The position numbers and the translations under genes were made by a program. DNA of 64,000 bases from Escherichia phage vB_EcoM_Goslar. Positions within the stretch are counted from its first letter, which is position 1; the number at the start of each line of letters is the position of its first letter. Shown piece by piece: positions 1-64,000 of this stretch. The notes under the pieces are model-generated. The model was not told the DNA's origin, searched no databases, and saw only the letters and a program-made list of their open reading frames with translations. The stretch is from sequence record NC_048170.1. One strand, given 5' to 3'.

Positions 1-1091
1 TCGTCACCGAATTTAACAGCGTCTTTGAAGCCCTGGGATTTCTTACCGATGTTGCCTTTCAGCGCCAGCAGTTTGTCAGCCAGTGCTTCAACACCGCTAA
101 CCGCAGCAGCCAGCTGATTCAGGGACAGGACGGTAGCTTCAACTTCTTTTGCTTCGCCAGAGCGTTCCCAGGTTACTTTACCATCGTTGGCTTTGAAACC
201 CCAACCTGCCGGACCAGCAACGTCAGCGATCGCCGGAGCGTTCAGTTTATCAGCGTACTCGGTGTGAGACTTAGCAACAACGGTACCAACGAATTTATCA
301 GCACGATCGTCAGCAGCCTTCATTGCTTTCTCGAAGGTGTCGGCGATTTTAGTTGCGCCGGTAACCAGATCGTCGCCACCGATGTAGCCTGAAACGCCGC
401 CACCCAGTTTAACTTTGGTATTTTTAGCAGCGCCTTTACGCTTGCCGATCATTTCTTTCAGTTTAGCGGCACGTGCTTTCAGTTTGGTTGCGCCGTCGAA
501 GATACGATCCATGAACTTCACGAAGGTTTCCCAGGAAGTTTTCAGGAAGTTCTTGATGGTTGCCCACAGTTTCTGCCACCATTTTTGTTCTTCCAGGAAG
601 ATCATGTTGGTCGCATCGTAACGGGAAGCGGAACCACCGAAGCTTTCGAAGGACGGCATGGTTTCCGGCAGTTTGAAACCGATAGTACCACACAGACGTT
701 TCAGATTACGCATGTGTTCCTGAGCGGTTTGTGCAGACATACCACCGTCTTTCAGGTAGCTTTCGGTTGCAACAACGGTTTCCGTCAGTTCATCCATGGC
801 TTCATCCATGGCTTCTGCGGTTTCGTCGTCTTTTGCAATTTCGATAACAACAGCATCAACCTGCTCGATATCACCACGAACTTCGATAGCCAGTTCGGTT
901 TCAGCTGCGGTATCTTCAGCGATTTCAGCACGTTCGGTCAGTTCAGCCACAACGGTTTCATCCGCTGGTGCAGCATCAGCTGCCGGTTCTGCTTCAACGG
1001 TTGCCGCTGCATCCGGATCGATCTCAGCAGCCAGTTGAACCAGCTGTGCGTTAGATGGATTTGCGACAAGACGATCAAAAATAGAAGGCAT
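1..1091 (-). CDS. Partial CDS (N-terminal ~363 aa; 3' end beyond window edge): hypothetical abundant protein with acidic Ala/Glu/Asp/Thr-rich N-terminal region
   Basis: Continuous minus-strand frame from ATG near 1091 to position 1, not in ORF track because no stop in window; AAGGAAA Shine-Dalgarno 8 nt upstream; strongly optimised codon usage (CTG, CGT, GGT, AAA, GAA). Confidence 0.8.
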   Translation of the reverse strand, partial: MPSIFDRLVANPSNAQLVQLAAEIDPDAAATVEAEPAADAAPADETVVAELTERAEIAEDTAAETELAIEVRGDIEQVDAVVIEIAKDDETAEAMDEAMDELTETVVATESYLKDGGMSAQTAQEHMRNLKRLCGTIGFKLPETMPSFESFGGSASRYDATNMIFLEEQKWWQKLWATIKNFLKTSWETFVKFMDRIFDGATKLKARAAKLKEMIGKRKGAAKNTKVKLGGGVSGYIGGDDLVTGATKIADTFEKAMKAADDRADKFVGTVVAKSHTEYADKLNAPAIADVAGPAGWGFKANDGKVTWERSGEAKEVEATVLSLNQLAAAVSGVEALADKLLALKGNIGKKSQGFKDAVKFGD

Positions 1092-1155
1092 AATTTGTTT
1101 CCTTTACAATAAATTGCACATTAGCTAATGTGGCTTAAGTGAACCGTCAGCTCAC

Positions 1156-1686
1156 TTAAAAGCCCTTAAAACCCGGTGCCATAGGTTGCCCAAACACCGC
1201 ATTCAAAGTACATATGATGTCCTGGATGCCATTGTCCCAATGGAGCCAAGTACGCACCATCTCTTCGTCTGACAACGTGATATAACTCATAAGTTTACCG
1301 CTGCTTTCCAGACGTTGGTGTGAACTTAACGACTGACGATCTGACCAGTTATCAATCAATTGACCAGCAATCTGAACGTTCGTGTCTCGTCTACCCGTGT
1401 GAATGAACCGTAGTGTATCGCGGATAAACTCCAGACTGGTGAAATTCAGATTTGGGTTATGGCTGTTCATTTCCACCCAATCGGTGATGGGGTACATCAA
1501 ACGATAAAGGGTAGAAAGAACCTGACGTTCATATTTCCAGTCATCGAGAGGAGTACCGTCGACCAGACGCTGATACAAACTAACAACGTCGCGATCGTAG
1601 TTCTCCTGGCGTTTTACGCCGTTAACCGGAAATCCGAAGAACCCGGTACCGTATAACGTTAAAGGGACGTCACGAAGTGCACTCAT
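1156..1686 (-). CDS. Hypothetical protein (176 aa)
   Basis: ORF track; same strand as neighbours; 4-nt overlap with upstream gene suggests translational coupling. Confidence 0.75.
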   Translation of the reverse strand: MSALRDVPLTLYGTGFFGFPVNGVKRQENYDRDVVSLYQRLVDGTPLDDWKYERQVLSTLYRLMYPITDWVEMNSHNPNLNFTSLEFIRDTLRFIHTGRRDTNVQIAGQLIDNWSDRQSLSSHQRLESSGKLMSYITLSDEEMVRTWLHWDNGIQDIICTLNAVFGQPMAPGFKGF

Positions 1687-2585
1687 ACAGCCGCCTCTTC
1701 TTTTCGTTTGATGTCGTAACGAAGTTTCTTCAGTCGCTCTTCGTGATATTCGATCTGTTGCTGGATTTTTGGATCGTTGCCCGCATTCTGTTGCTTTTGC
1801 TTCAGTGACAAAATCCAGTACTCCAACGCTTGGGCTTCTTCTTTGGCTGCTTGTAACGACGCTTCTTCACGTTCGCTGCGCCAGATGCGATAACGGTAAA
1901 TAAGCGTGTTGGTCATTTGAGTGTCGGACCATGAGCCCATACGCATCGGGTCAGTATTACCCGCGTTGTATAAGCCATTACCAACACCGTCTTCATCAGA
2001 AACCACAACATCCGGGATTTTATCCAACCCAGCAAGGATCTGTTGTTTCTGTCCACACAGCACCTCGGTGGCAATGGCGAAACCGTACATGTTGGCGGTT
2101 AGGTAAGCAATCTCGTTTTTGGTGAAGAACTCACCAAGTGCTTTATCACCACCCGGCATGCTTTCGCAGATGACCGTCGCACGAAGCAGCGTACGAGCGT
2201 AGCTAACGTAGAAGCCCAGGGACTCAACAAGACGTACCAGAGCGGCTTCTTTGAAACTCAGACCGTCGGCAGCAACATCGATTTCCAGGTTTTTGTTAAC
2301 ACGTTTAACAATTTCTGGAATCAGATCAACAGCATTACGTAGCGCTAAGTGAACGTTTTCTACCCAGCTTCCAGAGCGAACGCGGGTTAAACGCTGGTGC
2401 AGATCCTTATCAGCAAGTTTCCATAAGGCGCTTTCCCCTTTTTGGAGAAGCGAAGCGGATGTCTCGTAGTAAGGAATCGCGGTGTTGTTGATTTCGTCAC
2501 GGATTGATTCAAGTGCGTCAGCAACACCGGTGCGTTTAAAAAGCGGTTTCAAACCGCGAATGAATTCTTTAAAATCAATTGCCAT
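1683..2585 (-). CDS. Hypothetical protein (300 aa)
   Basis: ORF track; tight spacing in a minus-strand operon. Confidence 0.8.
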   Translation of the reverse strand: MAIDFKEFIRGLKPLFKRTGVADALESIRDEINNTAIPYYETSASLLQKGESALWKLADKDLHQRLTRVRSGSWVENVHLALRNAVDLIPEIVKRVNKNLEIDVAADGLSFKEAALVRLVESLGFYVSYARTLLRATVICESMPGGDKALGEFFTKNEIAYLTANMYGFAIATEVLCGQKQQILAGLDKIPDVVVSDEDGVGNGLYNAGNTDPMRMGSWSDTQMTNTLIYRYRIWRSEREEASLQAAKEEAQALEYWILSLKQKQQNAGNDPKIQQQIEYHEERLKKLRYDIKRKEEAAV

Positions 2586-2624
2586 GAGTGAGCACCTATG
2601 CTATTTCGAAACAGGTTACGTGTA

Positions 2625-3731
2625 TTAACGAATCTGTGGGACGTTTCCGGTACGGAGCGCCTGGAGGATCGTCAGAAGATCGGAACCCGAAGTTGACGAA
2701 CTGTTGGATTTTTCCAGTTGCTTGAAGCTTACGGTGGTCCCTTGATCCAAGCTGTGGAAATAGAAGGTCACCATCTCTTCAGCTTCGTCGATGATGATCA
2801 ACTGCATTGCGAGGGCTTCAGCCATGACTTTCTGACGTGTGGTATAGTCAGATAAACGACGTCCGATCTTACGCTCGATGGCTTCCTGGTTAGCCTTAGA
2901 GATGATATAGGTGGAGGCGATTGCTCCAGAAGAAGGGATCTTTGTGCTCGCTGCAGCTTTTGCGGCATTGATGCGCGCAGCATTAACAGCCTTGCGGATA
3001 CCCTCTTTATCCATGCGTGAGATTCGTTTATGTTCACGAACCAGATCGCTAAGCAGGATCATATCGCTCCAGAAAGACAGCTCACCAGCCATCATGCGAT
3101 GCCAACGTGCTCGCCAGGTGTTCTGTGGGCCACCGATCGCTAAAATCGATGCAAGCACTTCCGCTGGAGAGCTTGCAATACGCATGCTGATGTTCAACGG
3201 CATTTTCATCGTTGCCTGACCATCGGTCAGCGTCACGGTTAAGAACTTGCCGGTGACCGCGTTCGCATCTTTGTTCAGCAATTCGATCGCCGCGTCGCTA
3301 GCTCCAACATCGAGGCTATTTTTTTGTTTCCCCTGCAGGTTGAATCCTTTGTCATCAAGGAAAACAAGGCTTTTGCTATCCGCACTTTCCAGCGCTAATT
3401 TGATAGCCTTATCCGTCAGATTAGCATTACGATTTGGGTTCACACGACCCAGCGTTTTATCTACACTGATGTTACCCACCTGCATGATGGTATTCAACGC
3501 CAGTAAATAGAACCCGGTATACATGTTTTCAGCGGTGCGCATGCAGTTGCCTAACGCATTGCGTGCGTCGCTATAATACAACTCACGTTCAAAGATCAAC
3601 GGCGCGATAACGCGTGAAGGTTGTGAGAGTTCAACCAGCGAACCTGGCTGGATAAGTTTATTAACTTCGTAGACTTTAGCGATACCGGACGCAACAACGT
3701 TAACAGCGTCGGCAATTTCTGATGCTACCAT
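2625..3731 (-). CDS. Hypothetical protein (368 aa)
   Basis: ORF track; coding-like codon usage. Confidence 0.8.
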   Translation of the reverse strand: MVASEIADAVNVVASGIAKVYEVNKLIQPGSLVELSQPSRVIAPLIFERELYYSDARNALGNCMRTAENMYTGFYLLALNTIMQVGNISVDKTLGRVNPNRNANLTDKAIKLALESADSKSLVFLDDKGFNLQGKQKNSLDVGASDAAIELLNKDANAVTGKFLTVTLTDGQATMKMPLNISMRIASSPAEVLASILAIGGPQNTWRARWHRMMAGELSFWSDMILLSDLVREHKRISRMDKEGIRKAVNAARINAAKAAASTKIPSSGAIASTYIISKANQEAIERKIGRRLSDYTTRQKVMAEALAMQLIIIDEAEEMVTFYFHSLDQGTTVSFKQLEKSNSSSTSGSDLLTILQALRTGNVPQIR

Positions 3732-3765
3732 ATTGAAATCCTTATTTACAAATAAAGGAAAGAAA

Positions 3766-4971
3766 ATGTCTAATTACTACGACCAAGCTATTCAAACCAT
3801 TCAGGAGAATAATGCGTCGTTAACACCCGAAGCTGTGGAGGCAGCGGGCAATGCGGTGTTATTCACTGATTCGGATTGGGCAATAGCGCGGAAGAATATT
3901 CGTACCAGTGTCGGTCAAGGGACATACGAGGACAGTATCGCCAGACGGTATCGGAACGTGTCACCTATTCCAGGTAACAGCCCGATCCCGATTAACCGCG
4001 ATCATTCCGGTATTACCTTCTTTACACGACCTAATTTACATCTTACCGACGCGAACTTAAAACGAGATCGACGTTTGTGGTCGTTACGCACGGATAACCC
4101 TAACAGTATTCAGGCTGTTGTCCGCGACTACTTGGACCCTGTGGGTGCCAGAAAGCGGAACCATCGAGGACGTGCCATCGTCGATGAGCGCAATCCATTC
4201 ATAAGTATACTGACGGACAACCTGACGGATATCAGCGGTTTCAATGACATGGAAATGCAGGTCTATCAGGGTAAACCGGGATTACGCCAAGAAACCGTTG
4301 TGATGGCTGACGGTTCAGTGGATATGTTTCAACCCTATAACCTGAACGCGACGTTCAAGAACATCATGGGTAACCCCATCATGTTCCTTCATTATATTTG
4401 GTTGATTTACATCGCTGGTGTGCATAATGGCGAACTGACGCCAAGCCCTCAGGCCATCATTGATAATGAAATGGATTACTGGACAAGATGTTATCGTATC
4501 ATCTTGGATCCGACTGGGATGTATGTTCGTTATATCTTCGCGCCGACCGCGATGTTTCCGGTTGGGCTACCGATTGGTAATATGGCCAACTACAGCATCG
4601 ATAAACCCTTCACGCAAGATAACGAACGTATCACTATTCCATACCAAGCGGTTGGTAACAACGCATTTGATGAGATTCTGAAGGATGAATTCAATCGACT
4701 TGTCCTGATGTTCTATTACGGTGAGAACGATACCCGTACGTTCCTTGAAGATGAGGAGTTGGTACCTATCTCACCCTACGAGCGTCGAATCATGTCGTAT
4801 CGTGTCGATATGTATCCATTTATTCATCCGTTGACCTCAGAGCTTCTTTGGTTCGTACCCGCTGATGATTACAACGAATTCTATCTGGACCTTGAGCCGT
4901 CGGCGTTACCACCGGATACGTTCAGTCGCGATCTTGTCCGTACCACCATTCCGCAAAATTACGAGGGATAA
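3766..4971 (+). CDS. Hypothetical protein (~401 aa); track start 3733 is a TTG, the ATG near 3766 has an AAGGAAAG RBS
   Basis: ORF track 3733..4971; internal Met (MSNYYDQ...) preceded by Shine-Dalgarno. Confidence 0.8.
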   Translation: MSNYYDQAIQTIQENNASLTPEAVEAAGNAVLFTDSDWAIARKNIRTSVGQGTYEDSIARRYRNVSPIPGNSPIPINRDHSGITFFTRPNLHLTDANLKRDRRLWSLRTDNPNSIQAVVRDYLDPVGARKRNHRGRAIVDERNPFISILTDNLTDISGFNDMEMQVYQGKPGLRQETVVMADGSVDMFQPYNLNATFKNIMGNPIMFLHYIWLIYIAGVHNGELTPSPQAIIDNEMDYWTRCYRIILDPTGMYVRYIFAPTAMFPVGLPIGNMANYSIDKPFTQDNERITIPYQAVGNNAFDEILKDEFNRLVLMFYYGENDTRTFLEDEELVPISPYERRIMSYRVDMYPFIHPLTSELLWFVPADDYNEFYLDLEPSALPPDTFSRDLVRTTIPQNYEG

Positions 4972-4974
4972 TAA

Positions 4975-7968
4975 ATGAGCGTAACCAACAAAGATCTTGC
5001 TGAACAGCTCAATCGCTATATGCTTTCACCTATTGAAATGCAGGCTGTTGCAAGCGATATGATCCGTTTGGCTTCTGATGGTGAATTAACCCTGGTTGAC
5101 CCCAGCTGTCCGTTTGTTTATCTGCTGGAGGTTGCAACGGCGACGGCGGCGAACCAGAACGCACGGGATGAATCCCGTGTTCGCGAACTGTATCCGAAGC
5201 TCGCAACGAACTGGAACCAGCTCTATCGTTGGATGTATGATGAGTCGTACGTTGGACGTTTCGCAATGCCGGGTAAAACGGAAATCATCTATTCGTTAGG
5301 GTATCAGGAAATCCTCGATCGCGCTGTAGAGATTCCCAACACCATCGCCTCCGATGATTTAAGCCGTTCTTACAGCCGTAAGTTAGTGATACCACGTACG
5401 ACGGCGTTTACGGTGGCTGGAATGGATTTCGGGTTGCATTATCCCATCGAAATCCAAGTACAAGCGCACGACCAGATCCGCGTCGTTTATAACACCGATA
5501 ACATCAGCCCATTGCAAACCTTGGAGAGTAACCAGGTTGAGTACGGGGTTGTTCGTGTAAAAGCGGGTAAAGTGTTGGTGATGCGTATTCCGCTGTTCCA
5601 GTTTAAAACACTGGTAAAAGATGTGCCGTTTAACAGCGTTCACGGGATGAACAGCAGCATTACCTTCGAAGATCAGTTTTACCATTGTCGTGCGTACATG
5701 TCGTCGGATAACGATACCTGGACGGAGATAGCGACAACACACAGTCAGCAGATCTACGATCCGTTAACACCAACCATCGCGTTACAAGTAGAAGGGAACA
5801 AACTTAACTGGCGTGTTCCTGAAATTTATTTGTCTCAAGGTACGATGGATAAAAGCACCATTCGACTTGAGGTGTTGACGACGAAAGGGAAAATCAGCGT
5901 CGACCCGTCTGATTACGACGTGACCGATTGGAAAGATAACTACATCGATTTGTCACCAAAAGCTGAACAGAAATACAGCGCGCCGCTAAGCGCATTCAAC
6001 ATTAAAGGGATTTATAGCGAAGGGGCATTGTCGGGTGGACGATCTGCATTAACGTTCGAGGAACAACGTGAACGTGTTATGGCGGGTGTGAACAAAACCA
6101 AGGTACCGATCACGGGAACGCAGGTAGAGCTGGTGCTTCAAGATGCGGGTTATGGGATGGTGACCACCATCGACAACGTAACCAATCGTTCGTTCCTGGC
6201 AACCCGAGATTTACCGCAATTGAGCGACAGCGTGCCGCAAGCCGGTTCGTTGATGGGGTCTTTCTATACGTCAGCTGCAGCATTGGTGAAAAGTAAGTTT
6301 GTCGCCGATAACGGCGATCGTATTACAATTAAACCTGACTGCCTGTATCGCGACAGTAACGGAAGTATCACGCTGTTGTCGGACGATGAAATTGACCGTA
6401 TTAATGCAGGCAACTCCGATGCGAAGTTGAACGCGGTAAACAACGCCATGTTGTTCTACAGTCCGTTTCATTACGTATTAGATGCAACAAGCGATTTCGA
6501 CATCCATGCTTATTACCTGGATGCCCCTAAGATCGGCACACAAGCATTCCTCGACGCGAACGAGACGATCCCGTTAACCGCTATGGTGACCGGATACCGT
6601 CTGGATCGTATCGCTGAAGGATATCGTCTAAGCCTCATTGTAGAAGGTAACGACGCATGGAAGGCGCTCGACGATAAAAACGTGCACATCCAGCTGGGAT
6701 TCAATCCGCGGGGTGAGGGTGATTATGCGACGATGCTGGCGTCACCGACAACCGATGAACAAGGTCGTCGTTTGTTCACCTTCGATATCACCACGAATTA
6801 CGATTTTACACGAATCCTGGCCGATGATTCCACGGCGTATGAACCGTATATCGCATTGACTTCGTTCTCGATGTATGAATCAACACCGCGGGATTATTGG
6901 GCATCACTGCAGCAGTATTTGGAAATCTTCCATGTGGTGACGGATTACGCGCCTGAAGATGTCGACGGTATCTTACACAGCGCTTCCGATAATTACCTGG
7001 TTAAGAAACTCACGCTTCAAAATGGGTATTGTTTCTACCGTGAACGTCTCACCGCAACCTTTGGTTATGATCTGGATGGTCTTTGGATGCGTTCTCGTAC
7101 GGTGGCCTCGGAGATCACGTATAAACGTTACACCGAGAACATTCCGTGGGTGTATGATGAAGATATCCCAGCGACGGATGAGACCGGTTCTGTTATCATT
7201 GAGCCGGGTGACGATGGTACGTTGTCGGTTAAATATCTGCATCGTAAAGGAGATCCGAAATTAAACAGTGATGGGAGCCAAGCCTATCGTTATCTGAAAG
7301 GCGACATCATGAAAGATAATTACGGTAATCCGATCCCCGTCGATGAACGTGAGGTTCTGCGTAACCTGGATATGTTCTTTATTGATGCATCGTATCTGTT
7401 AGCGAACGATACAGACGTGATTGAGTATCGTAATGCGATTCCTACGCAGCTTATCGAATGGATCCAGAACGATATCGACACGTTCAGGAATTTCTGTTAT
7501 GAAGAAACAGAGATTTCATTGTATCCTAAGCAATCGCTGGGGTATGTGGATGTTATTGTGGAAAACGGATTGGAAACGACGCTTCCTGCTGCCCTATCGT
7601 TCAACGTGACGCTGTACTTACCAGCTAAGCAATACGCTGACCTGGATTTACGTCAGGTCCTTCAAGCGATGGTATCGAAAGTCATCAATGAATGCTTAAC
7701 ATCCCGTACAGTGGCGAAAGCAGAAATGATCGCGATGATTCGTGAGGAGGGCGGTGACGACATCCTTAACGTTGAAATCGATGATTTTGGACCAGGTAAG
7801 AACCTCAGTGTTTATACCGCGAAGAACGATGGTGTTCGTTGTGCGGTGAAGAAAGAGCTTTATGTTAAAGCGGATGGTATCTTGTCCGTACGTGAAGCGA
7901 TCGATGTAAGTTTTGTGAAACATGCACAAAGCAACAGCACAGCGTTAGCGCAAGGCCTCCGTGTCTAA
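4975..7968 (+). CDS. Large hypothetical protein (997 aa), possibly virion structural
   Basis: ORF track; GAGGG RBS 9 nt upstream; starts 4 nt after previous stop. Confidence 0.85.
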   Translation: MSVTNKDLAEQLNRYMLSPIEMQAVASDMIRLASDGELTLVDPSCPFVYLLEVATATAANQNARDESRVRELYPKLATNWNQLYRWMYDESYVGRFAMPGKTEIIYSLGYQEILDRAVEIPNTIASDDLSRSYSRKLVIPRTTAFTVAGMDFGLHYPIEIQVQAHDQIRVVYNTDNISPLQTLESNQVEYGVVRVKAGKVLVMRIPLFQFKTLVKDVPFNSVHGMNSSITFEDQFYHCRAYMSSDNDTWTEIATTHSQQIYDPLTPTIALQVEGNKLNWRVPEIYLSQGTMDKSTIRLEVLTTKGKISVDPSDYDVTDWKDNYIDLSPKAEQKYSAPLSAFNIKGIYSEGALSGGRSALTFEEQRERVMAGVNKTKVPITGTQVELVLQDAGYGMVTTIDNVTNRSFLATRDLPQLSDSVPQAGSLMGSFYTSAAALVKSKFVADNGDRITIKPDCLYRDSNGSITLLSDDEIDRINAGNSDAKLNAVNNAMLFYSPFHYVLDATSDFDIHAYYLDAPKIGTQAFLDANETIPLTAMVTGYRLDRIAEGYRLSLIVEGNDAWKALDDKNVHIQLGFNPRGEGDYATMLASPTTDEQGRRLFTFDITTNYDFTRILADDSTAYEPYIALTSFSMYESTPRDYWASLQQYLEIFHVVTDYAPEDVDGILHSASDNYLVKKLTLQNGYCFYRERLTATFGYDLDGLWMRSRTVASEITYKRYTENIPWVYDEDIPATDETGSVIIEPGDDGTLSVKYLHRKGDPKLNSDGSQAYRYLKGDIMKDNYGNPIPVDEREVLRNLDMFFIDASYLLANDTDVIEYRNAIPTQLIEWIQNDIDTFRNFCYEETEISLYPKQSLGYVDVIVENGLETTLPAALSFNVTLYLPAKQYADLDLRQVLQAMVSKVINECLTSRTVAKAEMIAMIREEGGDDILNVEIDDFGPGKNLSVYTAKNDGVRCAVKKELYVKADGILSVREAIDVSFVKHAQSNSTALAQGLRV

Positions 7969-7983
7969 AACAAAATAGCGTGA

Positions 7984-8030
7984 GCATAACCCTCCTCCAA
8001 CCCGTAAGGGAAGGAGGAGGGAATATGCTG
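7984..8030. terminator. Bidirectional stem-loop between convergent genes (CCCTCCTCC / GGAGGAGGG arms, extended by CATAAC...ATGCTG flanks)
   Basis: Near-perfect inverted repeat read directly; lies between the + gene ending 7968 and the - gene ending 8031. Confidence 0.6.
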
Positions 8031-10823
8031 TTATCTTACGTTATTGCTATTCTGCTGTTCGCTGAACCAGCCATACACCTTGAGATCGGTACCGTATTTC
8101 AATGCGATATACGCATTCAGCGCAGCGCAGAACAAAGACGCGAATGCCCATATCAGCGAAGGATCGACGTCTTCCGTTACCACTGGGAGAGTATTATCCG
8201 GTTCCCATGATGGTGAACTGTCCATGAACGTCGCGTACCATCCCCGCCGTTGTTCTTCGGTGGTAAAGTCGCTATGGGGTTCCAATGCTTCTTTTGCCAG
8301 ACGTCGATATTCGAACATATGCGTTGCTAAAGCCGATGAGTTACCAGATTCGCCCTCATAGTTCGGATCCACCGCATAACAGAGTTCTGTTGAATCTAAC
8401 AAAGCAACCGCCTGTGTGATGCTGTCGGCAGTGCCTGCACCATAGAGCTCGATAGACCGCGAAAGCTTTTCACAGAACGCATTTAACGCGGAAGGATTGG
8501 ACACCTGAAGGTCAAGGCCTAATGTCCACGGATAGTTACTGAATACACCCGTAAACCGTGGCATAACACCCAACAGATGCTGTCCGATTACGGCACGGTT
8601 ATAAACAGCCCTGTTATAGACTTGAAGCGCGGCCTCCAGGGCTTGGTTATAATGACGACGAAGCTCGTCACGAGAGTTGCGGAACCTGTTTGCCGCAAGA
8701 CTTGTGGCTGCGACGCTACAAACATCGTAATTGGTGGACGAGAGCACAACCTCGTTAAGATCGAACGCTTCCTGTTTCAATGTTCCGCTAACAGCCGCTG
8801 CTTCGCTGTTCGCTTTATCGACAACTGTACTCAAAGCGTTAATATAACGTTTAGCTCGGACCTCCAACCATTGTGCGATACCGAGAATATCCACCGCAGC
8901 TTTAGCAAGATCACGTGCATTCACGATTTCGTTCTTCAATGCCCCTAAACCTTTATTTTCAGGCGATGAGGCTTGTTGACGAATCATGCTGTTCAACATG
9001 GTAAGCAGATTATCCAACTCATGTCCGCTGACCTTGTTACGTGCATCGGTAATCGGCCCTTGCAGGAATTTACGGCAACCGTCGTTGTATCGAATCAGTT
9101 TATCCACATCGATAGATTCGTTCGTGGATTCCTTGAACTGATCCTTCAATTCTTCACGGTAATCATGGATTTCACTTGCGAGATTATCGATAGTGATACC
9201 ATCATGTCCAAGAAGAACTTTATTGAAGTTACCTTTCTCGAATGCAAGAGTAAGACCTTCACGAATCTTAGCGAGTTTGTCCTGATCAAGTTCACGACCG
9301 TTCGATAGCTCTTTCACTTCCGAGCTGATTAATGCCGAAACGTTACCCAGATTGTCGGTAACCCCTTTGAACGCTCCCGACCAGATCGTTCCTGCTTCAG
9401 CATATTTCGCAATGGTCTGAATACCGACGGTATGTAACGATGCTAAGCGTTTCTTCGTGCCTTCGGTAAGCAGTGCGTCTTTAGCTCGCGTAAGCTGACT
9501 GTTATTAGCTTCCGCCTGCTGAATCGCTGCTTTCGCACTTCCATTACGCCAGCTCTTAACCAGCCAATCAACCAAACGTTTTAGGATATTGACGGTGTAT
9601 TCCATTGTCCGCCGTAACGTTTCCCACGCGCTTTCTGCGGTATAGATGCCGTACCCTTCCATCTTCGTTGGGTCAAAGAAACCTTCCTGCACGAGATCGG
9701 TACGTGTGTAGCCATCAGCAGCTTCTACTTCCGCCTGGGTTTTATCCCAGAAGTCGTCGCTCTTTGCAGCAATCGCTGTATCTTTAACGTCCAGGATGAT
9801 CTGACCAACCGTTTGTGCAAACAGCAAGGCTGCACGTACCGATTGTGCGAACATCCGCTGATATTTGATTCGAACGCATTGCATCTGGGTTAGCAGATTC
9901 AGTTGTGCGATCCCATCCAAGGTGCTATCCTGAGCAAGTCCTTCGGCTTTAGCGATAACCTGTTTTACACGTTCAGCGACATCACCGTACTGCTGGCAAA
10001 CATCCCGCAGAATACGTGCCGCGAAGACCCCGGTACCGATATAGTTCAATAGGTCTTTTAACGACCATTCGGTCGGACAATCGGTCGGCGCAATAGGGAG
10101 TAAGCAACCATCACCGTCCATGAATCTCTCTAATGCGCTAATATCCTGATTTTCTACGCTCATGGGGATATCGACATCAGCCGCTTGCAGATCCAGCATC
10201 TGTTGTAGGATGTTGGTATCGGCTTGTACAAGCGTCGCAAGCGCTTGGCTGTGTGCGATTATTGGTAACGCAGGTGACCATACTGCAGCAAGCTTGTCGG
10301 CGTGACGTTGAATGGCATACCCCATATCCTCGATCACATCGGGATGCTCGATAACCCCCTGAAGCGTTTGATGTAGCTCACCGAGTTGCTGAGACAGATC
10401 GACCATCATGGTGTTGAAGGTTTCGTCATCCTCTTTGTGGTTGTCCAGACGCTCGAGTTCATGTCGAAGCAATGTAACGAGCTGTCCGTTGCCTTCTTGC
10501 TTCAGCTTGCTTTCCATTAACGTAATGGCTTTATCGACGATCTGACACGCTTCACGAAAACCGGTTGTGGAAGGAAGCTCTGTCCATAACGCCAGCGGTT
10601 TACCGTCAAGGGCTTCCGGCATCGATAACGAAAGCATAGACAGTTGTTGACGTGATACTTGCTGTTCACGGTGTAATGTTTCTTTTAACGCCAGGAGATC
10701 GTCAAGAAACGCGCCGTTAAGGGTGGTCGTACGTGGTGTTGAATTAATACCGTCAGTTAACGATTCAAGCACCAGGAGACCGTTATCAGCTGAAGAGAGT
10801 CCCGCGGCAAGATATTTGTTCAT
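8031..10823 (-). CDS. Large hypothetical protein (930 aa)
   Basis: ORF track; start MNKYLAAG sits 12 nt downstream of a hairpin. Confidence 0.85.
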   Translation of the reverse strand: MNKYLAAGLSSADNGLLVLESLTDGINSTPRTTTLNGAFLDDLLALKETLHREQQVSRQQLSMLSLSMPEALDGKPLALWTELPSTTGFREACQIVDKAITLMESKLKQEGNGQLVTLLRHELERLDNHKEDDETFNTMMVDLSQQLGELHQTLQGVIEHPDVIEDMGYAIQRHADKLAAVWSPALPIIAHSQALATLVQADTNILQQMLDLQAADVDIPMSVENQDISALERFMDGDGCLLPIAPTDCPTEWSLKDLLNYIGTGVFAARILRDVCQQYGDVAERVKQVIAKAEGLAQDSTLDGIAQLNLLTQMQCVRIKYQRMFAQSVRAALLFAQTVGQIILDVKDTAIAAKSDDFWDKTQAEVEAADGYTRTDLVQEGFFDPTKMEGYGIYTAESAWETLRRTMEYTVNILKRLVDWLVKSWRNGSAKAAIQQAEANNSQLTRAKDALLTEGTKKRLASLHTVGIQTIAKYAEAGTIWSGAFKGVTDNLGNVSALISSEVKELSNGRELDQDKLAKIREGLTLAFEKGNFNKVLLGHDGITIDNLASEIHDYREELKDQFKESTNESIDVDKLIRYNDGCRKFLQGPITDARNKVSGHELDNLLTMLNSMIRQQASSPENKGLGALKNEIVNARDLAKAAVDILGIAQWLEVRAKRYINALSTVVDKANSEAAAVSGTLKQEAFDLNEVVLSSTNYDVCSVAATSLAANRFRNSRDELRRHYNQALEAALQVYNRAVYNRAVIGQHLLGVMPRFTGVFSNYPWTLGLDLQVSNPSALNAFCEKLSRSIELYGAGTADSITQAVALLDSTELCYAVDPNYEGESGNSSALATHMFEYRRLAKEALEPHSDFTTEEQRRGWYATFMDSSPSWEPDNTLPVVTEDVDPSLIWAFASLFCAALNAYIALKYGTDLKVYGWFSEQQNSNNVR

Positions 10824-10838
10824 AAAACACTCCGTTGG

Positions 10839-10869
10839 CCTAGGGGAAGGTTTTCAGCCTTCCCCTAGG
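10839..10869 (-). terminator. Stem-loop (CCTAGGGGAAGG / CCTTCCCCTAGG) between tandem minus-strand genes; terminator or attenuator
   Basis: 12-bp perfect inverted repeat; followed on the minus strand by GTTTTAT and then the next start codon. Confidence 0.5.
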
Positions 10870-10882
10870 GTTATAAACACAA

Positions 10883-13687
10883 TTAAGCTAATTTACCGAA
10901 ACCGGCTTTCTGCAGTTTCTCGTTGATGATTTTCGCTTCAGCGAAGACGTAATCGCGGTAGGCGGTCACTAACGCATCCACACGTGAACGCAAGGCTTCT
11001 TCGAAGCTATACCACGCAGCGATTTCACGAATCTGTGCGTTGATATAATCAACGGTTGAGCGAAGCTCGGTTGCGTTTTCCTGCGGGATGGCTTTCACCT
11101 GGCGAGCAACGTCATTTAAACGACGGAACTGTGTTTCGATTTCTTTAAACTTATTGTCGGCAAGTTTGCTGAATTCGTCACCAGAACGGGTAAATAACAG
11201 ATAGCTGTTGCCATCAAGTGCGGTCGCTAACTGCTGAAGTACGTTGGTGTCCGGATACACAGGAGTACCGCTTTGCAGTACCTTCTCACCGAATTCCGCG
11301 AAGTCCTTCGGTGGTAAGTGCGCAGACGTTGTCAACTCGTTGAAACGGAAAGTCAGCGAACTATCATACAACATCCGGTACGCTTCCATACCCTGCTTCA
11401 TGGTGCCAGCCAGGTTGGCCAGACGCGGAGCAATCTCACCCTCTTTAGCGCGTTTCTGGTCTTCTAACGCCCCTTCGAGTTCTTTACACTGGTCGTTCAG
11501 ATACACGATACGATCGGGACGCAGACGACGCATCTCACGAAGAATGGTATCCAGCTTACCTTCCTGGAAATAACCTAGCGTTAAAGACGTACACGCTTGC
11601 TGAAGACGATCGAACACCGGTAAGGTTACCATCTCCTTACGGATACCATCAACAATCGCAGAAACAGCCGAAAGTTTCTGTTCTGTCGTTAATGGAACAT
11701 CAGAGACCGACTTGCTGGGCGCACCAACAACGTTACGCATTGCGTCGGTATCCTCGGTTTTATCAACCTCTTTACGAACATGCTCATCAGGAACATAAAC
11801 GTTCGCATTACGTTTCGCCTGCTTGATGGCATCGTTGGCCGCTTTTTCGGTGGCTGCTACGCTATCGGCACGTTTCTTCAAGAGTTCAATAATCCAGAGC
11901 ACCAGACGACGAATCGCAGTATAGGCCGTCGTGATGATGACACCGATAACAGCCATCTTCATGATACCGAACGATTCCATGGTCGGCTCTAATGCCTGGT
12001 CTGGCATATAGCGTTCACGCAGCTCCAGATAGATCTGCTCATCCGGTTTGCTGATCTCGCCACGATGCGAAGTCCGATAGATGGCTTCGTCAATCTCAAC
12101 AAGATCTTTGCGTGCCTGACGGTCTGTTTCGGTCAAATAAGCGCAGCCGGATACGTCGTCTTCAAAACTTTCGAACTTAAAGAAATCGACAACCATCTTG
12201 GCAAGCGCCTCTTTCTTAGCAGGATCGAGTGTCTTCGCATCTTCTTTTTGCTTATCCATTTTTTCCTTGAATTTCTCTTTGTAGTCATTCAAGGGTTTTA
12301 CCGCTCTTGCTTTCAACGCGTTATAGATAGCTTTCCACTCATCGTTACGTTCGAGGACAATGAAATGGTTTTTGAGTTCGAAAGCGCGATAGCGTGCAAC
12401 GAGCTGTTCTACCTGAATATGAGCGAGTTGGATATCCATTAACCAACGCGACATCGCCGAGATCAAACGGCTATAAGCGAACAACGTTTGGTAGGTTAAC
12501 TTCATGTATGTTTCATACAGCTCAATATCGCCGCTCTGAATATTGGCTGTTGGATTCATTTCCTTTGTTGCCTTGAAGACCTGTTCTGCTTCTCTCAGCG
12601 TCTTTTCGAACTTAACGTCATTAAACGCAGTGAATGGTTCAGCCAACTCATGCATTTTATCGTGGAGTTCGCGGATCCAAGCTTCCTTGCTGTCGCGGAT
12701 GGTGTTTTCATCATGGAGCACGGTTTGATGTTTTCGTACCCATTCTTCCACGATATCAGCAGCGGAAACAATCGGAACGCGATCTGAAATGAGCGGGACG
12801 ATCGTGTGAAGCGCCCCGACACATTCTGGCGTGTCCCAGTGTTTCTGGAGTTCATCACGGAAACGGTTAATGTTTTCTAAGGTGGTACCTAAATCAAGGA
12901 AAGTGCCGCCATTATGACTCATCTGTGCAACCAGATCGGCAAATACCTTTTGTTTTTCGATGACAAAAGGAACCATCCGCATAAGCCATTCAGCAGTTGC
13001 TTTAGCCTTTTCTTTCAGGTTCTTATCGGCGATTTCTTTAAGGTTAATCGCGCTACCGTATCCTGCAAGTTCGTTGTAGACGTCGTTAACCGTCATCTCT
13101 TTATCCAACATTTCTTTGAAACGTGGATAATCTGCACCTAACGCGTCGATGACTTCTTGGATGATGTCGTCTGTGGTAGCGATAAATTTATTTGTGCCGC
13201 CGTAATGGTTCCAGATTTTCTGTAGCGTCTTCTTAAAGAATTCGAAGACGAATGTCCAGATACGCTTAATGAGTTCCCAGACTTTCTTCGCACCATCGAC
13301 AAACAGTTTAGAGACTTTGGCAACGAATCCTTCCTGCACCAACTCAACGCCGTTACGTGATGGAATTTCGGTGAAGAAAGCATCTGGCAGTTGTTTCGGG
13401 AACGCGTCACCAAGACGCATACGCAATTCGGGTACATCGGCACGAGAAATACCGCGCGTCGTTAACTGCTCGTGAAGACGAACGTTTTCTTCACCAGAGG
13501 CTACGAATTCGTTAACGTCAAATGACACCAGTTCTTGATCTTCGGTGGTGACGACGCTTGAACCATCACTGGTTTGGATGTCTTCGTCAGGGAATGCCAT
13601 GAGCATACCGTGACGCATTTCAACCACTCCGTAATCGGTTGCTAAACCGAATTCGTTGTGATCGGGGGTAATAACTGGGATACTCAT
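10883..13687 (-). CDS. Large hypothetical protein (934 aa), helical/charged, one hydrophobic segment
   Basis: ORF track. Confidence 0.85.
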   Translation of the reverse strand: MSIPVITPDHNEFGLATDYGVVEMRHGMLMAFPDEDIQTSDGSSVVTTEDQELVSFDVNEFVASGEENVRLHEQLTTRGISRADVPELRMRLGDAFPKQLPDAFFTEIPSRNGVELVQEGFVAKVSKLFVDGAKKVWELIKRIWTFVFEFFKKTLQKIWNHYGGTNKFIATTDDIIQEVIDALGADYPRFKEMLDKEMTVNDVYNELAGYGSAINLKEIADKNLKEKAKATAEWLMRMVPFVIEKQKVFADLVAQMSHNGGTFLDLGTTLENINRFRDELQKHWDTPECVGALHTIVPLISDRVPIVSAADIVEEWVRKHQTVLHDENTIRDSKEAWIRELHDKMHELAEPFTAFNDVKFEKTLREAEQVFKATKEMNPTANIQSGDIELYETYMKLTYQTLFAYSRLISAMSRWLMDIQLAHIQVEQLVARYRAFELKNHFIVLERNDEWKAIYNALKARAVKPLNDYKEKFKEKMDKQKEDAKTLDPAKKEALAKMVVDFFKFESFEDDVSGCAYLTETDRQARKDLVEIDEAIYRTSHRGEISKPDEQIYLELRERYMPDQALEPTMESFGIMKMAVIGVIITTAYTAIRRLVLWIIELLKKRADSVAATEKAANDAIKQAKRNANVYVPDEHVRKEVDKTEDTDAMRNVVGAPSKSVSDVPLTTEQKLSAVSAIVDGIRKEMVTLPVFDRLQQACTSLTLGYFQEGKLDTILREMRRLRPDRIVYLNDQCKELEGALEDQKRAKEGEIAPRLANLAGTMKQGMEAYRMLYDSSLTFRFNELTTSAHLPPKDFAEFGEKVLQSGTPVYPDTNVLQQLATALDGNSYLLFTRSGDEFSKLADNKFKEIETQFRRLNDVARQVKAIPQENATELRSTVDYINAQIREIAAWYSFEEALRSRVDALVTAYRDYVFAEAKIINEKLQKAGFGKLA

Positions 13688-14124
13688 GCATTCTCTCCTT
13701 GCAGTGCGTTAGCGAAAGCTGTTGCGAGCTGCGCAACCAGTTTCGGATCAACGCCTTCGATAACGTCAGGCAGCCCTGCGGTTTCTTGGTCACGAACAGC
13801 GGAGGCTAATAACAGCATGGTTTCAGGCGCGGTTGGCTCATGCACCATGCGGTAACGCAGGCACCAGAAGTAGCGGGCAACGTCTAACGCATCAGCCAGC
13901 CCAATAACCAGCACCTTGTTCAGTTTATCCAACCCGTCACGGATTTTAGGGAGATGTTCACGAACGAAGATGCTATCCGCAGTCAGATCTTCTTTTTCAG
14001 CGAATACCGGCATGCTGTAACCGGCGATGTAACCTGCGGCAATACTTAACGCGCGGGTCTGTTGTTCGGCTGGGAAGTCACGTACCAGGTCTTTCAGCTG
14101 AACGGCGAAATCAGAAATATTCAT
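13684..14124 (-). CDS. Hypothetical protein (146 aa)
   Basis: ORF track; 4-nt overlap with downstream gene. Confidence 0.75.
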   Translation of the reverse strand: MNISDFAVQLKDLVRDFPAEQQTRALSIAAGYIAGYSMPVFAEKEDLTADSIFVREHLPKIRDGLDKLNKVLVIGLADALDVARYFWCLRYRMVHEPTAPETMLLLASAVRDQETAGLPDVIEGVDPKLVAQLATAFANALQGENA

Positions 14125-14157
14125 GTTAAATTCCTTTATAGTAAAAAATAGAAGAGA

Positions 14158-15468
14158 TTAGGCGATAATGGAATCAAGAGTCGCTGCTGTTTTGAACAGA
14201 TCGCTGTTCATTGTAGAAGAAAGGACTTGCTGAATTTCTTCCTGTTTAACGGCTTTACGAACTCCAGGACGAAGGATAAGCGTAACCATCTGCATAAATG
14301 TACGGTTGTTGTTCATCGCGCTTAACGTTTCATCAATTGTTTTGATGGTATCTAACGTAGTGGAGCGTATGTCGCTAGGGAGGTCACGATCTTTCAGACG
14401 TATAATCAAATCTTGTTTGATTTTTCTGAATCGTTCCATATCGTTGTCATAGATGCTGTATGTCGGATCTAACCAAACTGCAAGCGCCATAGCAGCAACA
14501 AATATTGCCATACCAAGAATATTAACCGAGGTGAAGCTGATCGCTATCAAAATTGTCACGGCTGCATCTTTAATGAAGGAGAGCCAGAACATCGTTTTGG
14601 ACTTCATGGAGTTGGTGCCATAAAGCCGAAACATTTTAGCAAGCCCGCTAACGAGATACTCCCCACTGCCGTGACGTGTAGCGAACTGATCGGCCATGAA
14701 TTCGGAAGCAACGTCGGTATATCGTCCAGCGTTGTTTACATTTCTTAACTGCATCGCTTTGTTAGACACGTAAACCGTGTACCAGACACTACCATCGTCT
14801 GAATCACTGATTTTATTTACGTCGACGTTAGTATCTAGCGTTTTGTTTAACGCTTTCGCCAGTTCGATACGTTTTACCTTATCGGTTGTTCCCAACAGTT
14901 CGCGCTGCACGGTCATGATTGAGGCTTCGACACGAACCGTTTCCGACAATGTTTCAAGGAAAGTAAACGCATGACCGATTTCATGCAGCATTATGGCTGC
15001 TTTTTCTTCCGGAAGAAAGGGTTCTGTCGCTGTTAGCAATTCATACGTGATGGCAGAACGAATCTTCAACTCCTCAAAAATACCGTAAACGCGACCTTTT
15101 TCTAAATCGACGTAACCGACAGGTGCATCTTTAATCTTCTTAAGAAGTGCGACACCATCGACACCACGCATCCATAATCGATGATAGTCTGCCAATATCG
15201 CGTTGTTTGTTGAAATATCCGGCGGGTACACGTAGGCATTCATCTGGCCCATTTTCACGTCAACCGAAAATTCGATGTTCAACCCCGTATAGCGTTTAAC
15301 CATCTCGGTTAAACGACCGTCCTTGAAAACGTTTAAAACCTCTTTTTTATCCAGTCCCTGTTTGCTTCTGAAGAACTCGGTCATTTCCTTGAACAAGGAA
15401 CCATCCTGAAACTTGATGGCCTCCATCGTTAATTCGTCATGACCATACACGCGTTGTAGTAATGACAT
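14158..15468 (-). CDS. Putative membrane-anchored zinc metallopeptidase (M48/M56-like HExxH ... ExxADxxA)
   Basis: HEIGH motif, downstream EFMADQFA motif, hydrophobic helices about residues 285-330. Confidence 0.55.
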   Translation of the reverse strand: MSLLQRVYGHDELTMEAIKFQDGSLFKEMTEFFRSKQGLDKKEVLNVFKDGRLTEMVKRYTGLNIEFSVDVKMGQMNAYVYPPDISTNNAILADYHRLWMRGVDGVALLKKIKDAPVGYVDLEKGRVYGIFEELKIRSAITYELLTATEPFLPEEKAAIMLHEIGHAFTFLETLSETVRVEASIMTVQRELLGTTDKVKRIELAKALNKTLDTNVDVNKISDSDDGSVWYTVYVSNKAMQLRNVNNAGRYTDVASEFMADQFATRHGSGEYLVSGLAKMFRLYGTNSMKSKTMFWLSFIKDAAVTILIAISFTSVNILGMAIFVAAMALAVWLDPTYSIYDNDMERFRKIKQDLIIRLKDRDLPSDIRSTTLDTIKTIDETLSAMNNNRTFMQMVTLILRPGVRKAVKQEEIQQVLSSTMNSDLFKTAATLDSIIA

Positions 15469-15689
15469 TGTACACTCTCTAAATTTACGTAAATTTAAGG
15501 GCTAATGGATCGGCTGGCCGCACCAATCACAATGTGTCCGCTGCTATGCAACGGCATTCATAGAAATACCTTTTGACGGTAACATCACCCATCACACCCC
15601 AAGCAATAAGAGTGGTCGGTTAAAAACAACAGAACGTGAGGATGATATAGAAATTCACCTTTTAACACCTATTACGAGTTTATCAAGCC

Positions 15690-17189
15690 ATGAGCGAACA
15701 AGAACGAAAACCTAAGAAGAAACTGCTCGGTATTCAATGTCGACACATCAGCTATAACGAAGCGAACGATGGCAGCAAGAACGACCTCATGATCGCAAAA
15801 GAGATCATGTTCTTTGATGATAATACGCAAGCGACGAACCTTCGCTTCTTTGAGAATTACAAACGTCCGTTTTGGGTGACAGTAGAGAGTAAACGTAAGA
15901 ACAAATATAAAAAGGAAAGCGAGAAGCTGTCACATGTGCGACGCTACGATGTCCGTCAAAGTGAACTGGTTGAAAAGATCAGTTCGGTGCTTTATAAAAG
16001 ACGTGCCGATGATAACACCCGTTTACAGCAGCTTGCACGGAGTCCATACCTCTATGGAACGGACGTTAGCGCCAGCTGTTATTTAAAAACCCAATACAAT
16101 ACAAAATGGCCGGAATACGTCGATAAATTACCCGCTTCTATCGCCTGTTTCGATATCGAAACTGACGTTGTCCATGGACACGGTAAGATCGTCTGTATGT
16201 CTATTACAATGGGATACAATGCGATACTTTGCTATACCAAGGACTTCGTTGGTCATATTCCGAATGCGATTGAGAAAACTCATGAGAAGATTCGATATTA
16301 TCTGGCCGAACGTCTGAATACCAAAGAAGATCCTCACGCGTTCGAAAAATATCATTACGATGTGCGAATCGTAGAAAGTCCGGCACAAGCGGTCATCCAA
16401 TGCATGCAAAAGGTTCACGAATGGCAGCCGGATTATCTCCTCGGCTGGAATATCGCGTTCGATATTCCGCGCATGCTCCAGGCACTGAACGAGGAAGGGT
16501 ATCGTCCCGAGGATGTTTTCTCCGATCCTCGTGTACCACCTAAATATCGTATTGCTCGCTGGGTACCACCGAAGACCGACAAGGTATCTGCTTCAGGTCG
16601 TAAAACCAACCTTACCCTCGAGCAGACCTGGCCGATGTTTTATACGATGGCTACGTATCAGGTTATGGATGCGATGTGTGGCTATAAGTTCGTTCGTTTA
16701 GGAAGACCGGATGAAGGACGCTATTCACTCGATGCGGTATTAGAGCGAAATAAATGCCATACGAAATTAAAAGCGATTCCTGGTACAGAAGGGTTCACGG
16801 AGCTTGCGTGGCACGAAGAAATGCAAACGAACCATCAAATCGACTACGGCGTATATAACCTTTGGGATAACCAAGGCATCGAGGCGTTGGACCAGAAAAC
16901 AAAAGACTATTCGATGACCATCCCTATCCGTTTAGCGGCGTCGGATTTGAAAGATTTCAGTTCTAACCCTAAACGTATCTGCGATAAACTTTTCTTCGTT
17001 TATCTTAACCGTGGGGAAGTCATGGGATGCACCGCCGACGACATGACCCAGGAAGAAGATAAGTGGGTTATCTCACGAACCGGACATATCGTCACATTAC
17101 CATGCGATCTCATGGCGGACAACGGCATTCATCTCTTCTGGGATATGCCTAATTTAAGGAGCTATATTCGATTATTTGTTGCGGATTAA
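15690..17189 (+). CDS. Family B DNA polymerase (E. coli Pol II-like) 3'-5' exonuclease domain; ORF ends before the polymerase palm motifs
   Basis: Exo I CFDIETD, Exo II GWNIAFDIPRML, Exo III YNLWD in canonical order and spacing; no motif A/B/C in this ORF. Confidence 0.7.
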   Translation: MSEQERKPKKKLLGIQCRHISYNEANDGSKNDLMIAKEIMFFDDNTQATNLRFFENYKRPFWVTVESKRKNKYKKESEKLSHVRRYDVRQSELVEKISSVLYKRRADDNTRLQQLARSPYLYGTDVSASCYLKTQYNTKWPEYVDKLPASIACFDIETDVVHGHGKIVCMSITMGYNAILCYTKDFVGHIPNAIEKTHEKIRYYLAERLNTKEDPHAFEKYHYDVRIVESPAQAVIQCMQKVHEWQPDYLLGWNIAFDIPRMLQALNEEGYRPEDVFSDPRVPPKYRIARWVPPKTDKVSASGRKTNLTLEQTWPMFYTMATYQVMDAMCGYKFVRLGRPDEGRYSLDAVLERNKCHTKLKAIPGTEGFTELAWHEEMQTNHQIDYGVYNLWDNQGIEALDQKTKDYSMTIPIRLAASDLKDFSSNPKRICDKLFFVYLNRGEVMGCTADDMTQEEDKWVISRTGHIVTLPCDLMADNGIHLFWDMPNLRSYIRLFVAD

Positions 17190-17257
17190 CCTTCGTTCTG
17201 TAAAAGTTTACTTCATGTAAGAATCGTGTGCGGCATAAGAGAGGCCGATACATCTAG

Positions 17258-18469
17258 ATGTTACATGAGGTTTACGAGATGGAAAAATCTATACATACTC
17301 AAACTGGAACTATTGACTATCGCGATTCAGCATATTTGCCGTACACAAATCATCGTTATCGTATATTTGAAGATGGCGAGTTGTACGACTATAAAGAAGA
17401 TAGGGTCGTCCCTTACGAAGTTGTAGACGGTGTCCCTTATGTTGAAATCGATTGGTATAGAGGCATTGGAAAATACGATCTCGGTATGATCATTCTCACC
17501 GTTCTTGAACGGGTTGCTTTACCAGATCACCTTTACGATGAAATTGAATCGTTGTTTGTGGACGGAGATCCGACTAACTTTTCGTATAGCAATCACATCT
17601 ACCGTTTCCGTAATGGGCCGTTAGAAGTTGAGGGATTCGAAGGTTATTGTTATATTCCGTTTGCATCTCGTTACGCGATAAATAAAGAAGGACATTGTAT
17701 TAGTCTTCTTTCGTTGGATCCTATCACGTGGACGAAAACGGTTCAGCAAGGCACACGTCTTGGCGGATACGCTTATCGTAAAGTGGTTCCCGACAGCGGG
17801 TTTACACCGCAGTTATATCGTCACCGAGCTATCATGTTAGCGTTTACGAGATATGATGCTAACGTTGTGAACTTAACTGTAAATCATAAAAACGGAATTA
17901 AAGGTGACGATTGGTTTGACAACCTCGAATGGGCGACATATGCCGAGAACAATCAACATGCTCGTATGGCAGGGTTGTGTATAGGTACGTCAAAACCTGT
18001 TTTGGTTTATGATTACCGTGCACGAATCGAACGTCGTTTTAATAGTATCGCAGAAGCGGAACGTGCTTATCCGTACGTGCCGAAAGGACGTTTCAAATGG
18101 TGGGTAAACAATCCTCCGAAACGTATCCCAGAATGCGATTTATACATCAAGTTTGCCACGGACAATACGCCTTGGCCGGAGTGGAAACTTGGAGAAGATC
18201 GTCGTGTCGAGGACACCGACGGTCGCGGTATTCTCGCTATTAATAAAGAGACGAACGAACGACATGTGTTTCCATCAGTAACTGCTGCCGCAAATGCGTT
18301 AGGAATCTCCTGGATTACCGTAAGACGTCATTGCGATCGTCGTGCAGTACCTACGAAACAGCCTTGGTGTTTTCGTTACGCTGATGATATCGCTGCCATG
18401 CCTGATTTCGATGTTAATAAATTAGTTCCTAAGAAGAAGCGTGTATTTAATGTCCCATTAGAACGATAA
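17258..18469 (+). CDS. HNH homing endonuclease (403 aa)
   Basis: HNH motif LTVNHKNGIKGDDWFDNLEWATYAENNQHA; AGAGAGG RBS; location between polymerase gene segments. Confidence 0.8.
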   Translation: MLHEVYEMEKSIHTQTGTIDYRDSAYLPYTNHRYRIFEDGELYDYKEDRVVPYEVVDGVPYVEIDWYRGIGKYDLGMIILTVLERVALPDHLYDEIESLFVDGDPTNFSYSNHIYRFRNGPLEVEGFEGYCYIPFASRYAINKEGHCISLLSLDPITWTKTVQQGTRLGGYAYRKVVPDSGFTPQLYRHRAIMLAFTRYDANVVNLTVNHKNGIKGDDWFDNLEWATYAENNQHARMAGLCIGTSKPVLVYDYRARIERRFNSIAEAERAYPYVPKGRFKWWVNNPPKRIPECDLYIKFATDNTPWPEWKLGEDRRVEDTDGRGILAINKETNERHVFPSVTAAANALGISWITVRRHCDRRAVPTKQPWCFRYADDIAAMPDFDVNKLVPKKKRVFNVPLER

Positions 18470-18504
18470 CAGGTCCCCCTACTTGTAATGAGTGGGTGAA
18501 CTCT

Positions 18505-18905
18505 CTTTAATTGCTGGAAACCTTTAATGCCCCTCCACACCACAACGCAATCCGAAAGGGTAAACGTGATGGTTGTCGAAAGACAGAAAAAAGTTGGAGG
18601 GGATTACCTATGTTGCAATAAAAGCCACCGCTTTCTTGGATAACGAAAGATGACGGTGGTACTAAGGGTAGAAGATAGAAATAAGGTAACCGTAGCAGCG
18701 AAGACCCTACGGACTGTCGTGACCGACTCGATGAGTTGGCGTGGTTAACACGGACAGGCTACGGGTAACGTTCAACGACCATCCGGTTGCGCGGAGTAGG
18801 AGAATTAGGATGTTCTCTGAAAAGGGAGAAGTCGGTCGAGGTGTTGTAGAAACACCATTCGGTTTGCTAACGCAAACCTAAGGCAGGCTAAGATATGGTC
18901 TATTT
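18505..18905 (+). ncRNA. Candidate group I intron catalytic core (P-, Q-, R-, S-like elements)
   Basis: R-like GTTCAACGACCA (~18770) and S-like AAGATATGGTC (~18890) with a compensatory P7 pair (GACCA/UGGUC versus consensus GACUA/UAGUC); P-like AATTGCTGGAAA (~18509); Q-like AACCGTAGCAGC (~18687); several hairpins; no ORF on either strand. Confidence 0.5.
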
Positions 18906-18948
18906 TTCGTTGTGTTCATGTATAGAAATTACTGAACCATCGTAAGAG

Positions 18949-19203
18949 CTCGATATATCTTCAAGCTATCCAAATGGGCAGATACTGCTCAATCTATCCA
19001 GAGCATGTGTTTTTCGTGAGCTCTCACGCATTGAGGGCGTCTCTGACTATCAATTCAGGAAGCTAGGTATCAACTTTATCACTGGAGGTAAAACGAACGC
19101 TGTAGACTTCTGTAGAATCGTTTATAAAGCGCCATCGATGTTTGAACTTTTAGAACATTTCGATGCGACGCGTCCAAAAGAGGAAGCGCGGACCATCGAA
19201 TGA
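18949..19203 (+). CDS. Candidate downstream exon: start-less open frame with polB motif-A-like sequence (LDISSSYPNGQ), stop at 19201-19203
   Basis: 86-codon open frame with no start codon until its last 21 codons; DISSSYP resembles DxxSLYPS; joining after 17186 to 18949 would be in frame and obey U at the 5' splice site and G at the intron 3' end. Confidence 0.3.
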   Translation, partial: LDISSSYPNGQILLNLSRACVFRELSRIEGVSDYQFRKLGINFITGGKTNAVDFCRIVYKAPSMFELLEHFDATRPKEEARTIE

Positions 19204-19245
19204 ATCAAGTATGTTGATCCTCGTTTAACAAAAAGAAAACGCATG

Positions 19246-19284
19246 CGAAGCCCCTCCCCCTGGCGGAAGCCGGAGGGAGGGGTG
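19246..19284 (-). terminator. Rho-independent terminator of the gene ending at 19289
   Basis: CCCCTCCC...GGGAGGGG stem with inner CTGGC/GCCGG pairing, followed on the minus strand by a T-rich tract (GTTTTCTTTTTGTT). Confidence 0.65.
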
Positions 19285-19288
19285 AGGT

Positions 19289-19774
19289 TTATGCGCGTTC
19301 GTTGCCAACCGTTACTTTGTAGTCAGCGTCGGTTAAGAAAATAGACAGGAATCCATGTTCTTTGCAAATCTTACTAAGGATGTCAGCAATGATTTCGTTG
19401 ATCATCGGCTTGTTTGCAAGGGCATAGATGTACCCGGGTGTAAAAGAAAGTGCGTGATTGATCATAGGCTCATGAGAAGCCAAGATAAGGATCACGTGAT
19501 GCTTCCCATCGTCGGTAACGACCGCTTGCGTAGACACGAAGAAATCAGTGAAGCAGCAGCGATCACAGGCTTTAGGTATATACAAGTCACCCAGAGCTTC
19601 GTCACGTGCTTTTACGTGTGTTTCAGGGGTAATGCTGCTAAGTTGATCTTCAGCGAGATCCAAGACATCCTCAATCGTTTTAAGAATAGCGTTGCGGAAA
19701 TCCTCACGGTAGAATGGGATGATATCACGATCGTTCATGTAATCGCCGGATTCGATAGTAAAGTTGATGTTCAT
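19289..19774 (-). CDS. Hypothetical small protein (161 aa)
   Basis: ORF track; terminator immediately downstream; preferred over the overlapping + strand ORF 19355..19777. Confidence 0.75.
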   Translation of the reverse strand: MNINFTIESGDYMNDRDIIPFYREDFRNAILKTIEDVLDLAEDQLSSITPETHVKARDEALGDLYIPKACDRCCFTDFFVSTQAVVTDDGKHHVILILASHEPMINHALSFTPGYIYALANKPMINEIIADILSKICKEHGFLSIFLTDADYKVTVGNERA

Positions 19775-19884
19775 TGAATGCTCCTAGTGGTTATGTCGAT
19801 TGATTGATGTGTTAATTTATGTTTGATGGGGTATACTTGAAACTACAAATAAGGCTCTTGGCGTTGCTGTTATGGTTCAGTTCT

Positions 19885-20334
19885 TTATCCCTTGTTGGAT
19901 TCGTCAATATACTTGGTGTCGTAAGACAAATGCTGAATTAATTTTCTAGGTCTGATGAAAATACGACATGTGATAAACACATCGGGATCGTATTGTTCCA
20001 CGCAACGTCCGAAGGCTCGTTTTGCGGACTGACGCATCAAGGCTAATTCCTGATCGTTCATCTCATCATCAAATTCGATGAGTATTGTTATTTTATCGGG
20101 AAATAAATAGATAGAGTAATCGCTACCGATATCACCGTCGTCAAAACGATAATCGTTGTGGTAATGGCGGAGCTTACCTTCGTGCTCCGCCTGGTACCAC
20201 CCGACGATACTATCAAGGCCCATACCCAGGCGTCCGAATGCCTGATTAATAATATCATCAACGACGGATGCAGGTGTGGGGCCATTGAATAATCTATCCA
20301 GACATTTTTTCATCGATTTGGTTTTCACGTTCAT
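19885..20334 (-). CDS. Hypothetical small protein (~149 aa; probable start at the second Met, MNVKTK)
   Basis: ORF track 19885..20361; AGGAAAAG RBS before the internal ATG. Confidence 0.7.
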   Translation of the reverse strand: MNVKTKSMKKCLDRLFNGPTPASVVDDIINQAFGRLGMGLDSIVGWYQAEHEGKLRHYHNDYRFDDGDIGSDYSIYLFPDKITILIEFDDEMNDQELALMRQSAKRAFGRCVEQYDPDVFITCRIFIRPRKLIQHLSYDTKYIDESNKG

Positions 20335-20363
20335 TGTTTCTTTTCCTGTTATAGTCAACATAT

Positions 20364-20398
20364 AGCCCTTCCCCGGCCTTGACGGCTAGGGAAGGGGC
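20364..20398 (-). terminator. Stem-loop (AGCCCTTCCCC / GGGAAGGGGCT) between tandem genes
   Basis: Inverted repeat read directly. Confidence 0.5.
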
Positions 20399-20423
20399 TA
20401 GGTACGTTATTTATGCTTCATTA

Positions 20424-20909
20424 TCAACCAGAGATGTTGCACGTTTCTTCTTCGTCGAGTGCGTACTCCATTGTGTAGAATTCATAACCATCGGAAAACT
20501 TGAGTGTTACTGTAATAGGGAAATCGCACGGCATAGCTGATTTCTTAAATGCGTTATTAGCAACATCAGCCAACCGACGTATAGCATCAGTCCCGCTGAC
20601 ACTGAATGGTAGTTGTATGTTGATAAGGATGCGGTGCTTGTAAACATAGAAAACAACGGTGCTGTCAAGATAAACGCTATGGAACGGTATTGTTGGGATG
20701 CGTTCCACGATGGTAAAATACGTCCCATCAATATCACTATTTCCCACTGACCACTTATCGGATTTGCGTAGATTTTCTTTGAGGAATTCGACGCTTCGAG
20801 TGACAGCCTCAGTAGTAGGTGCGACGTATGCGTCTTTATGCGTGTCGAAAAGTTCGTTGACGTTAGATTTGAATGAATACGCTGTTGCCATTTTGATAAC
20901 ACCGGTCAT
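20424..20909 (-). CDS. Hypothetical small protein (161 aa), paralogous to 20952..21449
   Basis: ORF track; shared C-terminal pattern (MP..ITVTLKFSDGYEFY versus MPVTLTISGHDGSGLFEFHY). Confidence 0.75.
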   Translation of the reverse strand: MTGVIKMATAYSFKSNVNELFDTHKDAYVAPTTEAVTRSVEFLKENLRKSDKWSVGNSDIDGTYFTIVERIPTIPFHSVYLDSTVVFYVYKHRILINIQLPFSVSGTDAIRRLADVANNAFKKSAMPCDFPITVTLKFSDGYEFYTMEYALDEEETCNISG

Positions 20910-20951
20910 GTTTAATTGATGAGTATTCCATCTAGTAAGGGAATACGTTAT

Positions 20952-21449
20952 TTAGCTATCGATCTCGCCATCTTCAGGATGGTAGTGGAATTCGAATAGC
21001 CCTGAACCATCGTGCCCGCTGATTGTTAATGTAACAGGCATATCGAATCCTCGTACGCGTTTATGAAAACACTCCGCTAACTTACGTTCAGCGTAATCTA
21101 CTATTTCATCGGTTGCTTCGACGCCACCTGTTACGCTGAGCGTGATATCGATACTAATGATGTTATCATGCAACGCAAACCGCCAACGATCGATACGATT
21201 ATTATCTTCAGCAGGCGTCTCGTTTACAAGATAGATTTTATCGTCAGCTGACAAAGCGGGACTCCAGCAACGTTCGTTTATTAATTTCGCCTGGAGTTTT
21301 AGTATCGTCTGATCAATAATATCCCAACACGTAACCAGCGTGACGTCAGGCACTGAATTGAGAAGGGCGAGCACTTTATCCTTTATTTTAAGTGCTTCCG
21401 CAGGACGCCCGCAAATACCATGCATTTCAACTTTCTTATCCATATTCAC
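20952..21449 (-). CDS. Hypothetical small protein (165 aa), paralogous to 20424..20909
   Basis: ORF track; similarity to neighbour. Confidence 0.75.
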   Translation of the reverse strand: MNMDKKVEMHGICGRPAEALKIKDKVLALLNSVPDVTLVTCWDIIDQTILKLQAKLINERCWSPALSADDKIYLVNETPAEDNNRIDRWRFALHDNIISIDITLSVTGGVEATDEIVDYAERKLAECFHKRVRGFDMPVTLTISGHDGSGLFEFHYHPEDGEIDS

Positions 21450-21495
21450 TTCTTCACTTCTTTCTTAATCTAAATGTTAGTTGGGGATGGGATGC

Positions 21496-22128
21496 TTACA
21501 TGCTTTCTAACATATCGATGATCATGGAACCCATACCGAAACTCGGTCTCTCGCCGATGTACTCAGCAAGCTGACGATGAACGTCTTTTGGATTTCCTTC
21601 TTCACCGTCGGCATCGATGTAGACCGAAAAAGAAAATGAATCGGAATCCACGCTGATAACCAGACGGCGTTCATTGCGTTCCTTGAGTGTATCGACAATA
21701 GCCGCTTTCAGTACCGCGATCGCATTCATCGCGTGCAAGATGTCTCCATCGGGTTTCGGTAGATCGATCTTTTCTTTCAGGTCGATATTGATGTTGGTTA
21801 CAATTGGATTGAGGTCGACCTTGACATAATCGTTAGGGAAAACGCGAATAATTGCACGATCGATATCTGAACCGTAAAAGTCAACACGTGGCTTTAACAC
21901 TTCTTTGTTTGGATCCATGTTTTCATCCATCCCGGCCTGCAAGAAACGTTCTACGTTATCCAGTTCACGATAAACTGACGCTTCGATTTCTTTCAGATAG
22001 TTGGCTGCGGTTTCATGTTCTTTACGCAGCTCGTCTTTAAGGAGCTGTACGGTGACTTCACTAGAACGAATGCTGTTCGCGAATTGGGTAATTGACATAT
22101 CGAATTCCTTAAATTCTCTTGAGTTCAA
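21496..22128 (-). CDS. Hypothetical protein (210 aa)
   Basis: ORF track; AAGGAA RBS. Confidence 0.8.
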   Translation of the reverse strand: MNSREFKEFDMSITQFANSIRSSEVTVQLLKDELRKEHETAANYLKEIEASVYRELDNVERFLQAGMDENMDPNKEVLKPRVDFYGSDIDRAIIRVFPNDYVKVDLNPIVTNINIDLKEKIDLPKPDGDILHAMNAIAVLKAAIVDTLKERNERRLVISVDSDSFSFSVYIDADGEEGNPKDVHRQLAEYIGERPSFGMGSMIIDMLESM

Positions 22129-22146
22129 TTAATGATGAAAAGCTGT

Positions 22147-22172
22147 AAAAAAAAGGTGGGGCGAACCCCACC
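22147..22172 (-). terminator. Rho-independent terminator (GGTGGGGCGAACCCCACC hairpin with an 8-nt T run on the minus strand)
   Basis: Hairpin plus A8 on the + strand, directly downstream of the gene ending at 22197. Confidence 0.65.
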
Positions 22173-22196
22173 AAAACGTCAGACACACGCAGAAAA

Positions 22197-22622
22197 TCAA
22201 TTCAGTGATGCATATAACGCATAACGACTGTAGATCTCAACCGCCGGTCCGTTATGCGTTAACAGACCATCCCGGTTGTAATACTGGAAAAATGAATAAC
22301 GTTTGTCGAAGTGATAAACAAAAGCAATGTCTTTGCCGTCAAAACCTGTGATGCGTGGTCTGTTTTTATCTAACAATGCTTTGACTTTTAACAGTGTTGC
22401 CGCACGTGCTTTAACGTTAGGGATTAATCCATCACAGTCGATATAAACGGTGTAACCTGTTTCAGATGTTGCGACGGTTGTATTACGATTGACGCGGAAG
22501 ATTTTTGTTTCGTATGTACTATCTTCAAGAATTGGGTTTTGTTTTTCGTATTTTCGTTTACGTAGAAATTCTACAACGGTGATATAGTTAGCGGTAATAT
22601 GCCCGGTTATAGCTTGTAACAT
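22197..22622 (-). CDS. Hypothetical protein (141 aa)
   Basis: ORF track; preceded by the conserved upstream element. Confidence 0.75.
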   Translation of the reverse strand: MLQAITGHITANYITVVEFLRKRKYEKQNPILEDSTYETKIFRVNRNTTVATSETGYTVYIDCDGLIPNVKARAATLLKVKALLDKNRPRITGFDGKDIAFVYHFDKRYSFFQYYNRDGLLTHNGPAVEIYSRYALYASLN

Positions 22623-22735
22623 CTCGACATCCTTTTATATTGGATTGATTGCAATTGTCTTAAATAGATGATAAGATATTTTGCTCTTATCACTAAGGTA
22701 ATGTAGTCGTGAAATAAACTGCGTTAACAAGAAAT
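22623..22735 (-). promoter_or_regulatory. Conserved upstream element, copy A (second copy at 49717..49812): conserved flanks around a covarying hairpin, ending in AAGGA RBS and ATG
   Basis: Near-identical 25 nt (CATCCTTTTATATTGGATTGrTTGC on the + strand) and a second conserved block (CACyTAAGgTAATrTAGyCGTGAAA) flank hairpins of different sequence (GATAAGA/TCTTATC here, GGTGAAGC/GCTTCACC in copy B). Confidence 0.45.
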
Positions 22736-22797
22736 AAAAACAGCATAGAACCCTCCTCCCCCATCCTTCAAGAGGACGGTGGGAAGAGGGAGAGAGA

Positions 22798-23199
22798 TTA
22801 AATGTCGTGGACGGCATTGCCGTTTAACCAGCAATACAGTTTAACGCGACAGGAATACCGCTTCGTTGCAGCAACCATTTCATCGCGTAAACGCTGGTAG
22901 ATTTCATCCTGGTGTTCACGTTCAATGGGGTAATCAGCCCAACATTCGATCATGACGTCACCATTAGTCAGAATCGTCGTACGCATCCTGTCCTGGACAC
23001 GACGATCTTTCCCAGCATTAGGGAAATACATCCCTTCAGTACGAATAAGGTCGCCGCAGGGCATGACTAACCATTCGTTCGTTTTGCCGGTATTCTTATA
23101 ATCCATTACAGCTTGCATTGCGGTGTCAACGCTAAAAGAAACATAATTCCAAACGGATGTCCAACGATAGATTGCGGGTTGTTCGAGTGTTTCGTTCAT
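22798..23199 (-). CDS. Hypothetical protein (133 aa)
   Basis: ORF track. Confidence 0.75.
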   Translation of the reverse strand: MNETLEQPAIYRWTSVWNYVSFSVDTAMQAVMDYKNTGKTNEWLVMPCGDLIRTEGMYFPNAGKDRRVQDRMRTTILTNGDVMIECWADYPIEREHQDEIYQRLRDEMVAATKRYSCRVKLYCWLNGNAVHDI

Positions 23200-23254
23200 G
23201 GAGTGCTTTTCCTATTTTTATTTTCTGCACAGGATAAATTCAACGGCATAAAGC

Positions 23255-23285
23255 CCTTCCCTGCCCTTATATGGGGCGGGAAGAG
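23255..23285 (-). terminator. Imperfect stem-loop (CTTCCCTGCCC / GGGCGGGAAG)
   Basis: Inverted repeat in a 210-bp intergenic region. Confidence 0.45.
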
Positions 23286-23412
23286 TTTATGACCGCAATG
23301 AGAATCTCTCACGACAAGCTCACGACGATTATCGCATCACCCCGCGAGTGAGGGAGATCAGGATCACCTCCTACGTCGTAACGACAGCAATCCCGTTACG
23401 TCGCATTAGACG

Positions 23413-24051
23413 TTATGCAAAGCGACGCATGTAACCTGCCAGGTAGTTACGTGTATCGAAGTAGGCAATTTCAGGAATTGCGATATTAAGGTCGATAGCA
23501 CGGATTTCAACTTGGCGACGGCTTTCATCATAGATCGCATCCATCAGACGCAGTACTGTCAGGAAAGCCATGCGGGTATGGTAGTCCAGCGGCATGTTAT
23601 CGATACCGCGATACAGATAACGGTTTGCGTTAAATGCCCCTTCGCTGTTATCTTTCCAGATCTTCAGAATATCAGCAAAGGCGGTGCGGAAAACCTCAGG
23701 ATTATCCACATCCAGTAACGCACGGAAAGCAGACATTAAAGACCGCTGATGACGGATCAACGACTGCGGTGTTTGCGGCATGGTTGGACCCATTTCTTCC
23801 GCATATTTCTGGAACGGGGCAACCAGGGTTGCGGCACGAGAAGCCACGATAGAAACAGCAGGCGATTCTTTCACCGCCGGTTTCGCAGGCTTTTCTTCAA
23901 CAACGGTTTCCTTCTTCTCAACAGCGACCGTTTCCGGCTGTGCTACAACGTTGTTGGTCGGAGCAGCAGCCGCACCATTTTCCACGGCGGTCTCTACTGC
24001 TGTAATCTTTTCGTCCATTTGTGCGGAACGTTGGTCTTTATTCTTGCTCAT
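23413..24051 (-). CDS. Hypothetical protein (212 aa) with Ala/Pro/Glu/Val-rich N-terminal region
   Basis: ORF track. Confidence 0.8.
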   Translation of the reverse strand: MSKNKDQRSAQMDEKITAVETAVENGAAAAPTNNVVAQPETVAVEKKETVVEEKPAKPAVKESPAVSIVASRAATLVAPFQKYAEEMGPTMPQTPQSLIRHQRSLMSAFRALLDVDNPEVFRTAFADILKIWKDNSEGAFNANRYLYRGIDNMPLDYHTRMAFLTVLRLMDAIYDESRRQVEIRAIDLNIAIPEIAYFDTRNYLAGYMRRFA

Positions 24052-24076
24052 GTTTATTTCCTTTCATTTAACAAGG

Positions 24077-25378
24077 TTAACTAATATAAAGTTCAGGATC
24101 GTAAGGCGCTAACGATACACTGGCGTTATGCATTGCTTTCATCATAGTGTTCATGAAAACGTTGTTTACACCGGTGATCTCCGCCCCGATCGCGTCTGGG
24201 GTTGGAGCCATCGCGTTACCGCAACAGGTAGCACAGTATTCCAACGGACCCGCTTTACAGCGCTGAGGATCGCGTAACTTGATGGTTTGTCCTTCCAAGG
24301 AAGCAAGTAATTCAGCATCAATAAGTTTAAGCGCCGCACCGTCGATCATGTAACGGCCGACAAGCAGCTTATCTTTGATATGATCGCGGTTTACCGTGAA
24401 CAGAATATGTTCTTGGGTACCACAGTCGTCCATCGTGATTTTAAGGTTCTGTGTCGCACGTTGTGATTCTTTCGCCGTCTGTCCCGCTAAAGCGGTCAAC
24501 GCACCACGTGAGAACGAACCCGCACGTGCACTGTTGTTGTACTCCGCCCAATGGTCGACACGCATCCCTTCAGCCAGGCTGTGCGTGATAACGTTACGTT
24601 TACCAGGGTCAACGAAGTCGGCTTCAACCCCCATCATGATGTGCGTTTTCTTTCGAGTATTACCGAAACTCTTGCCAGGGTTAATATAGAACCCTTCCGA
24701 TTCGTCGCCCTTAAAGGATTCCTTATCCATTTTGGTTAGCGTGGCTTCGAGTTTAATAAGTTCTTCAGGCGTGAACTTACCTTCCTCTTGCAGACGCGCT
24801 AACTCTTTATCACGATAGGCAATAATATCGTCATCGACCGTTAACGCTTTATCGCTCATCGATGGGACAATTAAACGGTTGATGGCGGTTAATGCGCTGA
24901 TATTGTTGGTGAATTTCTTCACTTCGCTTGCGTACAGCGGGCCAATAGGACGTTCGTTAGGATCGGGTATCCCCTCTTCGGGATCGTCCGCTACGCGCGG
25001 CGCAATCAGTGATTCCAGTGTACCGCTGGTCAACCGTCCTGCCTGATATTCAATCTGAATACCGAAAGCATCATAAAGGACGTACATATTGAACAACGCT
25101 TCACCGAAGGTTGTGGTGGTCGTATTCTTAACCGACGGTAGATCACCAGGTGCGAGCTCCAATGGCTCCCAGAAACTCAACAAGGGTTTTGTTGGCTCGG
25201 TTTCCCATTGATGTTCCTCACCGTCGATGGTAACCGTAACGACGTTACCTTGACGACGTAATTTGGGCTGATACTTCTCAGCACCACCTTCCGTAAAAGC
25301 AAATGCGTCGTTAATCCATTCAAGATAACGGTAGTGCCCTTCACGCATCGCGTAAAGGAAATATTCACGAGGTGTCAT
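24077..25378 (-). CDS. Multisubunit RNA polymerase beta-prime C-terminal fragment (bridge helix / trigger loop region)
   Basis: NSARAGSFSRGALTALAGQTAKESQRATQNLKITMDDCGT matches the E. coli beta-prime segment [42 protein letters not shown] recalled from memory; ORF is only 433 aa, so a split subunit. Confidence 0.65.
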   Translation of the reverse strand: MTPREYFLYAMREGHYRYLEWINDAFAFTEGGAEKYQPKLRRQGNVVTVTIDGEEHQWETEPTKPLLSFWEPLELAPGDLPSVKNTTTTTFGEALFNMYVLYDAFGIQIEYQAGRLTSGTLESLIAPRVADDPEEGIPDPNERPIGPLYASEVKKFTNNISALTAINRLIVPSMSDKALTVDDDIIAYRDKELARLQEEGKFTPEELIKLEATLTKMDKESFKGDESEGFYINPGKSFGNTRKKTHIMMGVEADFVDPGKRNVITHSLAEGMRVDHWAEYNNSARAGSFSRGALTALAGQTAKESQRATQNLKITMDDCGTQEHILFTVNRDHIKDKLLVGRYMIDGAALKLIDAELLASLEGQTIKLRDPQRCKAGPLEYCATCCGNAMAPTPDAIGAEITGVNNVFMNTMMKAMHNASVSLAPYDPELYIS

Positions 25379-25391
25379 GTAACAACTCCTT

Positions 25392-26270
25392 TTAAACCTG
25401 GGTCAGGTCGCCGCGACGTGAAACGAACTCTGATAACGCTCGGGTTGCTTCTTTGGATTCTTCAGCCATCGGGAAGTTTGCGGTAATAAGTTCTCGTAAG
25501 ACGGGAATAATTTCATTATCTTCGAGATCAGAAGCTAAAGCGAATGCAATCAGTTCTTGGGTGTATGCATACGGTTGCTGGCGTAATGTAGCCAACTGAT
25601 TCCGACACTGCGCCATCAGCAAGTCTAGTGGAACCGCTATCGTACCCCCTTCATCAATATACTGGCTGAACACCGGTGGGAACGCATCGCTGATGACACG
25701 AATTCGTCGACGAATATGATCCGGAATCAGGACGTTTTCTTCGTCGGTGATATTTTCGCTGTCTTTCTCCAGCTTCTTGGTCAGTACCTGTTGAATGCGT
25801 GGAAGTAAGCTTGAATGTACGAAATTGATTAACGGTGTTACGTTAACAGCATCAACGCCGTAAATATGATGCGCGCATTCCGCCAGCACTTCAGCTGTGG
25901 TGTAGTCTTCATCTTCAACGATAGCGAGTAGAAAAGCGGTATCGTCGTGTGTTTCCAGGTCTAATAACGTAGACGCCAGTGCATGAAGATATTTCAGGCT
26001 ATCCAGAGTTAGCTGTCCTTCGTTAATTCGGATCCCGAAGGCAAGCAATTGTTGTTTATAAAGTTCGATACATCCGTTTGTTAAAATGATATCTAATTCG
26101 TTTAAATCGTATTGTTCCCCAGCACCTGATAACATCGTACTGCAGAACGTTTCCAGTTGTTCGCATTTAAAATCTTGGTATAAACGATGCATGCAGTGCT
26201 GTAACAGCGTACGCCTTGTTTCAGGGATCTTACCTTCTAACAAAGCCAAGACGGAATCAATCATATCCAC
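25392..26270 (-). CDS. Hypothetical protein (292 aa)
   Basis: ORF track. Confidence 0.8.
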   Translation of the reverse strand: MDMIDSVLALLEGKIPETRRTLLQHCMHRLYQDFKCEQLETFCSTMLSGAGEQYDLNELDIILTNGCIELYKQQLLAFGIRINEGQLTLDSLKYLHALASTLLDLETHDDTAFLLAIVEDEDYTTAEVLAECAHHIYGVDAVNVTPLINFVHSSLLPRIQQVLTKKLEKDSENITDEENVLIPDHIRRRIRVISDAFPPVFSQYIDEGGTIAVPLDLLMAQCRNQLATLRQQPYAYTQELIAFALASDLEDNEIIPVLRELITANFPMAEESKEATRALSEFVSRRGDLTQV

Positions 26271-26360
26271 TCCGATGCGGTAAATGTCTACTAGCTCTCA
26301 TAATCTATTGAAGAAACTACCAGCTTACGCCAACTTAGATTAATCAGGAGTAACCATCCC

Positions 26361-26834
26361 ATGCCAGTTTCATCCAAACCAAGAAAAAAATCCGTAGGAA
26401 ACCCTAAAGCTCAGGAAACAACAGCAATTCGTTGGGACGAGTTACGTGAACCTATCGAAAACTGCGAATTGTTATTGGGCACCCTGGGTGCGGCTATTTA
26501 CCAAGCGACGCAACCCTGTCGTTTACGATTAACCCAAAACAAACGTGATGAGTTCGTTGCGTTATCAACGAGCACGAATAAAGATCTGACCGAACTTCAA
26601 ACCGAGTTGACGACGATCAAGAACTCCATTACGCCGATGTATGGTAAAGAAGTCGATGAACAAAGTATTCTGTTACAGTACAACTACGGGATGTCGTTAA
26701 TGAACATCCTGGAACGCGCATCCGATATTCTGCGTCCTGACGTTGCACGCCTGAGCCAACTGCGTGTTGAAGGGATGGAGAACCAGATCCGATTCGCTAA
26801 CAGTGTTAAATCTCAAGGAGCCACCGAAGCATGA
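26361..26834 (+). CDS. Hypothetical protein (157 aa)
   Basis: ORF track; CAGGAG RBS. Confidence 0.8.
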   Translation: MPVSSKPRKKSVGNPKAQETTAIRWDELREPIENCELLLGTLGAAIYQATQPCRLRLTQNKRDEFVALSTSTNKDLTELQTELTTIKNSITPMYGKEVDEQSILLQYNYGMSLMNILERASDILRPDVARLSQLRVEGMENQIRFANSVKSQGATEA

Positions 26835-28495
26835 GCGAACAAGAAAAAGAAGTCGTGACGAATCAGGAAGCCACCGAACGTTCAGAGTCGTCCGTTGAAA
26901 CTACGATTCCGGCAAGTTCCGAGCCGGTTGGTTCCGCACAGCAGGAAAGTAAAGAAGATGTAGTGGCTCCAGAAGCAACCCGTGAAGAAGAACCATCACA
27001 TCCACCGCTAATCGATTTCTCGAAGGCGACGATACGTTTCCAATGCGAAGACATTCGTCCTAAGAGTCCGAAGAAAACAAAACGTCAGCCGTTGGTGTTA
27101 CCGCTGTATTCTCCGCGTGTACAGACAGCGTATTACCGGGAATACATCAACGAAGCAATGGATACCGTACAAGCCATTGTCGCTCAACGCGGTAAACCGA
27201 CAGACGAACAGTTTGATAAATTCAGTAAAGCGGTGGTGCAATCGGTTGCTGATGGACAATATCATCCGCGTGGTCCAGCTCACGATCGTGCGTTGGAACG
27301 TAAGGGCAGTCAGTGGACTAACGTGCCCGTAGACTCATCGGGTGTTGGTCGCGTTATTCCTGGCATCCCGCAACCGAACCATATTCCTGATGATGTCGAA
27401 GCGCCGCTGACAGGAACCGATGCGATCTATTTTGCCATCCGTAATACGAAATCAGGTGCGCCTGCGGTAATGCCGTTATGGCATAGCGGTATTAAGCTGC
27501 AGTTTAATCCGCCGTCAAATGAACGTGTCGCAATTATGCACGAACGTATTGCCCGCGATAAAATCCTGGGTGGACGTGATAGTACCGGTTTCCTGTTTTC
27601 GGCAACCTCGATTATCACCATGAAGCACGCAATCGAATTAGCATTAGAATGCTGCTACATGGCCAACGTACCTAACCTGGATATCCAGCGTTTGAAAGAC
27701 ATTATTCCGGTTACCGATGTTCCAGCGTTATTGTTGAACGTGCTGGTAACCATGTATCCGTACGGATATCCTTACGTACAGACCTGCTATCAGAATCCAG
27801 AAACCTGCGACTATCGTGTTGAAGATACCGTAAGCTTTGCGAAACTCTATCAAGTTGACAACAGCGCAATAACCAAACGTATGCGACAGATCATGACCGA
27901 AGGTCCGGTCATGACAGATGAACTTTTGCGTGAGTATGCAAACGAACTGGGTGAAACAAACTCCCGTACGTTGGATCTGTCCGACAACGGTTCTGTTATC
28001 ATTGAACTTGAAGTACCGAAGATTTCACGTCAGATCGCCATGGGCGAACGCTGGTTAAGCGATACCCTGGAAGATCTGCGTGATATTCTATCGCGTCCGT
28101 CAATGACCGAAGAAGAGCGTGATCGTGTTATTCGTGAACGTCAGTTCTATAGCTGGATGCGTCAGTATGATGCATGGATCAAATCCATGCACGTGTCAGT
28201 AAACGGCACCATGCGTCGTGTAAGCGATGCGGATACAGCAACGGTATTAGCGCAGCTGTCTCGTGATAGCGATCTTCGTGAACGCTATATCGATGGGTTG
28301 ATGCAATTCATCGGTGATTCGACGATTGCGCTCGCAGCGATGCCTGCCTGGAAATGTCCGAAATGTAATACCGATATTGCCGACAATCTGCGTGACCAGA
28401 AATACTACGATCTGATTGCTTTGGATGTACCCCAGCTTTTTTTTACCCTAAACTCCGTCCAATCTCTTCAGGAGGGGATGGACGCGGTATTCTAA
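26831..28495 (+). CDS. Hypothetical protein (554 aa) with acidic low-complexity N-terminus
   Basis: ORF track; AAGGAG RBS; ATGA overlap with upstream gene. Confidence 0.85.
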   Translation: MSEQEKEVVTNQEATERSESSVETTIPASSEPVGSAQQESKEDVVAPEATREEEPSHPPLIDFSKATIRFQCEDIRPKSPKKTKRQPLVLPLYSPRVQTAYYREYINEAMDTVQAIVAQRGKPTDEQFDKFSKAVVQSVADGQYHPRGPAHDRALERKGSQWTNVPVDSSGVGRVIPGIPQPNHIPDDVEAPLTGTDAIYFAIRNTKSGAPAVMPLWHSGIKLQFNPPSNERVAIMHERIARDKILGGRDSTGFLFSATSIITMKHAIELALECCYMANVPNLDIQRLKDIIPVTDVPALLLNVLVTMYPYGYPYVQTCYQNPETCDYRVEDTVSFAKLYQVDNSAITKRMRQIMTEGPVMTDELLREYANELGETNSRTLDLSDNGSVIIELEVPKISRQIAMGERWLSDTLEDLRDILSRPSMTEEERDRVIRERQFYSWMRQYDAWIKSMHVSVNGTMRRVSDADTATVLAQLSRDSDLRERYIDGLMQFIGDSTIALAAMPAWKCPKCNTDIADNLRDQKYYDLIALDVPQLFFTLNSVQSLQEGMDAVF

Positions 28496-28587
28496 TCGAT
28501 CCGCGATACGGGTTACACGACGGGCAACTTGTTCGTAATGATGAAAAAATCTGGGAATTGCTGTTAGCGCGTAAAGGCGATGGTGGC

Positions 28588-28917
28588 ATGAAGCTGAACA
28601 TCGAAATGGGTATTGCGTACGATACCATGTTTGGCTTGTACGATCGTGTTAACGACTGGACGCCGTTGAAATGGGTGGCTCAGCATCCCGCTGAAGATCC
28701 CTGGGACAGATTAGGGATTAAACCCTTAATCGAGGATTATGTCCGATTCGGTATTAAAGAGTTCATGACGCTGGATGCGTTTTTAAAAGCACCGTATCCT
28801 TACGCGCAAACGGTACTCAAAATCGCACAAGACGAACTGCGGAAACGTAGTGCGGTACTGGACGACGATGAGGACAAGTTACGACGAGAAGAAGAACGTT
28901 TACGAAACGGAAAATAA
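28588..28917 (+). CDS. Hypothetical protein (~110 aa; start uncertain)
   Basis: ORF track 28558..28917; track start is probably over-extended. Confidence 0.6.
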   Translation: MKLNIEMGIAYDTMFGLYDRVNDWTPLKWVAQHPAEDPWDRLGIKPLIEDYVRFGIKEFMTLDAFLKAPYPYAQTVLKIAQDELRKRSAVLDDDEDKLRREEERLRNGK

Positions 28918-28918
28918 A

Positions 28919-29428
28919 ATGGCGAGATTTACCAGTTTGATTGGATTGGACATTTGGGAAACACCGGCTGACGTTCGGGTTATTCCTGTCAACACCGTCG
29001 GTGTGATGGGACGTGGTCTTGCCAAGCAGGCTGCCGAGCGCGTGCCCGGTCTTCTTGAAGCGTACCGCAAGCAATGTCGAGATGGGTTTACGGTGGGTGA
29101 AGTCGTGTCATATCAGCATGGCGAGAACGATCAGCTCACCTACGTGTTGTTTCCATCAAAATCGGATTGGCGTGAAAGAACACGACGCGAGTATATCGTT
29201 AACGGTTTACTGGCGTTAAAAGCATGGTTATTGGAGCTTCAGTTCGAAAGAGACGGCTTCTCATACCACCGTCCGGCTGAACCGTTGATTGTCGCAATTC
29301 CTCCGGTTGGTTCTGGTTGCGGTAATATCGGTTACGGACAATCCGAAACAATCCAGCCTCAGTGGGTACGCGCACAAATCAAACAGTATCTTGCCACCGT
29401 ACCGAACGTTCATTTCTACTTGTTCTAA
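28919..29428 (+). CDS. Putative macro-domain (ADP-ribose binding/hydrolase) protein
   Basis: VIPVNTVGVMGRGLAKQ and AIPPVGSGCGNIGYG resemble the two glycine-rich macro-domain motifs; start at internal ATG (MARFTSL), track start 28850. Confidence 0.5.
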   Translation: MARFTSLIGLDIWETPADVRVIPVNTVGVMGRGLAKQAAERVPGLLEAYRKQCRDGFTVGEVVSYQHGENDQLTYVLFPSKSDWRERTRREYIVNGLLALKAWLLELQFERDGFSYHRPAEPLIVAIPPVGSGCGNIGYGQSETIQPQWVRAQIKQYLATVPNVHFYLF

Positions 29429-29439
29429 TGCAACGGTAA

Positions 29440-29485
29440 CATAACCCTCTCCCAACCCAGCAGGGAAGGGAGAGGGCTTATGCTG
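29440..29485. terminator. Bidirectional stem-loop between convergent genes (CCCTCTCCC / GGGAGAGGG), same family as 7984..8030
   Basis: Inverted repeat; same AACCC...AGGGAA loop and ATGCTGTTAT flank as the 7984 element. Confidence 0.6.
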
Positions 29486-29493
29486 TTATGCTA

Positions 29494-29868
29494 TTAATGT
29501 TCGTTCCAGATGGCATCTTCCGGTGGAACAATAGGATCTTTCCTTGGCATTGACGGCACTTCATGACGATGCTTACGGAACTGCCTATCAATAACCTCAC
29601 GAAGCCGGTACGCGTCAACCCATGTTGATTTATTGAACAGCTCCAATGTCACAGTTAATCGTGTTCTTGACATTGAATAGCTTTTCTTTGCAATCAAATT
29701 GGGATAATTCAGTTGAGCGAACCATGCACGTATTTGTGCTTCGGTAAAAGCGATGCTGTAATAACTAAGTTTACCGTCATTAAAATCGTGCGCGTGGGTG
29801 TAGCGTCCAGCGTAACGCCAGACAAGATGCACATTCAGATCGATCCATGGTGGGGTGGTATCAGCCAT
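29494..29868 (-). CDS. Hypothetical protein (124 aa)
   Basis: ORF track. Confidence 0.7.
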   Translation of the reverse strand: MADTTPPWIDLNVHLVWRYAGRYTHAHDFNDGKLSYYSIAFTEAQIRAWFAQLNYPNLIAKKSYSMSRTRLTVTLELFNKSTWVDAYRLREVIDRQFRKHRHEVPSMPRKDPIVPPEDAIWNEH

Positions 29869-29877
29869 GTGTTACCC

Positions 29878-30447
29878 TCAACGATTCTTCATCACTTTAC
29901 CCAGGCTTTCGATATTATCCCAAAAGCGATTTTTACTTGGTGCATCGCCAACGATGACCGACATCAAATCGCGACGTTCACGACTGATGATGCCTTGTGA
30001 TTTCCAGATCACCATCGTCCAGCAAGCTGCCAGAACGAACAGATGGTTAATGCTCGGTTTGGTTTGTGCGATGAACGCAAGCCATGCCCAGATACCGGTA
30101 TATACTATCGTCACTAAAAAGAGGGAGATTGTTGCAACGACAACAACGAAGTTTTGGACAGCGGGTTGATTCGCGTTATCATGAATAGCGGTAAGATCAG
30201 GAAGGTTACCTTCAACTGAACTCGTTTCATCGATTTCCAATTCTTCGATTTCTTTTCGTGTGTCGGGAGCTAATCCGGCATCATCAAGATGCTTTTTTAA
30301 CCGCTGTATACTTAATCGTTGACCGACAGGAATGTTGATGTTGTCGTAACTATTAAGCGCATCAACCAGGGAGCGTCCATCAACGAGAACCAAGCTCGCA
30401 GTACCCATTGTCTGCGGTTTTATTTTGTAAAGGTCTTTTACTTTCAT
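29878..30447 (-). CDS. Hypothetical membrane protein (189 aa)
   Basis: ORF track; long hydrophobic segments (VVVATISLFLVTIVYTGIWAWLAFIA). Confidence 0.7.
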   Translation of the reverse strand: MKVKDLYKIKPQTMGTASLVLVDGRSLVDALNSYDNINIPVGQRLSIQRLKKHLDDAGLAPDTRKEIEELEIDETSSVEGNLPDLTAIHDNANQPAVQNFVVVVATISLFLVTIVYTGIWAWLAFIAQTKPSINHLFVLAACWTMVIWKSQGIISRERRDLMSVIVGDAPSKNRFWDNIESLGKVMKNR

Positions 30448-30468
30448 GTAGACACCACCTCCAACGTG

Positions 30469-33081
30469 TTAAGCGTCTGGTGTAAAATCAAAAGGAATGT
30501 CCGTACGAATGATATCATAACGTTTTCCTAATAAATAGAACTCTTCGGGAACCTGGCCGGGAATAATGCTATCGCCGATGAACTGCGGATACGCCCAGAT
30601 GTACTGAGTGAGTCCTTCGAACATATCCAGGTTATTTGCGTGGTTACCCATGATACGTTTCCAGAGTTCGCGTTTATACGGTGTTTTAACATCGAATCCA
30701 TAAAGCGGTGCAAGATCTTCACCAGGAACAAATCCCAGGTAATAATGGATCTGACTAACCGGGAAACCAAGCGTATCTCGCGGAATGGTGATCGCTTGCT
30801 CAGCCTTGGTGACATGCGTTTCAATAATCCAGTCGTAGCACTCCGAATAGAACCGATCGAATTTCTCTGGGTTATACCACGCTTTGGGAAGATTCAGTTT
30901 CTCCGTGAACGCGTTCGACATGATCGTCGGCAAGAACGGAAGAACGCCGGTTTTGATCTGCGTGTATTTCGATTTTACCCGGTTAACCAAATTCCAGCAA
31001 CTGTATCCTAATTGGTCGTTACAAAACTCAACGTAGAGATCGTAGTCACCACCGGATAACGGGTTGTTAATATCACCGATGTCTGCGGCGTATTTGTTGG
31101 GATATCGGTTATTGAAAGCCAGTTTGGTTTGGTAATCGTAGATACACGGTTTGTTGTTCGCTGTATTGATCCACCACCAGGGTTCACCTACTTGTACACA
31201 AATGTCCTGGACATGGGGGTAGATGATATCAGCAAACGCGGTTAACACATCCCCTAACCACGCCATCGCCTGTTGGTTACATGGAGACAGCAACCAGGAC
31301 GGTGGTGTATATCCGGTTGCTGCGATGTTTCCTTCCCAATCCTGCTGCGCCCACTCGAATGGACACGCCGTACTCATCAATTCGTAACTTAAACTGATGG
31401 TGACAGAGAAATGGTGTTTTGCAGCATATGCGGCGAAAGCTTCATGCCACGCGATACAGGGTGGATTTAATACATCCGTGGTGTTCACCAGTAACTTACC
31501 CGCACTTGGCGTCCAGACAGTATCGTAGAAATGCGACATTCCAACATAATGCACTAATTCATCCTGATATCCCGCATAAACCAGGTTTTCAAATACACGC
31601 TCTGGCGTGATGTTGTAATGGTCATCGTAAGCGGTTATCGCACGAAGTTCGTGTGGCGTACAATGATGGCGATTAACCGTCATTTCCTGATACACCCCAT
31701 CGATAGGAAGAATCTCGAGGGTTAAACCGAGGTCGATTGGCGTTTCCAGATAGGTCGTTTCAGTCGCATCTTCCTTATAATGTCGAGAACTCATGCTGAA
31801 CATCAACGACGTTACCGATTCAAGTTCGATAGGTTCGTCAGCATAGAACCCCGCCATTGCGTCATTGAAATCGATCGTCACGATTGCGCTTGTACCGTCT
31901 TCAGAGACGTCGGTCGCATATCGGGTTAATGAGATATACTGACGGCTATCGTCTTTGTGTACGATGGTTAGAACCGGCGGGTTTTCGGTATCTGCAAAGT
32001 TACGCTGATCGCCAGTAAACGTGATCTTCGCTTTAAAGATCAAACCGAATAACGACGTCATGGGATCATACGCAATACAACCGTGATCCAGCGTATCCGT
32101 TGTCCGCCATTCTATCCCGACCAACCCGTTAGCGGTATGGCATCGCATATACGCATTAAGGACCATGTCTTCACTGACAACCGCGAAGTTCTCTGTTGAC
32201 TGACCGTTGATAATCCAATACATCGGTTGCCAGAGGTTACGCGTACCTTTTGCGTAGCGGTAGGTTGGTGCGCCTTTAGGGTTGCCATTATTGAGATGGA
32301 ATACGGCAGTACCTTGATAATGGTCGTTCGTATTAATCGGAACACTGTAAGCATCACCGAGATCCGTACGTTCCACCTTCGTGACTGTTGCGTTTTCAAA
32401 CAACCCACGTAGCGCCGGTAAACCGATATCTTCAGGTGCGTTTTCTCGACGAATCGCATCCGCGATGCGGTGGGCTAAGGCGGGGTAAATGGCCTCACCC
32501 TGCTGTAGGTTTGCAAGACCTACAAAGCGATCGGGGTCGATGCCAGCAATCAATAACTCGACATCACCCTTCGTTCTATCGTCGTTAAGATATTTCAGTC
32601 CGGTAAGGTCAAGATGCTGAATAAGCGACAACAGGTTGTATTTACGGTTTTCAACAGTTAGTACAAGATCGCCTGCCCAAACCAAACTTCCCTCATCCGC
32701 TGTTACTTTAACGGATTGTCGGCCTGTGGTAGACGTTGTTGTCGTTTTATTTAATTGTCCTTGTAGGAAGTCGGTTGCGAGGTCAAAGGCAATGCCGTAA
32801 CGGTCAGCGACCGCTTGCATGATTTCACGTAACTGGGTATCTTCTTCAATGATAATCTTGATAGGTATTCCCAAGAACGCTTTAGCGAGGTCTCGTTTAA
32901 CCAACGAGACGAATACGGATTTGTAGTATCGGCTTCCATCTTTCCCTTTAAAAAGAATGGAGGTTGTTTCGGGTGCCGATAGAACACGTGCAAATTCAAC
33001 ATCGTCGAATGTAAGAGAAAGTCCGTTTTTCTCGTTGACCAATCTTAGTATTTCATTTTGCGCGGTTTCATGTAACTTCAT
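30469..33081 (-). CDS. Putative tail fiber / receptor-binding protein (870 aa) with N-terminal domain shared with 38868..39413 and 43211..44041
   Basis: N-terminal similarity (RDLAKAFLGIPIKIIIE versus RDIAKAFLGIPVKIVLE); Trp/Tyr/Gly-rich C-terminal part; position in the fiber locus. Confidence 0.55.
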   Translation of the reverse strand: MKLHETAQNEILRLVNEKNGLSLTFDDVEFARVLSAPETTSILFKGKDGSRYYKSVFVSLVKRDLAKAFLGIPIKIIIEEDTQLREIMQAVADRYGIAFDLATDFLQGQLNKTTTTSTTGRQSVKVTADEGSLVWAGDLVLTVENRKYNLLSLIQHLDLTGLKYLNDDRTKGDVELLIAGIDPDRFVGLANLQQGEAIYPALAHRIADAIRRENAPEDIGLPALRGLFENATVTKVERTDLGDAYSVPINTNDHYQGTAVFHLNNGNPKGAPTYRYAKGTRNLWQPMYWIINGQSTENFAVVSEDMVLNAYMRCHTANGLVGIEWRTTDTLDHGCIAYDPMTSLFGLIFKAKITFTGDQRNFADTENPPVLTIVHKDDSRQYISLTRYATDVSEDGTSAIVTIDFNDAMAGFYADEPIELESVTSLMFSMSSRHYKEDATETTYLETPIDLGLTLEILPIDGVYQEMTVNRHHCTPHELRAITAYDDHYNITPERVFENLVYAGYQDELVHYVGMSHFYDTVWTPSAGKLLVNTTDVLNPPCIAWHEAFAAYAAKHHFSVTISLSYELMSTACPFEWAQQDWEGNIAATGYTPPSWLLSPCNQQAMAWLGDVLTAFADIIYPHVQDICVQVGEPWWWINTANNKPCIYDYQTKLAFNNRYPNKYAADIGDINNPLSGGDYDLYVEFCNDQLGYSCWNLVNRVKSKYTQIKTGVLPFLPTIMSNAFTEKLNLPKAWYNPEKFDRFYSECYDWIIETHVTKAEQAITIPRDTLGFPVSQIHYYLGFVPGEDLAPLYGFDVKTPYKRELWKRIMGNHANNLDMFEGLTQYIWAYPQFIGDSIIPGQVPEEFYLLGKRYDIIRTDIPFDFTPDA

Positions 33082-33103
33082 TAAAAACCTCTGCCCTTTA
33101 GAA

Positions 33104-33745
33104 TTAGATGTACTGCTTACCGCCCACGAAGGAAGTTAACCAGTTACCCGAAACAAGCTGCGAAGCCCAGCCAGGCACTGCCCTACCGTTCTGACTCATG
33201 ATGTTACCACACCAACCAGGGAATCCGGGACGGATGTAATAGAAAGTTAAATTGTAGAGATGGCAATTCCATACCGCAACGTTATGTTTACCAGAAACCG
33301 CTTTAAAGATAAATGCGACAGGTAACGGAGACGATAACAATTCGGTCACAGGGACGGCTGACCAGTTCGCATTCGCGTTCCATGGCTGCCAGGTATGGCT
33401 ACGCGAGTCACCGTTGACGTTACCGTTGCTACCGCGTCCGCCCGCGTTCCACCATAGCGACGGACTCATGTTCTTAAGTGAGGTAAATTGCTGCGGTGGA
33501 ATATTCGGAATGATAACAGGGTTGGTACCTTGTCCGTGTTTCTTTTCTTTTGCGTTCACATAGCCGTTTATCGATTCCAGGTATTTGACACCAGGATAAT
33601 TGTTCTGGACTTGTGTCGCAATATCACGAACGTCGAACGTCCAGCAGATCATGGTGTTGTAGTAAGCGTCGGTGTTATCGTGCCATGAGTTACCATCTTG
33701 TAAACGTGCGCCACTATTCGGTGTTTTATCTGTACTTATAGCCAT
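33104..33745 (-). CDS. Hypothetical protein (213 aa), Trp/Asn/Gly-rich; possible fiber-tip accessory protein
   Basis: ORF track; composition; position between fiber genes. Confidence 0.6.
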   Translation of the reverse strand: MAISTDKTPNSGARLQDGNSWHDNTDAYYNTMICWTFDVRDIATQVQNNYPGVKYLESINGYVNAKEKKHGQGTNPVIIPNIPPQQFTSLKNMSPSLWWNAGGRGSNGNVNGDSRSHTWQPWNANANWSAVPVTELLSSPLPVAFIFKAVSGKHNVAVWNCHLYNLTFYYIRPGFPGWCGNIMSQNGRAVPGWASQLVSGNWLTSFVGGKQYI

Positions 33746-33883
33746 GGTCTTGTCCTATATGTTGGTGGTTGAGGTGGCGGATATCGGATGCGTGCTGGAC
33801 GTGAACCCTATAGTTCGCGCTATCGCCATTTTCTACCTCGTTTCTATTCTCAAAAAGGAAATTTCATACGATGACGCCATAGC

Positions 33884-33913
33884 AGCTCCTCCTTCCCTGA
33901 CGGGTTGGAGGAG
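33884..33913 (-). terminator. Stem-loop (GCTCCTCC / GGAGGAGC) downstream of the lipoprotein gene
   Basis: Inverted repeat followed on the minus strand by a T-rich tract. Confidence 0.5.
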
Positions 33914-33922
33914 CATACTTAA

Positions 33923-34426
33923 TTACTTACTGATAACCTCAACGGAATTGGGATCAGCGATCAACGCACGATCGGTAGAACAATTGAAGAAGACCATGCC
34001 AACACCATCGCCGTTCGAGTTCAGGGTTGAACTTGCGTAAGACAATGTTGGTTTATTCATGCGGTAGAAGCGTTCGCTGGTTGCGGTATTGAACCCCAGA
34101 TCAACGTAGTCTTTCACCGTGGTATACAACTGGGTGGACTCGAAAACGGTTACCGGAGAGTCGACGGTAAACTGACTACCTTCATCCACAACCAGAACTT
34201 TATCGTTCCAGATTTCAGTGGTTGAAAACTTCGGTTTCCAATGTTCGAATTCCTGGGTTGCGCCCCAGCAGGAATACACAGCGAGATTGCTGTTCTTCTC
34301 AACAGGTTTCAACCCCACCAGTTGTGTCAGGTCTTTATCCAGGTTCGGTAAGCCTTCCAGCGTAGCGCACCCACCCAGAGAAAGCACCATCAACATACCA
34401 AGAATAATCGCGCAAAGTTTCTTCAT
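33923..34426 (-). CDS. Putative lipoprotein (167 aa)
   Basis: N-terminal signal peptide with lipobox (MKKLCAIILGMLMVLSLGGC). Confidence 0.7.
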   Translation of the reverse strand: MKKLCAIILGMLMVLSLGGCATLEGLPNLDKDLTQLVGLKPVEKNSNLAVYSCWGATQEFEHWKPKFSTTEIWNDKVLVVDEGSQFTVDSPVTVFESTQLYTTVKDYVDLGFNTATSERFYRMNKPTLSYASSTLNSNGDGVGMVFFNCSTDRALIADPNSVEVISK

Positions 34427-34470
34427 CGTCGGATTTCCTTATGTGTTAACGGAAGTGATTTCCATAGTAA

Positions 34471-34911
34471 TTACTTAGCAGCAGGAAATTCCGGCCAATC
34501 GATATTTGGTGCAGCATCGGTATCGACAGCCGACACCGCGTCAACGTAATCCAAAACGGCGTTAAGTCGGGTCGTTTCTTCCGGAGTCAGTTTTCGCCCA
34601 GCCCGTAATTTTAACTGAATAAGATCGATGGAAGCCAGCGAAGAATCAATCAAAGATTGTTTTATCTGTTCTGCCTCGGCGACAAGTTCTTCGTGTTGCC
34701 GCTCGGGTTCCGGAGGCGCGATAAACTCGCCGTTTGAGTATAACCAACCTATTCCAGGTGACACAGCTGCCGTATCGCTAATGCTAACCAGCTGCTGATT
34801 GTCGAATATATCGAGCTCTGCTTCACCATCGTAAACAATCGTGTTTACTACCACTCCATTTTCAATAACAGCGTATAATGTACTCATTACATAAACTCCT
34901 CGATGATGCAA
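34471..34911 (-). CDS. Tail fiber assembly chaperone (Tfa-like)
   Basis: C-terminal VSAVDTDAAPNIDWPEFP closely matches the lambda Tfa C-terminus (LNRVDTSTAPDIEWPAVP); 25-nt overlap with the tail fiber gene. Confidence 0.8.
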   Translation of the reverse strand: MHHRGVYVMSTLYAVIENGVVVNTIVYDGEAELDIFDNQQLVSISDTAAVSPGIGWLYSNGEFIAPPEPERQHEELVAEAEQIKQSLIDSSLASIDLIQLKLRAGRKLTPEETTRLNAVLDYVDAVSAVDTDAAPNIDWPEFPAAK

Positions 34912-37900
34912 ATCCCATTAGCACCACGCCCACCAGGCTTAGCGGTTCCTGAGTAAGAGTTATCGTAAGCACCACCACCACCCGAACCAGGCGCGAGGCC
35001 GTTATGGGCGGTGCCAACACCAGCGCGACCGCCACCGCCCCAATATGACGCACCCCCACATCCACCGACGGCAATAGTACCGGCTTGTCCATCGCTACCG
35101 TCTCCGCCCGGAATGCGTATATCCCCGGTAGCAGGTGCGCCCCCATAGCCACCGCCAGTGTTTGTGACAGTTGTTTTTCCTGCGCCTTGCCCGCCGGGAG
35201 CAGTTAGCAGGGATGCAAATTTACTATCCCCACCCCCGTTCCCAGACGTCGCCCCAGAGCCACCGGAACCACCAGAACCAATTATAACAGAATAACTAGC
35301 AGCTGTTACCGTTATAACCGAAATTACTGTTCCGCCAGCTCCTCCCCCAGCACCAAAAAACGTTTCGCTGTTGGAATAAGCCTGACAGCCACCGCCGCCA
35401 CCGCCGCCACCGGTTATTGTTACTCTAATCCGTTTTGTTCCTTGTGTTGGAGTGTACGTCCCTGACGATGTGAAAACACGCATGTTCAGTAAACGTCCGA
35501 CATATCCGCTAGAATCGGCTAAACCAAGATCTTTAGCTGCTAACGTGATATTAGCTGTACCATCGAAAGGTTTACCGTTAATCGTGCGCGCAGTTTGCAA
35601 CTTCGTCGCCGTGGCTGCGTTCCCTGATGTATTCTGGTTCCCCGCGACGTTAACACCTGGTAGATTGATGTTCGCACTACCGTCGAAAGACACCCCACCA
35701 ATGGTGCGGGCTGTTTTCAGTTTTGTCGCCGTGGCGGCATTCCCCGTAGTGTCTTGGTTTCCTGCTGCGTTAACACCCGGCAGACTGATATTTGCCGTAC
35801 CATCGAACGCGACACCGCCAATCGTCCTTGCCGTTTGTAGTTTTGTCGCCGTGGCGGCATTACCGGTTGTGCTTTGGTTACCGGTGGTGTTTACCCCAGG
35901 TAGGCTGATATTTGCTGTTCCGTCAAATGAAACGCCGCCAATCGTCCTTGCCGTTTGCAACTTCGTTGCGGATGCCGCGTTCCCCGTGGTGTTTTGGTTA
36001 CCTGTTGCATTCACACCAGGGATACTATCCTTAGATGTATAGATCTGTGCCCATTCCGACCAATTCGAATCGGCTGCATCCCGACGAGAACGAAGATAGG
36101 CTGGCGCATGCGCCCCCGATGTACCAGACCATCCAATAAGGATCTCACCTTCACCTACTGCGGTTGCGCCTTTAAGATGAATAATATTGCCGTACGCTGT
36201 AGGGTATCCGTTATTGTACGCTTCATACATCTGGATACCCGTATTGCTACCCTGGGTCGCATTAGCTAAAGCGGTGACCCGTCCCTTGGAAGCGAGCACG
36301 TTAATGCTAAAGCTAATATCAGTTGTACCGTCAAAGGCGACCCCATTAATCCTCCGTGCCGTTTGGAGTTTCGTGGCAGTAGCCGCATTACCAGAAGTGC
36401 TCTGGTTACCCGCTTTGTTCACACCCGGTAAATCAATGTTGGCAGTCCCATCAAACGACACACCCCCTATGGTTCTCGCCGTCTGGAGTTTTGTTGCTGA
36501 ACCGGCGTTTCCGGAAGTGCTTTGATTGCCCGCGGCGTTGACACCAGGTAGGTTAATGCTAGCAGAACCATCAAAAGAAACTCCACCGATCGTAATGGTC
36601 GTTTGCAACTTCGTGGCTGTCGCAGCGTTACCCGTCGTATTCTGATTACCAGCTGCATTGACGCCAGGTAATGCGATATCAGTTGTACCGTCAAAAGCGA
36701 CACCACCGATTTTACGGGCGGTCTGTAGCTTGGTTGCGCTTCCTGCGTTTCCGCTGGTGTCTTGGTTTCCTGCAGCGTTAACACCCGGTAGACTGATGCT
36801 GACCGAACCATCGAAACTCACACCACCGATCGTAACAGCGGTTTTCAATTTCGTGGCAGTAGCTGCGTTACCGGTTGTATTTTGATTGCCTGTCGCATTA
36901 ACGCCCGGTAATGCAATATCCGCTGTTCCGTCAAAGGCAACGCCACCGATTCTACGTGCAGTTTGTAGCTTGGTCGCTGTAGCGGCATTACCGCTGGTAT
37001 TTTGCGTGCCTGCTTTATTTACACCGGGAAGATCGATGTTAGCAGAACCGTCGAAGCTAACGCCACCTATCGTTCTTGCCGTAGCAAGTTTAGCTGCTGT
37101 AGCAGCGGCGTTACCGACTTTTAACCATTCGCCCCATGGACCATCCTGGCCGTTCCATGATGCCGTTAAACTACGTACGTAAATATTGCCGGTACGTACA
37201 GTGTAACGTTGTGTTCCACCGAATTGCCCGGTTGGGAGCACTTCAATGTAACCTGCGGCGTTTGCTTCAGGGAAATTGTGGGCGACGTCCGCGTTCGTCG
37301 TTATTGGTTTAGACCAAATACCCACAGATGCTTCGACTGGACCGAAGGTATTCAGATTTGCGTCCGTCGCCATAGCACCATTAAATTTCAGGTACGTCTC
37401 TGGCGATAATCCGATCGTTTTAGCAAACGCAACTTTATCTACGATATCACTACCGTTATTCCCTGCCTGCAATGCTGTCTTAGCTGCCTTTATGGTTTCT
37501 GTCAATCCAAGATACAGTAAGACCGCATCAACGCTTCCTTTGCTTAGCAGATTCAGACCTGTTGACGTTACGTTAGTTAGCCCGATTTGGTTCCGTCCAG
37601 TAAAATAAGGGAGTTTATTCGCATCTGTTGTTAGGTTAGACCACGCGGTCAGCAACGCGTTCAACGGTTGTTTACCCGCCAACGCATTGGTTACTGTCGT
37701 TGCGAAATTAGGATCGTTCCCTAAAGCTTGAGCCAGCTCATTAAGCGTATTTAGCGCTTCTGGAGACGAGTCGATCAGCGATGCGATAGCACGCATCACA
37801 AATTCCGTGTTGGCAATCTGTCGACTGCTATCGTTCTCTGCAGCCGTAGGCGCTGCCGGGATACCGGTGAACACAGGGCTATTAAGATCTGCCTTGAGAG

Positions 37901-38861
37901 CGATGAGACGTTTAAGTGCGTCGACATCGACTTTCAGGTTTTCCCATCCGATGAGAGAACCACCACTGGCGTTATGATAACGGTTGTACCAGAAGTCGCC
38001 GTTAACGCCAAAAAAGAATATACCTTTCTCTTCGTATTGTGGGCCAGAACTATTTCGTGATGTTTCGATATATTTGATTTCAATAAGACCGCTAAACACC
38101 ACTCCTGGGATTATATTGTTGTTTCCAGCTGACTGTGATACCTGGTAAATCCCCGGGGTTGCGGCTTTAACCCATGTTAAGAATTCTGTTACTCCAGCGG
38201 CACCGCTAAAATTCTTAACGTCGGTAAGTATCGCCCCATAACCGAACATACCGGGTAGAGCCACTCGTTCGCTGGTACGGTCACGAATATCTGTCGCAAC
38301 AACGGGCAATTGTTTACGAACAGCATTAACCGCTTTAGGCGTGGCCGATTTTGTCTCGTCGTCGCTATCGGTTTCATTACTTAGAATAGTTAAACCGCGT
38401 GTAGCAGTAGTTGCATCAGGAAGAAATGCGTTATCCAACACCTTAAGCTGTATTGCACTCGTATTACTAACAACGACATGCACCTGACAGTTAAGAACGC
38501 TGGTTGCGCCTTCGGCAGGCGTAGGCTTATATCTTTCTGGCGCACTGCAGACGGCAATCAGAACACCTTGGTCATCATACAGACCGATCTCACGTACCCA
38601 GAACCCACCTTGACCAGCGGGAATAATACCCTCAACGATAATCCTGGTTGTGCTATCACCATCCGCATGGATATTAGAAACTTCCCCACGATAAACTTCG
38701 TGAACAAGCGCTGTTTGGCTGGCGGTCGGGGTTGGGATCGAGCCGTTACCATCACCAACGGCAAAGTGTGTGATTTTTAGTTTCTCACCGTCGGGAAGTA
38801 ACGCAGCGGTGATACGTTCTGCTCCTTTATCGGTAACTACCGTTATATATGCTGTACTCAT
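34887..38861 (-). CDS. Tail fiber protein (1324 aa): conserved fiber N-terminal domain, eleven 40-aa repeats, polyglycine-rich C-terminal region
   Basis: N-terminus resembles lambda Stf / P2 gpH-type fibers (RGLTILSNETDSDDETKSATPKAVNAV); repeats of GNAATATKLQTARTIGGVSFDG; Tfa gene immediately downstream. Confidence 0.85.
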   Translation of the reverse strand: MSTAYITVVTDKGAERITAALLPDGEKLKITHFAVGDGNGSIPTPTASQTALVHEVYRGEVSNIHADGDSTTRIIVEGIIPAGQGGFWVREIGLYDDQGVLIAVCSAPERYKPTPAEGATSVLNCQVHVVVSNTSAIQLKVLDNAFLPDATTATRGLTILSNETDSDDETKSATPKAVNAVRKQLPVVATDIRDRTSERVALPGMFGYGAILTDVKNFSGAAGVTEFLTWVKAATPGIYQVSQSAGNNNIIPGVVFSGLIEIKYIETSRNSSGPQYEEKGIFFFGVNGDFWYNRYHNASGGSLIGWENLKVDVDALKRLIALKADLNSPVFTGIPAAPTAAENDSSRQIANTEFVMRAIASLIDSSPEALNTLNELAQALGNDPNFATTVTNALAGKQPLNALLTAWSNLTTDANKLPYFTGRNQIGLTNVTSTGLNLLSKGSVDAVLLYLGLTETIKAAKTALQAGNNGSDIVDKVAFAKTIGLSPETYLKFNGAMATDANLNTFGPVEASVGIWSKPITTNADVAHNFPEANAAGYIEVLPTGQFGGTQRYTVRTGNIYVRSLTASWNGQDGPWGEWLKVGNAAATAAKLATARTIGGVSFDGSANIDLPGVNKAGTQNTSGNAATATKLQTARRIGGVAFDGTADIALPGVNATGNQNTTGNAATATKLKTAVTIGGVSFDGSVSISLPGVNAAGNQDTSGNAGSATKLQTARKIGGVAFDGTTDIALPGVNAAGNQNTTGNAATATKLQTTITIGGVSFDGSASINLPGVNAAGNQSTSGNAGSATKLQTARTIGGVSFDGTANIDLPGVNKAGNQSTSGNAATATKLQTARRINGVAFDGTTDISFSINVLASKGRVTALANATQGSNTGIQMYEAYNNGYPTAYGNIIHLKGATAVGEGEILIGWSGTSGAHAPAYLRSRRDAADSNWSEWAQIYTSKDSIPGVNATGNQNTTGNAASATKLQTARTIGGVSFDGTANISLPGVNTTGNQSTTGNAATATKLQTARTIGGVAFDGTANISLPGVNAAGNQDTTGNAATATKLKTARTIGGVSFDGSANINLPGVNVAGNQNTSGNAATATKLQTARTINGKPFDGTANITLAAKDLGLADSSGYVGRLLNMRVFTSSGTYTPTQGTKRIRVTITGGGGGGGGCQAYSNSETFFGAGGGAGGTVISVITVTAASYSVIIGSGGSGGSGATSGNGGGDSKFASLLTAPGGQGAGKTTVTNTGGGYGGAPATGDIRIPGGDGSDGQAGTIAVGGCGGASYWGGGGRAGVGTAHNGLAPGSGGGGAYDNSYSGTAKPGGRGANGICIIEEFM
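35544..37106 (-). repeat. In-frame tandem coding repeats (120-bp unit, about 6.6 + 4 copies, interrupted at 36024..36314) within the tail fiber gene
   Basis: Periodicity read from the translated protein; explains the spurious antisense ORFs 35452..37182. Confidence 0.85.
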
Positions 38862-38867
38862 GGTGTT

Positions 38868-39413
38868 TTATCCTGGATAAATAGTGATGATATCACCAAT
38901 GACGGTTGTGGCACCGGCGTAAAGATGAGCCGGAGATACATCGTGTTGGTTTGTCACAGTAAGATCCAATCGACCACGCCAAACCACGGAGGTATTCGCG
39001 ATGGGGATAGAAATCTTTTTGGATATATCGTCACGAAAATCAATAACAGTGGCAAGGGTAACCGCATCAAAATCAACGTCGGGGTCAAAGACGAACCCGT
39101 ATTGATCTGAAATCGCCCGAATAATCGCATGTATAGTTGTTGTCTCGACGGACTCTAAAACGATTTTTACCGGTATTCCTAAAAATGCCTTCGCGATATC
39201 GCGTCGAGCGTAAACGATAAAACTTTCACCACACCACTTTGTTCCTTCATTTGCTGTGACGATCACTTTTGCCCTGTTAGCACCAGAACTCCCATCCAAG
39301 GTTAATGTAAGATCGGAGTTGCTGAACACGCTACCGTTACGTTGGTTTATCAACGTAATCAGTTCGTCTTTCCATGGCGGGTAAAGTGAACGCATAAGCG
39401 CACCCTCCTCCAA
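38868..39413 (-). CDS. Short paralog (181 aa) consisting essentially of the N-terminal domain shared with 30469..33081; possible adaptor
   Basis: Alignment by eye across about 150 aa with the N-terminus of the 870-aa protein. Confidence 0.65.
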   Translation of the reverse strand: MEEGALMRSLYPPWKDELITLINQRNGSVFSNSDLTLTLDGSSGANRAKVIVTANEGTKWCGESFIVYARRDIAKAFLGIPVKIVLESVETTTIHAIIRAISDQYGFVFDPDVDFDAVTLATVIDFRDDISKKISIPIANTSVVWRGRLDLTVTNQHDVSPAHLYAGATTVIGDIITIYPG

Positions 39414-39600
39414 TAATCAAATTAAAATGTAAAACGCCTCGAAACCGGAGTGCGATTCGAGGTAAACGTAAACAGTCCAGACGACCGCATAAAATTCCGC
39501 GCATATTGCCCCTCTACCCCGACAAAGCGAGATAGAGGGGAGGATAATACGATTATGCTACTACACTCCAAAGTTCATGGGGCGGTAATCGCCCCATCGG

Positions 39601-42600
39601 TTAAATTGTTGGTTTTACATCGCGTAATAGGGCGATATAATAGCCTAATCCTCGGAGGATCTCCCCGCTCCAGAAACCAAAATACATTCCGTCTCTGCCG
39701 AGATTAGCGCTATCTGGTGCAGGACTCCATCCACCATTCATTACGTCATCAACGGTGTAGCGGTTGATGTAGTTTTCAACGATTTCGTTATAAGCATTAA
39801 CCGCAACAGAATAGCCTTTATCGTTGGGATGTCCGTACAACATTGCTAACGACGCACCCGCCAACCATAATCCTGCCATATGACCAGTAAAGTCGTTCGG
39901 GATAAAAGCAGGAGGTTTATCCATCGGAAAATCCGTAGGTGATTGATAAGCGTTTTCCTGTTGATACGTAAACAAGAAATCAATCCAATGACTGATGTAA
40001 GTGGTTAACTTCTCAGGGACAGCCAAACCACGATCGAGCAGTCCAGCATAAAGCCTCACCGCTGAAAAGAAAGCCCTCGGCTGATAACCAGACCATGCTG
40101 TCTGATCGCCGAAATGGTACATCGTAAAATCATTAACTTTTGATCCGCTTGGCGCATCCCAACGATCCCACACGTACGCACTTGCCCCTGGCCCTAAAAC
40201 CCCGAATTTCTGATAATACCACTGCTGTGAGTCATACCAGAAATTCACAACATTCTGAATCATGAGGTCACGTCGTTCAGCCGATACGTCCATATCCAGG
40301 AAGACCCATGGATGCTGGTAGCCGGGATAAGGCTGACCGCGCCAACTGTCGAACGTCGGTGCGTTAGGGATATAGTTGTTAGAGAACGGAATAATACCCG
40401 GAGTATAAGGCAATGGATCCAGACGTTGGTTGACAATCGTACAATCGCCAACACGCAATGTGCCCTCTGCCTCAAAGATTGCTTTTAACGTAAACAGCAT
40501 GGTATATCCGTCATCCGTGGTGTAAGTTGACGGTGGATTGTTGATGGCGTAAAGCTTAAATACCCCTTCAGCGATATCGCTGCCATCAGGCAAGAACAGA
40601 ATTTCAGTTGAACCGTCGCCCCACACAGGTGCGGAAGGTTTAGGGTCAGTATCAGCATGGCCAGGTTGATACCCTGAGAGCCTCCATCCGTTCGCCGAAA
40701 GCGTCAATGTATTTCTTGCTGTGGTGGCCGGTAGCATATACCACCATCGCCAACCATTTGCATCTTCTACACGAACGTTGTAGTCAATCGACGCGAAATA
40801 ACTGACCTGTCTTACGATCTGTTTTGCGGTTGGATTGAATTCAAATTGCCCGCCTGCCGCAGTAAGCTGCGCTTTTAAGAACAACCCATCCCAGGAATCT
40901 TCCGCTGCTTCGCTGAATTCTGTTGTGATTGCGACATCGTCTTTCCAGCCGACTTTATCAGCCGATATCAACACAGAACCTGTAACAGCATCACCGGTTG
41001 GCGTTGAAACTTCATCAACCGCATCAGCAGGAATCAACGAGCCTATTTTGAAATCCCATCCTTTCGGTTCAGCGCTGGAAGGTAATACCAGCTTGTACGT
41101 TTTGGCTTTCGCTTCGGTTTTGTCCAAAGAAAGCGAAAGTGAAATCTCAACCGGAATTGCAATACCTGCCGTATCCTTACCTCCGCAGGTTACACGAAGA
41201 ATTGAATCACGATTGACGCGGAACGGAATGGCCTGCTGTTCAAGATAAATTTGTGCTGAAGATGCTTGAATCACGATCCAGCCATCGGCATCACGTGTGA
41301 TTGTGAACGGTGCTTTCGATGGATAGGTATACGTGTAAGCGATACCATCGGTGTCGTAACGATCGGTTCCTTTTACCTGACGGAAGAACTTATCGTTGGC
41401 GTCGATACGGGTATATTCTTCAATCGTAAACAAAGATGCCTTGTACGCTTTCTGATAACGCTCCTGCTGCGTTAAACGGTATAAGGTGTAGGCTGCTTCA
41501 CAAAACCACTGTTCAGCGTCTGACGCGTTTCCCATGTAGTCTCTGGTGACCGGCACCTGGATCGGTCGGTTATGCTGACACTCGTTCGTTTTGATGAGGT
41601 ATCCGCCATATTCGACAGGAACGCGGGGTGCCCACGCAACCAAATAAGAACCGCTGACGGATTTATCTTTGAGTACGATGGTACCTACCTCATCGTCAGT
41701 ACACGCTTCAAGATCGTCCCCGTCAGCACTTACGTAACGTTTTGTGCGTAACGCAACTTTCTCGATAGGGAACACCGTACCCTTTGTATCCCAGTCAATC
41801 GTCCCATCATCATTGGTTTTGAACACATCGGCGTTCAAATTCTGCCAGCCGAGTTTACCCTCATAGACCTGAACAACAAGATCCATGTATTCCCCGAACG
41901 TTGGTGCCCCATGTGTTATTTTCCCGATACCGTTGGTGAATGTAACCGCTGTGTCATGGAAACCCCCGTGTGTTGGGTAATCGTCTTTTGCAAGAGGATA
42001 ATGAGCCAACACCGGTTGCTTACCATTAACGATCCAGTTAGCGATCCAGCGTGTCGGTGTATCCGGTGGTTCAAGGCCTGCGTAGAACGCTTTTATATAC
42101 GCATCGAACGATGACTCTGCTAATGCGAGATAATGCGCTTTAAGCTTGGTATCATCCGTTGTATGACTGAATATACCCGCACCCAGAATTAACAACGACT
42201 GTCCTTCTGTTGTTGCGTCACCATCCGGTTGTGCTTCTTGTCGTGTTGCTGCAATGAAATGGCGGTTGTTTACCATCACCCCGCTTTCATTTAACACGTA
42301 ATGATCGGTTTCTGGATCGGTAAACGTTCCTGTGTTTCGGGTTAAGAATCTTGCATGACCATAACCAACGAAATTAACCGGCGACGCTGTAATCATCCAT
42401 TTACCGATAAGTTGAGCAACATCATTATAACGCTCGGATGCGGTGATTTGTTTCACGTACCAGTCTTTATGGTTAAATGTCCAAAGCAGGAAGTAATAAG
42501 TTGTATCGATTTCCATCACCGGGAACGTTGGTGTTAACGGCTCCAATGTTAAGTAGTTGCTCCAGTCAATCTGTCCGCCAACAACCGATGGGGTAATCTC

Positions 42601-43197
42601 TAATAACTGACACCATTCATAACGGTCCGGTACACTACTGGACGTTGTTGGTAAAGGTAACTTGTATACACCAGTACGATTCAGATTGAGTGCTTTTCTA
42701 GCCGATCCTAAATCAACATAAATGCTCGATGATACGCTTGCACTATATGCCCCCAAAGCACCTAGCGTTGACCGATACATTGAGATGAACAACGTATCTT
42801 TCCAGTAAGGGTTATCCTTGGTTGGTTCTAAAGCGATTTGTGCGGAGATGCTGTTCCATGTCCCTAACTGGTATGTTGCATTTAAAGATTCTTCCGTGAA
42901 ATAACTTTCTGCAATTGCCAGATGGAACCGCTCGTTCAATAATGCGAGTGCGGCGCGTCCTGAGATATCTTCATTACCCGTTTCCTTCTTCATGATTGCG
43001 CCGAATGGAAACAGTGTCGCGAATGACCGTTTTGGTTTATTAACCGTAACCGTCCCCGTGTAGTTTCCAACACCGTCAAGTTTTTGACTATCGCCAACAG
43101 CAGTGACTGCGATACCATCAACCGGGATATCTGTTTTGTTTAGTGTATTGAGTTGGTCAACCAGATCCTGCTTATCGTCAGGTAAGAATGTCGCCAT
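39601..43197 (-). CDS. Large putative receptor-binding or tailspike-like protein (1198 aa)
   Basis: ORF track; Trp/Tyr/Gly-rich carbohydrate-binding-like composition; locus context; no catalytic motif recognised. Confidence 0.5.
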   Translation of the reverse strand: MATFLPDDKQDLVDQLNTLNKTDIPVDGIAVTAVGDSQKLDGVGNYTGTVTVNKPKRSFATLFPFGAIMKKETGNEDISGRAALALLNERFHLAIAESYFTEESLNATYQLGTWNSISAQIALEPTKDNPYWKDTLFISMYRSTLGALGAYSASVSSSIYVDLGSARKALNLNRTGVYKLPLPTTSSSVPDRYEWCQLLEITPSVVGGQIDWSNYLTLEPLTPTFPVMEIDTTYYFLLWTFNHKDWYVKQITASERYNDVAQLIGKWMITASPVNFVGYGHARFLTRNTGTFTDPETDHYVLNESGVMVNNRHFIAATRQEAQPDGDATTEGQSLLILGAGIFSHTTDDTKLKAHYLALAESSFDAYIKAFYAGLEPPDTPTRWIANWIVNGKQPVLAHYPLAKDDYPTHGGFHDTAVTFTNGIGKITHGAPTFGEYMDLVVQVYEGKLGWQNLNADVFKTNDDGTIDWDTKGTVFPIEKVALRTKRYVSADGDDLEACTDDEVGTIVLKDKSVSGSYLVAWAPRVPVEYGGYLIKTNECQHNRPIQVPVTRDYMGNASDAEQWFCEAAYTLYRLTQQERYQKAYKASLFTIEEYTRIDANDKFFRQVKGTDRYDTDGIAYTYTYPSKAPFTITRDADGWIVIQASSAQIYLEQQAIPFRVNRDSILRVTCGGKDTAGIAIPVEISLSLSLDKTEAKAKTYKLVLPSSAEPKGWDFKIGSLIPADAVDEVSTPTGDAVTGSVLISADKVGWKDDVAITTEFSEAAEDSWDGLFLKAQLTAAGGQFEFNPTAKQIVRQVSYFASIDYNVRVEDANGWRWWYMLPATTARNTLTLSANGWRLSGYQPGHADTDPKPSAPVWGDGSTEILFLPDGSDIAEGVFKLYAINNPPSTYTTDDGYTMLFTLKAIFEAEGTLRVGDCTIVNQRLDPLPYTPGIIPFSNNYIPNAPTFDSWRGQPYPGYQHPWVFLDMDVSAERRDLMIQNVVNFWYDSQQWYYQKFGVLGPGASAYVWDRWDAPSGSKVNDFTMYHFGDQTAWSGYQPRAFFSAVRLYAGLLDRGLAVPEKLTTYISHWIDFLFTYQQENAYQSPTDFPMDKPPAFIPNDFTGHMAGLWLAGASLAMLYGHPNDKGYSVAVNAYNEIVENYINRYTVDDVMNGGWSPAPDSANLGRDGMYFGFWSGEILRGLGYYIALLRDVKPTI

Positions 43198-43210
43198 TAT
43201 TTACTCCACC

Positions 43211-44041
43211 TTAATCGTAACTAAAATAAAGTTTGCTGCTGACGCCGCTATCGGAACGAGGTTTTAATACCAGAACAGAGCTTCCGAACGACGGAAGTAT
43301 TGGAACATCTAAATCGTTCGCATCGGCAACTTTTCCATTATAAACGACATTGGCTGTTGTGATGAGTTCCCAAGCTAAGGTATAACTCATTGAAATCAGC
43401 GACGAGGCTAAACGGAATGCGTTGTATCCTTCTGGAGTATCTCCAACCGACATCGAACGTATCGCATCTTGCGGCGGTAAATTTAGCTTGATGCCGTAGG
43501 TGCTGAATGTGTGGAAATCCCCTTGTTTACTATCTTCTGGATAATACGAGGTTAGCGGTTCTCGCACCGTAATCAGTTCGCTAATATCGGTACTTACATC
43601 TTTTCGTGCGAGGAATTGAAACGTACCGTGCCATGATGCCGACGCGTCAGAACGAACGGGAACAGATATGGTTTTCTCGCCGCTTTCAAATTTAACCTGT
43701 GACGCTAACGCTGAAGAATCAAAGATCGTTAAATCGATCTTCAACCCATACTTCTTAAACAGCTGCGTTAAGCAGTCTGCTATCGTCGTCTTATCAGCAA
43801 CGACAATAAAAGGTTGGTGTTTGATAAAGAGCTTATTAATGTCTCGACGTTGAAGATAAACCTGTACGGGGTCTTCGACGTAGTAAACCGATTGTGGTGC
43901 AGGGGCTATAGAAAGGCGTAACCGACCCGATGCACCATACCAGGCTGGCGTTAACGTAATGTCTGACAGGGACAACGGATGCTGGAGATAGGCGTTTATT
44001 TTAGATAACACTTCCTCCTGCCATGATGCTTCAGGATACAT
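43211..44041 (-). CDS. Hypothetical protein (276 aa) with weaker similarity to the shared N-terminal domain
   Basis: ORF track; pattern similarity (RRDINKLF...YG...D...TISVPV). Confidence 0.65.
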   Translation of the reverse strand: MYPEASWQEEVLSKINAYLQHPLSLSDITLTPAWYGASGRLRLSIAPAPQSVYYVEDPVQVYLQRRDINKLFIKHQPFIVVADKTTIADCLTQLFKKYGLKIDLTIFDSSALASQVKFESGEKTISVPVRSDASASWHGTFQFLARKDVSTDISELITVREPLTSYYPEDSKQGDFHTFSTYGIKLNLPPQDAIRSMSVGDTPEGYNAFRLASSLISMSYTLAWELITTANVVYNGKVADANDLDVPILPSFGSSVLVLKPRSDSGVSSKLYFSYD

Positions 44042-44099
44042 GCTGACCTCATAGATGATCGTTGATAGGAAAGAAACCTAATTCATACCATGGGAACCT

Positions 44100-44161
44100 C
44101 AAAAAAAAAAACGAAAAAAAAAATAGGAAAACGGTGTTCATCCCTAAAAAGGATGAACACC
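44100..44161 (-). terminator. Strong rho-independent terminator (11-bp perfect hairpin GGTGTTCATCC / GGATGAACACC with long T tracts on the minus strand)
   Basis: Perfect inverted repeat and poly(A) on the + strand, directly downstream of the gene ending at 44183. Confidence 0.75.
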
Positions 44162-44182
44162 GCGTACCGTTATATCGAACGA

Positions 44183-44761
44183 TTAGTAAGGAATCAGATC
44201 GTTAAGCTTTTCTTCTTCAATGACAAAGAAGTTGTTCTGGTCGTCTAAATCTGTTAACATGACTTGTCCGACAGTAAAGCACGTGCCGCCCTTCTTAGGC
44301 ATCCATACCGGCTCATTCGTTACCTTATCGGGATACCATTTGAAACGATTGGTATCCAAGAAGAACGCTGCTTTGTTCGCTTTATCGGTTGAACGATAGC
44401 TAACCAATGCAGGCCACTCAATCCAGGTATTCGTACACGGTACATGTAAAGGATACCAGGCACGCCAGCGTTTGCCTGGGTTGCTAGGATCAACCCAATA
44501 CTCGGCAGTCAATACAGCATCTTTATAGTGTTTCTGCATTAACATTTCGAGCACAAGCTCATTGCCTTTTGATGCATCTAAAGTCACTTCCGCCATATAA
44601 AGAGATTTAGGTAATCCAGACTGTTTTGCGGCTGGCGTTACAACACCGGTAACCAACGGTCTGCTCGGTTTACGTTTCTGTTCTTTCCGACGGGTGTAAA
44701 AGAATAGTCCGACAGATACGGCAACAAGTATAATAAACAACACTACCTTAATCCAATTCAT
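44183..44761 (-). CDS. Hypothetical protein with N-terminal transmembrane anchor (192 aa)
   Basis: ORF track; N-terminal hydrophobic helix followed by a basic stretch. Confidence 0.8.
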   Translation of the reverse strand: MNWIKVVLFIILVAVSVGLFFYTRRKEQKRKPSRPLVTGVVTPAAKQSGLPKSLYMAEVTLDASKGNELVLEMLMQKHYKDAVLTAEYWVDPSNPGKRWRAWYPLHVPCTNTWIEWPALVSYRSTDKANKAAFFLDTNRFKWYPDKVTNEPVWMPKKGGTCFTVGQVMLTDLDDQNNFFVIEEEKLNDLIPY

Positions 44762-45525
44762 TCGTCAATATCTCCTTCTACAAACAGAGTCAATTTGATT
44801 TCAGGGTCATAGAACATAGTAATCACATCATCCTGCTCTACTGAACGTTGCGCTGTCCATATTAACTGTTCATCCCGAATATCAAATTTATGTCGTTCGT
44901 CACTCACCACAGCTTCCGCATCAACGTAATGGTAAACTTCACCGAGAGGATTCTCAATCCAGCCGCGTACCATCAAACGTTCTTTTTGTTTACGTGTAAA
45001 GAAGCGATAAGGATCTTCGCACGTGCGCCATACATCCCCGTTCTCGTTAACCAGTTCATCATAAACTTTAGAGAGTTCGTCAGGTACCGGAATCAAAATG
45101 TTATCTTGATAGTTCGACCAGAAACGACGTACGTCTTGGATCAACTCATCGTCTGGGAGTTTAGTCGCTATGTTACTATAATCGATTTCAACAGTATCGA
45201 TATCAAGACGGGTAAACGGAAGAGCGTCTAGGTTTCCCACCATGACCTCGATATTATCATGATGAACACGAATCCATCCATCGAACCATCTGTACCCATC
45301 AGCTTGATATAACGTTGTATGATAAGTGACGACATTGATGTCTTCGAACGATTCTAATAAGGCTTTAGCTGCTAAAAGCGGTGAAAAGTTCTTCGATTGT
45401 CCTGGTTTACGTATTTCTTCTTTGATAAACAATTTACCAAGTATCGGGTGTTCGATAACAAAACCACAGGAAAGCATGATGCTTCCTTGATAACGTGCTT
45501 CTTGCATTTTCCATTCCTCAAACAA
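44758..45525 (-). CDS. Hypothetical protein (255 aa)
   Basis: ORF track. Confidence 0.8.
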   Translation of the reverse strand: MFEEWKMQEARYQGSIMLSCGFVIEHPILGKLFIKEEIRKPGQSKNFSPLLAAKALLESFEDINVVTYHTTLYQADGYRWFDGWIRVHHDNIEVMVGNLDALPFTRLDIDTVEIDYSNIATKLPDDELIQDVRRFWSNYQDNILIPVPDELSKVYDELVNENGDVWRTCEDPYRFFTRKQKERLMVRGWIENPLGEVYHYVDAEAVVSDERHKFDIRDEQLIWTAQRSVEQDDVITMFYDPEIKLTLFVEGDIDE

Positions 45526-45584
45526 AAGATTGTCTTTTACGCGACATGCTTACAAGTACACAGGTTACTGAATTTCTGTAAAAG

Positions 45585-46115
45585 TTAATTCTTGTTCTTT
45601 ACGATCTCTATCGCTTCCAGAATAGCGGTGTTTAATCGTTGACCACGTTCCTCCATTGTCCCGCCATCGCGATGTCTGAAGTTAACCGAGTGGATATCCC
45701 AAGCCCAATAGAGTGTCTCCGACGTGTCGTCTTCTCTGGTGGGATCGCTCAATCTGTTAACCCCAATTTGCCAAATATAATCAGCGGATTGTCGCTGCAA
45801 GCATTCTCCGATAGCGCTTATATAAGACAACCCTTCGGTCGTCACAGCGACGACAACATGTGGGTGTTTTTTGACTTCTTTGGTTGTTTGTTTGCCGTCC
45901 AATGTCACGCTGATCTTTTGAATTTCGTGCCCTTCACATGACCACATCGGTGCAATACCGGGCGCATCCAACAATGCCTGGCATGCGGGTAAAATTCCAG
46001 GTTCTATGATTTCTTCCTCTATAGCGGCACGCGCACGTGCTTTAAAACGGACTAATTGTTCTTCGGTGACAACAAAAGAAAACATGATTACTCCTTTCTG
46101 GTTCTTCCCCTCCAC
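45585..46115 (-). CDS. Hypothetical protein (176 aa)
   Basis: ORF track. Confidence 0.75.
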   Translation of the reverse strand: MEGKNQKGVIMFSFVVTEEQLVRFKARARAAIEEEIIEPGILPACQALLDAPGIAPMWSCEGHEIQKISVTLDGKQTTKEVKKHPHVVVAVTTEGLSYISAIGECLQRQSADYIWQIGVNRLSDPTREDDTSETLYWAWDIHSVNFRHRDGGTMEERGQRLNTAILEAIEIVKNKN

Positions 46116-46156
46116 AGCCTCAGGAAGAGAAGAACCGTTTGCTAAGTTGTTATGTA

Positions 46157-46414
46157 TTAAAATGCATTGATTGGACTGTTCAACGCTTTATCACGGATTT
46201 GAATCGCCGCCAGCATTGCTTTCTGGTACGAATCGTAGGCATCGACAGAAACAGTCGTATCAACCAATTCCTTTAATGCGGATTCAGCCGCTTTTACGCG
46301 GACGCGGAACTTGGTGATTGCGTTATCTTTGTTACGATAAACCGTGATGTGGTGCAGCGGTTGAACGTTAGTTTTATTGGTTTTAACAGATTTAGTTGCT
46401 TTGATCGTTTTCAT
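46157..46414 (-). CDS. Hypothetical small basic protein (85 aa)
   Basis: ORF track. Confidence 0.6.
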   Translation of the reverse strand: MKTIKATKSVKTNKTNVQPLHHITVYRNKDNAITKFRVRVKAAESALKELVDTTVSVDAYDSYQKAMLAAIQIRDKALNSPINAF

Positions 46415-46461
46415 GATGATTTCCTTCTTTATTAGGATGATTACATTTAGTCAGTTTAACA

Positions 46462-46495
46462 GCATAAACCCTTCCTGCGTAAGGCAGGAAGGGCG
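46462..46495 (-). terminator. Stem-loop (ACCCTTCCTGC / GCAGGAAGGGC), CATAAACCC family
   Basis: Perfect 11-bp inverted repeat downstream of the gene ending at 46508. Confidence 0.6.
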
Positions 46496-46507
46496 TACGG
46501 ATTTGTT

Positions 46508-47005
46508 TTACGTGTGTCGTCGTTTACCAAAGAAAATGTGGCTATCTACCACGGTGATATTGGTAGCATGTTTTCTGAAATGTTTAGGGCGAAGATGTTT
46601 CGCGTTAAAGAATACGGCTCCTCGTGTTGGGTCGGCTTTATGGTAAGCCGCAATGTCAGTATAACGTAATGTTGCGACCTCTCGTGCTATTGCTCTTGCT
46701 CGCTCAAAAGCAGCACGATCGCGTATGACAATACGCCTTTGTTTTGTCCAGGGGAATTGACCTCTTTGCAGTACGACGTCTTTGACGTTCGTAGGGAATC
46801 GGTAGTCCATAGATCGATTATGTATTAAAAACGCCACGGAGTATTGCCCTTTTACAGATTCGCCTCTGGCTTCCATATACACAGCACATGCGACGATCTC
46901 TTTCCGGCAATCGATTCTAGGTCCTGCGTTCACTGATGCTTGACTGAACGGTGTAATAAGCAACATAACAAGCCCTAAAATCAACGTGTGTAAAATACCT
47001 TGCAT
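46508..47005 (-). CDS. Putative secreted cell-wall hydrolase, SleB/CwlJ-like (Hydrolase_2-type domain)
   Basis: Signal-peptide-like N-terminus; CAVYMEARGESVKGQYSVAFLIHNR...QFPW matches the conserved SleB-family core. Confidence 0.55.
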   Translation of the reverse strand: MQGILHTLILGLVMLLITPFSQASVNAGPRIDCRKEIVACAVYMEARGESVKGQYSVAFLIHNRSMDYRFPTNVKDVVLQRGQFPWTKQRRIVIRDRAAFERARAIAREVATLRYTDIAAYHKADPTRGAVFFNAKHLRPKHFRKHATNITVVDSHIFFGKRRHT

Positions 47006-47097
47006 CTTAATAACCTCACGATAAGGTGCTGTCCACTGGCGTCTTGATAACGCATCCCGTCATCGGGTTGTTCTATTCAGCGGGCAGCAGGTTAGCG

Positions 47098-47310
47098 TCA
47101 GATGTTTGCCCGACATCCACGACAGAAATAAACGGTACTGAAAATACGGTCTCCTCTGGTTTGGCAATAAACATAACGTTGGATAACAGAACCCATTTCC
47201 CGCATCCAACGCGGTAAAGGTGTACATCGTTTGAAGTCATATAGTTTCTCAAAGATGTTAACCTCTACCGTCGAGCCATAGGTTGTATTTATCCCGAAGG
47301 TATGGCTCAC
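47098..47310 (-). CDS. Possible small protein (70 aa); weak
   Basis: ORF track only; would fill an otherwise noncoding 250-bp gap. Confidence 0.3.
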   Translation of the reverse strand: MSHTFGINTTYGSTVEVNIFEKLYDFKRCTPLPRWMREMGSVIQRYVYCQTRGDRIFSTVYFCRGCRANI

Positions 47311-47578
47311 GATAAATACGTCGATAGACTTGATGCGGTATAAACTTACAATTTACGAGTTCGTCGCTTAATTTATGCCGTCGCTCCATACCGTTGTGAA
47401 TACGACGTATCTCCCGGATATTAAAGGTTGTTTTATTCAAGAGAATAGACATAATGGCGGATCGATGATCCAGATTAAAGATCGCCATCACGCTTCGTAT
47501 CTCGCGTAAAACAACTTCTCTATCGACAAGGATGCGACTGTTGAGCTTAAGATTCTCCGTGATACCCATAACCTTCAT
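47258..47578 (-). CDS. Hypothetical protein (start probably at internal Met MKVMGITENL)
   Basis: ORF track 47258..47662; long overlap with the upstream gene suggests a later start. Confidence 0.5.
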   Translation of the reverse strand: MKVMGITENLKLNSRILVDREVVLREIRSVMAIFNLDHRSAIMSILLNKTTFNIREIRRIHNGMERRHKLSDELVNCKFIPHQVYRRIYREPYLRDKYNLWLDGRG

Positions 47579-47918
47579 CCTCGACACGACGACACATCGG
47601 TAAAAATAAACACCAGCTTGTTGCACTGAGGATCGCCGTTGCGATGATATTTGCGATATCACTCAGTCGAGCATCGACCTGCCACATAACAAGCATAAAA
47701 AGAACGTACGCGAACCCATACACGACAAACCGTTTTATGTTACGTGTCGACCATGTACAAATATACAAAAGGGGAAGCTGCCCTACAACACAAACGATGG
47801 TTCGGATAACGTAATAAACGCGTTCCGTCGATGTTTCAAAATCGATACCCACAGCAAAAATCCCAATCAGTATAAAAGTGATAAAGCAATAGATTTTTGC
47901 GTATTCTTTTAAACTCAT
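47547..47918 (-). CDS. Hypothetical integral membrane protein (123 aa, about 3-4 transmembrane segments)
   Basis: ORF track; hydrophobic segments. Confidence 0.65.
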   Translation of the reverse strand: MSLKEYAKIYCFITFILIGIFAVGIDFETSTERVYYVIRTIVCVVGQLPLLYICTWSTRNIKRFVVYGFAYVLFMLVMWQVDARLSDIANIIATAILSATSWCLFLPMCRRVEDEGYGYHGES

Positions 47919-47934
47919 AACTTTTCCTGTTCGT

Positions 47935-48168
47935 TTATTTGCGTTTTCCTACATTCCTCAACAAGGAAACGATAACGAATACCGCTATCATCAAAAAGAC
48001 GAACCATAACCCTACGTTAATTCGGGCAGCCGGTTCATCTACCATGAAGAACATCATTCCACAAAACCCAATCGCCATCCATGCTAAGACCATTCCTGTT
48101 AATCCCCGTAGTAGCATATGTCCCATCATGAACTCCTTCTTACTTTTTCTGATAAAGCGACGATTCAA
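47935..48168 (-). CDS. Small membrane protein (about 65-77 aa, two hydrophobic segments)
   Basis: ORF track; hydrophobicity. Confidence 0.55.
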   Translation of the reverse strand: MNRRFIRKSKKEFMMGHMLLRGLTGMVLAWMAIGFCGMMFFMVDEPAARINVGLWFVFLMIAVFVIVSLLRNVGKRK

Positions 48169-48302
48169 ATTTTAGAAACACCGCTAACGCGAGTGCGATT
48201 AATAACGCACGTACCCACATACCTCCTTGACAACTGTTATACAACATAAAGACCAGAGCGATGCCGCCCATATGCAGGCGGCACTTATCGAACAGTGTTG
48301 GT

Positions 48303-48530
48303 TTATACATAAGAGATTAAACGTTGAATGATTTTTACTTTACCTTTACCTGGGCCTTTCTTGCAGCGATTCAACAGACGGATACGGGTTCGAGTTACCA
48401 CGTCGCCATCATAATCAGCCTGGAACTGTGATAAAAAAGCAGGCTGTATCGGATCGACACCAGGATTGCTATAGAAAGGATTGAGACTTAAAAGAGAGTT
48501 AGCTGGAATCATCGTATTGTCCTTACTCAA
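48303..48530 (-). CDS. Hypothetical small protein (75 aa)
   Basis: ORF track. Confidence 0.5.
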   Translation of the reverse strand: MSKDNTMIPANSLLSLNPFYSNPGVDPIQPAFLSQFQADYDGDVVTRTRIRLLNRCKKGPGKGKVKIIQRLISYV

Positions 48531-48881
48531 TTATTTACCCAGATAGAGGTATTCACCACCCTGAACAACACCGGTTGCCGGATCGACAAGTATACGAACC
48601 CGTGCGTAGGTCTTGAAAGAGGGGTTGAAAACTTCGAAGTCTGCCACTTTCAATTTCACGCTGGGGTTGGTCGGGTTCTTAACTCCAGGGAGTTCTTTCG
48701 GGGTACCGAAATCAACACCGCATTCTTCAAGGTCTGCTGGTGTCATGCTCTCCATGGCCATGTAGATTGCTTTTGCTTTATCGTAAACTTCTGGGCTATC
48801 CAGCAATCCAGCCTGCGCTGAACCGACAACACTACCGAACAGAATAGCAACAGCAACAAACAATTTAGTTAACGTTTTCAT
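48531..48881 (-). CDS. Secreted/periplasmic small protein (116 aa) with cleavable signal peptide
   Basis: Signal peptide MKTLTKLFVAVAILFGSVVGSAQA. Confidence 0.7.
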   Translation of the reverse strand: MKTLTKLFVAVAILFGSVVGSAQAGLLDSPEVYDKAKAIYMAMESMTPADLEECGVDFGTPKELPGVKNPTNPSVKLKVADFEVFNPSFKTYARVRILVDPATGVVQGGEYLYLGK

Positions 48882-48917
48882 GATATTTTCCTCGAAAGTA
48901 AAATGTTACAATACCTA

Positions 48918-49340
48918 TTAACGTACGGCCACTACACTGTTAGCGCATGCCTGAATATCATCGGTATTTACGATGATGGTTTCGTTAAACGCACGAATAC
49001 GCGCACGACGTGCTTCTTTAAGGCTGGCGATTGCATTAGCAGCTTGATCTGTATTCGCAAGGCTAATAACCGGGATCAAACGCATGTCAGGACTACAGAT
49101 ATTCAATGCTTGGTATACACGTCCATTGATTCCTACGGTATCAGACATCGGATAGTGCGCACGGCATTGAAATTGACCCATGACAACAAGCGAACGATCG
49201 GAGATACCAATCTGATAACGACCGTCTTCGCTGTAGGCGTAGCAGTTATTCCCACGAGCCATCCAGTTAGCCTGTGCTTGCGTGCTAACAAAAGCCAGGG
49301 TGGTGACGATAGCGAATACGATATTTTTGAACAGTTTCAT
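48918..49340 (-). CDS. Secreted/periplasmic protein (~140 aa; start at MKLFKN)
   Basis: Signal peptide MKLFKNIVFAIVTTLAFVSTQAQA; track start 49409 would run through the terminator hairpin of the upstream gene. Confidence 0.7.
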   Translation of the reverse strand: MKLFKNIVFAIVTTLAFVSTQAQANWMARGNNCYAYSEDGRYQIGISDRSLVVMGQFQCRAHYPMSDTVGINGRVYQALNICSPDMRLIPVISLANTDQAANAIASLKEARRARIRAFNETIIVNTDDIQACANSVVAVR

Positions 49341-49373
49341 GATAAAGATCCTTATTGAAATAAAATCGGTATA

Positions 49374-49396
49374 AAGGCCCCCATTTAGGGGGACCT
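49374..49396 (-). terminator. Stem-loop (GGCCCCC / GGGGGACC)
   Basis: Inverted repeat downstream of the gene ending at 49399. Confidence 0.5.
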
Positions 49397-49398
49397 GA

Positions 49399-49716
49399 TT
49401 AGTTTGCACGTAAGAAATGACCCAGAACCGTTACGATTGGAAACAGCCCCGTAACAGTATTATCACCCGAAAACATCATCATTGTTCCGTTAACGGTGAT
49501 GAAACGGATGTCGGTTGCGGACCCATCGATAGCGACAAAACGCATCGAGTTCGGTGGAAGGTCCTCAACCACTTCCACGAGGTACTCGCGATTATCAAAG
49601 GCTTCTTTAACACGACGCATGAAACGAATCAAGGTTCCTTCCGCGTCAGCTTCCAAATGACCTAAGATATCGCGATTATTACGAATAGCAAATACAGCCA
49701 TTTTAAACATACTCAT
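49399..49716 (-). CDS. Hypothetical protein (105 aa)
   Basis: ORF track; preceded by the conserved upstream element. Confidence 0.7.
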   Translation of the reverse strand: MSMFKMAVFAIRNNRDILGHLEADAEGTLIRFMRRVKEAFDNREYLVEVVEDLPPNSMRFVAIDGSATDIRFITVNGTMMMFSGDNTVTGLFPIVTVLGHFLRAN

Positions 49717-49812
49717 CTTGACATCCTTTTATATTGGATTGGTTGCTAATAATTCAAGGTGAAGCTGATTACTGCATTGCTTCACCTAAGTAATATAGCC
49801 GTGAAAATTAAT
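49717..49812 (-). promoter_or_regulatory. Conserved upstream element, copy B (see 22623..22735)
   Basis: Same conserved flanks as copy A with a different, self-complementary hairpin (GGTGAAGC / GCTTCACC). Confidence 0.45.
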
Positions 49813-49824
49813 GTATTAACCCAT

Positions 49825-50778
49825 TCACGCTTTTGCTAAGTAGGGTTGGATCTCATTAATCCGTTTAACCACAACCTCAGGGAAAAGTTTGAGTATTTCA
49901 TCAGGTGGTATCGTACCTTCTGTCCAACGATAGCGTTCGACCATCTCGATGCGTGGACTCCCTCCGACATCAGCGATACGAAAGATACAGGCGATGCCTA
50001 AATCGAAGCATACGCTGTAAATATCTTCCGTACCTCCTTTATCAGCAAGTATTTTCGCAAAATGCTCGTTGTCAGGAAGAATGGCTAAATTACGGATACA
50101 CCAAACATTACTACCCATTTCTTCAAGTTTTGGGTAAGTTAAAGTGTGTCCGTATTGTGTTAACCATCGATGACTTTCGAGGTAGAAGTCCTTATCCCCT
50201 GGTCGATAACCCAATATCACTCCCGTGTAGAAGAGATTGGGCATATCGAGCAGTTCTCGAATCGTTGGGCCGGTATGCTCCCAGAGACAGATTTGTTTAC
50301 GGTCTATATCGTAATCTGTGACGTTACTCACCTCCCAACTTATCGTAAGTTCATCGGCAACACGCCAACCTAAAGCATGTTCGCCACCAAGCAGATTAAC
50401 AATGGCCGATATTTCATACTTGTCAAATACGCCTAAATTACGCGGTGGTTGCATCGTACGTAATGGCTCCCACAGCACACTGTAATCATAGAGCAAATGG
50501 CGACATAAACTTTTTGTTAGGGGTGTCTGTTCAGTGAAAAGTGGAAGAATCACCGTATCCAATAACGGGCGTAACGGATGATCGTTCGGTGGTAACGGGG
50601 CAGCCAGCCGACCTCCTTCTTTGGGGTAATCGAGACCAAACCCGTAACGCTCCGAAATAAGCGCAACCAGCACTTTTGCTACGCGGTTACGTAGCATGCG
50701 ATGGATATCATCACTGTAACTGAATTTCGGTTTATTTCCGCAAACGAAGGTGAAGTATCTAGGCGATAGCTTAACCAT
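49825..50778 (-). CDS. Hypothetical protein (~317 aa)
   Basis: ORF track 49825..50835; start trimmed to an internal Met to limit overlap. Confidence 0.75.
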   Translation of the reverse strand: MVKLSPRYFTFVCGNKPKFSYSDDIHRMLRNRVAKVLVALISERYGFGLDYPKEGGRLAAPLPPNDHPLRPLLDTVILPLFTEQTPLTKSLCRHLLYDYSVLWEPLRTMQPPRNLGVFDKYEISAIVNLLGGEHALGWRVADELTISWEVSNVTDYDIDRKQICLWEHTGPTIRELLDMPNLFYTGVILGYRPGDKDFYLESHRWLTQYGHTLTYPKLEEMGSNVWCIRNLAILPDNEHFAKILADKGGTEDIYSVCFDLGIACIFRIADVGGSPRIEMVERYRWTEGTIPPDEILKLFPEVVVKRINEIQPYLAKA

Positions 50779-50788
50779 AGTCTTTTCC

Positions 50789-51235
50789 TTAATCCAGATA
50801 GTACGTGATGGATAGGTCTTTTCCATCGAATACAATATCCGTGCAGTCGTGGATGGTCGGTAATACCATTTTTGCTGCTATTGGGACGTATGCTTGCAAC
50901 TCCATGAAGTTATTCATACGGAACGCACGACGTACCATCAACGGCGTTAGTGTAAACGTTACGCTAACGTTACCGCTTGGGAGCAGGTGCATTATCGCAT
51001 GCCCGTGATCGCACCAGCAATGGTTTTCGATCCATCCGGTGTAAATCAGAATATCTTTATCTTCGTCGTAATAAGCAATACCGGTCTGCTTTAAGTGGCT
51101 GGTAAATCGAGAGGCTTGCTCGTAGCCTGCACGCAACATTCGAGCAACCAGTCGAGTATTGTTAGCGATTCGATTCTGTTCGTTGGTTTTTGTGGTTTTG
51201 AAAATTTCGATACGTTCTGCTTTTGTAATTTGCAT
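50789..51235 (-). CDS. Hypothetical protein (148 aa)
   Basis: ORF track. Confidence 0.75.
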   Translation of the reverse strand: MQITKAERIEIFKTTKTNEQNRIANNTRLVARMLRAGYEQASRFTSHLKQTGIAYYDEDKDILIYTGWIENHCWCDHGHAIMHLLPSGNVSVTFTLTPLMVRRAFRMNNFMELQAYVPIAAKMVLPTIHDCTDIVFDGKDLSITYYLD

Positions 51236-51237
51236 GG

Positions 51238-51654
51238 TTACTGTCCTATTGAATTGTGTTTAAATAATTGGATAAATGGGGTACCAAATAAAGGGCTATA
51301 TGAATGTATTCGGTTCTCCTCCGATTCGTAATACTCGATAGGCCACGATATTGGTTTAGGTAGACGATCTAATGCTTGCAACACAGCGTGTTTAACATCA
51401 TTACTTTCGATCGGATACGGAAGTACCGTCGACGAACAGAACACGCGTGTTCGATGTAAATAAATGAGATGCTGCTGTAGCTTAGACAAACGCCTACGCT
51501 TGATTAAGAAACCGATTACGCGGCAATCGGGGTGATCGTAGTGATAACGTGCGCTATCGAAATAAGCCCGTTCCCCTTTAGCAATGAGATACTTTATCGC
51601 TTGCATGAAAGAGTAACGGCGTAATTCTCCATCAGCCAACATAACACGAATCAT
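51238..51654 (-). CDS. Hypothetical protein (138 aa)
   Basis: ORF track. Confidence 0.75.
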   Translation of the reverse strand: MIRVMLADGELRRYSFMQAIKYLIAKGERAYFDSARYHYDHPDCRVIGFLIKRRRLSKLQQHLIYLHRTRVFCSSTVLPYPIESNDVKHAVLQALDRLPKPISWPIEYYESEENRIHSYSPLFGTPFIQLFKHNSIGQ

Positions 51655-52253
51655 TACTTAGGTTCCAGTGTTGGTCCGAACAACCAGAATGTCAGACGCT
51701 GGTAAACCTGTTCGATGACTGCGGCTTCTGTTTGCTCTTCTAGTGCTTTCCCTTTCTTATGTTGTATTTCTGGCGGGATGTCGCCGTTGTAAACATACTC
51801 TGTTGAGAAGTCCCACGCCAGCCGTTTACCGAAAGTGGGTAAGAACACCTCTTCGAATCGGAACGCTTTCGAATTCCAATGAAGCAGCTGATCGGATTCA
51901 ACATGTAAAGCTTTATTACGTTTGCTTGGCATGTTTCCGAAGTACTGAACGATAGCTGATTTCATAACCTGATCTGCGAAGTCTTTGGCTTCGGCCTCAT
52001 CGAGGGGAGGCAGACGATGCGACAGATTCAGCTTGCGTTGCTCAACATCGATCTTACGCATTGCTTTAATCAAATCACCAGGAACGATTTTACCCTTATG
52101 GCCTTCCTGTCGATGTACGAAACACCCCTGGAATAGCACGCAAAGTTCTTGAGGTGCGGTACTTTCCATTCGTCCGTAAGCAACGATCACCGATCGACGA
52201 CGATCGATAACTTCACGGATAAACCGCGGCTCAGTAATACTCACCACTGTCAT
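51654..52253 (-). CDS. Hypothetical protein (199 aa)
   Basis: ORF track. Confidence 0.8.
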   Translation of the reverse strand: MTVVSITEPRFIREVIDRRRSVIVAYGRMESTAPQELCVLFQGCFVHRQEGHKGKIVPGDLIKAMRKIDVEQRKLNLSHRLPPLDEAEAKDFADQVMKSAIVQYFGNMPSKRNKALHVESDQLLHWNSKAFRFEEVFLPTFGKRLAWDFSTEYVYNGDIPPEIQHKKGKALEEQTEAAVIEQVYQRLTFWLFGPTLEPK

Positions 52254-52297
52254 TTAAAGCCCTCTTTATCTTTTTCCATTTCTCTTTACATAACCAC

Positions 52298-52990
52298 TTA
52301 AGACGTTGCCATCTTACCTTCCAGAGACTTCTTCGGTAAACCATGGATAACTCCTTCCGGGGTTAAGAACACACAGTCTGGATTCTGCGTTCGTGAACGG
52401 TCTTCTGGACTGTTCAACGAGAACAACAACGCAGAAATACCTTTTGTCCGATTTAACGTTGCGACGATCACATCAAGCTGCCGTAGCGCATCCGATACGG
52501 TTCGATGTGGAACGATTCGCGACTGTTTGAAGCTGGCTAACCGCCAAGTCTCGAACAAACAACGCAGTTTAAACACGTCGGACGGAATAGCTGTAGATCC
52601 CTGTTCGATAACCTCAACCCGATCAGCTTCAGGATAACCTACAGCAACCGCACTAAAGTGTCTTACCCCATTATGAAAATCATCGATAGACGCTTCAGCG
52701 TATTTACATACCGTACCAGAAACGACCATCACTTTTGCTAAACCGCGATAATTGATCGTTAACGGAATACGAAATACACGTAAAGCATGTTCCGGATTTA
52801 ATGAGACGTCATTCACTTTCGCAGATACCAGCGCACCTCGTTCATATCGAGCTTTGAACGGCAGCCCATTATAAACGGGATTGATCACAACGCCCCCTGG
52901 GGAGGCGTTAGCGTTAAGATGAGTGTTAAGCCAATCGGATACTTCCTGTCTGCTGGTTACGATCAACATAAAACGGTCCTCCATTTCTTT
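52298..52990 (-). CDS. Hypothetical protein (~230 aa; start trimmed)
   Basis: ORF track 52298..53104; its 5' extension overlaps the methyltransferase gene. Confidence 0.7.
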   Translation of the reverse strand, partial: KEMEDRFMLIVTSRQEVSDWLNTHLNANASPGGVVINPVYNGLPFKARYERGALVSAKVNDVSLNPEHALRVFRIPLTINYRGLAKVMVVSGTVCKYAEASIDDFHNGVRHFSAVAVGYPEADRVEVIEQGSTAIPSDVFKLRCLFETWRLASFKQSRIVPHRTVSDALRQLDVIVATLNRTKGISALLFSLNSPEDRSRTQNPDCVFLTPEGVIHGLPKKSLEGKMATS

Positions 52991-52994
52991 TCCT

Positions 52995-53645
52995 TCATTC
53001 ATGACGCATATCTTCCAAATCATCCTTTTGTTTTGTAAATTCTGATTGCTTGCGATAAACCGTCCATAAGTCGTATATACCGTGAAAGTTAAGATGGCGC
53101 GCATTTAAGTTAACGGTGAATTCTTCCACAGAGGCAAAATCCGAACGAAGCATCGAATGGAAGGTGTCATCTCCAGTGCAGCCTCCGTATCCTTCACCCT
53201 GATAGACCAAAAGCTGGTGAGGTTGGATACGTGCGGCAACCAATGCAGCTTGTGGTTCGTCGTAAGGCGGCCACGACAGTAGAATAACGTCGTACTGTGA
53301 AAGATCGATGTTTGTGTAGTCGGCTTGCTGGATATCATCAATAAACGGATGGGGATGTATTGCGGTGTCGTACGCGGTAACGTCCTCAACACCAAGTTTA
53401 CGTAACACGTAAGTCAGATAACCTGTCCCACAACCCAAGTCAGCGATGCGTCGTCCGTAACAGATGTTCGCTAACTGGAGCGCGGTATCCATGGTTAACA
53501 ACGACCATCCGATGTGCTGAGTGTATTCTTCACGCATATCCCATTGTTGTCGATACGGCATCGGTTCTAAGATAGCAGCAAGCTGCTGGTACGGCAACGG
53601 CATTTTGGTTTCGCCTTGCGTGAGTAATGCGATAACATCGTTCAT
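52995..53645 (-). CDS. SAM-dependent methyltransferase (Rossmann-fold class I)
   Basis: Motif I DLGCGTGYLT; start trimmed to MNDVIALL because a hairpin lies in the track's 5' extension. Confidence 0.65.
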   Translation of the reverse strand: MNDVIALLTQGETKMPLPYQQLAAILEPMPYRQQWDMREEYTQHIGWSLLTMDTALQLANICYGRRIADLGCGTGYLTYVLRKLGVEDVTAYDTAIHPHPFIDDIQQADYTNIDLSQYDVILLSWPPYDEPQAALVAARIQPHQLLVYQGEGYGGCTGDDTFHSMLRSDFASVEEFTVNLNARHLNFHGIYDLWTVYRKQSEFTKQKDDLEDMRHE

Positions 53646-53693
53646 TTTGTTTCCTTTTATCGGCATAAGCCCTCCCATGCCGGGAGGGTACAA

Positions 53694-54122
53694 TTATTCA
53701 TTTTCAATAACTTTAAGATTCGGTGTACCGAGCGTTTTCTTCACCAACGCTTCGGCAACACGTTTCTCGATGAAATCGGTTGCATTGCTTCCGTCTATCG
53801 TACGCATATCGCCACGGAAATTGCTGAAGACCATAAACAAGTCACAACCATCGATAGGTATCGCAAGATCATAACTGACTTGTGATGCTGTGAAATGGAC
53901 ACCCACGACAACGGCGGGAACGAATTTAACCGCTATGTTATCTCCTTCTTCTCCGGTTCCGAACGGAAGCTCAACACGATCACCGATAGAGAACTGTGAG
54001 ACATCATTAATCGCGTGAGTTAGTGCGATTCGTTGCATGTCGGCGATCTTTTCCTTATTCGCGTCGCAAGGTAGGTCCAAGACTTCTTCCAACGTGAAGA
54101 ATTTACGATCGAACCAGCTCAT
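53694..54122 (-). CDS. Hypothetical protein (142 aa)
   Basis: ORF track. Confidence 0.75.
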   Translation of the reverse strand: MSWFDRKFFTLEEVLDLPCDANKEKIADMQRIALTHAINDVSQFSIGDRVELPFGTGEEGDNIAVKFVPAVVVGVHFTASQVSYDLAIPIDGCDLFMVFSNFRGDMRTIDGSNATDFIEKRVAEALVKKTLGTPNLKVIENE

Positions 54123-54123
54123 G

Positions 54124-54657
54124 TTAAGCTCCTTTGTGTTTTACGGACGATGTTAACCAGGACGATCTTACCGTGAAACCCTCAGACTCGTAGAACGCCT
54201 GGGCTTCGTCGTTATCAGCACGAACATCCAGACCGATAGAATGACCACCGCATCGGTAAGCGATGTTACGTGCTTCATTCATCAAGGCGTGGCCGATCCC
54301 GCGTCCACGGTATTCCGGTTTTACAATAATCGATGTAACATCGTGAATACCCATATGGCTCTCTGTATTCACTTCCAAGAGACCCACTGGTACTGAAGCG
54401 ATAGCATCGATCATAACGACCAACTTTGCGGTGTCTGGTAAACGCTTTTCTAATTCTAAAGCATCGTACTCGCGTTTTAAATCGGGGATATTCTCAAACA
54501 TAAACGTGGTAGCCCATGCCTCTGATTCTACATCGTCGAGAATACGGTACAGCTCACGAATCTGTCGTTTATGTGGGTAAAGGTGTGGATCGGCAGCCGT
54601 TGAGGCGATAACGCAATAGAACGGTCGTTCATTAATAACTACTGTTTTGATGCTCAT
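54124..54657 (-). CDS. GNAT-family N-acetyltransferase
   Basis: Acetyl-CoA-binding motif IIVKPEYRGRGIGHALMNEA. Confidence 0.7.
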   Translation of the reverse strand: MSIKTVVINERPFYCVIASTAADPHLYPHKRQIRELYRILDDVESEAWATTFMFENIPDLKREYDALELEKRLPDTAKLVVMIDAIASVPVGLLEVNTESHMGIHDVTSIIVKPEYRGRGIGHALMNEARNIAYRCGGHSIGLDVRADNDEAQAFYESEGFTVRSSWLTSSVKHKGA

Positions 54658-55160
54658 GCTAAAATTCCCTCATTACCTAACAGTCGATTACGATGACGTC
54701 GGTACATTTGACAAAGTGTTGTGATTTGATAATGTTTGTTGTAACGTACCTCGATACGTTTTTGCACCTCTTTCCATGGAAGTTTATCGTATTGCCGATA
54801 ACGATGGATTTCATTTAACATACGAAGACGAGTAGGATCGGTGTTCTTTATCGTCGTGAGCTTCACACGTTGATATCCACGCTGTAGTCCCGATTCGGAA
54901 TACGTGACGTCAAACTCATCTTGAATGATGGTAATGATCTCCCGCCACCGACGGTTCTCGCCGTCACGTAAATGGACAACCCGTGATAAGATATCGTTCC
55001 GATTACGATGACTCAGTTTAATGTTAAGCATTGAAGCAATCGCGCTAATTGCTCTCTGACTCCGTCCTAACGCTTCACCTATTTCTTTCGATGTCATGAC
55101 GCCCGCGTTTCGGCGTATGAATGCGATTTCGGTTGTTGTGTATTCTTTACCTGCTGCCAT
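54654..55160 (-). CDS. Myb/SANT-like HTH DNA-binding protein, paralog 6 of a tandem array
   Basis: Repeated W/Y...EI...R...I modules; C-terminal WREIITIIQDEF...LQRGY and WKEVQKRIEVRY...LCQMY. Confidence 0.6.
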   Translation of the reverse strand: MAAGKEYTTTEIAFIRRNAGVMTSKEIGEALGRSQRAISAIASMLNIKLSHRNRNDILSRVVHLRDGENRRWREIITIIQDEFDVTYSESGLQRGYQRVKLTTIKNTDPTRLRMLNEIHRYRQYDKLPWKEVQKRIEVRYNKHYQITTLCQMYRRHRNRLLGNEGILA

Positions 55161-55675
55161 TTCTTACCACGTGTGTTATAATAGTAACGCTGACAAAGAT
55201 GTGTGTGATGGTACTCCCGTTTGAACTCGACGCTGATAATGCGAGCAACTTCTCTCCAGTTAACTCCTTCATGCCGGAGTGCTGTAATACGGTCTGAAAT
55301 TTTGCACCATTCATCTGGATCGTATCGTCGTAGCTTGAGTCGTCGTATTACGGAGGCGACACTCGCTCTCGATCGGCCAAGATGATTTGACAGTTGTTTA
55401 ACCGAGTATCTGTGGATATTGTCACGAATATAGGAAATCTCGTTGTTCGTATATGCCTCATTGGTTCTCGACGAAGGGAACAGCATATACAACTTATTCT
55501 TAATCGCGCTTTCTGTGCGTTGAAATACAGAAGCCAGCTCACTAACCGGTGGTCTGGGTATCTGGTCCGCGTAATTCTCGAGGCGTGAGAGTTCCTCATC
55601 TGTCCAGCGACGGTATTTGCGCACGGGCAACTCCTTTGTTTTTCGTGTAGTAACACCAACGTTGATACAACGCAT
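55094..55675 (-). CDS. Myb/SANT-like HTH DNA-binding protein, paralog 5 (start uncertain)
   Basis: WTDEELSRL...; ...SVKQLSNHLGRSRASVASVIRRL; ...VNWREVARIISVEF...LCQRYY; track start 55726 overlaps paralog 4. Confidence 0.55.
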   Translation of the reverse strand: MRCINVGVTTRKTKELPVRKYRRWTDEELSRLENYADQIPRPPVSELASVFQRTESAIKNKLYMLFPSSRTNEAYTNNEISYIRDNIHRYSVKQLSNHLGRSRASVASVIRRLKLRRYDPDEWCKISDRITALRHEGVNWREVARIISVEFKREYHHTHLCQRYYYNTRGKKWQQVKNTQQPKSHSYAETRAS

Positions 55676-56099
55676 GTTTATTCGTCGTAATCCCAAATTT
55701 AACAACAACGTCGTATGTGATAACATTCCAATTTTGGGTAACGTTAAGTCGTTCCGCGATAAACGCGATAATCGCTTCCCGTTCTTGCTTTGTTAACGCA
55801 CGACGAATTCCATTAAGCCGTATAAACTGACGAACCGAGTCATACGAACGGTTTAAATCGTACGCAATCTCCCTCAACGATTTTTGTTTGATTACGGACT
55901 TGATGTACGCGCGTTCTTCTTCCGTATACGGTCGATGCTTTTGGCGTTGACGTATTCCCAAACGTCCCAGACGCGCGTCGATGCTGGCGCGTGTTCGTCC
56001 TGTCCGTTGTGCGATTTCATCAATCGTCAGCGACGTGTTCAAGTACAGGTGTATAACATCTTTTAACTCATCGTTACGCCACGGCCGAGGTCGTCCCAT
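55596..56099 (-). CDS. Myb/SANT-like HTH DNA-binding protein, paralog 4
   Basis: WRNDELKDVIHLY...IDEIAQRTGRTRASIDARL; YTEEERAYI...LREIAYDLNRSYDSVRQF; QNWNVITYDVVVKF...LYQRW. Confidence 0.6.
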   Translation of the reverse strand: MGRPRPWRNDELKDVIHLYLNTSLTIDEIAQRTGRTRASIDARLGRLGIRQRQKHRPYTEEERAYIKSVIKQKSLREIAYDLNRSYDSVRQFIRLNGIRRALTKQEREAIIAFIAERLNVTQNWNVITYDVVVKFGITTNKHALYQRWCYYTKNKGVARAQIPSLDR

Positions 56100-56577
56100 C
56101 TTGTATCCCTCTTTTCTTTCTATGATGCCACCAACGCTGATAAACAGCCTGCTTCGTACGTGTTATACCGAAATGCGCATTAACCCGTTCAGCAATGTGG
56201 TGCCAATCCTGTGTTTCTTCTAACAATGTATCAACGAAGGCTATGAAGATCTTAGTATCATCCTCGCTTAACCGCTTGAAACCATGACGGTGTGCTATCG
56301 TTCTAATACTGTTTGGATCCCTGTTTAAATCGCGTGCGAGTTGTTTGTAACTTTTGTGTTTGCAGTGCACTCTGATATATTCCAACTCATCGACACTGAA
56401 ACGTTTATGCGGTTTACGACGTTCAACATTTAAGTATATCAACCTCGATTTAATTGCACCGTACGTTGTTTCCATGATTTCTGCGATTTCACGGATTTTT
56501 AATTTCGGGTGACGATAGTACAATTCCAGCAACTGTTCATCATCCTTACGATTCCATCGTCGTACTGGAGGTTTCAC
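56074..56577 (-). CDS. Myb/SANT-like HTH DNA-binding protein, paralog 3
   Basis: RWNRKDDEQLLELY...IREIAEIMETTYGAIKSRL; ...QDWHHIAERVNAHF...VYQRWW. Confidence 0.6.
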   Translation of the reverse strand: MKPPVRRWNRKDDEQLLELYYRHPKLKIREIAEIMETTYGAIKSRLIYLNVERRKPHKRFSVDELEYIRVHCKHKSYKQLARDLNRDPNSIRTIAHRHGFKRLSEDDTKIFIAFVDTLLEETQDWHHIAERVNAHFGITRTKQAVYQRWWHHRKKRGIQDGTTSAVA

Positions 56578-56590
56578 AACGAGATTTCTC

Positions 56591-57058
56591 CTATTCTACG
56601 CGTTTTAATGCTTGAGTGTAGTAGAGGGCATGAACACCGCTTAACGTGTAATGGGTGTTAAATTCGTTATTGATGATATTCTGTATTCTCTTCCAGGTGT
56701 TATTCTCTTTTCTAAGGGTGTGTATTCGATGATAGATCATCTCTCGACGTTGCGCTTTGCATGCAACAATACCGTAACGGTAGCAGAGTTTAGCGATTGC
56801 GTCCACGCTACGGTTGAACATCGCTGCAGCTTCTTTCACGCTATGTGTCTTAAGATAATCGGCTAACATCACACGTTCTTCGAAACAACAATAGCGGTGA
56901 CGCGACATGAGTTTCCAGCGCTTGCGATTGCGGTTAATTCGACCTTGAACAGAGCCTTCGGTTCGGTCAAGCCGTGCCGCAATCTCTTGCATCGGGATAC
57001 CGTTTCGGTACAGGGTAATCAATATCGCGTCTTCTTCGGGTGTCCAGTCCTTGACCAT
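56591..57058 (-). CDS. Myb/SANT-like HTH DNA-binding protein, paralog 2
   Basis: DWTPEEDAILITLY...MQEIAARLDRTEGSVQGRINRNRKRW; ...NTWKRIQNIINNEF...LYYTQ. Confidence 0.6.
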   Translation of the reverse strand: MVKDWTPEEDAILITLYRNGIPMQEIAARLDRTEGSVQGRINRNRKRWKLMSRHRYCCFEERVMLADYLKTHSVKEAAAMFNRSVDAIAKLCYRYGIVACKAQRREMIYHRIHTLRKENNTWKRIQNIINNEFNTHYTLSGVHALYYTQALKRVE

Positions 57059-57070
57059 AGCGCCACCCCA

Positions 57071-57391
57071 TCAACGTCTTACTTTAAGCGTTATCTTGTT
57101 TCGAAAACAATAACACCGGATGGCGTGTACGCTACGATTCATTATTTCAGCAATCTCTTTTAGCGTATGTTTCTTTGCAAGCGTGGCAACCCTAACCCTT
57201 TCTTCTGGCGTGTATACTCCCCCGCGAGGTGGTAGATCACCCCATCGTTTCCTCAACTTGAGGTAACGTGCGCGAATAGAGCACGGTGTTCGATTCATGC
57301 TTCGCGCTACTTCTTTATAGCTCGCTTTTGGTGATGTACTAAGAATAAGCAGCAACGTTTCATCTTCTTTATCTGTCCAACGTTTACCCAT
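57071..57391 (-). CDS. Myb/SANT-like HTH DNA-binding protein, paralog 1 (two repeats, 106 aa)
   Basis: RWTDKEDETLLLIL...YKEVARSMNRTPCSIRARY; YTPEERVRVATL...LKEIAEIMNRSVHAIRCY. Confidence 0.6.
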   Translation of the reverse strand: MGKRWTDKEDETLLLILSTSPKASYKEVARSMNRTPCSIRARYLKLRKRWGDLPPRGGVYTPEERVRVATLAKKHTLKEIAEIMNRSVHAIRCYCFRNKITLKVRR

Positions 57392-57395
57392 TTTC

Positions 57396-60473
<3,078 letters not shown>

Positions 60474-60553
60474 AAAATTGTCAAAATGTACATCAGCATA
60501 ACGCCCGTGCCCGCCCGCGATGGGAGGGACACAGGCAATACGCTTTTATTTCG

Positions 60554-61162
60554 TCAAGACTTCACAACACATTCGACTTCGTCGTTCATATAAGCTTCGT
60601 ATAACGACAGCACTTCCTTCATTTTAATTTCAGGTAGCGCAACGGAACGAATCGCTTTCAGGATATTCCGTGTTTGATGGTGTTTAACCTTCGCTTCACG
60701 TAGTTTACAGAATTGACGGATGCAGGTATTAACCTTACCCCCTTCCGCACGTTCGAGGGCGACATGCAGTTTCAGGTCCAGTAATACTTCCGTGAGTTCC
60801 TGGGTGGCAGGATCGTTACGAATAAGCCGCACTGTACGTTCATCCGGATTCAGCATCTCGAGATACTGAAGCTTGATATGTTCAGGTACGGGTTTCGTGT
60901 TCATCATGATGGCATCAAGCTGTTCCTTAACACCCAACTCATTGAACACGTAACGTTCGATGTTTACGACGTGTGCTTTTCCTGACTCGCCATAAACCGC
61001 CATCGCACGATAGTCATCAAACAACACAGCATACAACAAATCCTGTTCCGGTCCGATGGTACCATCGATGAGCTTCGGCGCATGCTTCTTCAGGAAGCCA
61101 TAGCGAATCGCCTCATCCGGCATGAGCGTCCACGCATTAACGGGTTGCTTTACGAGTTCCAT
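60554..61162 (-). CDS. Hypothetical protein (~200 aa)
   Basis: ORF track 60554..61186. Confidence 0.75.
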   Translation of the reverse strand: MELVKQPVNAWTLMPDEAIRYGFLKKHAPKLIDGTIGPEQDLLYAVLFDDYRAMAVYGESGKAHVVNIERYVFNELGVKEQLDAIMMNTKPVPEHIKLQYLEMLNPDERTVRLIRNDPATQELTEVLLDLKLHVALERAEGGKVNTCIRQFCKLREAKVKHHQTRNILKAIRSVALPEIKMKEVLSLYEAYMNDEVECVVKS

Positions 61163-61457
61163 GTAACACCTCATCAAGATTATCACTTACACCTGGCGGT
61201 ACCACGATACCGGTACGAATCACAGCAGCAACTTCCTGCATGCCTTTACCTTTCAACGCGTAGGTTTCATATACCGTATTACGTCGCGTCGTTAATCCAA
61301 CAAATTTACATACAACCATGTTGTTTTCTGAAAGGTAGGCGGTGTCGAGTTCGCCGTGCAACAATTCTTTTTCTTTGGTATCAATGCCTAATAACGCAAT
61401 TTGATAAGCAGAAAGTTTCCAATAGCGCATGTTATCACCCAAACTGTTAAGAAGCAT
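61137..61457 (-). CDS. Hypothetical protein (106 aa)
   Basis: ORF track. Confidence 0.6.
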   Translation of the reverse strand: MLLNSLGDNMRYWKLSAYQIALLGIDTKEKELLHGELDTAYLSENNMVVCKFVGLTTRRNTVYETYALKGKGMQEVAAVIRTGIVVPPGVSDNLDEVLHGTRKATR

Positions 61458-61863
61458 CCTGTTTAATGTCGATGACTATTTCCGTTCGAACCGGATTAGT
61501 CAGCACAGCACGCATGCGTTCAAGCATCATTGGGTTATCCGTAACCACCACATCGGCGTAACACAATGGATGACTTTCGAACGCTTCAGTGTCGCTTACT
61601 AACAGAACACCCATCACATTTACGTATTGCGGTATGCGTCCACGGATGCGTTGCCACATGTCTTGAGTAAGGTCTTCGTTTTCTAATGCGACCACGACAA
61701 CAGGACTGATGTTTACCGGGAAACGCGGGTGCACCGTACGACGAAATGTTACCCAGTTTTCGACGTGGGATAATGCAAGTTCAAGAGAACAGCATTTTGG
61801 AGAAATCTGTATGTTTATTTGCTGAATCAATGAAAGGGGGTTTTGTACAGTCGCTTCAGCCAT
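61447..61863 (-). CDS. Hypothetical protein (138 aa)
   Basis: ORF track. Confidence 0.75.
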   Translation of the reverse strand: MAEATVQNPLSLIQQINIQISPKCCSLELALSHVENWVTFRRTVHPRFPVNISPVVVVALENEDLTQDMWQRIRGRIPQYVNVMGVLLVSDTEAFESHPLCYADVVVTDNPMMLERMRAVLTNPVRTEIVIDIKQDAS

Positions 61864-62841
61864 TTACTTTTTCCTGAAAATCAATGTCGGTAAGCCGTTT
61901 CTTACAGCATAATACAACACTAAGAGGTTAATCTTGCCTGCGGATACCGTAAGCATTTTACGACGACGTGGTAAACTAACCGGTACGGTAGATGCCATCG
62001 TTGCGCTGTTCTTGAACGTTTGGGAATAACGTCGCAGCGACGCTTCACCTAACAATGGAAGGAACAGATCCTCGGTAAGAATATCATCGCAGATATACGT
62101 AATCGCAAGTAACGGCGGATTCCACTCGTTCAGGAACTCGAAAATCTCGTTTGCGATACCCAACGCATTATTAGGAAGCGGAACCTCACGAACGTATTTC
62201 TGATTGCCTTTATCCAGCAGGATTCTTGACATACAGTAATCGTGGATTATACCCGCGACGTCATCCGCTGTTTCTGCGTTCTGCATCAACGCCTGTGCTT
62301 CTTCCCAGGTCAGCTGACGTTTTGTTTCGTAGTAGGTTGGTTTCAAAACCGCGTAAAAATCATGGATCAAACGACCAACATCCCCACGAGTTTTTGTTGC
62401 TAACGCGACTGCGTACGCTTTCTTCTCCGCATCCGTTAAGATCTGATTACGCCACAGTTCGTATTCGTCTAACAGCTCGGTGTATTTGGCTGTCCATTCA
62501 GAGGAAAGATAATAACCAATACTGTCAATCAATGCGTGCGTTAAAACACCCAGACGCTCGCGTCGGGGATCGACCGACGGCTCATAGACAAAAGGTAGCT
62601 TCGGTTTTTCAAAGCCATTGGCTACGACGGTATCTGAAAAAGCGTTAGCGAAAACACCCATCGGTTTCCATGACGTAAGGAGATCCTGATATAGCATTGG
62701 ATGAACGTTATTAATCGCTGTGAGTTTATCATCGAAAAGACTTACGCTTGGATGTTCGGCATTCGCAAGCTCAAAATAAATTCTTTCGAGCAACGCCTTT
62801 ACCGCATCGCGTGTCTTATCGATTGGGCCAACAGAAGCCAT
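61864..62841 (-). CDS. Hypothetical protein (325 aa)
   Basis: ORF track; abuts the downstream gene with no gap. Confidence 0.8.
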   Translation of the reverse strand: MASVGPIDKTRDAVKALLERIYFELANAEHPSVSLFDDKLTAINNVHPMLYQDLLTSWKPMGVFANAFSDTVVANGFEKPKLPFVYEPSVDPRRERLGVLTHALIDSIGYYLSSEWTAKYTELLDEYELWRNQILTDAEKKAYAVALATKTRGDVGRLIHDFYAVLKPTYYETKRQLTWEEAQALMQNAETADDVAGIIHDYCMSRILLDKGNQKYVREVPLPNNALGIANEIFEFLNEWNPPLLAITYICDDILTEDLFLPLLGEASLRRYSQTFKNSATMASTVPVSLPRRRKMLTVSAGKINLLVLYYAVRNGLPTLIFRKK

Positions 62842-62855
62842 GTAAATTATCCTCG

Positions 62856-63122
62856 TTAAAAAGTACCCATGATCGATAGGGCAATATGGTCTTTGTTCAC
62901 ACGCGCATTTAACGACATATCGAGACCGCTTTTCTTAATATGCCAGCGTGCCACCAGTTCCGGTTGGTCAACGGAATACAGCCCTTCTCGATGTTGATTC
63001 AACCATTTAGCAATCGGATGCAATTTATCGGGATTGACCACACCCAATTCCAAGCCACCCGGGGTTAATGGTTTAGAATAAAAGTCAAGTGCGTTCCGTA
63101 AAAAGTCATCCTCGATACTCAT
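62856..63122 (-). CDS. Hypothetical protein (88 aa)
   Basis: ORF track. Confidence 0.65.
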   Translation of the reverse strand: MSIEDDFLRNALDFYSKPLTPGGLELGVVNPDKLHPIAKWLNQHREGLYSVDQPELVARWHIKKSGLDMSLNARVNKDHIALSIMGTF

Positions 63123-63311
63123 CGCAGCATACCCACCATGCCGATTACGGCAAACAGTATACCGACCGCACTATACGCAAGCAGCGCTTTAGCAACCCAA
63201 GATTTTATTTCCGTATACTCTTCATTATTCACCATGTCTCACCTCGTTCGGTTATTGTCTGATCTCATACCTTTACTTAAGCATATCCCCGTCATTAAGA
63301 CGGGGTGTTTA

Positions 63312-63686
63312 TCACCAGAGACGATTACCTTCCTCGTCCCACCAAGCAATCGCTCGTGTCGACTCGAATGTGTTAGGGCGTAACGTCATGCCCTTGCGGT
63401 CAACGATTAACCGCAACTCAGTACCGAACCACTCAATCGAGATAAACAAACCCTTCCGAATGATTGCTTGATAACCTGATAGCCGCTCAAAGAGTCGTTG
63501 AAAGATCTCATCATGCCCACACGACACTAATGCTTCTGAATAGCGTCGCATCGATTTTGCATCGCTAGGTAAACGTGTTTTACAATCCCACCATAACACA
63601 GCGTACATCAGTGCGGCATTACGCAATCGTAACGATTGAACTGGTGTTAGCTGCCGTCCTTCAACATCATCGATAATAACATACAT
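63312..63686 (-). CDS. Hypothetical protein (124 aa)
   Basis: ORF track. Confidence 0.7.
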   Translation of the reverse strand: MYVIIDDVEGRQLTPVQSLRLRNAALMYAVLWWDCKTRLPSDAKSMRRYSEALVSCGHDEIFQRLFERLSGYQAIIRKGLFISIEWFGTELRLIVDRKGMTLRPNTFESTRAIAWWDEEGNRLW

Positions 63687-63692
63687 CGCATC

Positions 63693-63947
63693 TTATTCCG
63701 CGCTTGTTTCCTTAACATGGACACATTCCGCATCGATAGTCACACCGGTAGAACGATGGGTCTCGTTGGTAGAATCAAATCCGCTGTTGAACAACACTGC
63801 GAATGTGTTATTATCCATACGAGCAAAGGTCTCCGCAATACGATCGGGATGAAAATCAGTGCGGCTGATGGTCGATTTCACAAAAACTCCTATAAACAAT
63901 TTAATTATTGGTATTAAGATTAAAGCAGGATCTGCGGACAGCAGCAT
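63693..63947 (-). CDS. Possible small protein (84 aa); competes with the + strand ORF 63717..63917
   Basis: ORF track only. Confidence 0.4.
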   Translation of the reverse strand: MLLSADPALILIPIIKLFIGVFVKSTISRTDFHPDRIAETFARMDNNTFAVLFNSGFDSTNETHRSTGVTIDAECVHVKETSAE

Positions 63948-64000
63948 GATTCGTAACCACCTTCATGCGGTAACGTATTGCTGGTGTCAGGCCAAACGAG

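What the first reader, a model, noticed from the sequence alone, without database searches (positions are those of the whole stretch)
54654..57391. Tandem array of six paralogous Myb/SANT-like HTH proteins
Six consecutive minus-strand genes (106-210 aa) encode proteins built from two or three copies of an approximately 50-aa module with the spacing of Myb/SANT repeats (W/Y-x-x-E/D-E-x-x-L ... EIA ... R-S/T ... I-R ... Y/W). The copies are divergent and some overlap. Such an expansion of DNA-binding proteins next to a GNAT acetyltransferase and a methyltransferase suggests host takeover or transcriptional reprogramming under diversifying selection. I do not recognise this as a described phage family.
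Basis: partly seen in the sequence, partly recalled or inferred. Interest (0 to 1): 0.8.

Follow-up and report, generated by a model that had tools for sequence, protein, structure and literature searches.

The report
Six D5-like DNA-binding paralogs in Goslar
Phage Goslar, a nucleus-forming jumbo phage of E. coli, carries six neighbouring genes (gp119 to gp114) for small basic proteins built from two or three helix-turn-helix modules; they are distant relatives of the T5 D5 DNA-binding regulator and are probably phage DNA-binding regulators, which is modestly interesting rather than a new kind of system.

Summary
Six adjacent minus-strand genes at 54654-57391 are true paralogs (24-38% identity, BLASTP E down to 1e-29). 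Each is made of tri-helical HTH modules: A-B (p6), A-B-C (p5, p4, p3, p2) and B-C-C (p1). An exact protein look-up shows the window is Escherichia phage vB_EcoM_Goslar and the genes are gp119 to gp114.

The family is not unrecognised. All six hit PHROG 323, "transcriptional regulator, D5-like". Phage T5 D5 is the archetype of that family, and it also sits directly after an NAD-dependent ligase. RefSeq and UniProt already call gp119 and gp117 Myb-like.

The A/B module is a very common bacterial and phage repeat. Only the C module and the A-B-C layout are specific to this phage group.

"Diversifying selection" is not supported: dN/dS is 0.05-0.35. However, four members (p6, p4, p3, p2) occur as deeply divergent alleles (39-50% identity) in backbones that are otherwise 90-97% identical. 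Recognition helices are conserved within each orthologue group and differ between paralogs.

Best reading: six dsDNA-binding regulators with different specificities, acting on phage DNA. Host takeover is untested. Novelty is moderate.

The parts
57071..57391 (-). p6 = Goslar gp119, 106 aa, modules A-B only. In the L002, L007 and L008 lineages the orthologue is 152-157 aa with A-B-C.
   Evidence: ORF. Pfam Myb_DNA-binding 34.1 bits, above the gathering score. PHROG 323 E 1e-18. Exact match to YP_009820804.1, named 'SANT/Myb domain-containing protein'. Orthologue architecture.
56591..57058 (-). p5 = Goslar gp118, 155 aa, modules A-B-C. It is a conserved member (90-93% aa identity across lineages) but is absent from the L008/L009 lineage.
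   Evidence: (Sigma70_r4_2 34.4 bits).
56074..56577 (-). p4 = Goslar gp117, 167 aa, GTG start, modules A-B-C. It is a variable member (47% aa identity to the L007 allele).
   Evidence: AlphaFold model with pLDDT 83 and nine helices (10-48, 62-98, 105-161)..
55596..56099 (-). p3 = Goslar gp116, 167 aa, modules A-B-C. It overlaps the end of p4 by 26 nt and is the most variable member (39% aa identity to the L007 allele).
55094..55624 (-). p2 = Goslar gp115, 176 aa from the GTG at 55624, modules A-B-C plus a tail. The 210-aa ORF reaching 55726 is an over-extension. p2 overlaps the end of p3 by 29 nt and is a variable member (46% aa identity to the L007 allele).
   Evidence: start codon GTG, protein begins VRKYRRW; AAGGAG Shine-Dalgarno; gp115 is 176 aa.
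54654..55160 (-). p1 = Goslar gp114, 168 aa, modules B-C-C. It overlaps the tail of p2 by 67 nt out of frame and is a conserved member (89-95% aa identity). GenBank annotates only the 147-aa short form starting at 55097.
   Evidence: The long form and its ATG are conserved in L002, L005 and L007 (with a variant N-terminus) and in P0010-12. HMM gives two domains, B-C plus C. In the AlphaFold model, helix 1 of module B (residues 9-18) lies in the part the short form omits. The short form equals YP_009820799.1.
58090..60165 (-). NAD-dependent DNA ligase, upstream in the same gene string. In relatives that lack orf235, the first array gene overlaps its stop codon. T5 has the same ligase-then-D5 order.
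   Evidence: PHROG 3869 E 1e-189. Gene tables. T5 region.
57396..58103 (-). orf235, an acidic protein of unknown function. It is present only in the Goslar/L005 lineage, sits between the ligase and p6, and coincides with loss of p6's C module.
   Evidence: No Pfam or PHROG hit. Presence and absence across loci.
54124..54657 (-). GNAT acetyltransferase immediately downstream, with a 4-nt ATGA overlap with p1.
   Evidence: Pfam Acetyltransf_1 E 7e-15. PHROG 3810. Overlap.
52995..53645 (-). Putative class-I SAM methyltransferase-like protein. All Pfam hits are below their thresholds.
   Evidence: Pfam Methyltransf_23 22 bits against a cutoff of 27, MTS 19.3 against 23. PHROG 19090, unknown function.
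60474..60553 (-). Intergenic GC-rich hairpin followed by GTTATGCTG. It is the only punctuation mark upstream of the string orf103-ligase-orf235-array-GNAT.
   Evidence: No sigma70-like promoter or intrinsic terminator signal above chance inside the string.

Best explanation
Goslar gp119-gp114 are six co-transcribed, translationally coupled paralogs of the T5 D5 type. They are small, very basic proteins.

Each is a string of two or three independent three-helix HTH modules joined by short basic linkers. Each protein most likely binds double-stranded DNA by placing the third (recognition) helix of successive modules into neighbouring major grooves, as c-Myb R2R3, the Tc3 and Pax bipartite domains, and the archaeal Cbp2 do.

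The recognition helices differ between paralogs but are kept within each orthologue group. The six therefore probably read six different sequences.

Their most likely targets are on the phage genome, inside the EPI vesicle or the phage nucleus. There they would tune transcription timing and/or replication, by analogy with T5 D5, which is needed for replication, late transcription and early shut-off.

Shown here: homology, module fold, operon structure, purifying selection, allele mosaic. Inferred: DNA binding. Speculative: sequence specificity, phage DNA as the target, and a regulatory role.
For: - All six hit PHROG 323, D5-like, at E 1e-10 to 1e-19. T5 D5 is the archetype of that family (E 1e-71).
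- Profile-to-sequence hhalign against D5 gives 90% probability, E 1.7e-6, over 98 columns.
- The gene order is the same as in T5: NAD ligase, then the D5-like gene overlapping the ligase end.
- The AlphaFold models are 3 x 3 helices.
- A PDB sequence-profile search finds Cbp2, a two-HTH CRISPR-repeat-binding protein (E 2e-9), and c-Myb (E 2e-4).
- pI is 9.8-10.5, against 4.6-5.6 for the neighbouring proteins.
- dN/dS is 0.05-0.35.
- The gene order is kept in four further lineages.
- Recognition helices are conserved within orthologue groups (for example module B helices 2 and 3 at 66-85% in p3 and p4) but are only 22-36% identical between paralogs.
- The genes sit in an operon-like string with the ligase.
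- A jumbo-phage review notes that phiKZ-like phages lack sigma factors and may use their own transcription factors with their RNA polymerases (PMC7824862).
Against: - There are no binding data.
- No repeated DNA motif that could serve as an operator was found near the array.
- The only enriched intergenic motif in the window is the hairpin-linked TTATGCT.
- From memory of the older literature (not checked here), T5 D5 is a cooperative dsDNA binder with little sequence preference, so the analogy does not imply specificity.
- Similarity to D5 is at module level only. The architectures differ.
- If four of the six were global regulators of phage promoters, replacing them with alleles only 39-50% identical in a 90-97% identical backbone would be hard to tolerate, unless specificity is retained or the targets are local.
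- The expression class is unknown, because the per-gene Goslar RNA-seq table is not held.
Confidence: 0.5

Rival explanations
1. Host takeover. The proteins would bind host DNA or host RNA polymerase (for example as sigma region-4 mimics at the beta flap) to shut off or reprogram host transcription, acting together with the neighbouring GNAT and the putative methyltransferase.
For: - Sigma70_r4_2 hits above the gathering score in p3, p4 and p5.
- PGAP names some p5 relatives 'sigma-70 region 4 domain-containing protein'.
- The GNAT is adjacent.
- T5 D5 is mildly toxic when expressed alone in E. coli (bioRxiv 10.64898/2026.07.11.737809).
- The allele diversity could reflect adaptation to different hosts (E. 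coli, Salmonella, Shigella, Enterobacter).
Against: - Sigma r4 and Myb scores are comparable and reflect the generic HTH fold.
- There is no sigma region 2 and no known RNA polymerase-binding element.
- phiKZ-type phages transcribe with their own RNA polymerases, independently of the host enzyme (PMC4666361).
- Adjacency to a GNAT is not evidence of joint function.
Confidence: 0.15
2. Non-specific architectural proteins. The six would be D5-like cooperative dsDNA coats that organise, compact or protect replicating phage DNA, or modulate polymerase and ligase access at nicks, rather than sequence-specific regulators.
For: - D5-family membership and synteny with the ligase.
- Strong positive charge.
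- No candidate operator repeats.
- Allele swaps are tolerated, which is easier to explain if binding is not sequence-specific.
Against: - Six distinct paralogs, each with its own conserved recognition helices kept across lineages, are not expected for a generic coat.
- A single abundant protein, as in T5, would suffice.
Confidence: 0.15
3. Conflict-related function. The proteins would be nuclease-less derivatives of the DNA-binding domains of homing endonucleases that occupy target sites (anti-homing, or competition between phages). Alternatively, they would be DNA-binding proteins whose variable alleles reflect escape from host sensors that detect D5-like HTH proteins.
For: - The A-B pair also matches the N-terminal parts of HNH endonuclease PHROGs 1891, 8446 and 7545.
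- BFVD fold hits include phage endonucleases.
- Four genes behave as exchangeable cassettes with sharp boundaries.
- T5 D5 is the trigger of a type IX retron through its HTH.
Against: - Position and order are fixed in all lineages, so there is no sign of mobility.
- Selection is strongly purifying.
- Variation is not concentrated in the DNA-contacting helices.
- There is no nuclease partner nearby.
Confidence: 0.1

Closest known systems
Phage T5 D5 protein (T5.118) / PHROG 323 'transcriptional regulator, D5-like'
   Same: There is a significant profile match for all six proteins. Both are strings of short HTH modules. Both genes lie directly after an NAD-dependent ligase and overlap its end. 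The T5 record annotates D5 as a DNA-binding protein needed for replication and late transcription.
   Different: D5 is a single 255-aa protein with four modules. Here there are six proteins of 106-176 aa with 2-3 modules, matching only profile positions about 81-270. Module C has no counterpart detected outside this phage group. The host phage is a nucleus-forming jumbo phage with its own RNA polymerases. No function has been tested.
Myb/SANT repeats (PF00249, PF13921), e.g. c-Myb R1R2R3
   Different: Only the first Trp is kept in modules A and B, so there is no triad. Four of the six proteins fail the Myb thresholds. C modules scored alone fall below threshold (20.8 against 22.9; 2 of 18 members hit).
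GcrA DNA-binding domain (PDB 5yiu) and phage GcrA-like regulators
   Different: Pfam GcrA scores 14.1 bits against a cutoff of 26.9. There is no GcrA C-terminal sigma-binding domain.
Cbp2, archaeal CRISPR-repeat-binding protein (PDB 2lvs)
   Same: It is the best PDB sequence match to the A-B pair (E 2e-9, 91 profile positions). It has two HTH domains joined by a basic linker and binds a DNA repeat.
   Different: It is archaeal, has two modules only, and has no C module. The similarity is architectural and there is no functional link.
Expansion of Myb-type HTH transcription factors in Bacillus jumbo phage G (Iyer et al. 2021, PMC7824862)
   Same: It is a precedent for a lineage-specific expansion of Myb-type HTH proteins in a jumbo phage.
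   Different: It concerns a different phage group (group 3, no phage RNA polymerase), RsfA-like proteins, and was not compared at sequence level here.
N-terminal tandem HTH DNA-binding regions of phage HNH homing endonucleases (PHROGs 1891, 8446, 7545)
   Same: The A-B pair aligns with their N-terminal ~100 residues (E down to 2e-8).
   Different: No nuclease domain is present in any of the six proteins.

Membership tests
PHROG 323 (T5 D5-like transcriptional regulators) | Significant match to the family profile | tested here: met
   All six match at E 8e-10 to 8e-19. More distant orthologues P0067 and P0139 also match. T5 D5 itself scores E 1e-71.
PHROG 323 (T5 D5-like transcriptional regulators) | Full-length colinearity with D5 (about 255 aa, four HTH modules) | tested here: not met
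   Matches cover only profile positions about 81-270 of 319. hhalign covers 98 columns, modules A-B only. The proteins are 106-176 aa.
PHROG 323 (T5 D5-like transcriptional regulators) | dsDNA binding, and a requirement for replication, late transcription and early shut-off | not testable with these tools
   The only source is the annotation note in the T5 record.
Myb/SANT domain (PF00249 / PF13921) | Score above the Pfam gathering threshold | tested here: inconclusive
   Met for p6 (34.1 against 24.4; 30.4 against 22.9) and for p4 on PF13921 (27.3 against 22.9). Not met for p1, p2, p3 and p5.
Myb/SANT domain (PF00249 / PF13921) | Three regularly spaced Trp or aromatic residues forming the core of each repeat | tested here: not met
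   Alignments A1 and A2 show that only W8 is invariant in module A, and module B has Y/F at that position. The 2nd and 3rd positions are I/A and L/Y. Only p4- and p3-type C modules keep the W...W pattern.
Myb/SANT domain (PF00249 / PF13921) | Three-helix bundle with an HTH formed by helices 2 and 3 | tested here: met
Sigma-70 family (region 4, PF08281 / PF04545) | Region 4 HTH match above threshold | tested here: met
   p3 28.0, p4 27.6 and p5 34.4 bits against a cutoff of 25.7.
Sigma-70 family (region 4, PF08281 / PF04545) | Presence of region 2 (core binding and -10 recognition) | tested here: not met
   No Sigma70_r2 hit in any of the six at E <= 1. The proteins consist only of HTH modules.
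GcrA cell-cycle regulator (PF07750) | Pfam match above threshold, including the C-terminal sigma-interacting domain | tested here: not met
   p5 scores 14.1 bits against a cutoff of 26.9, on the N-terminal 40 residues only. The structural match is limited to the DNA-binding domain.
HNH homing endonucleases with N-terminal HTH tandem (PHROG 1891 / 8446) | HNH nuclease domain | tested here: not met
   Matches are confined to the N-terminal ~100 profile positions. There is no HNH Pfam hit.

The most novel reading that the evidence does not exclude
The six proteins could be the unidentified promoter-selectivity or temporal-switch factors of the sigma-less multisubunit RNA polymerases of nucleus-forming phages. 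In that reading, the two conserved members (gp118, gp114) would serve core functions. The four cassette-like variable members (gp119, gp117, gp116, gp115) would define exchangeable regulatory 'identities' that differ between otherwise near-identical Goslar-like phages, with consequences for compatibility during co-infection or for evasion of host sensors of D5-like HTH proteins.
Probability: 0.1. Interest if true: 0.8.

Novelty: new variant of a known kind. Interest (0 to 1): 0.4.

Why it matters
Goslar is a model nucleus-forming phage of E. coli. How chimalliviruses switch between gene classes is still open: the phiKZ RNA polymerase paper states that the middle-to-late specificity switch is unexplained (PMC4666361). 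A 2025 review of nucleus-forming phages does not use the term "transcription factor" at all.

A conserved set of six distinct DNA-binding proteins next to the replication ligase gives concrete candidates to test with tools already in use on Goslar, such as CRISPRi-ART, GFP localisation and RNA-seq.

The conserved-versus-cassette pattern within one array is also a tidy natural experiment on how phage DNA-binding proteins diversify.

If the proteins turn out to be ordinary accessory regulators, the result is still a useful re-annotation: family assignment to D5-like proteins, the gp114 start codon, and the module map.

Tried and rejected
- **BLAST against annotated collections.** Megablast of the array against the phage, plasmid and E. 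coli genome collections gave no match, and tblastn of p6 gave none. This looked like an unknown phage, but Goslar is simply missing from those collections. The exact look-up settled identity.
- **Diversifying selection.** Rejected by Nei-Gojobori dN/dS of 0.05-0.35.
- **Variation focused on recognition helices.** Rejected. These helices are among the better conserved elements within orthologue groups.
- **Recent duplication or DNA-level repeats or operators in 50000-64000.** None beyond chance-level short matches.
- **Sigma70-type promoters and intrinsic terminators.** Counts are at or below shuffled expectation.
- **phiKZ early-promoter core TATATTAC.** One occurrence against 2.2 expected.
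- **TTATGCT as a phage promoter.** Orientation relative to the hairpins and to transcription is mixed, and the motif occurs at convergent gene junctions, so it may be part of terminators. Left open.
- **Module C as a known domain.** No PDB hit and no database homologues outside the group. Only p4-type copies are faintly Myb-like.
- **Ligase-adjacent D5-like genes in other phages with similar ligases.** Absent in Moabite, PhAER-1 and BONAISHI.
- **Goslar expression class from the literature.** The per-gene RNA-seq table and other supplements are not held. No paper in the library mentions Goslar together with gp115-gp119.


Full report
**What is there.**

The interval 54654-57391 holds six consecutive minus-strand ORFs. 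Numbered in the direction of transcription they are:

| Name | Coordinates | Length | Note |
|---|---|---|---|
| p6 | 57071-57391 | 106 aa | |
| p5 | 56591-57058 | 155 aa | |
| p4 | 56074-56577 | 167 aa | GTG start |
| p3 | 55596-56099 | 167 aa | |
| p2 | 55094-55624 | 176 aa | GTG start |
| p1 | 54654-55160 | 168 aa | |

Orthologues start at the equivalent MRKCRRW. The window has GTG at 55624, preceded by AAGGAG. The GenBank protein is 176 aa.

Intergenic distances are 4 to 13 nt, or the genes overlap: p4/p3 by 26 nt, p3/p2 by 29 nt, p2/p1 by 67 nt, and p1/GNAT by 4 nt. No promoter-like or terminator-like signal above shuffled expectation lies inside the string. The genes therefore look co-transcribed and translationally coupled with the upstream NAD-dependent ligase (58090-60165; PHROG 3869, E 1e-189) and the downstream GNAT (54124-54657; Pfam E 7e-15).

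**They are real paralogs.**

BLASTP among the six gives colinear alignments at 24-38% identity, with E-values down to 1e-29. Adjacent genes are the closest pairs (p6-p5, p4-p3, p2-p1), as expected from successive tandem duplications. There is no DNA-level similarity, so the duplications are old.

An HMM of the family finds only these six ORFs in all six frames of the 64-kb window. It finds p1, which was left out of the model, at E 8e-20 as two domains.

**Module anatomy.**

Alignments A1 and A2 resolve three modules.
- Module A: RRWTxxEDxxL...EIA...RT..SI..R.
- Module B: YTxEE..YI...S.KEIA..LNRS..S(V/I)R.
- Module C: R..I..RI..LR.E..W..I...IN.EF...Y....L.QRYY.

The architectures are A-B for p6, A-B-C for p5, p4, p3 and p2, and B-C-C for p1.

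hhalign shows that A and B are homologous (96%, E 2e-9). C is only weakly related to B (58%) and shows no signal against A.

AlphaFold2 models of p4 (pLDDT 83) and p1 (pLDDT 82) each give nine helices grouped as three three-helix units joined by linkers. The low pTM values (0.43 and 0.51) fit beads on a string.

All six proteins have pI 9.8-10.5 and 18-25% Lys+Arg. Their neighbours have pI 4.6-5.6.

**What fold and family.**

In Pfam the proteins sit inside the HTH clan without a single clear home.
- p6 passes Myb_DNA-binding (34.1 bits against 24.4).
- p4 passes Myb_DNA-bind_6 (27.3 against 22.9).
- p3, p4 and p5 pass Sigma70_r4_2.
- p1 and p2 pass nothing.

Whole-chain Foldseek against the PDB is not significant. 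Its top hits are nevertheless all tandem HTH DNA binders: c-Myb R1R2R3, SNAPc4, Reb1, Tc3, tandem homeodomains, Pax6 and Cbp2.

A PDB sequence-profile search gives the two-HTH CRISPR-repeat-binding protein Cbp2 (2lvs, E 2e-9) and c-Myb (E 2e-4).

"Myb/SANT-like HTH" is therefore a fair description of the fold. The canonical tryptophan triad is not kept in A and B, and membership of the Pfam Myb families is met by only two of the six.

**It is a described phage family.**

All six hit PHROG 323, "transcriptional regulator, D5-like", at E 8e-10 to 8e-19. Phage T5 D5 (T5.118, 255 aa) is the archetype of that PHROG (E 1e-71). D5 is itself a string of four such modules. It aligns with the A-B pair at 90% hhalign probability (E 1.7e-6).

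In T5 the D5 gene follows the NAD-dependent ligase genes ligA and ligB and overlaps the end of ligB. In the Goslar relatives that lack orf235, the first array gene overlaps the ligase stop in the same way. Other phages with similar ligases (Moabite, PhAER-1, BONAISHI) have no such neighbour. The shared order may be an old module or a coincidence.

The T5 record describes D5 as a DNA-binding protein required for replication and late transcription and involved in shut-off. A 2026 preprint shows that its HTH triggers a type IX retron and that it is mildly toxic on its own.

**How common are the modules.**

A profile search of 1.84 billion representative proteins returns 15,576 hits at E <= 1e-3 and 2,946 at E <= 1e-10. 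Nearly all are long proteins carrying 3-10 tandem copies of the A-B pair. The A/B module is thus a very common bacterial and phage repeat.

Full-length A-B-C matches, by contrast, are a handful of small proteins, all from this phage group. A profile of module C alone finds nothing convincing in the PDB or in the 5.8-billion-protein collection. Only p4-type copies look faintly Myb-like when scored alone (20.8 bits, below threshold).

**Source.**

Exact look-up identifies the six proteins as Goslar_00119 to Goslar_00114 of Escherichia phage vB_EcoM_Goslar (237,307 bp). This agrees with two earlier observations:
- the three Goslar proteins of 176, 155 and 106 aa that top the BFVD fold search;
- the phiKZ-type split RNA polymerase beta subunit elsewhere in the window.

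RefSeq calls gp119 "SANT/Myb domain-containing protein", and UniProt calls gp119 and gp117 "Myb-like domain-containing". The rest are annotated as hypothetical.

No paper in the searchable library mentions Goslar together with gp115-gp119. The 2025 review of nucleus-forming phages does not use the term "transcription factor".

GenBank annotates gp114 as 147 aa. Three lines of evidence favour the 168-aa form:
- The upstream ATG and the sequence EYTTTEIAFIRRNAG are conserved in other lineages.
- That sequence aligns with helix 1 of module B.
- AlphaFold folds it as that helix (residues 9-18).

**Evolution.**

Five further lineages were recovered from metagenomes and from isolate assemblies: L002/L003, L005, L007 and L008/L009. 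All carry the array in the same place and order.

There are three structural differences between lineages:
- The L008 lineage lacks p5.
- p6 is A-B-C in L002, L007 and L008.
- In Goslar and L005, p6 is A-B, and an extra acidic gene (orf235, 57396-58103) sits between the ligase and p6.

dN/dS is 0.05-0.35 wherever dS is not saturated, the same range as the ligase and the GNAT. There is therefore no signal of diversifying selection.

Divergence is very uneven, however. Amino-acid identity between Goslar and L007:

| Group | Genes and identity | dS |
|---|---|---|
| Flanking genes | ligase 93%, GNAT 97% (flanks overall 90-97%) | 0.25-0.45 |
| Conserved array members | p5 93%, p1 91% | as flanks |
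| Variable array members | p6 50%, p4 47%, p3 39%, p2 46% | saturated |

A sliding-window map shows sharp drops from about 90% to about 50% nucleotide identity. The drops fall exactly over p6 (plus orf235) and over p4-p3-p2, with p5 and p1 as conserved islands between them.

Because dS is raised together with dN, this is replacement by long-diverged alleles through recombination. It is not fast protein evolution.

Within each orthologue group the helix 2 and helix 3 regions, especially of module B, are among the best-conserved parts. The same elements are only 22-36% identical between paralogs. Each paralog therefore keeps its own DNA-reading surface.

**Most likely mechanism.**

The evidence supports six dsDNA-binding proteins. 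Each would contact DNA through two or three HTH modules in series, and each would have a different specificity.

By homology and gene order with T5 D5, by position in a DNA-metabolism operon, and because phiKZ-type phages transcribe with their own sigma-less RNA polymerases, I favour a role on phage DNA in regulating transcription timing and/or replication (confidence 0.5). DNA binding itself is much more likely than that, but it remains inferred.

The rivals are:
- host-directed takeover (0.15);
- non-specific architectural coating in the manner of D5 (0.15);
- conflict-related roles linked to homing endonuclease DNA-binding domains or to immune sensing of D5-like proteins (0.1).

No computation available here separates these. 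The decisive data are expression class, localisation and binding-site mapping.

**Verdict.**

- The Myb/HTH reading is largely right.
- The "undescribed family" claim is wrong at the PHROG level.
- The "diversifying selection" claim is wrong by dN/dS.
- The "host takeover" claim is untested.

What is new is the six-fold tandem expansion of D5-like proteins in a nucleus-forming phage, the group-specific C module, and the split of the array into conserved members and cassette-like variable members.

Noticed in passing
window 1-64000: The window is Escherichia phage vB_EcoM_Goslar (exact protein matches), yet Goslar is absent from the BLAST 'phages' collection. Goslar-like contigs of about 236-248 kb occur in many isolate assemblies of E. 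coli, several Salmonella enterica serovars, Shigella flexneri and Enterobacter hormaechei. The protein clusters hold 76-362 distinct sequences. This hints at frequent carriage or contamination of cultures by this lytic jumbo phage.
   Followed up: partly
window 54654-55160: Goslar gp114 is annotated as 147 aa (start at 55097). The conserved upstream ATG at 55160 gives 168 aa and restores helix 1 of its first HTH module. That 5' part overlaps the 3' end of gp115 by 67 nt in another frame, and both frames are conserved in the L002 and L005 lineages.
   Followed up: yes
window 57396-58103: orf235 is an acidic protein (pI 5.0) with no Pfam or PHROG match. It is present only in the Goslar/L005 lineage, between the ligase and gp119. 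Where it is present, gp119 lacks the C module that its orthologues in L002, L007 and L008 have. This looks like an insertion or replacement event.
   Followed up: partly
window about 61432; L007:1379-2206; L002:426-1250: Relatives carry a Dam-like methyltransferase (Pfam MethyltransfD12, about 275 aa, split into two ORFs in some contigs) upstream of the ligase operon. Goslar has a deletion of about 0.8 kb at this point, and its two flanking ORFs have no methyltransferase hit.
   Followed up: partly
window 60474-60553, 46415-46507, 48176-48302, 7969-8030, 29429-29493, 20362-20423, 39414-39600: There is a recurrent intergenic element: a GC-rich hairpin (of the type CCCTCTCCC...GGGAGAGGG) flanked by TTATGCT or its complement AGCATAA. 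Seven of the 11 TTATGCT occurrences in the window lie in the roughly 6% of DNA that is intergenic. The motif contains TATG, the phiKZ nvRNAP late-promoter core. However, its orientation relative to transcription is mixed and it also occurs at convergent gene junctions, so it may belong to terminators.
   Followed up: partly
window 53694-54122: The 142-aa gene just downstream of the GNAT is another allele hot spot. It is only about 62-64% identical to its counterpart in all four other lineages, with a local drop to 43-52% nucleotide identity.
   Followed up: no
L008:6529-7032: The gp116 orthologue in this contig is an intact ORF that the source's gene caller missed. The same lineage (L008/L009) lacks a gp118 orthologue altogether.
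   Followed up: yes
window 18470-19288: An 819-nt stretch has no ORF of 60 aa or more and no tRNA. It was not examined further.
   Followed up: no
L011 (phage T5) 7365-10078: In T5 the order ligA-ligB-D5, with D5 overlapping the end of ligB, mirrors the order ligase-then-first-array-gene in Goslar relatives. This could be an old ligase plus D5-like module shared by very different phages, or a coincidence.
   Followed up: partly
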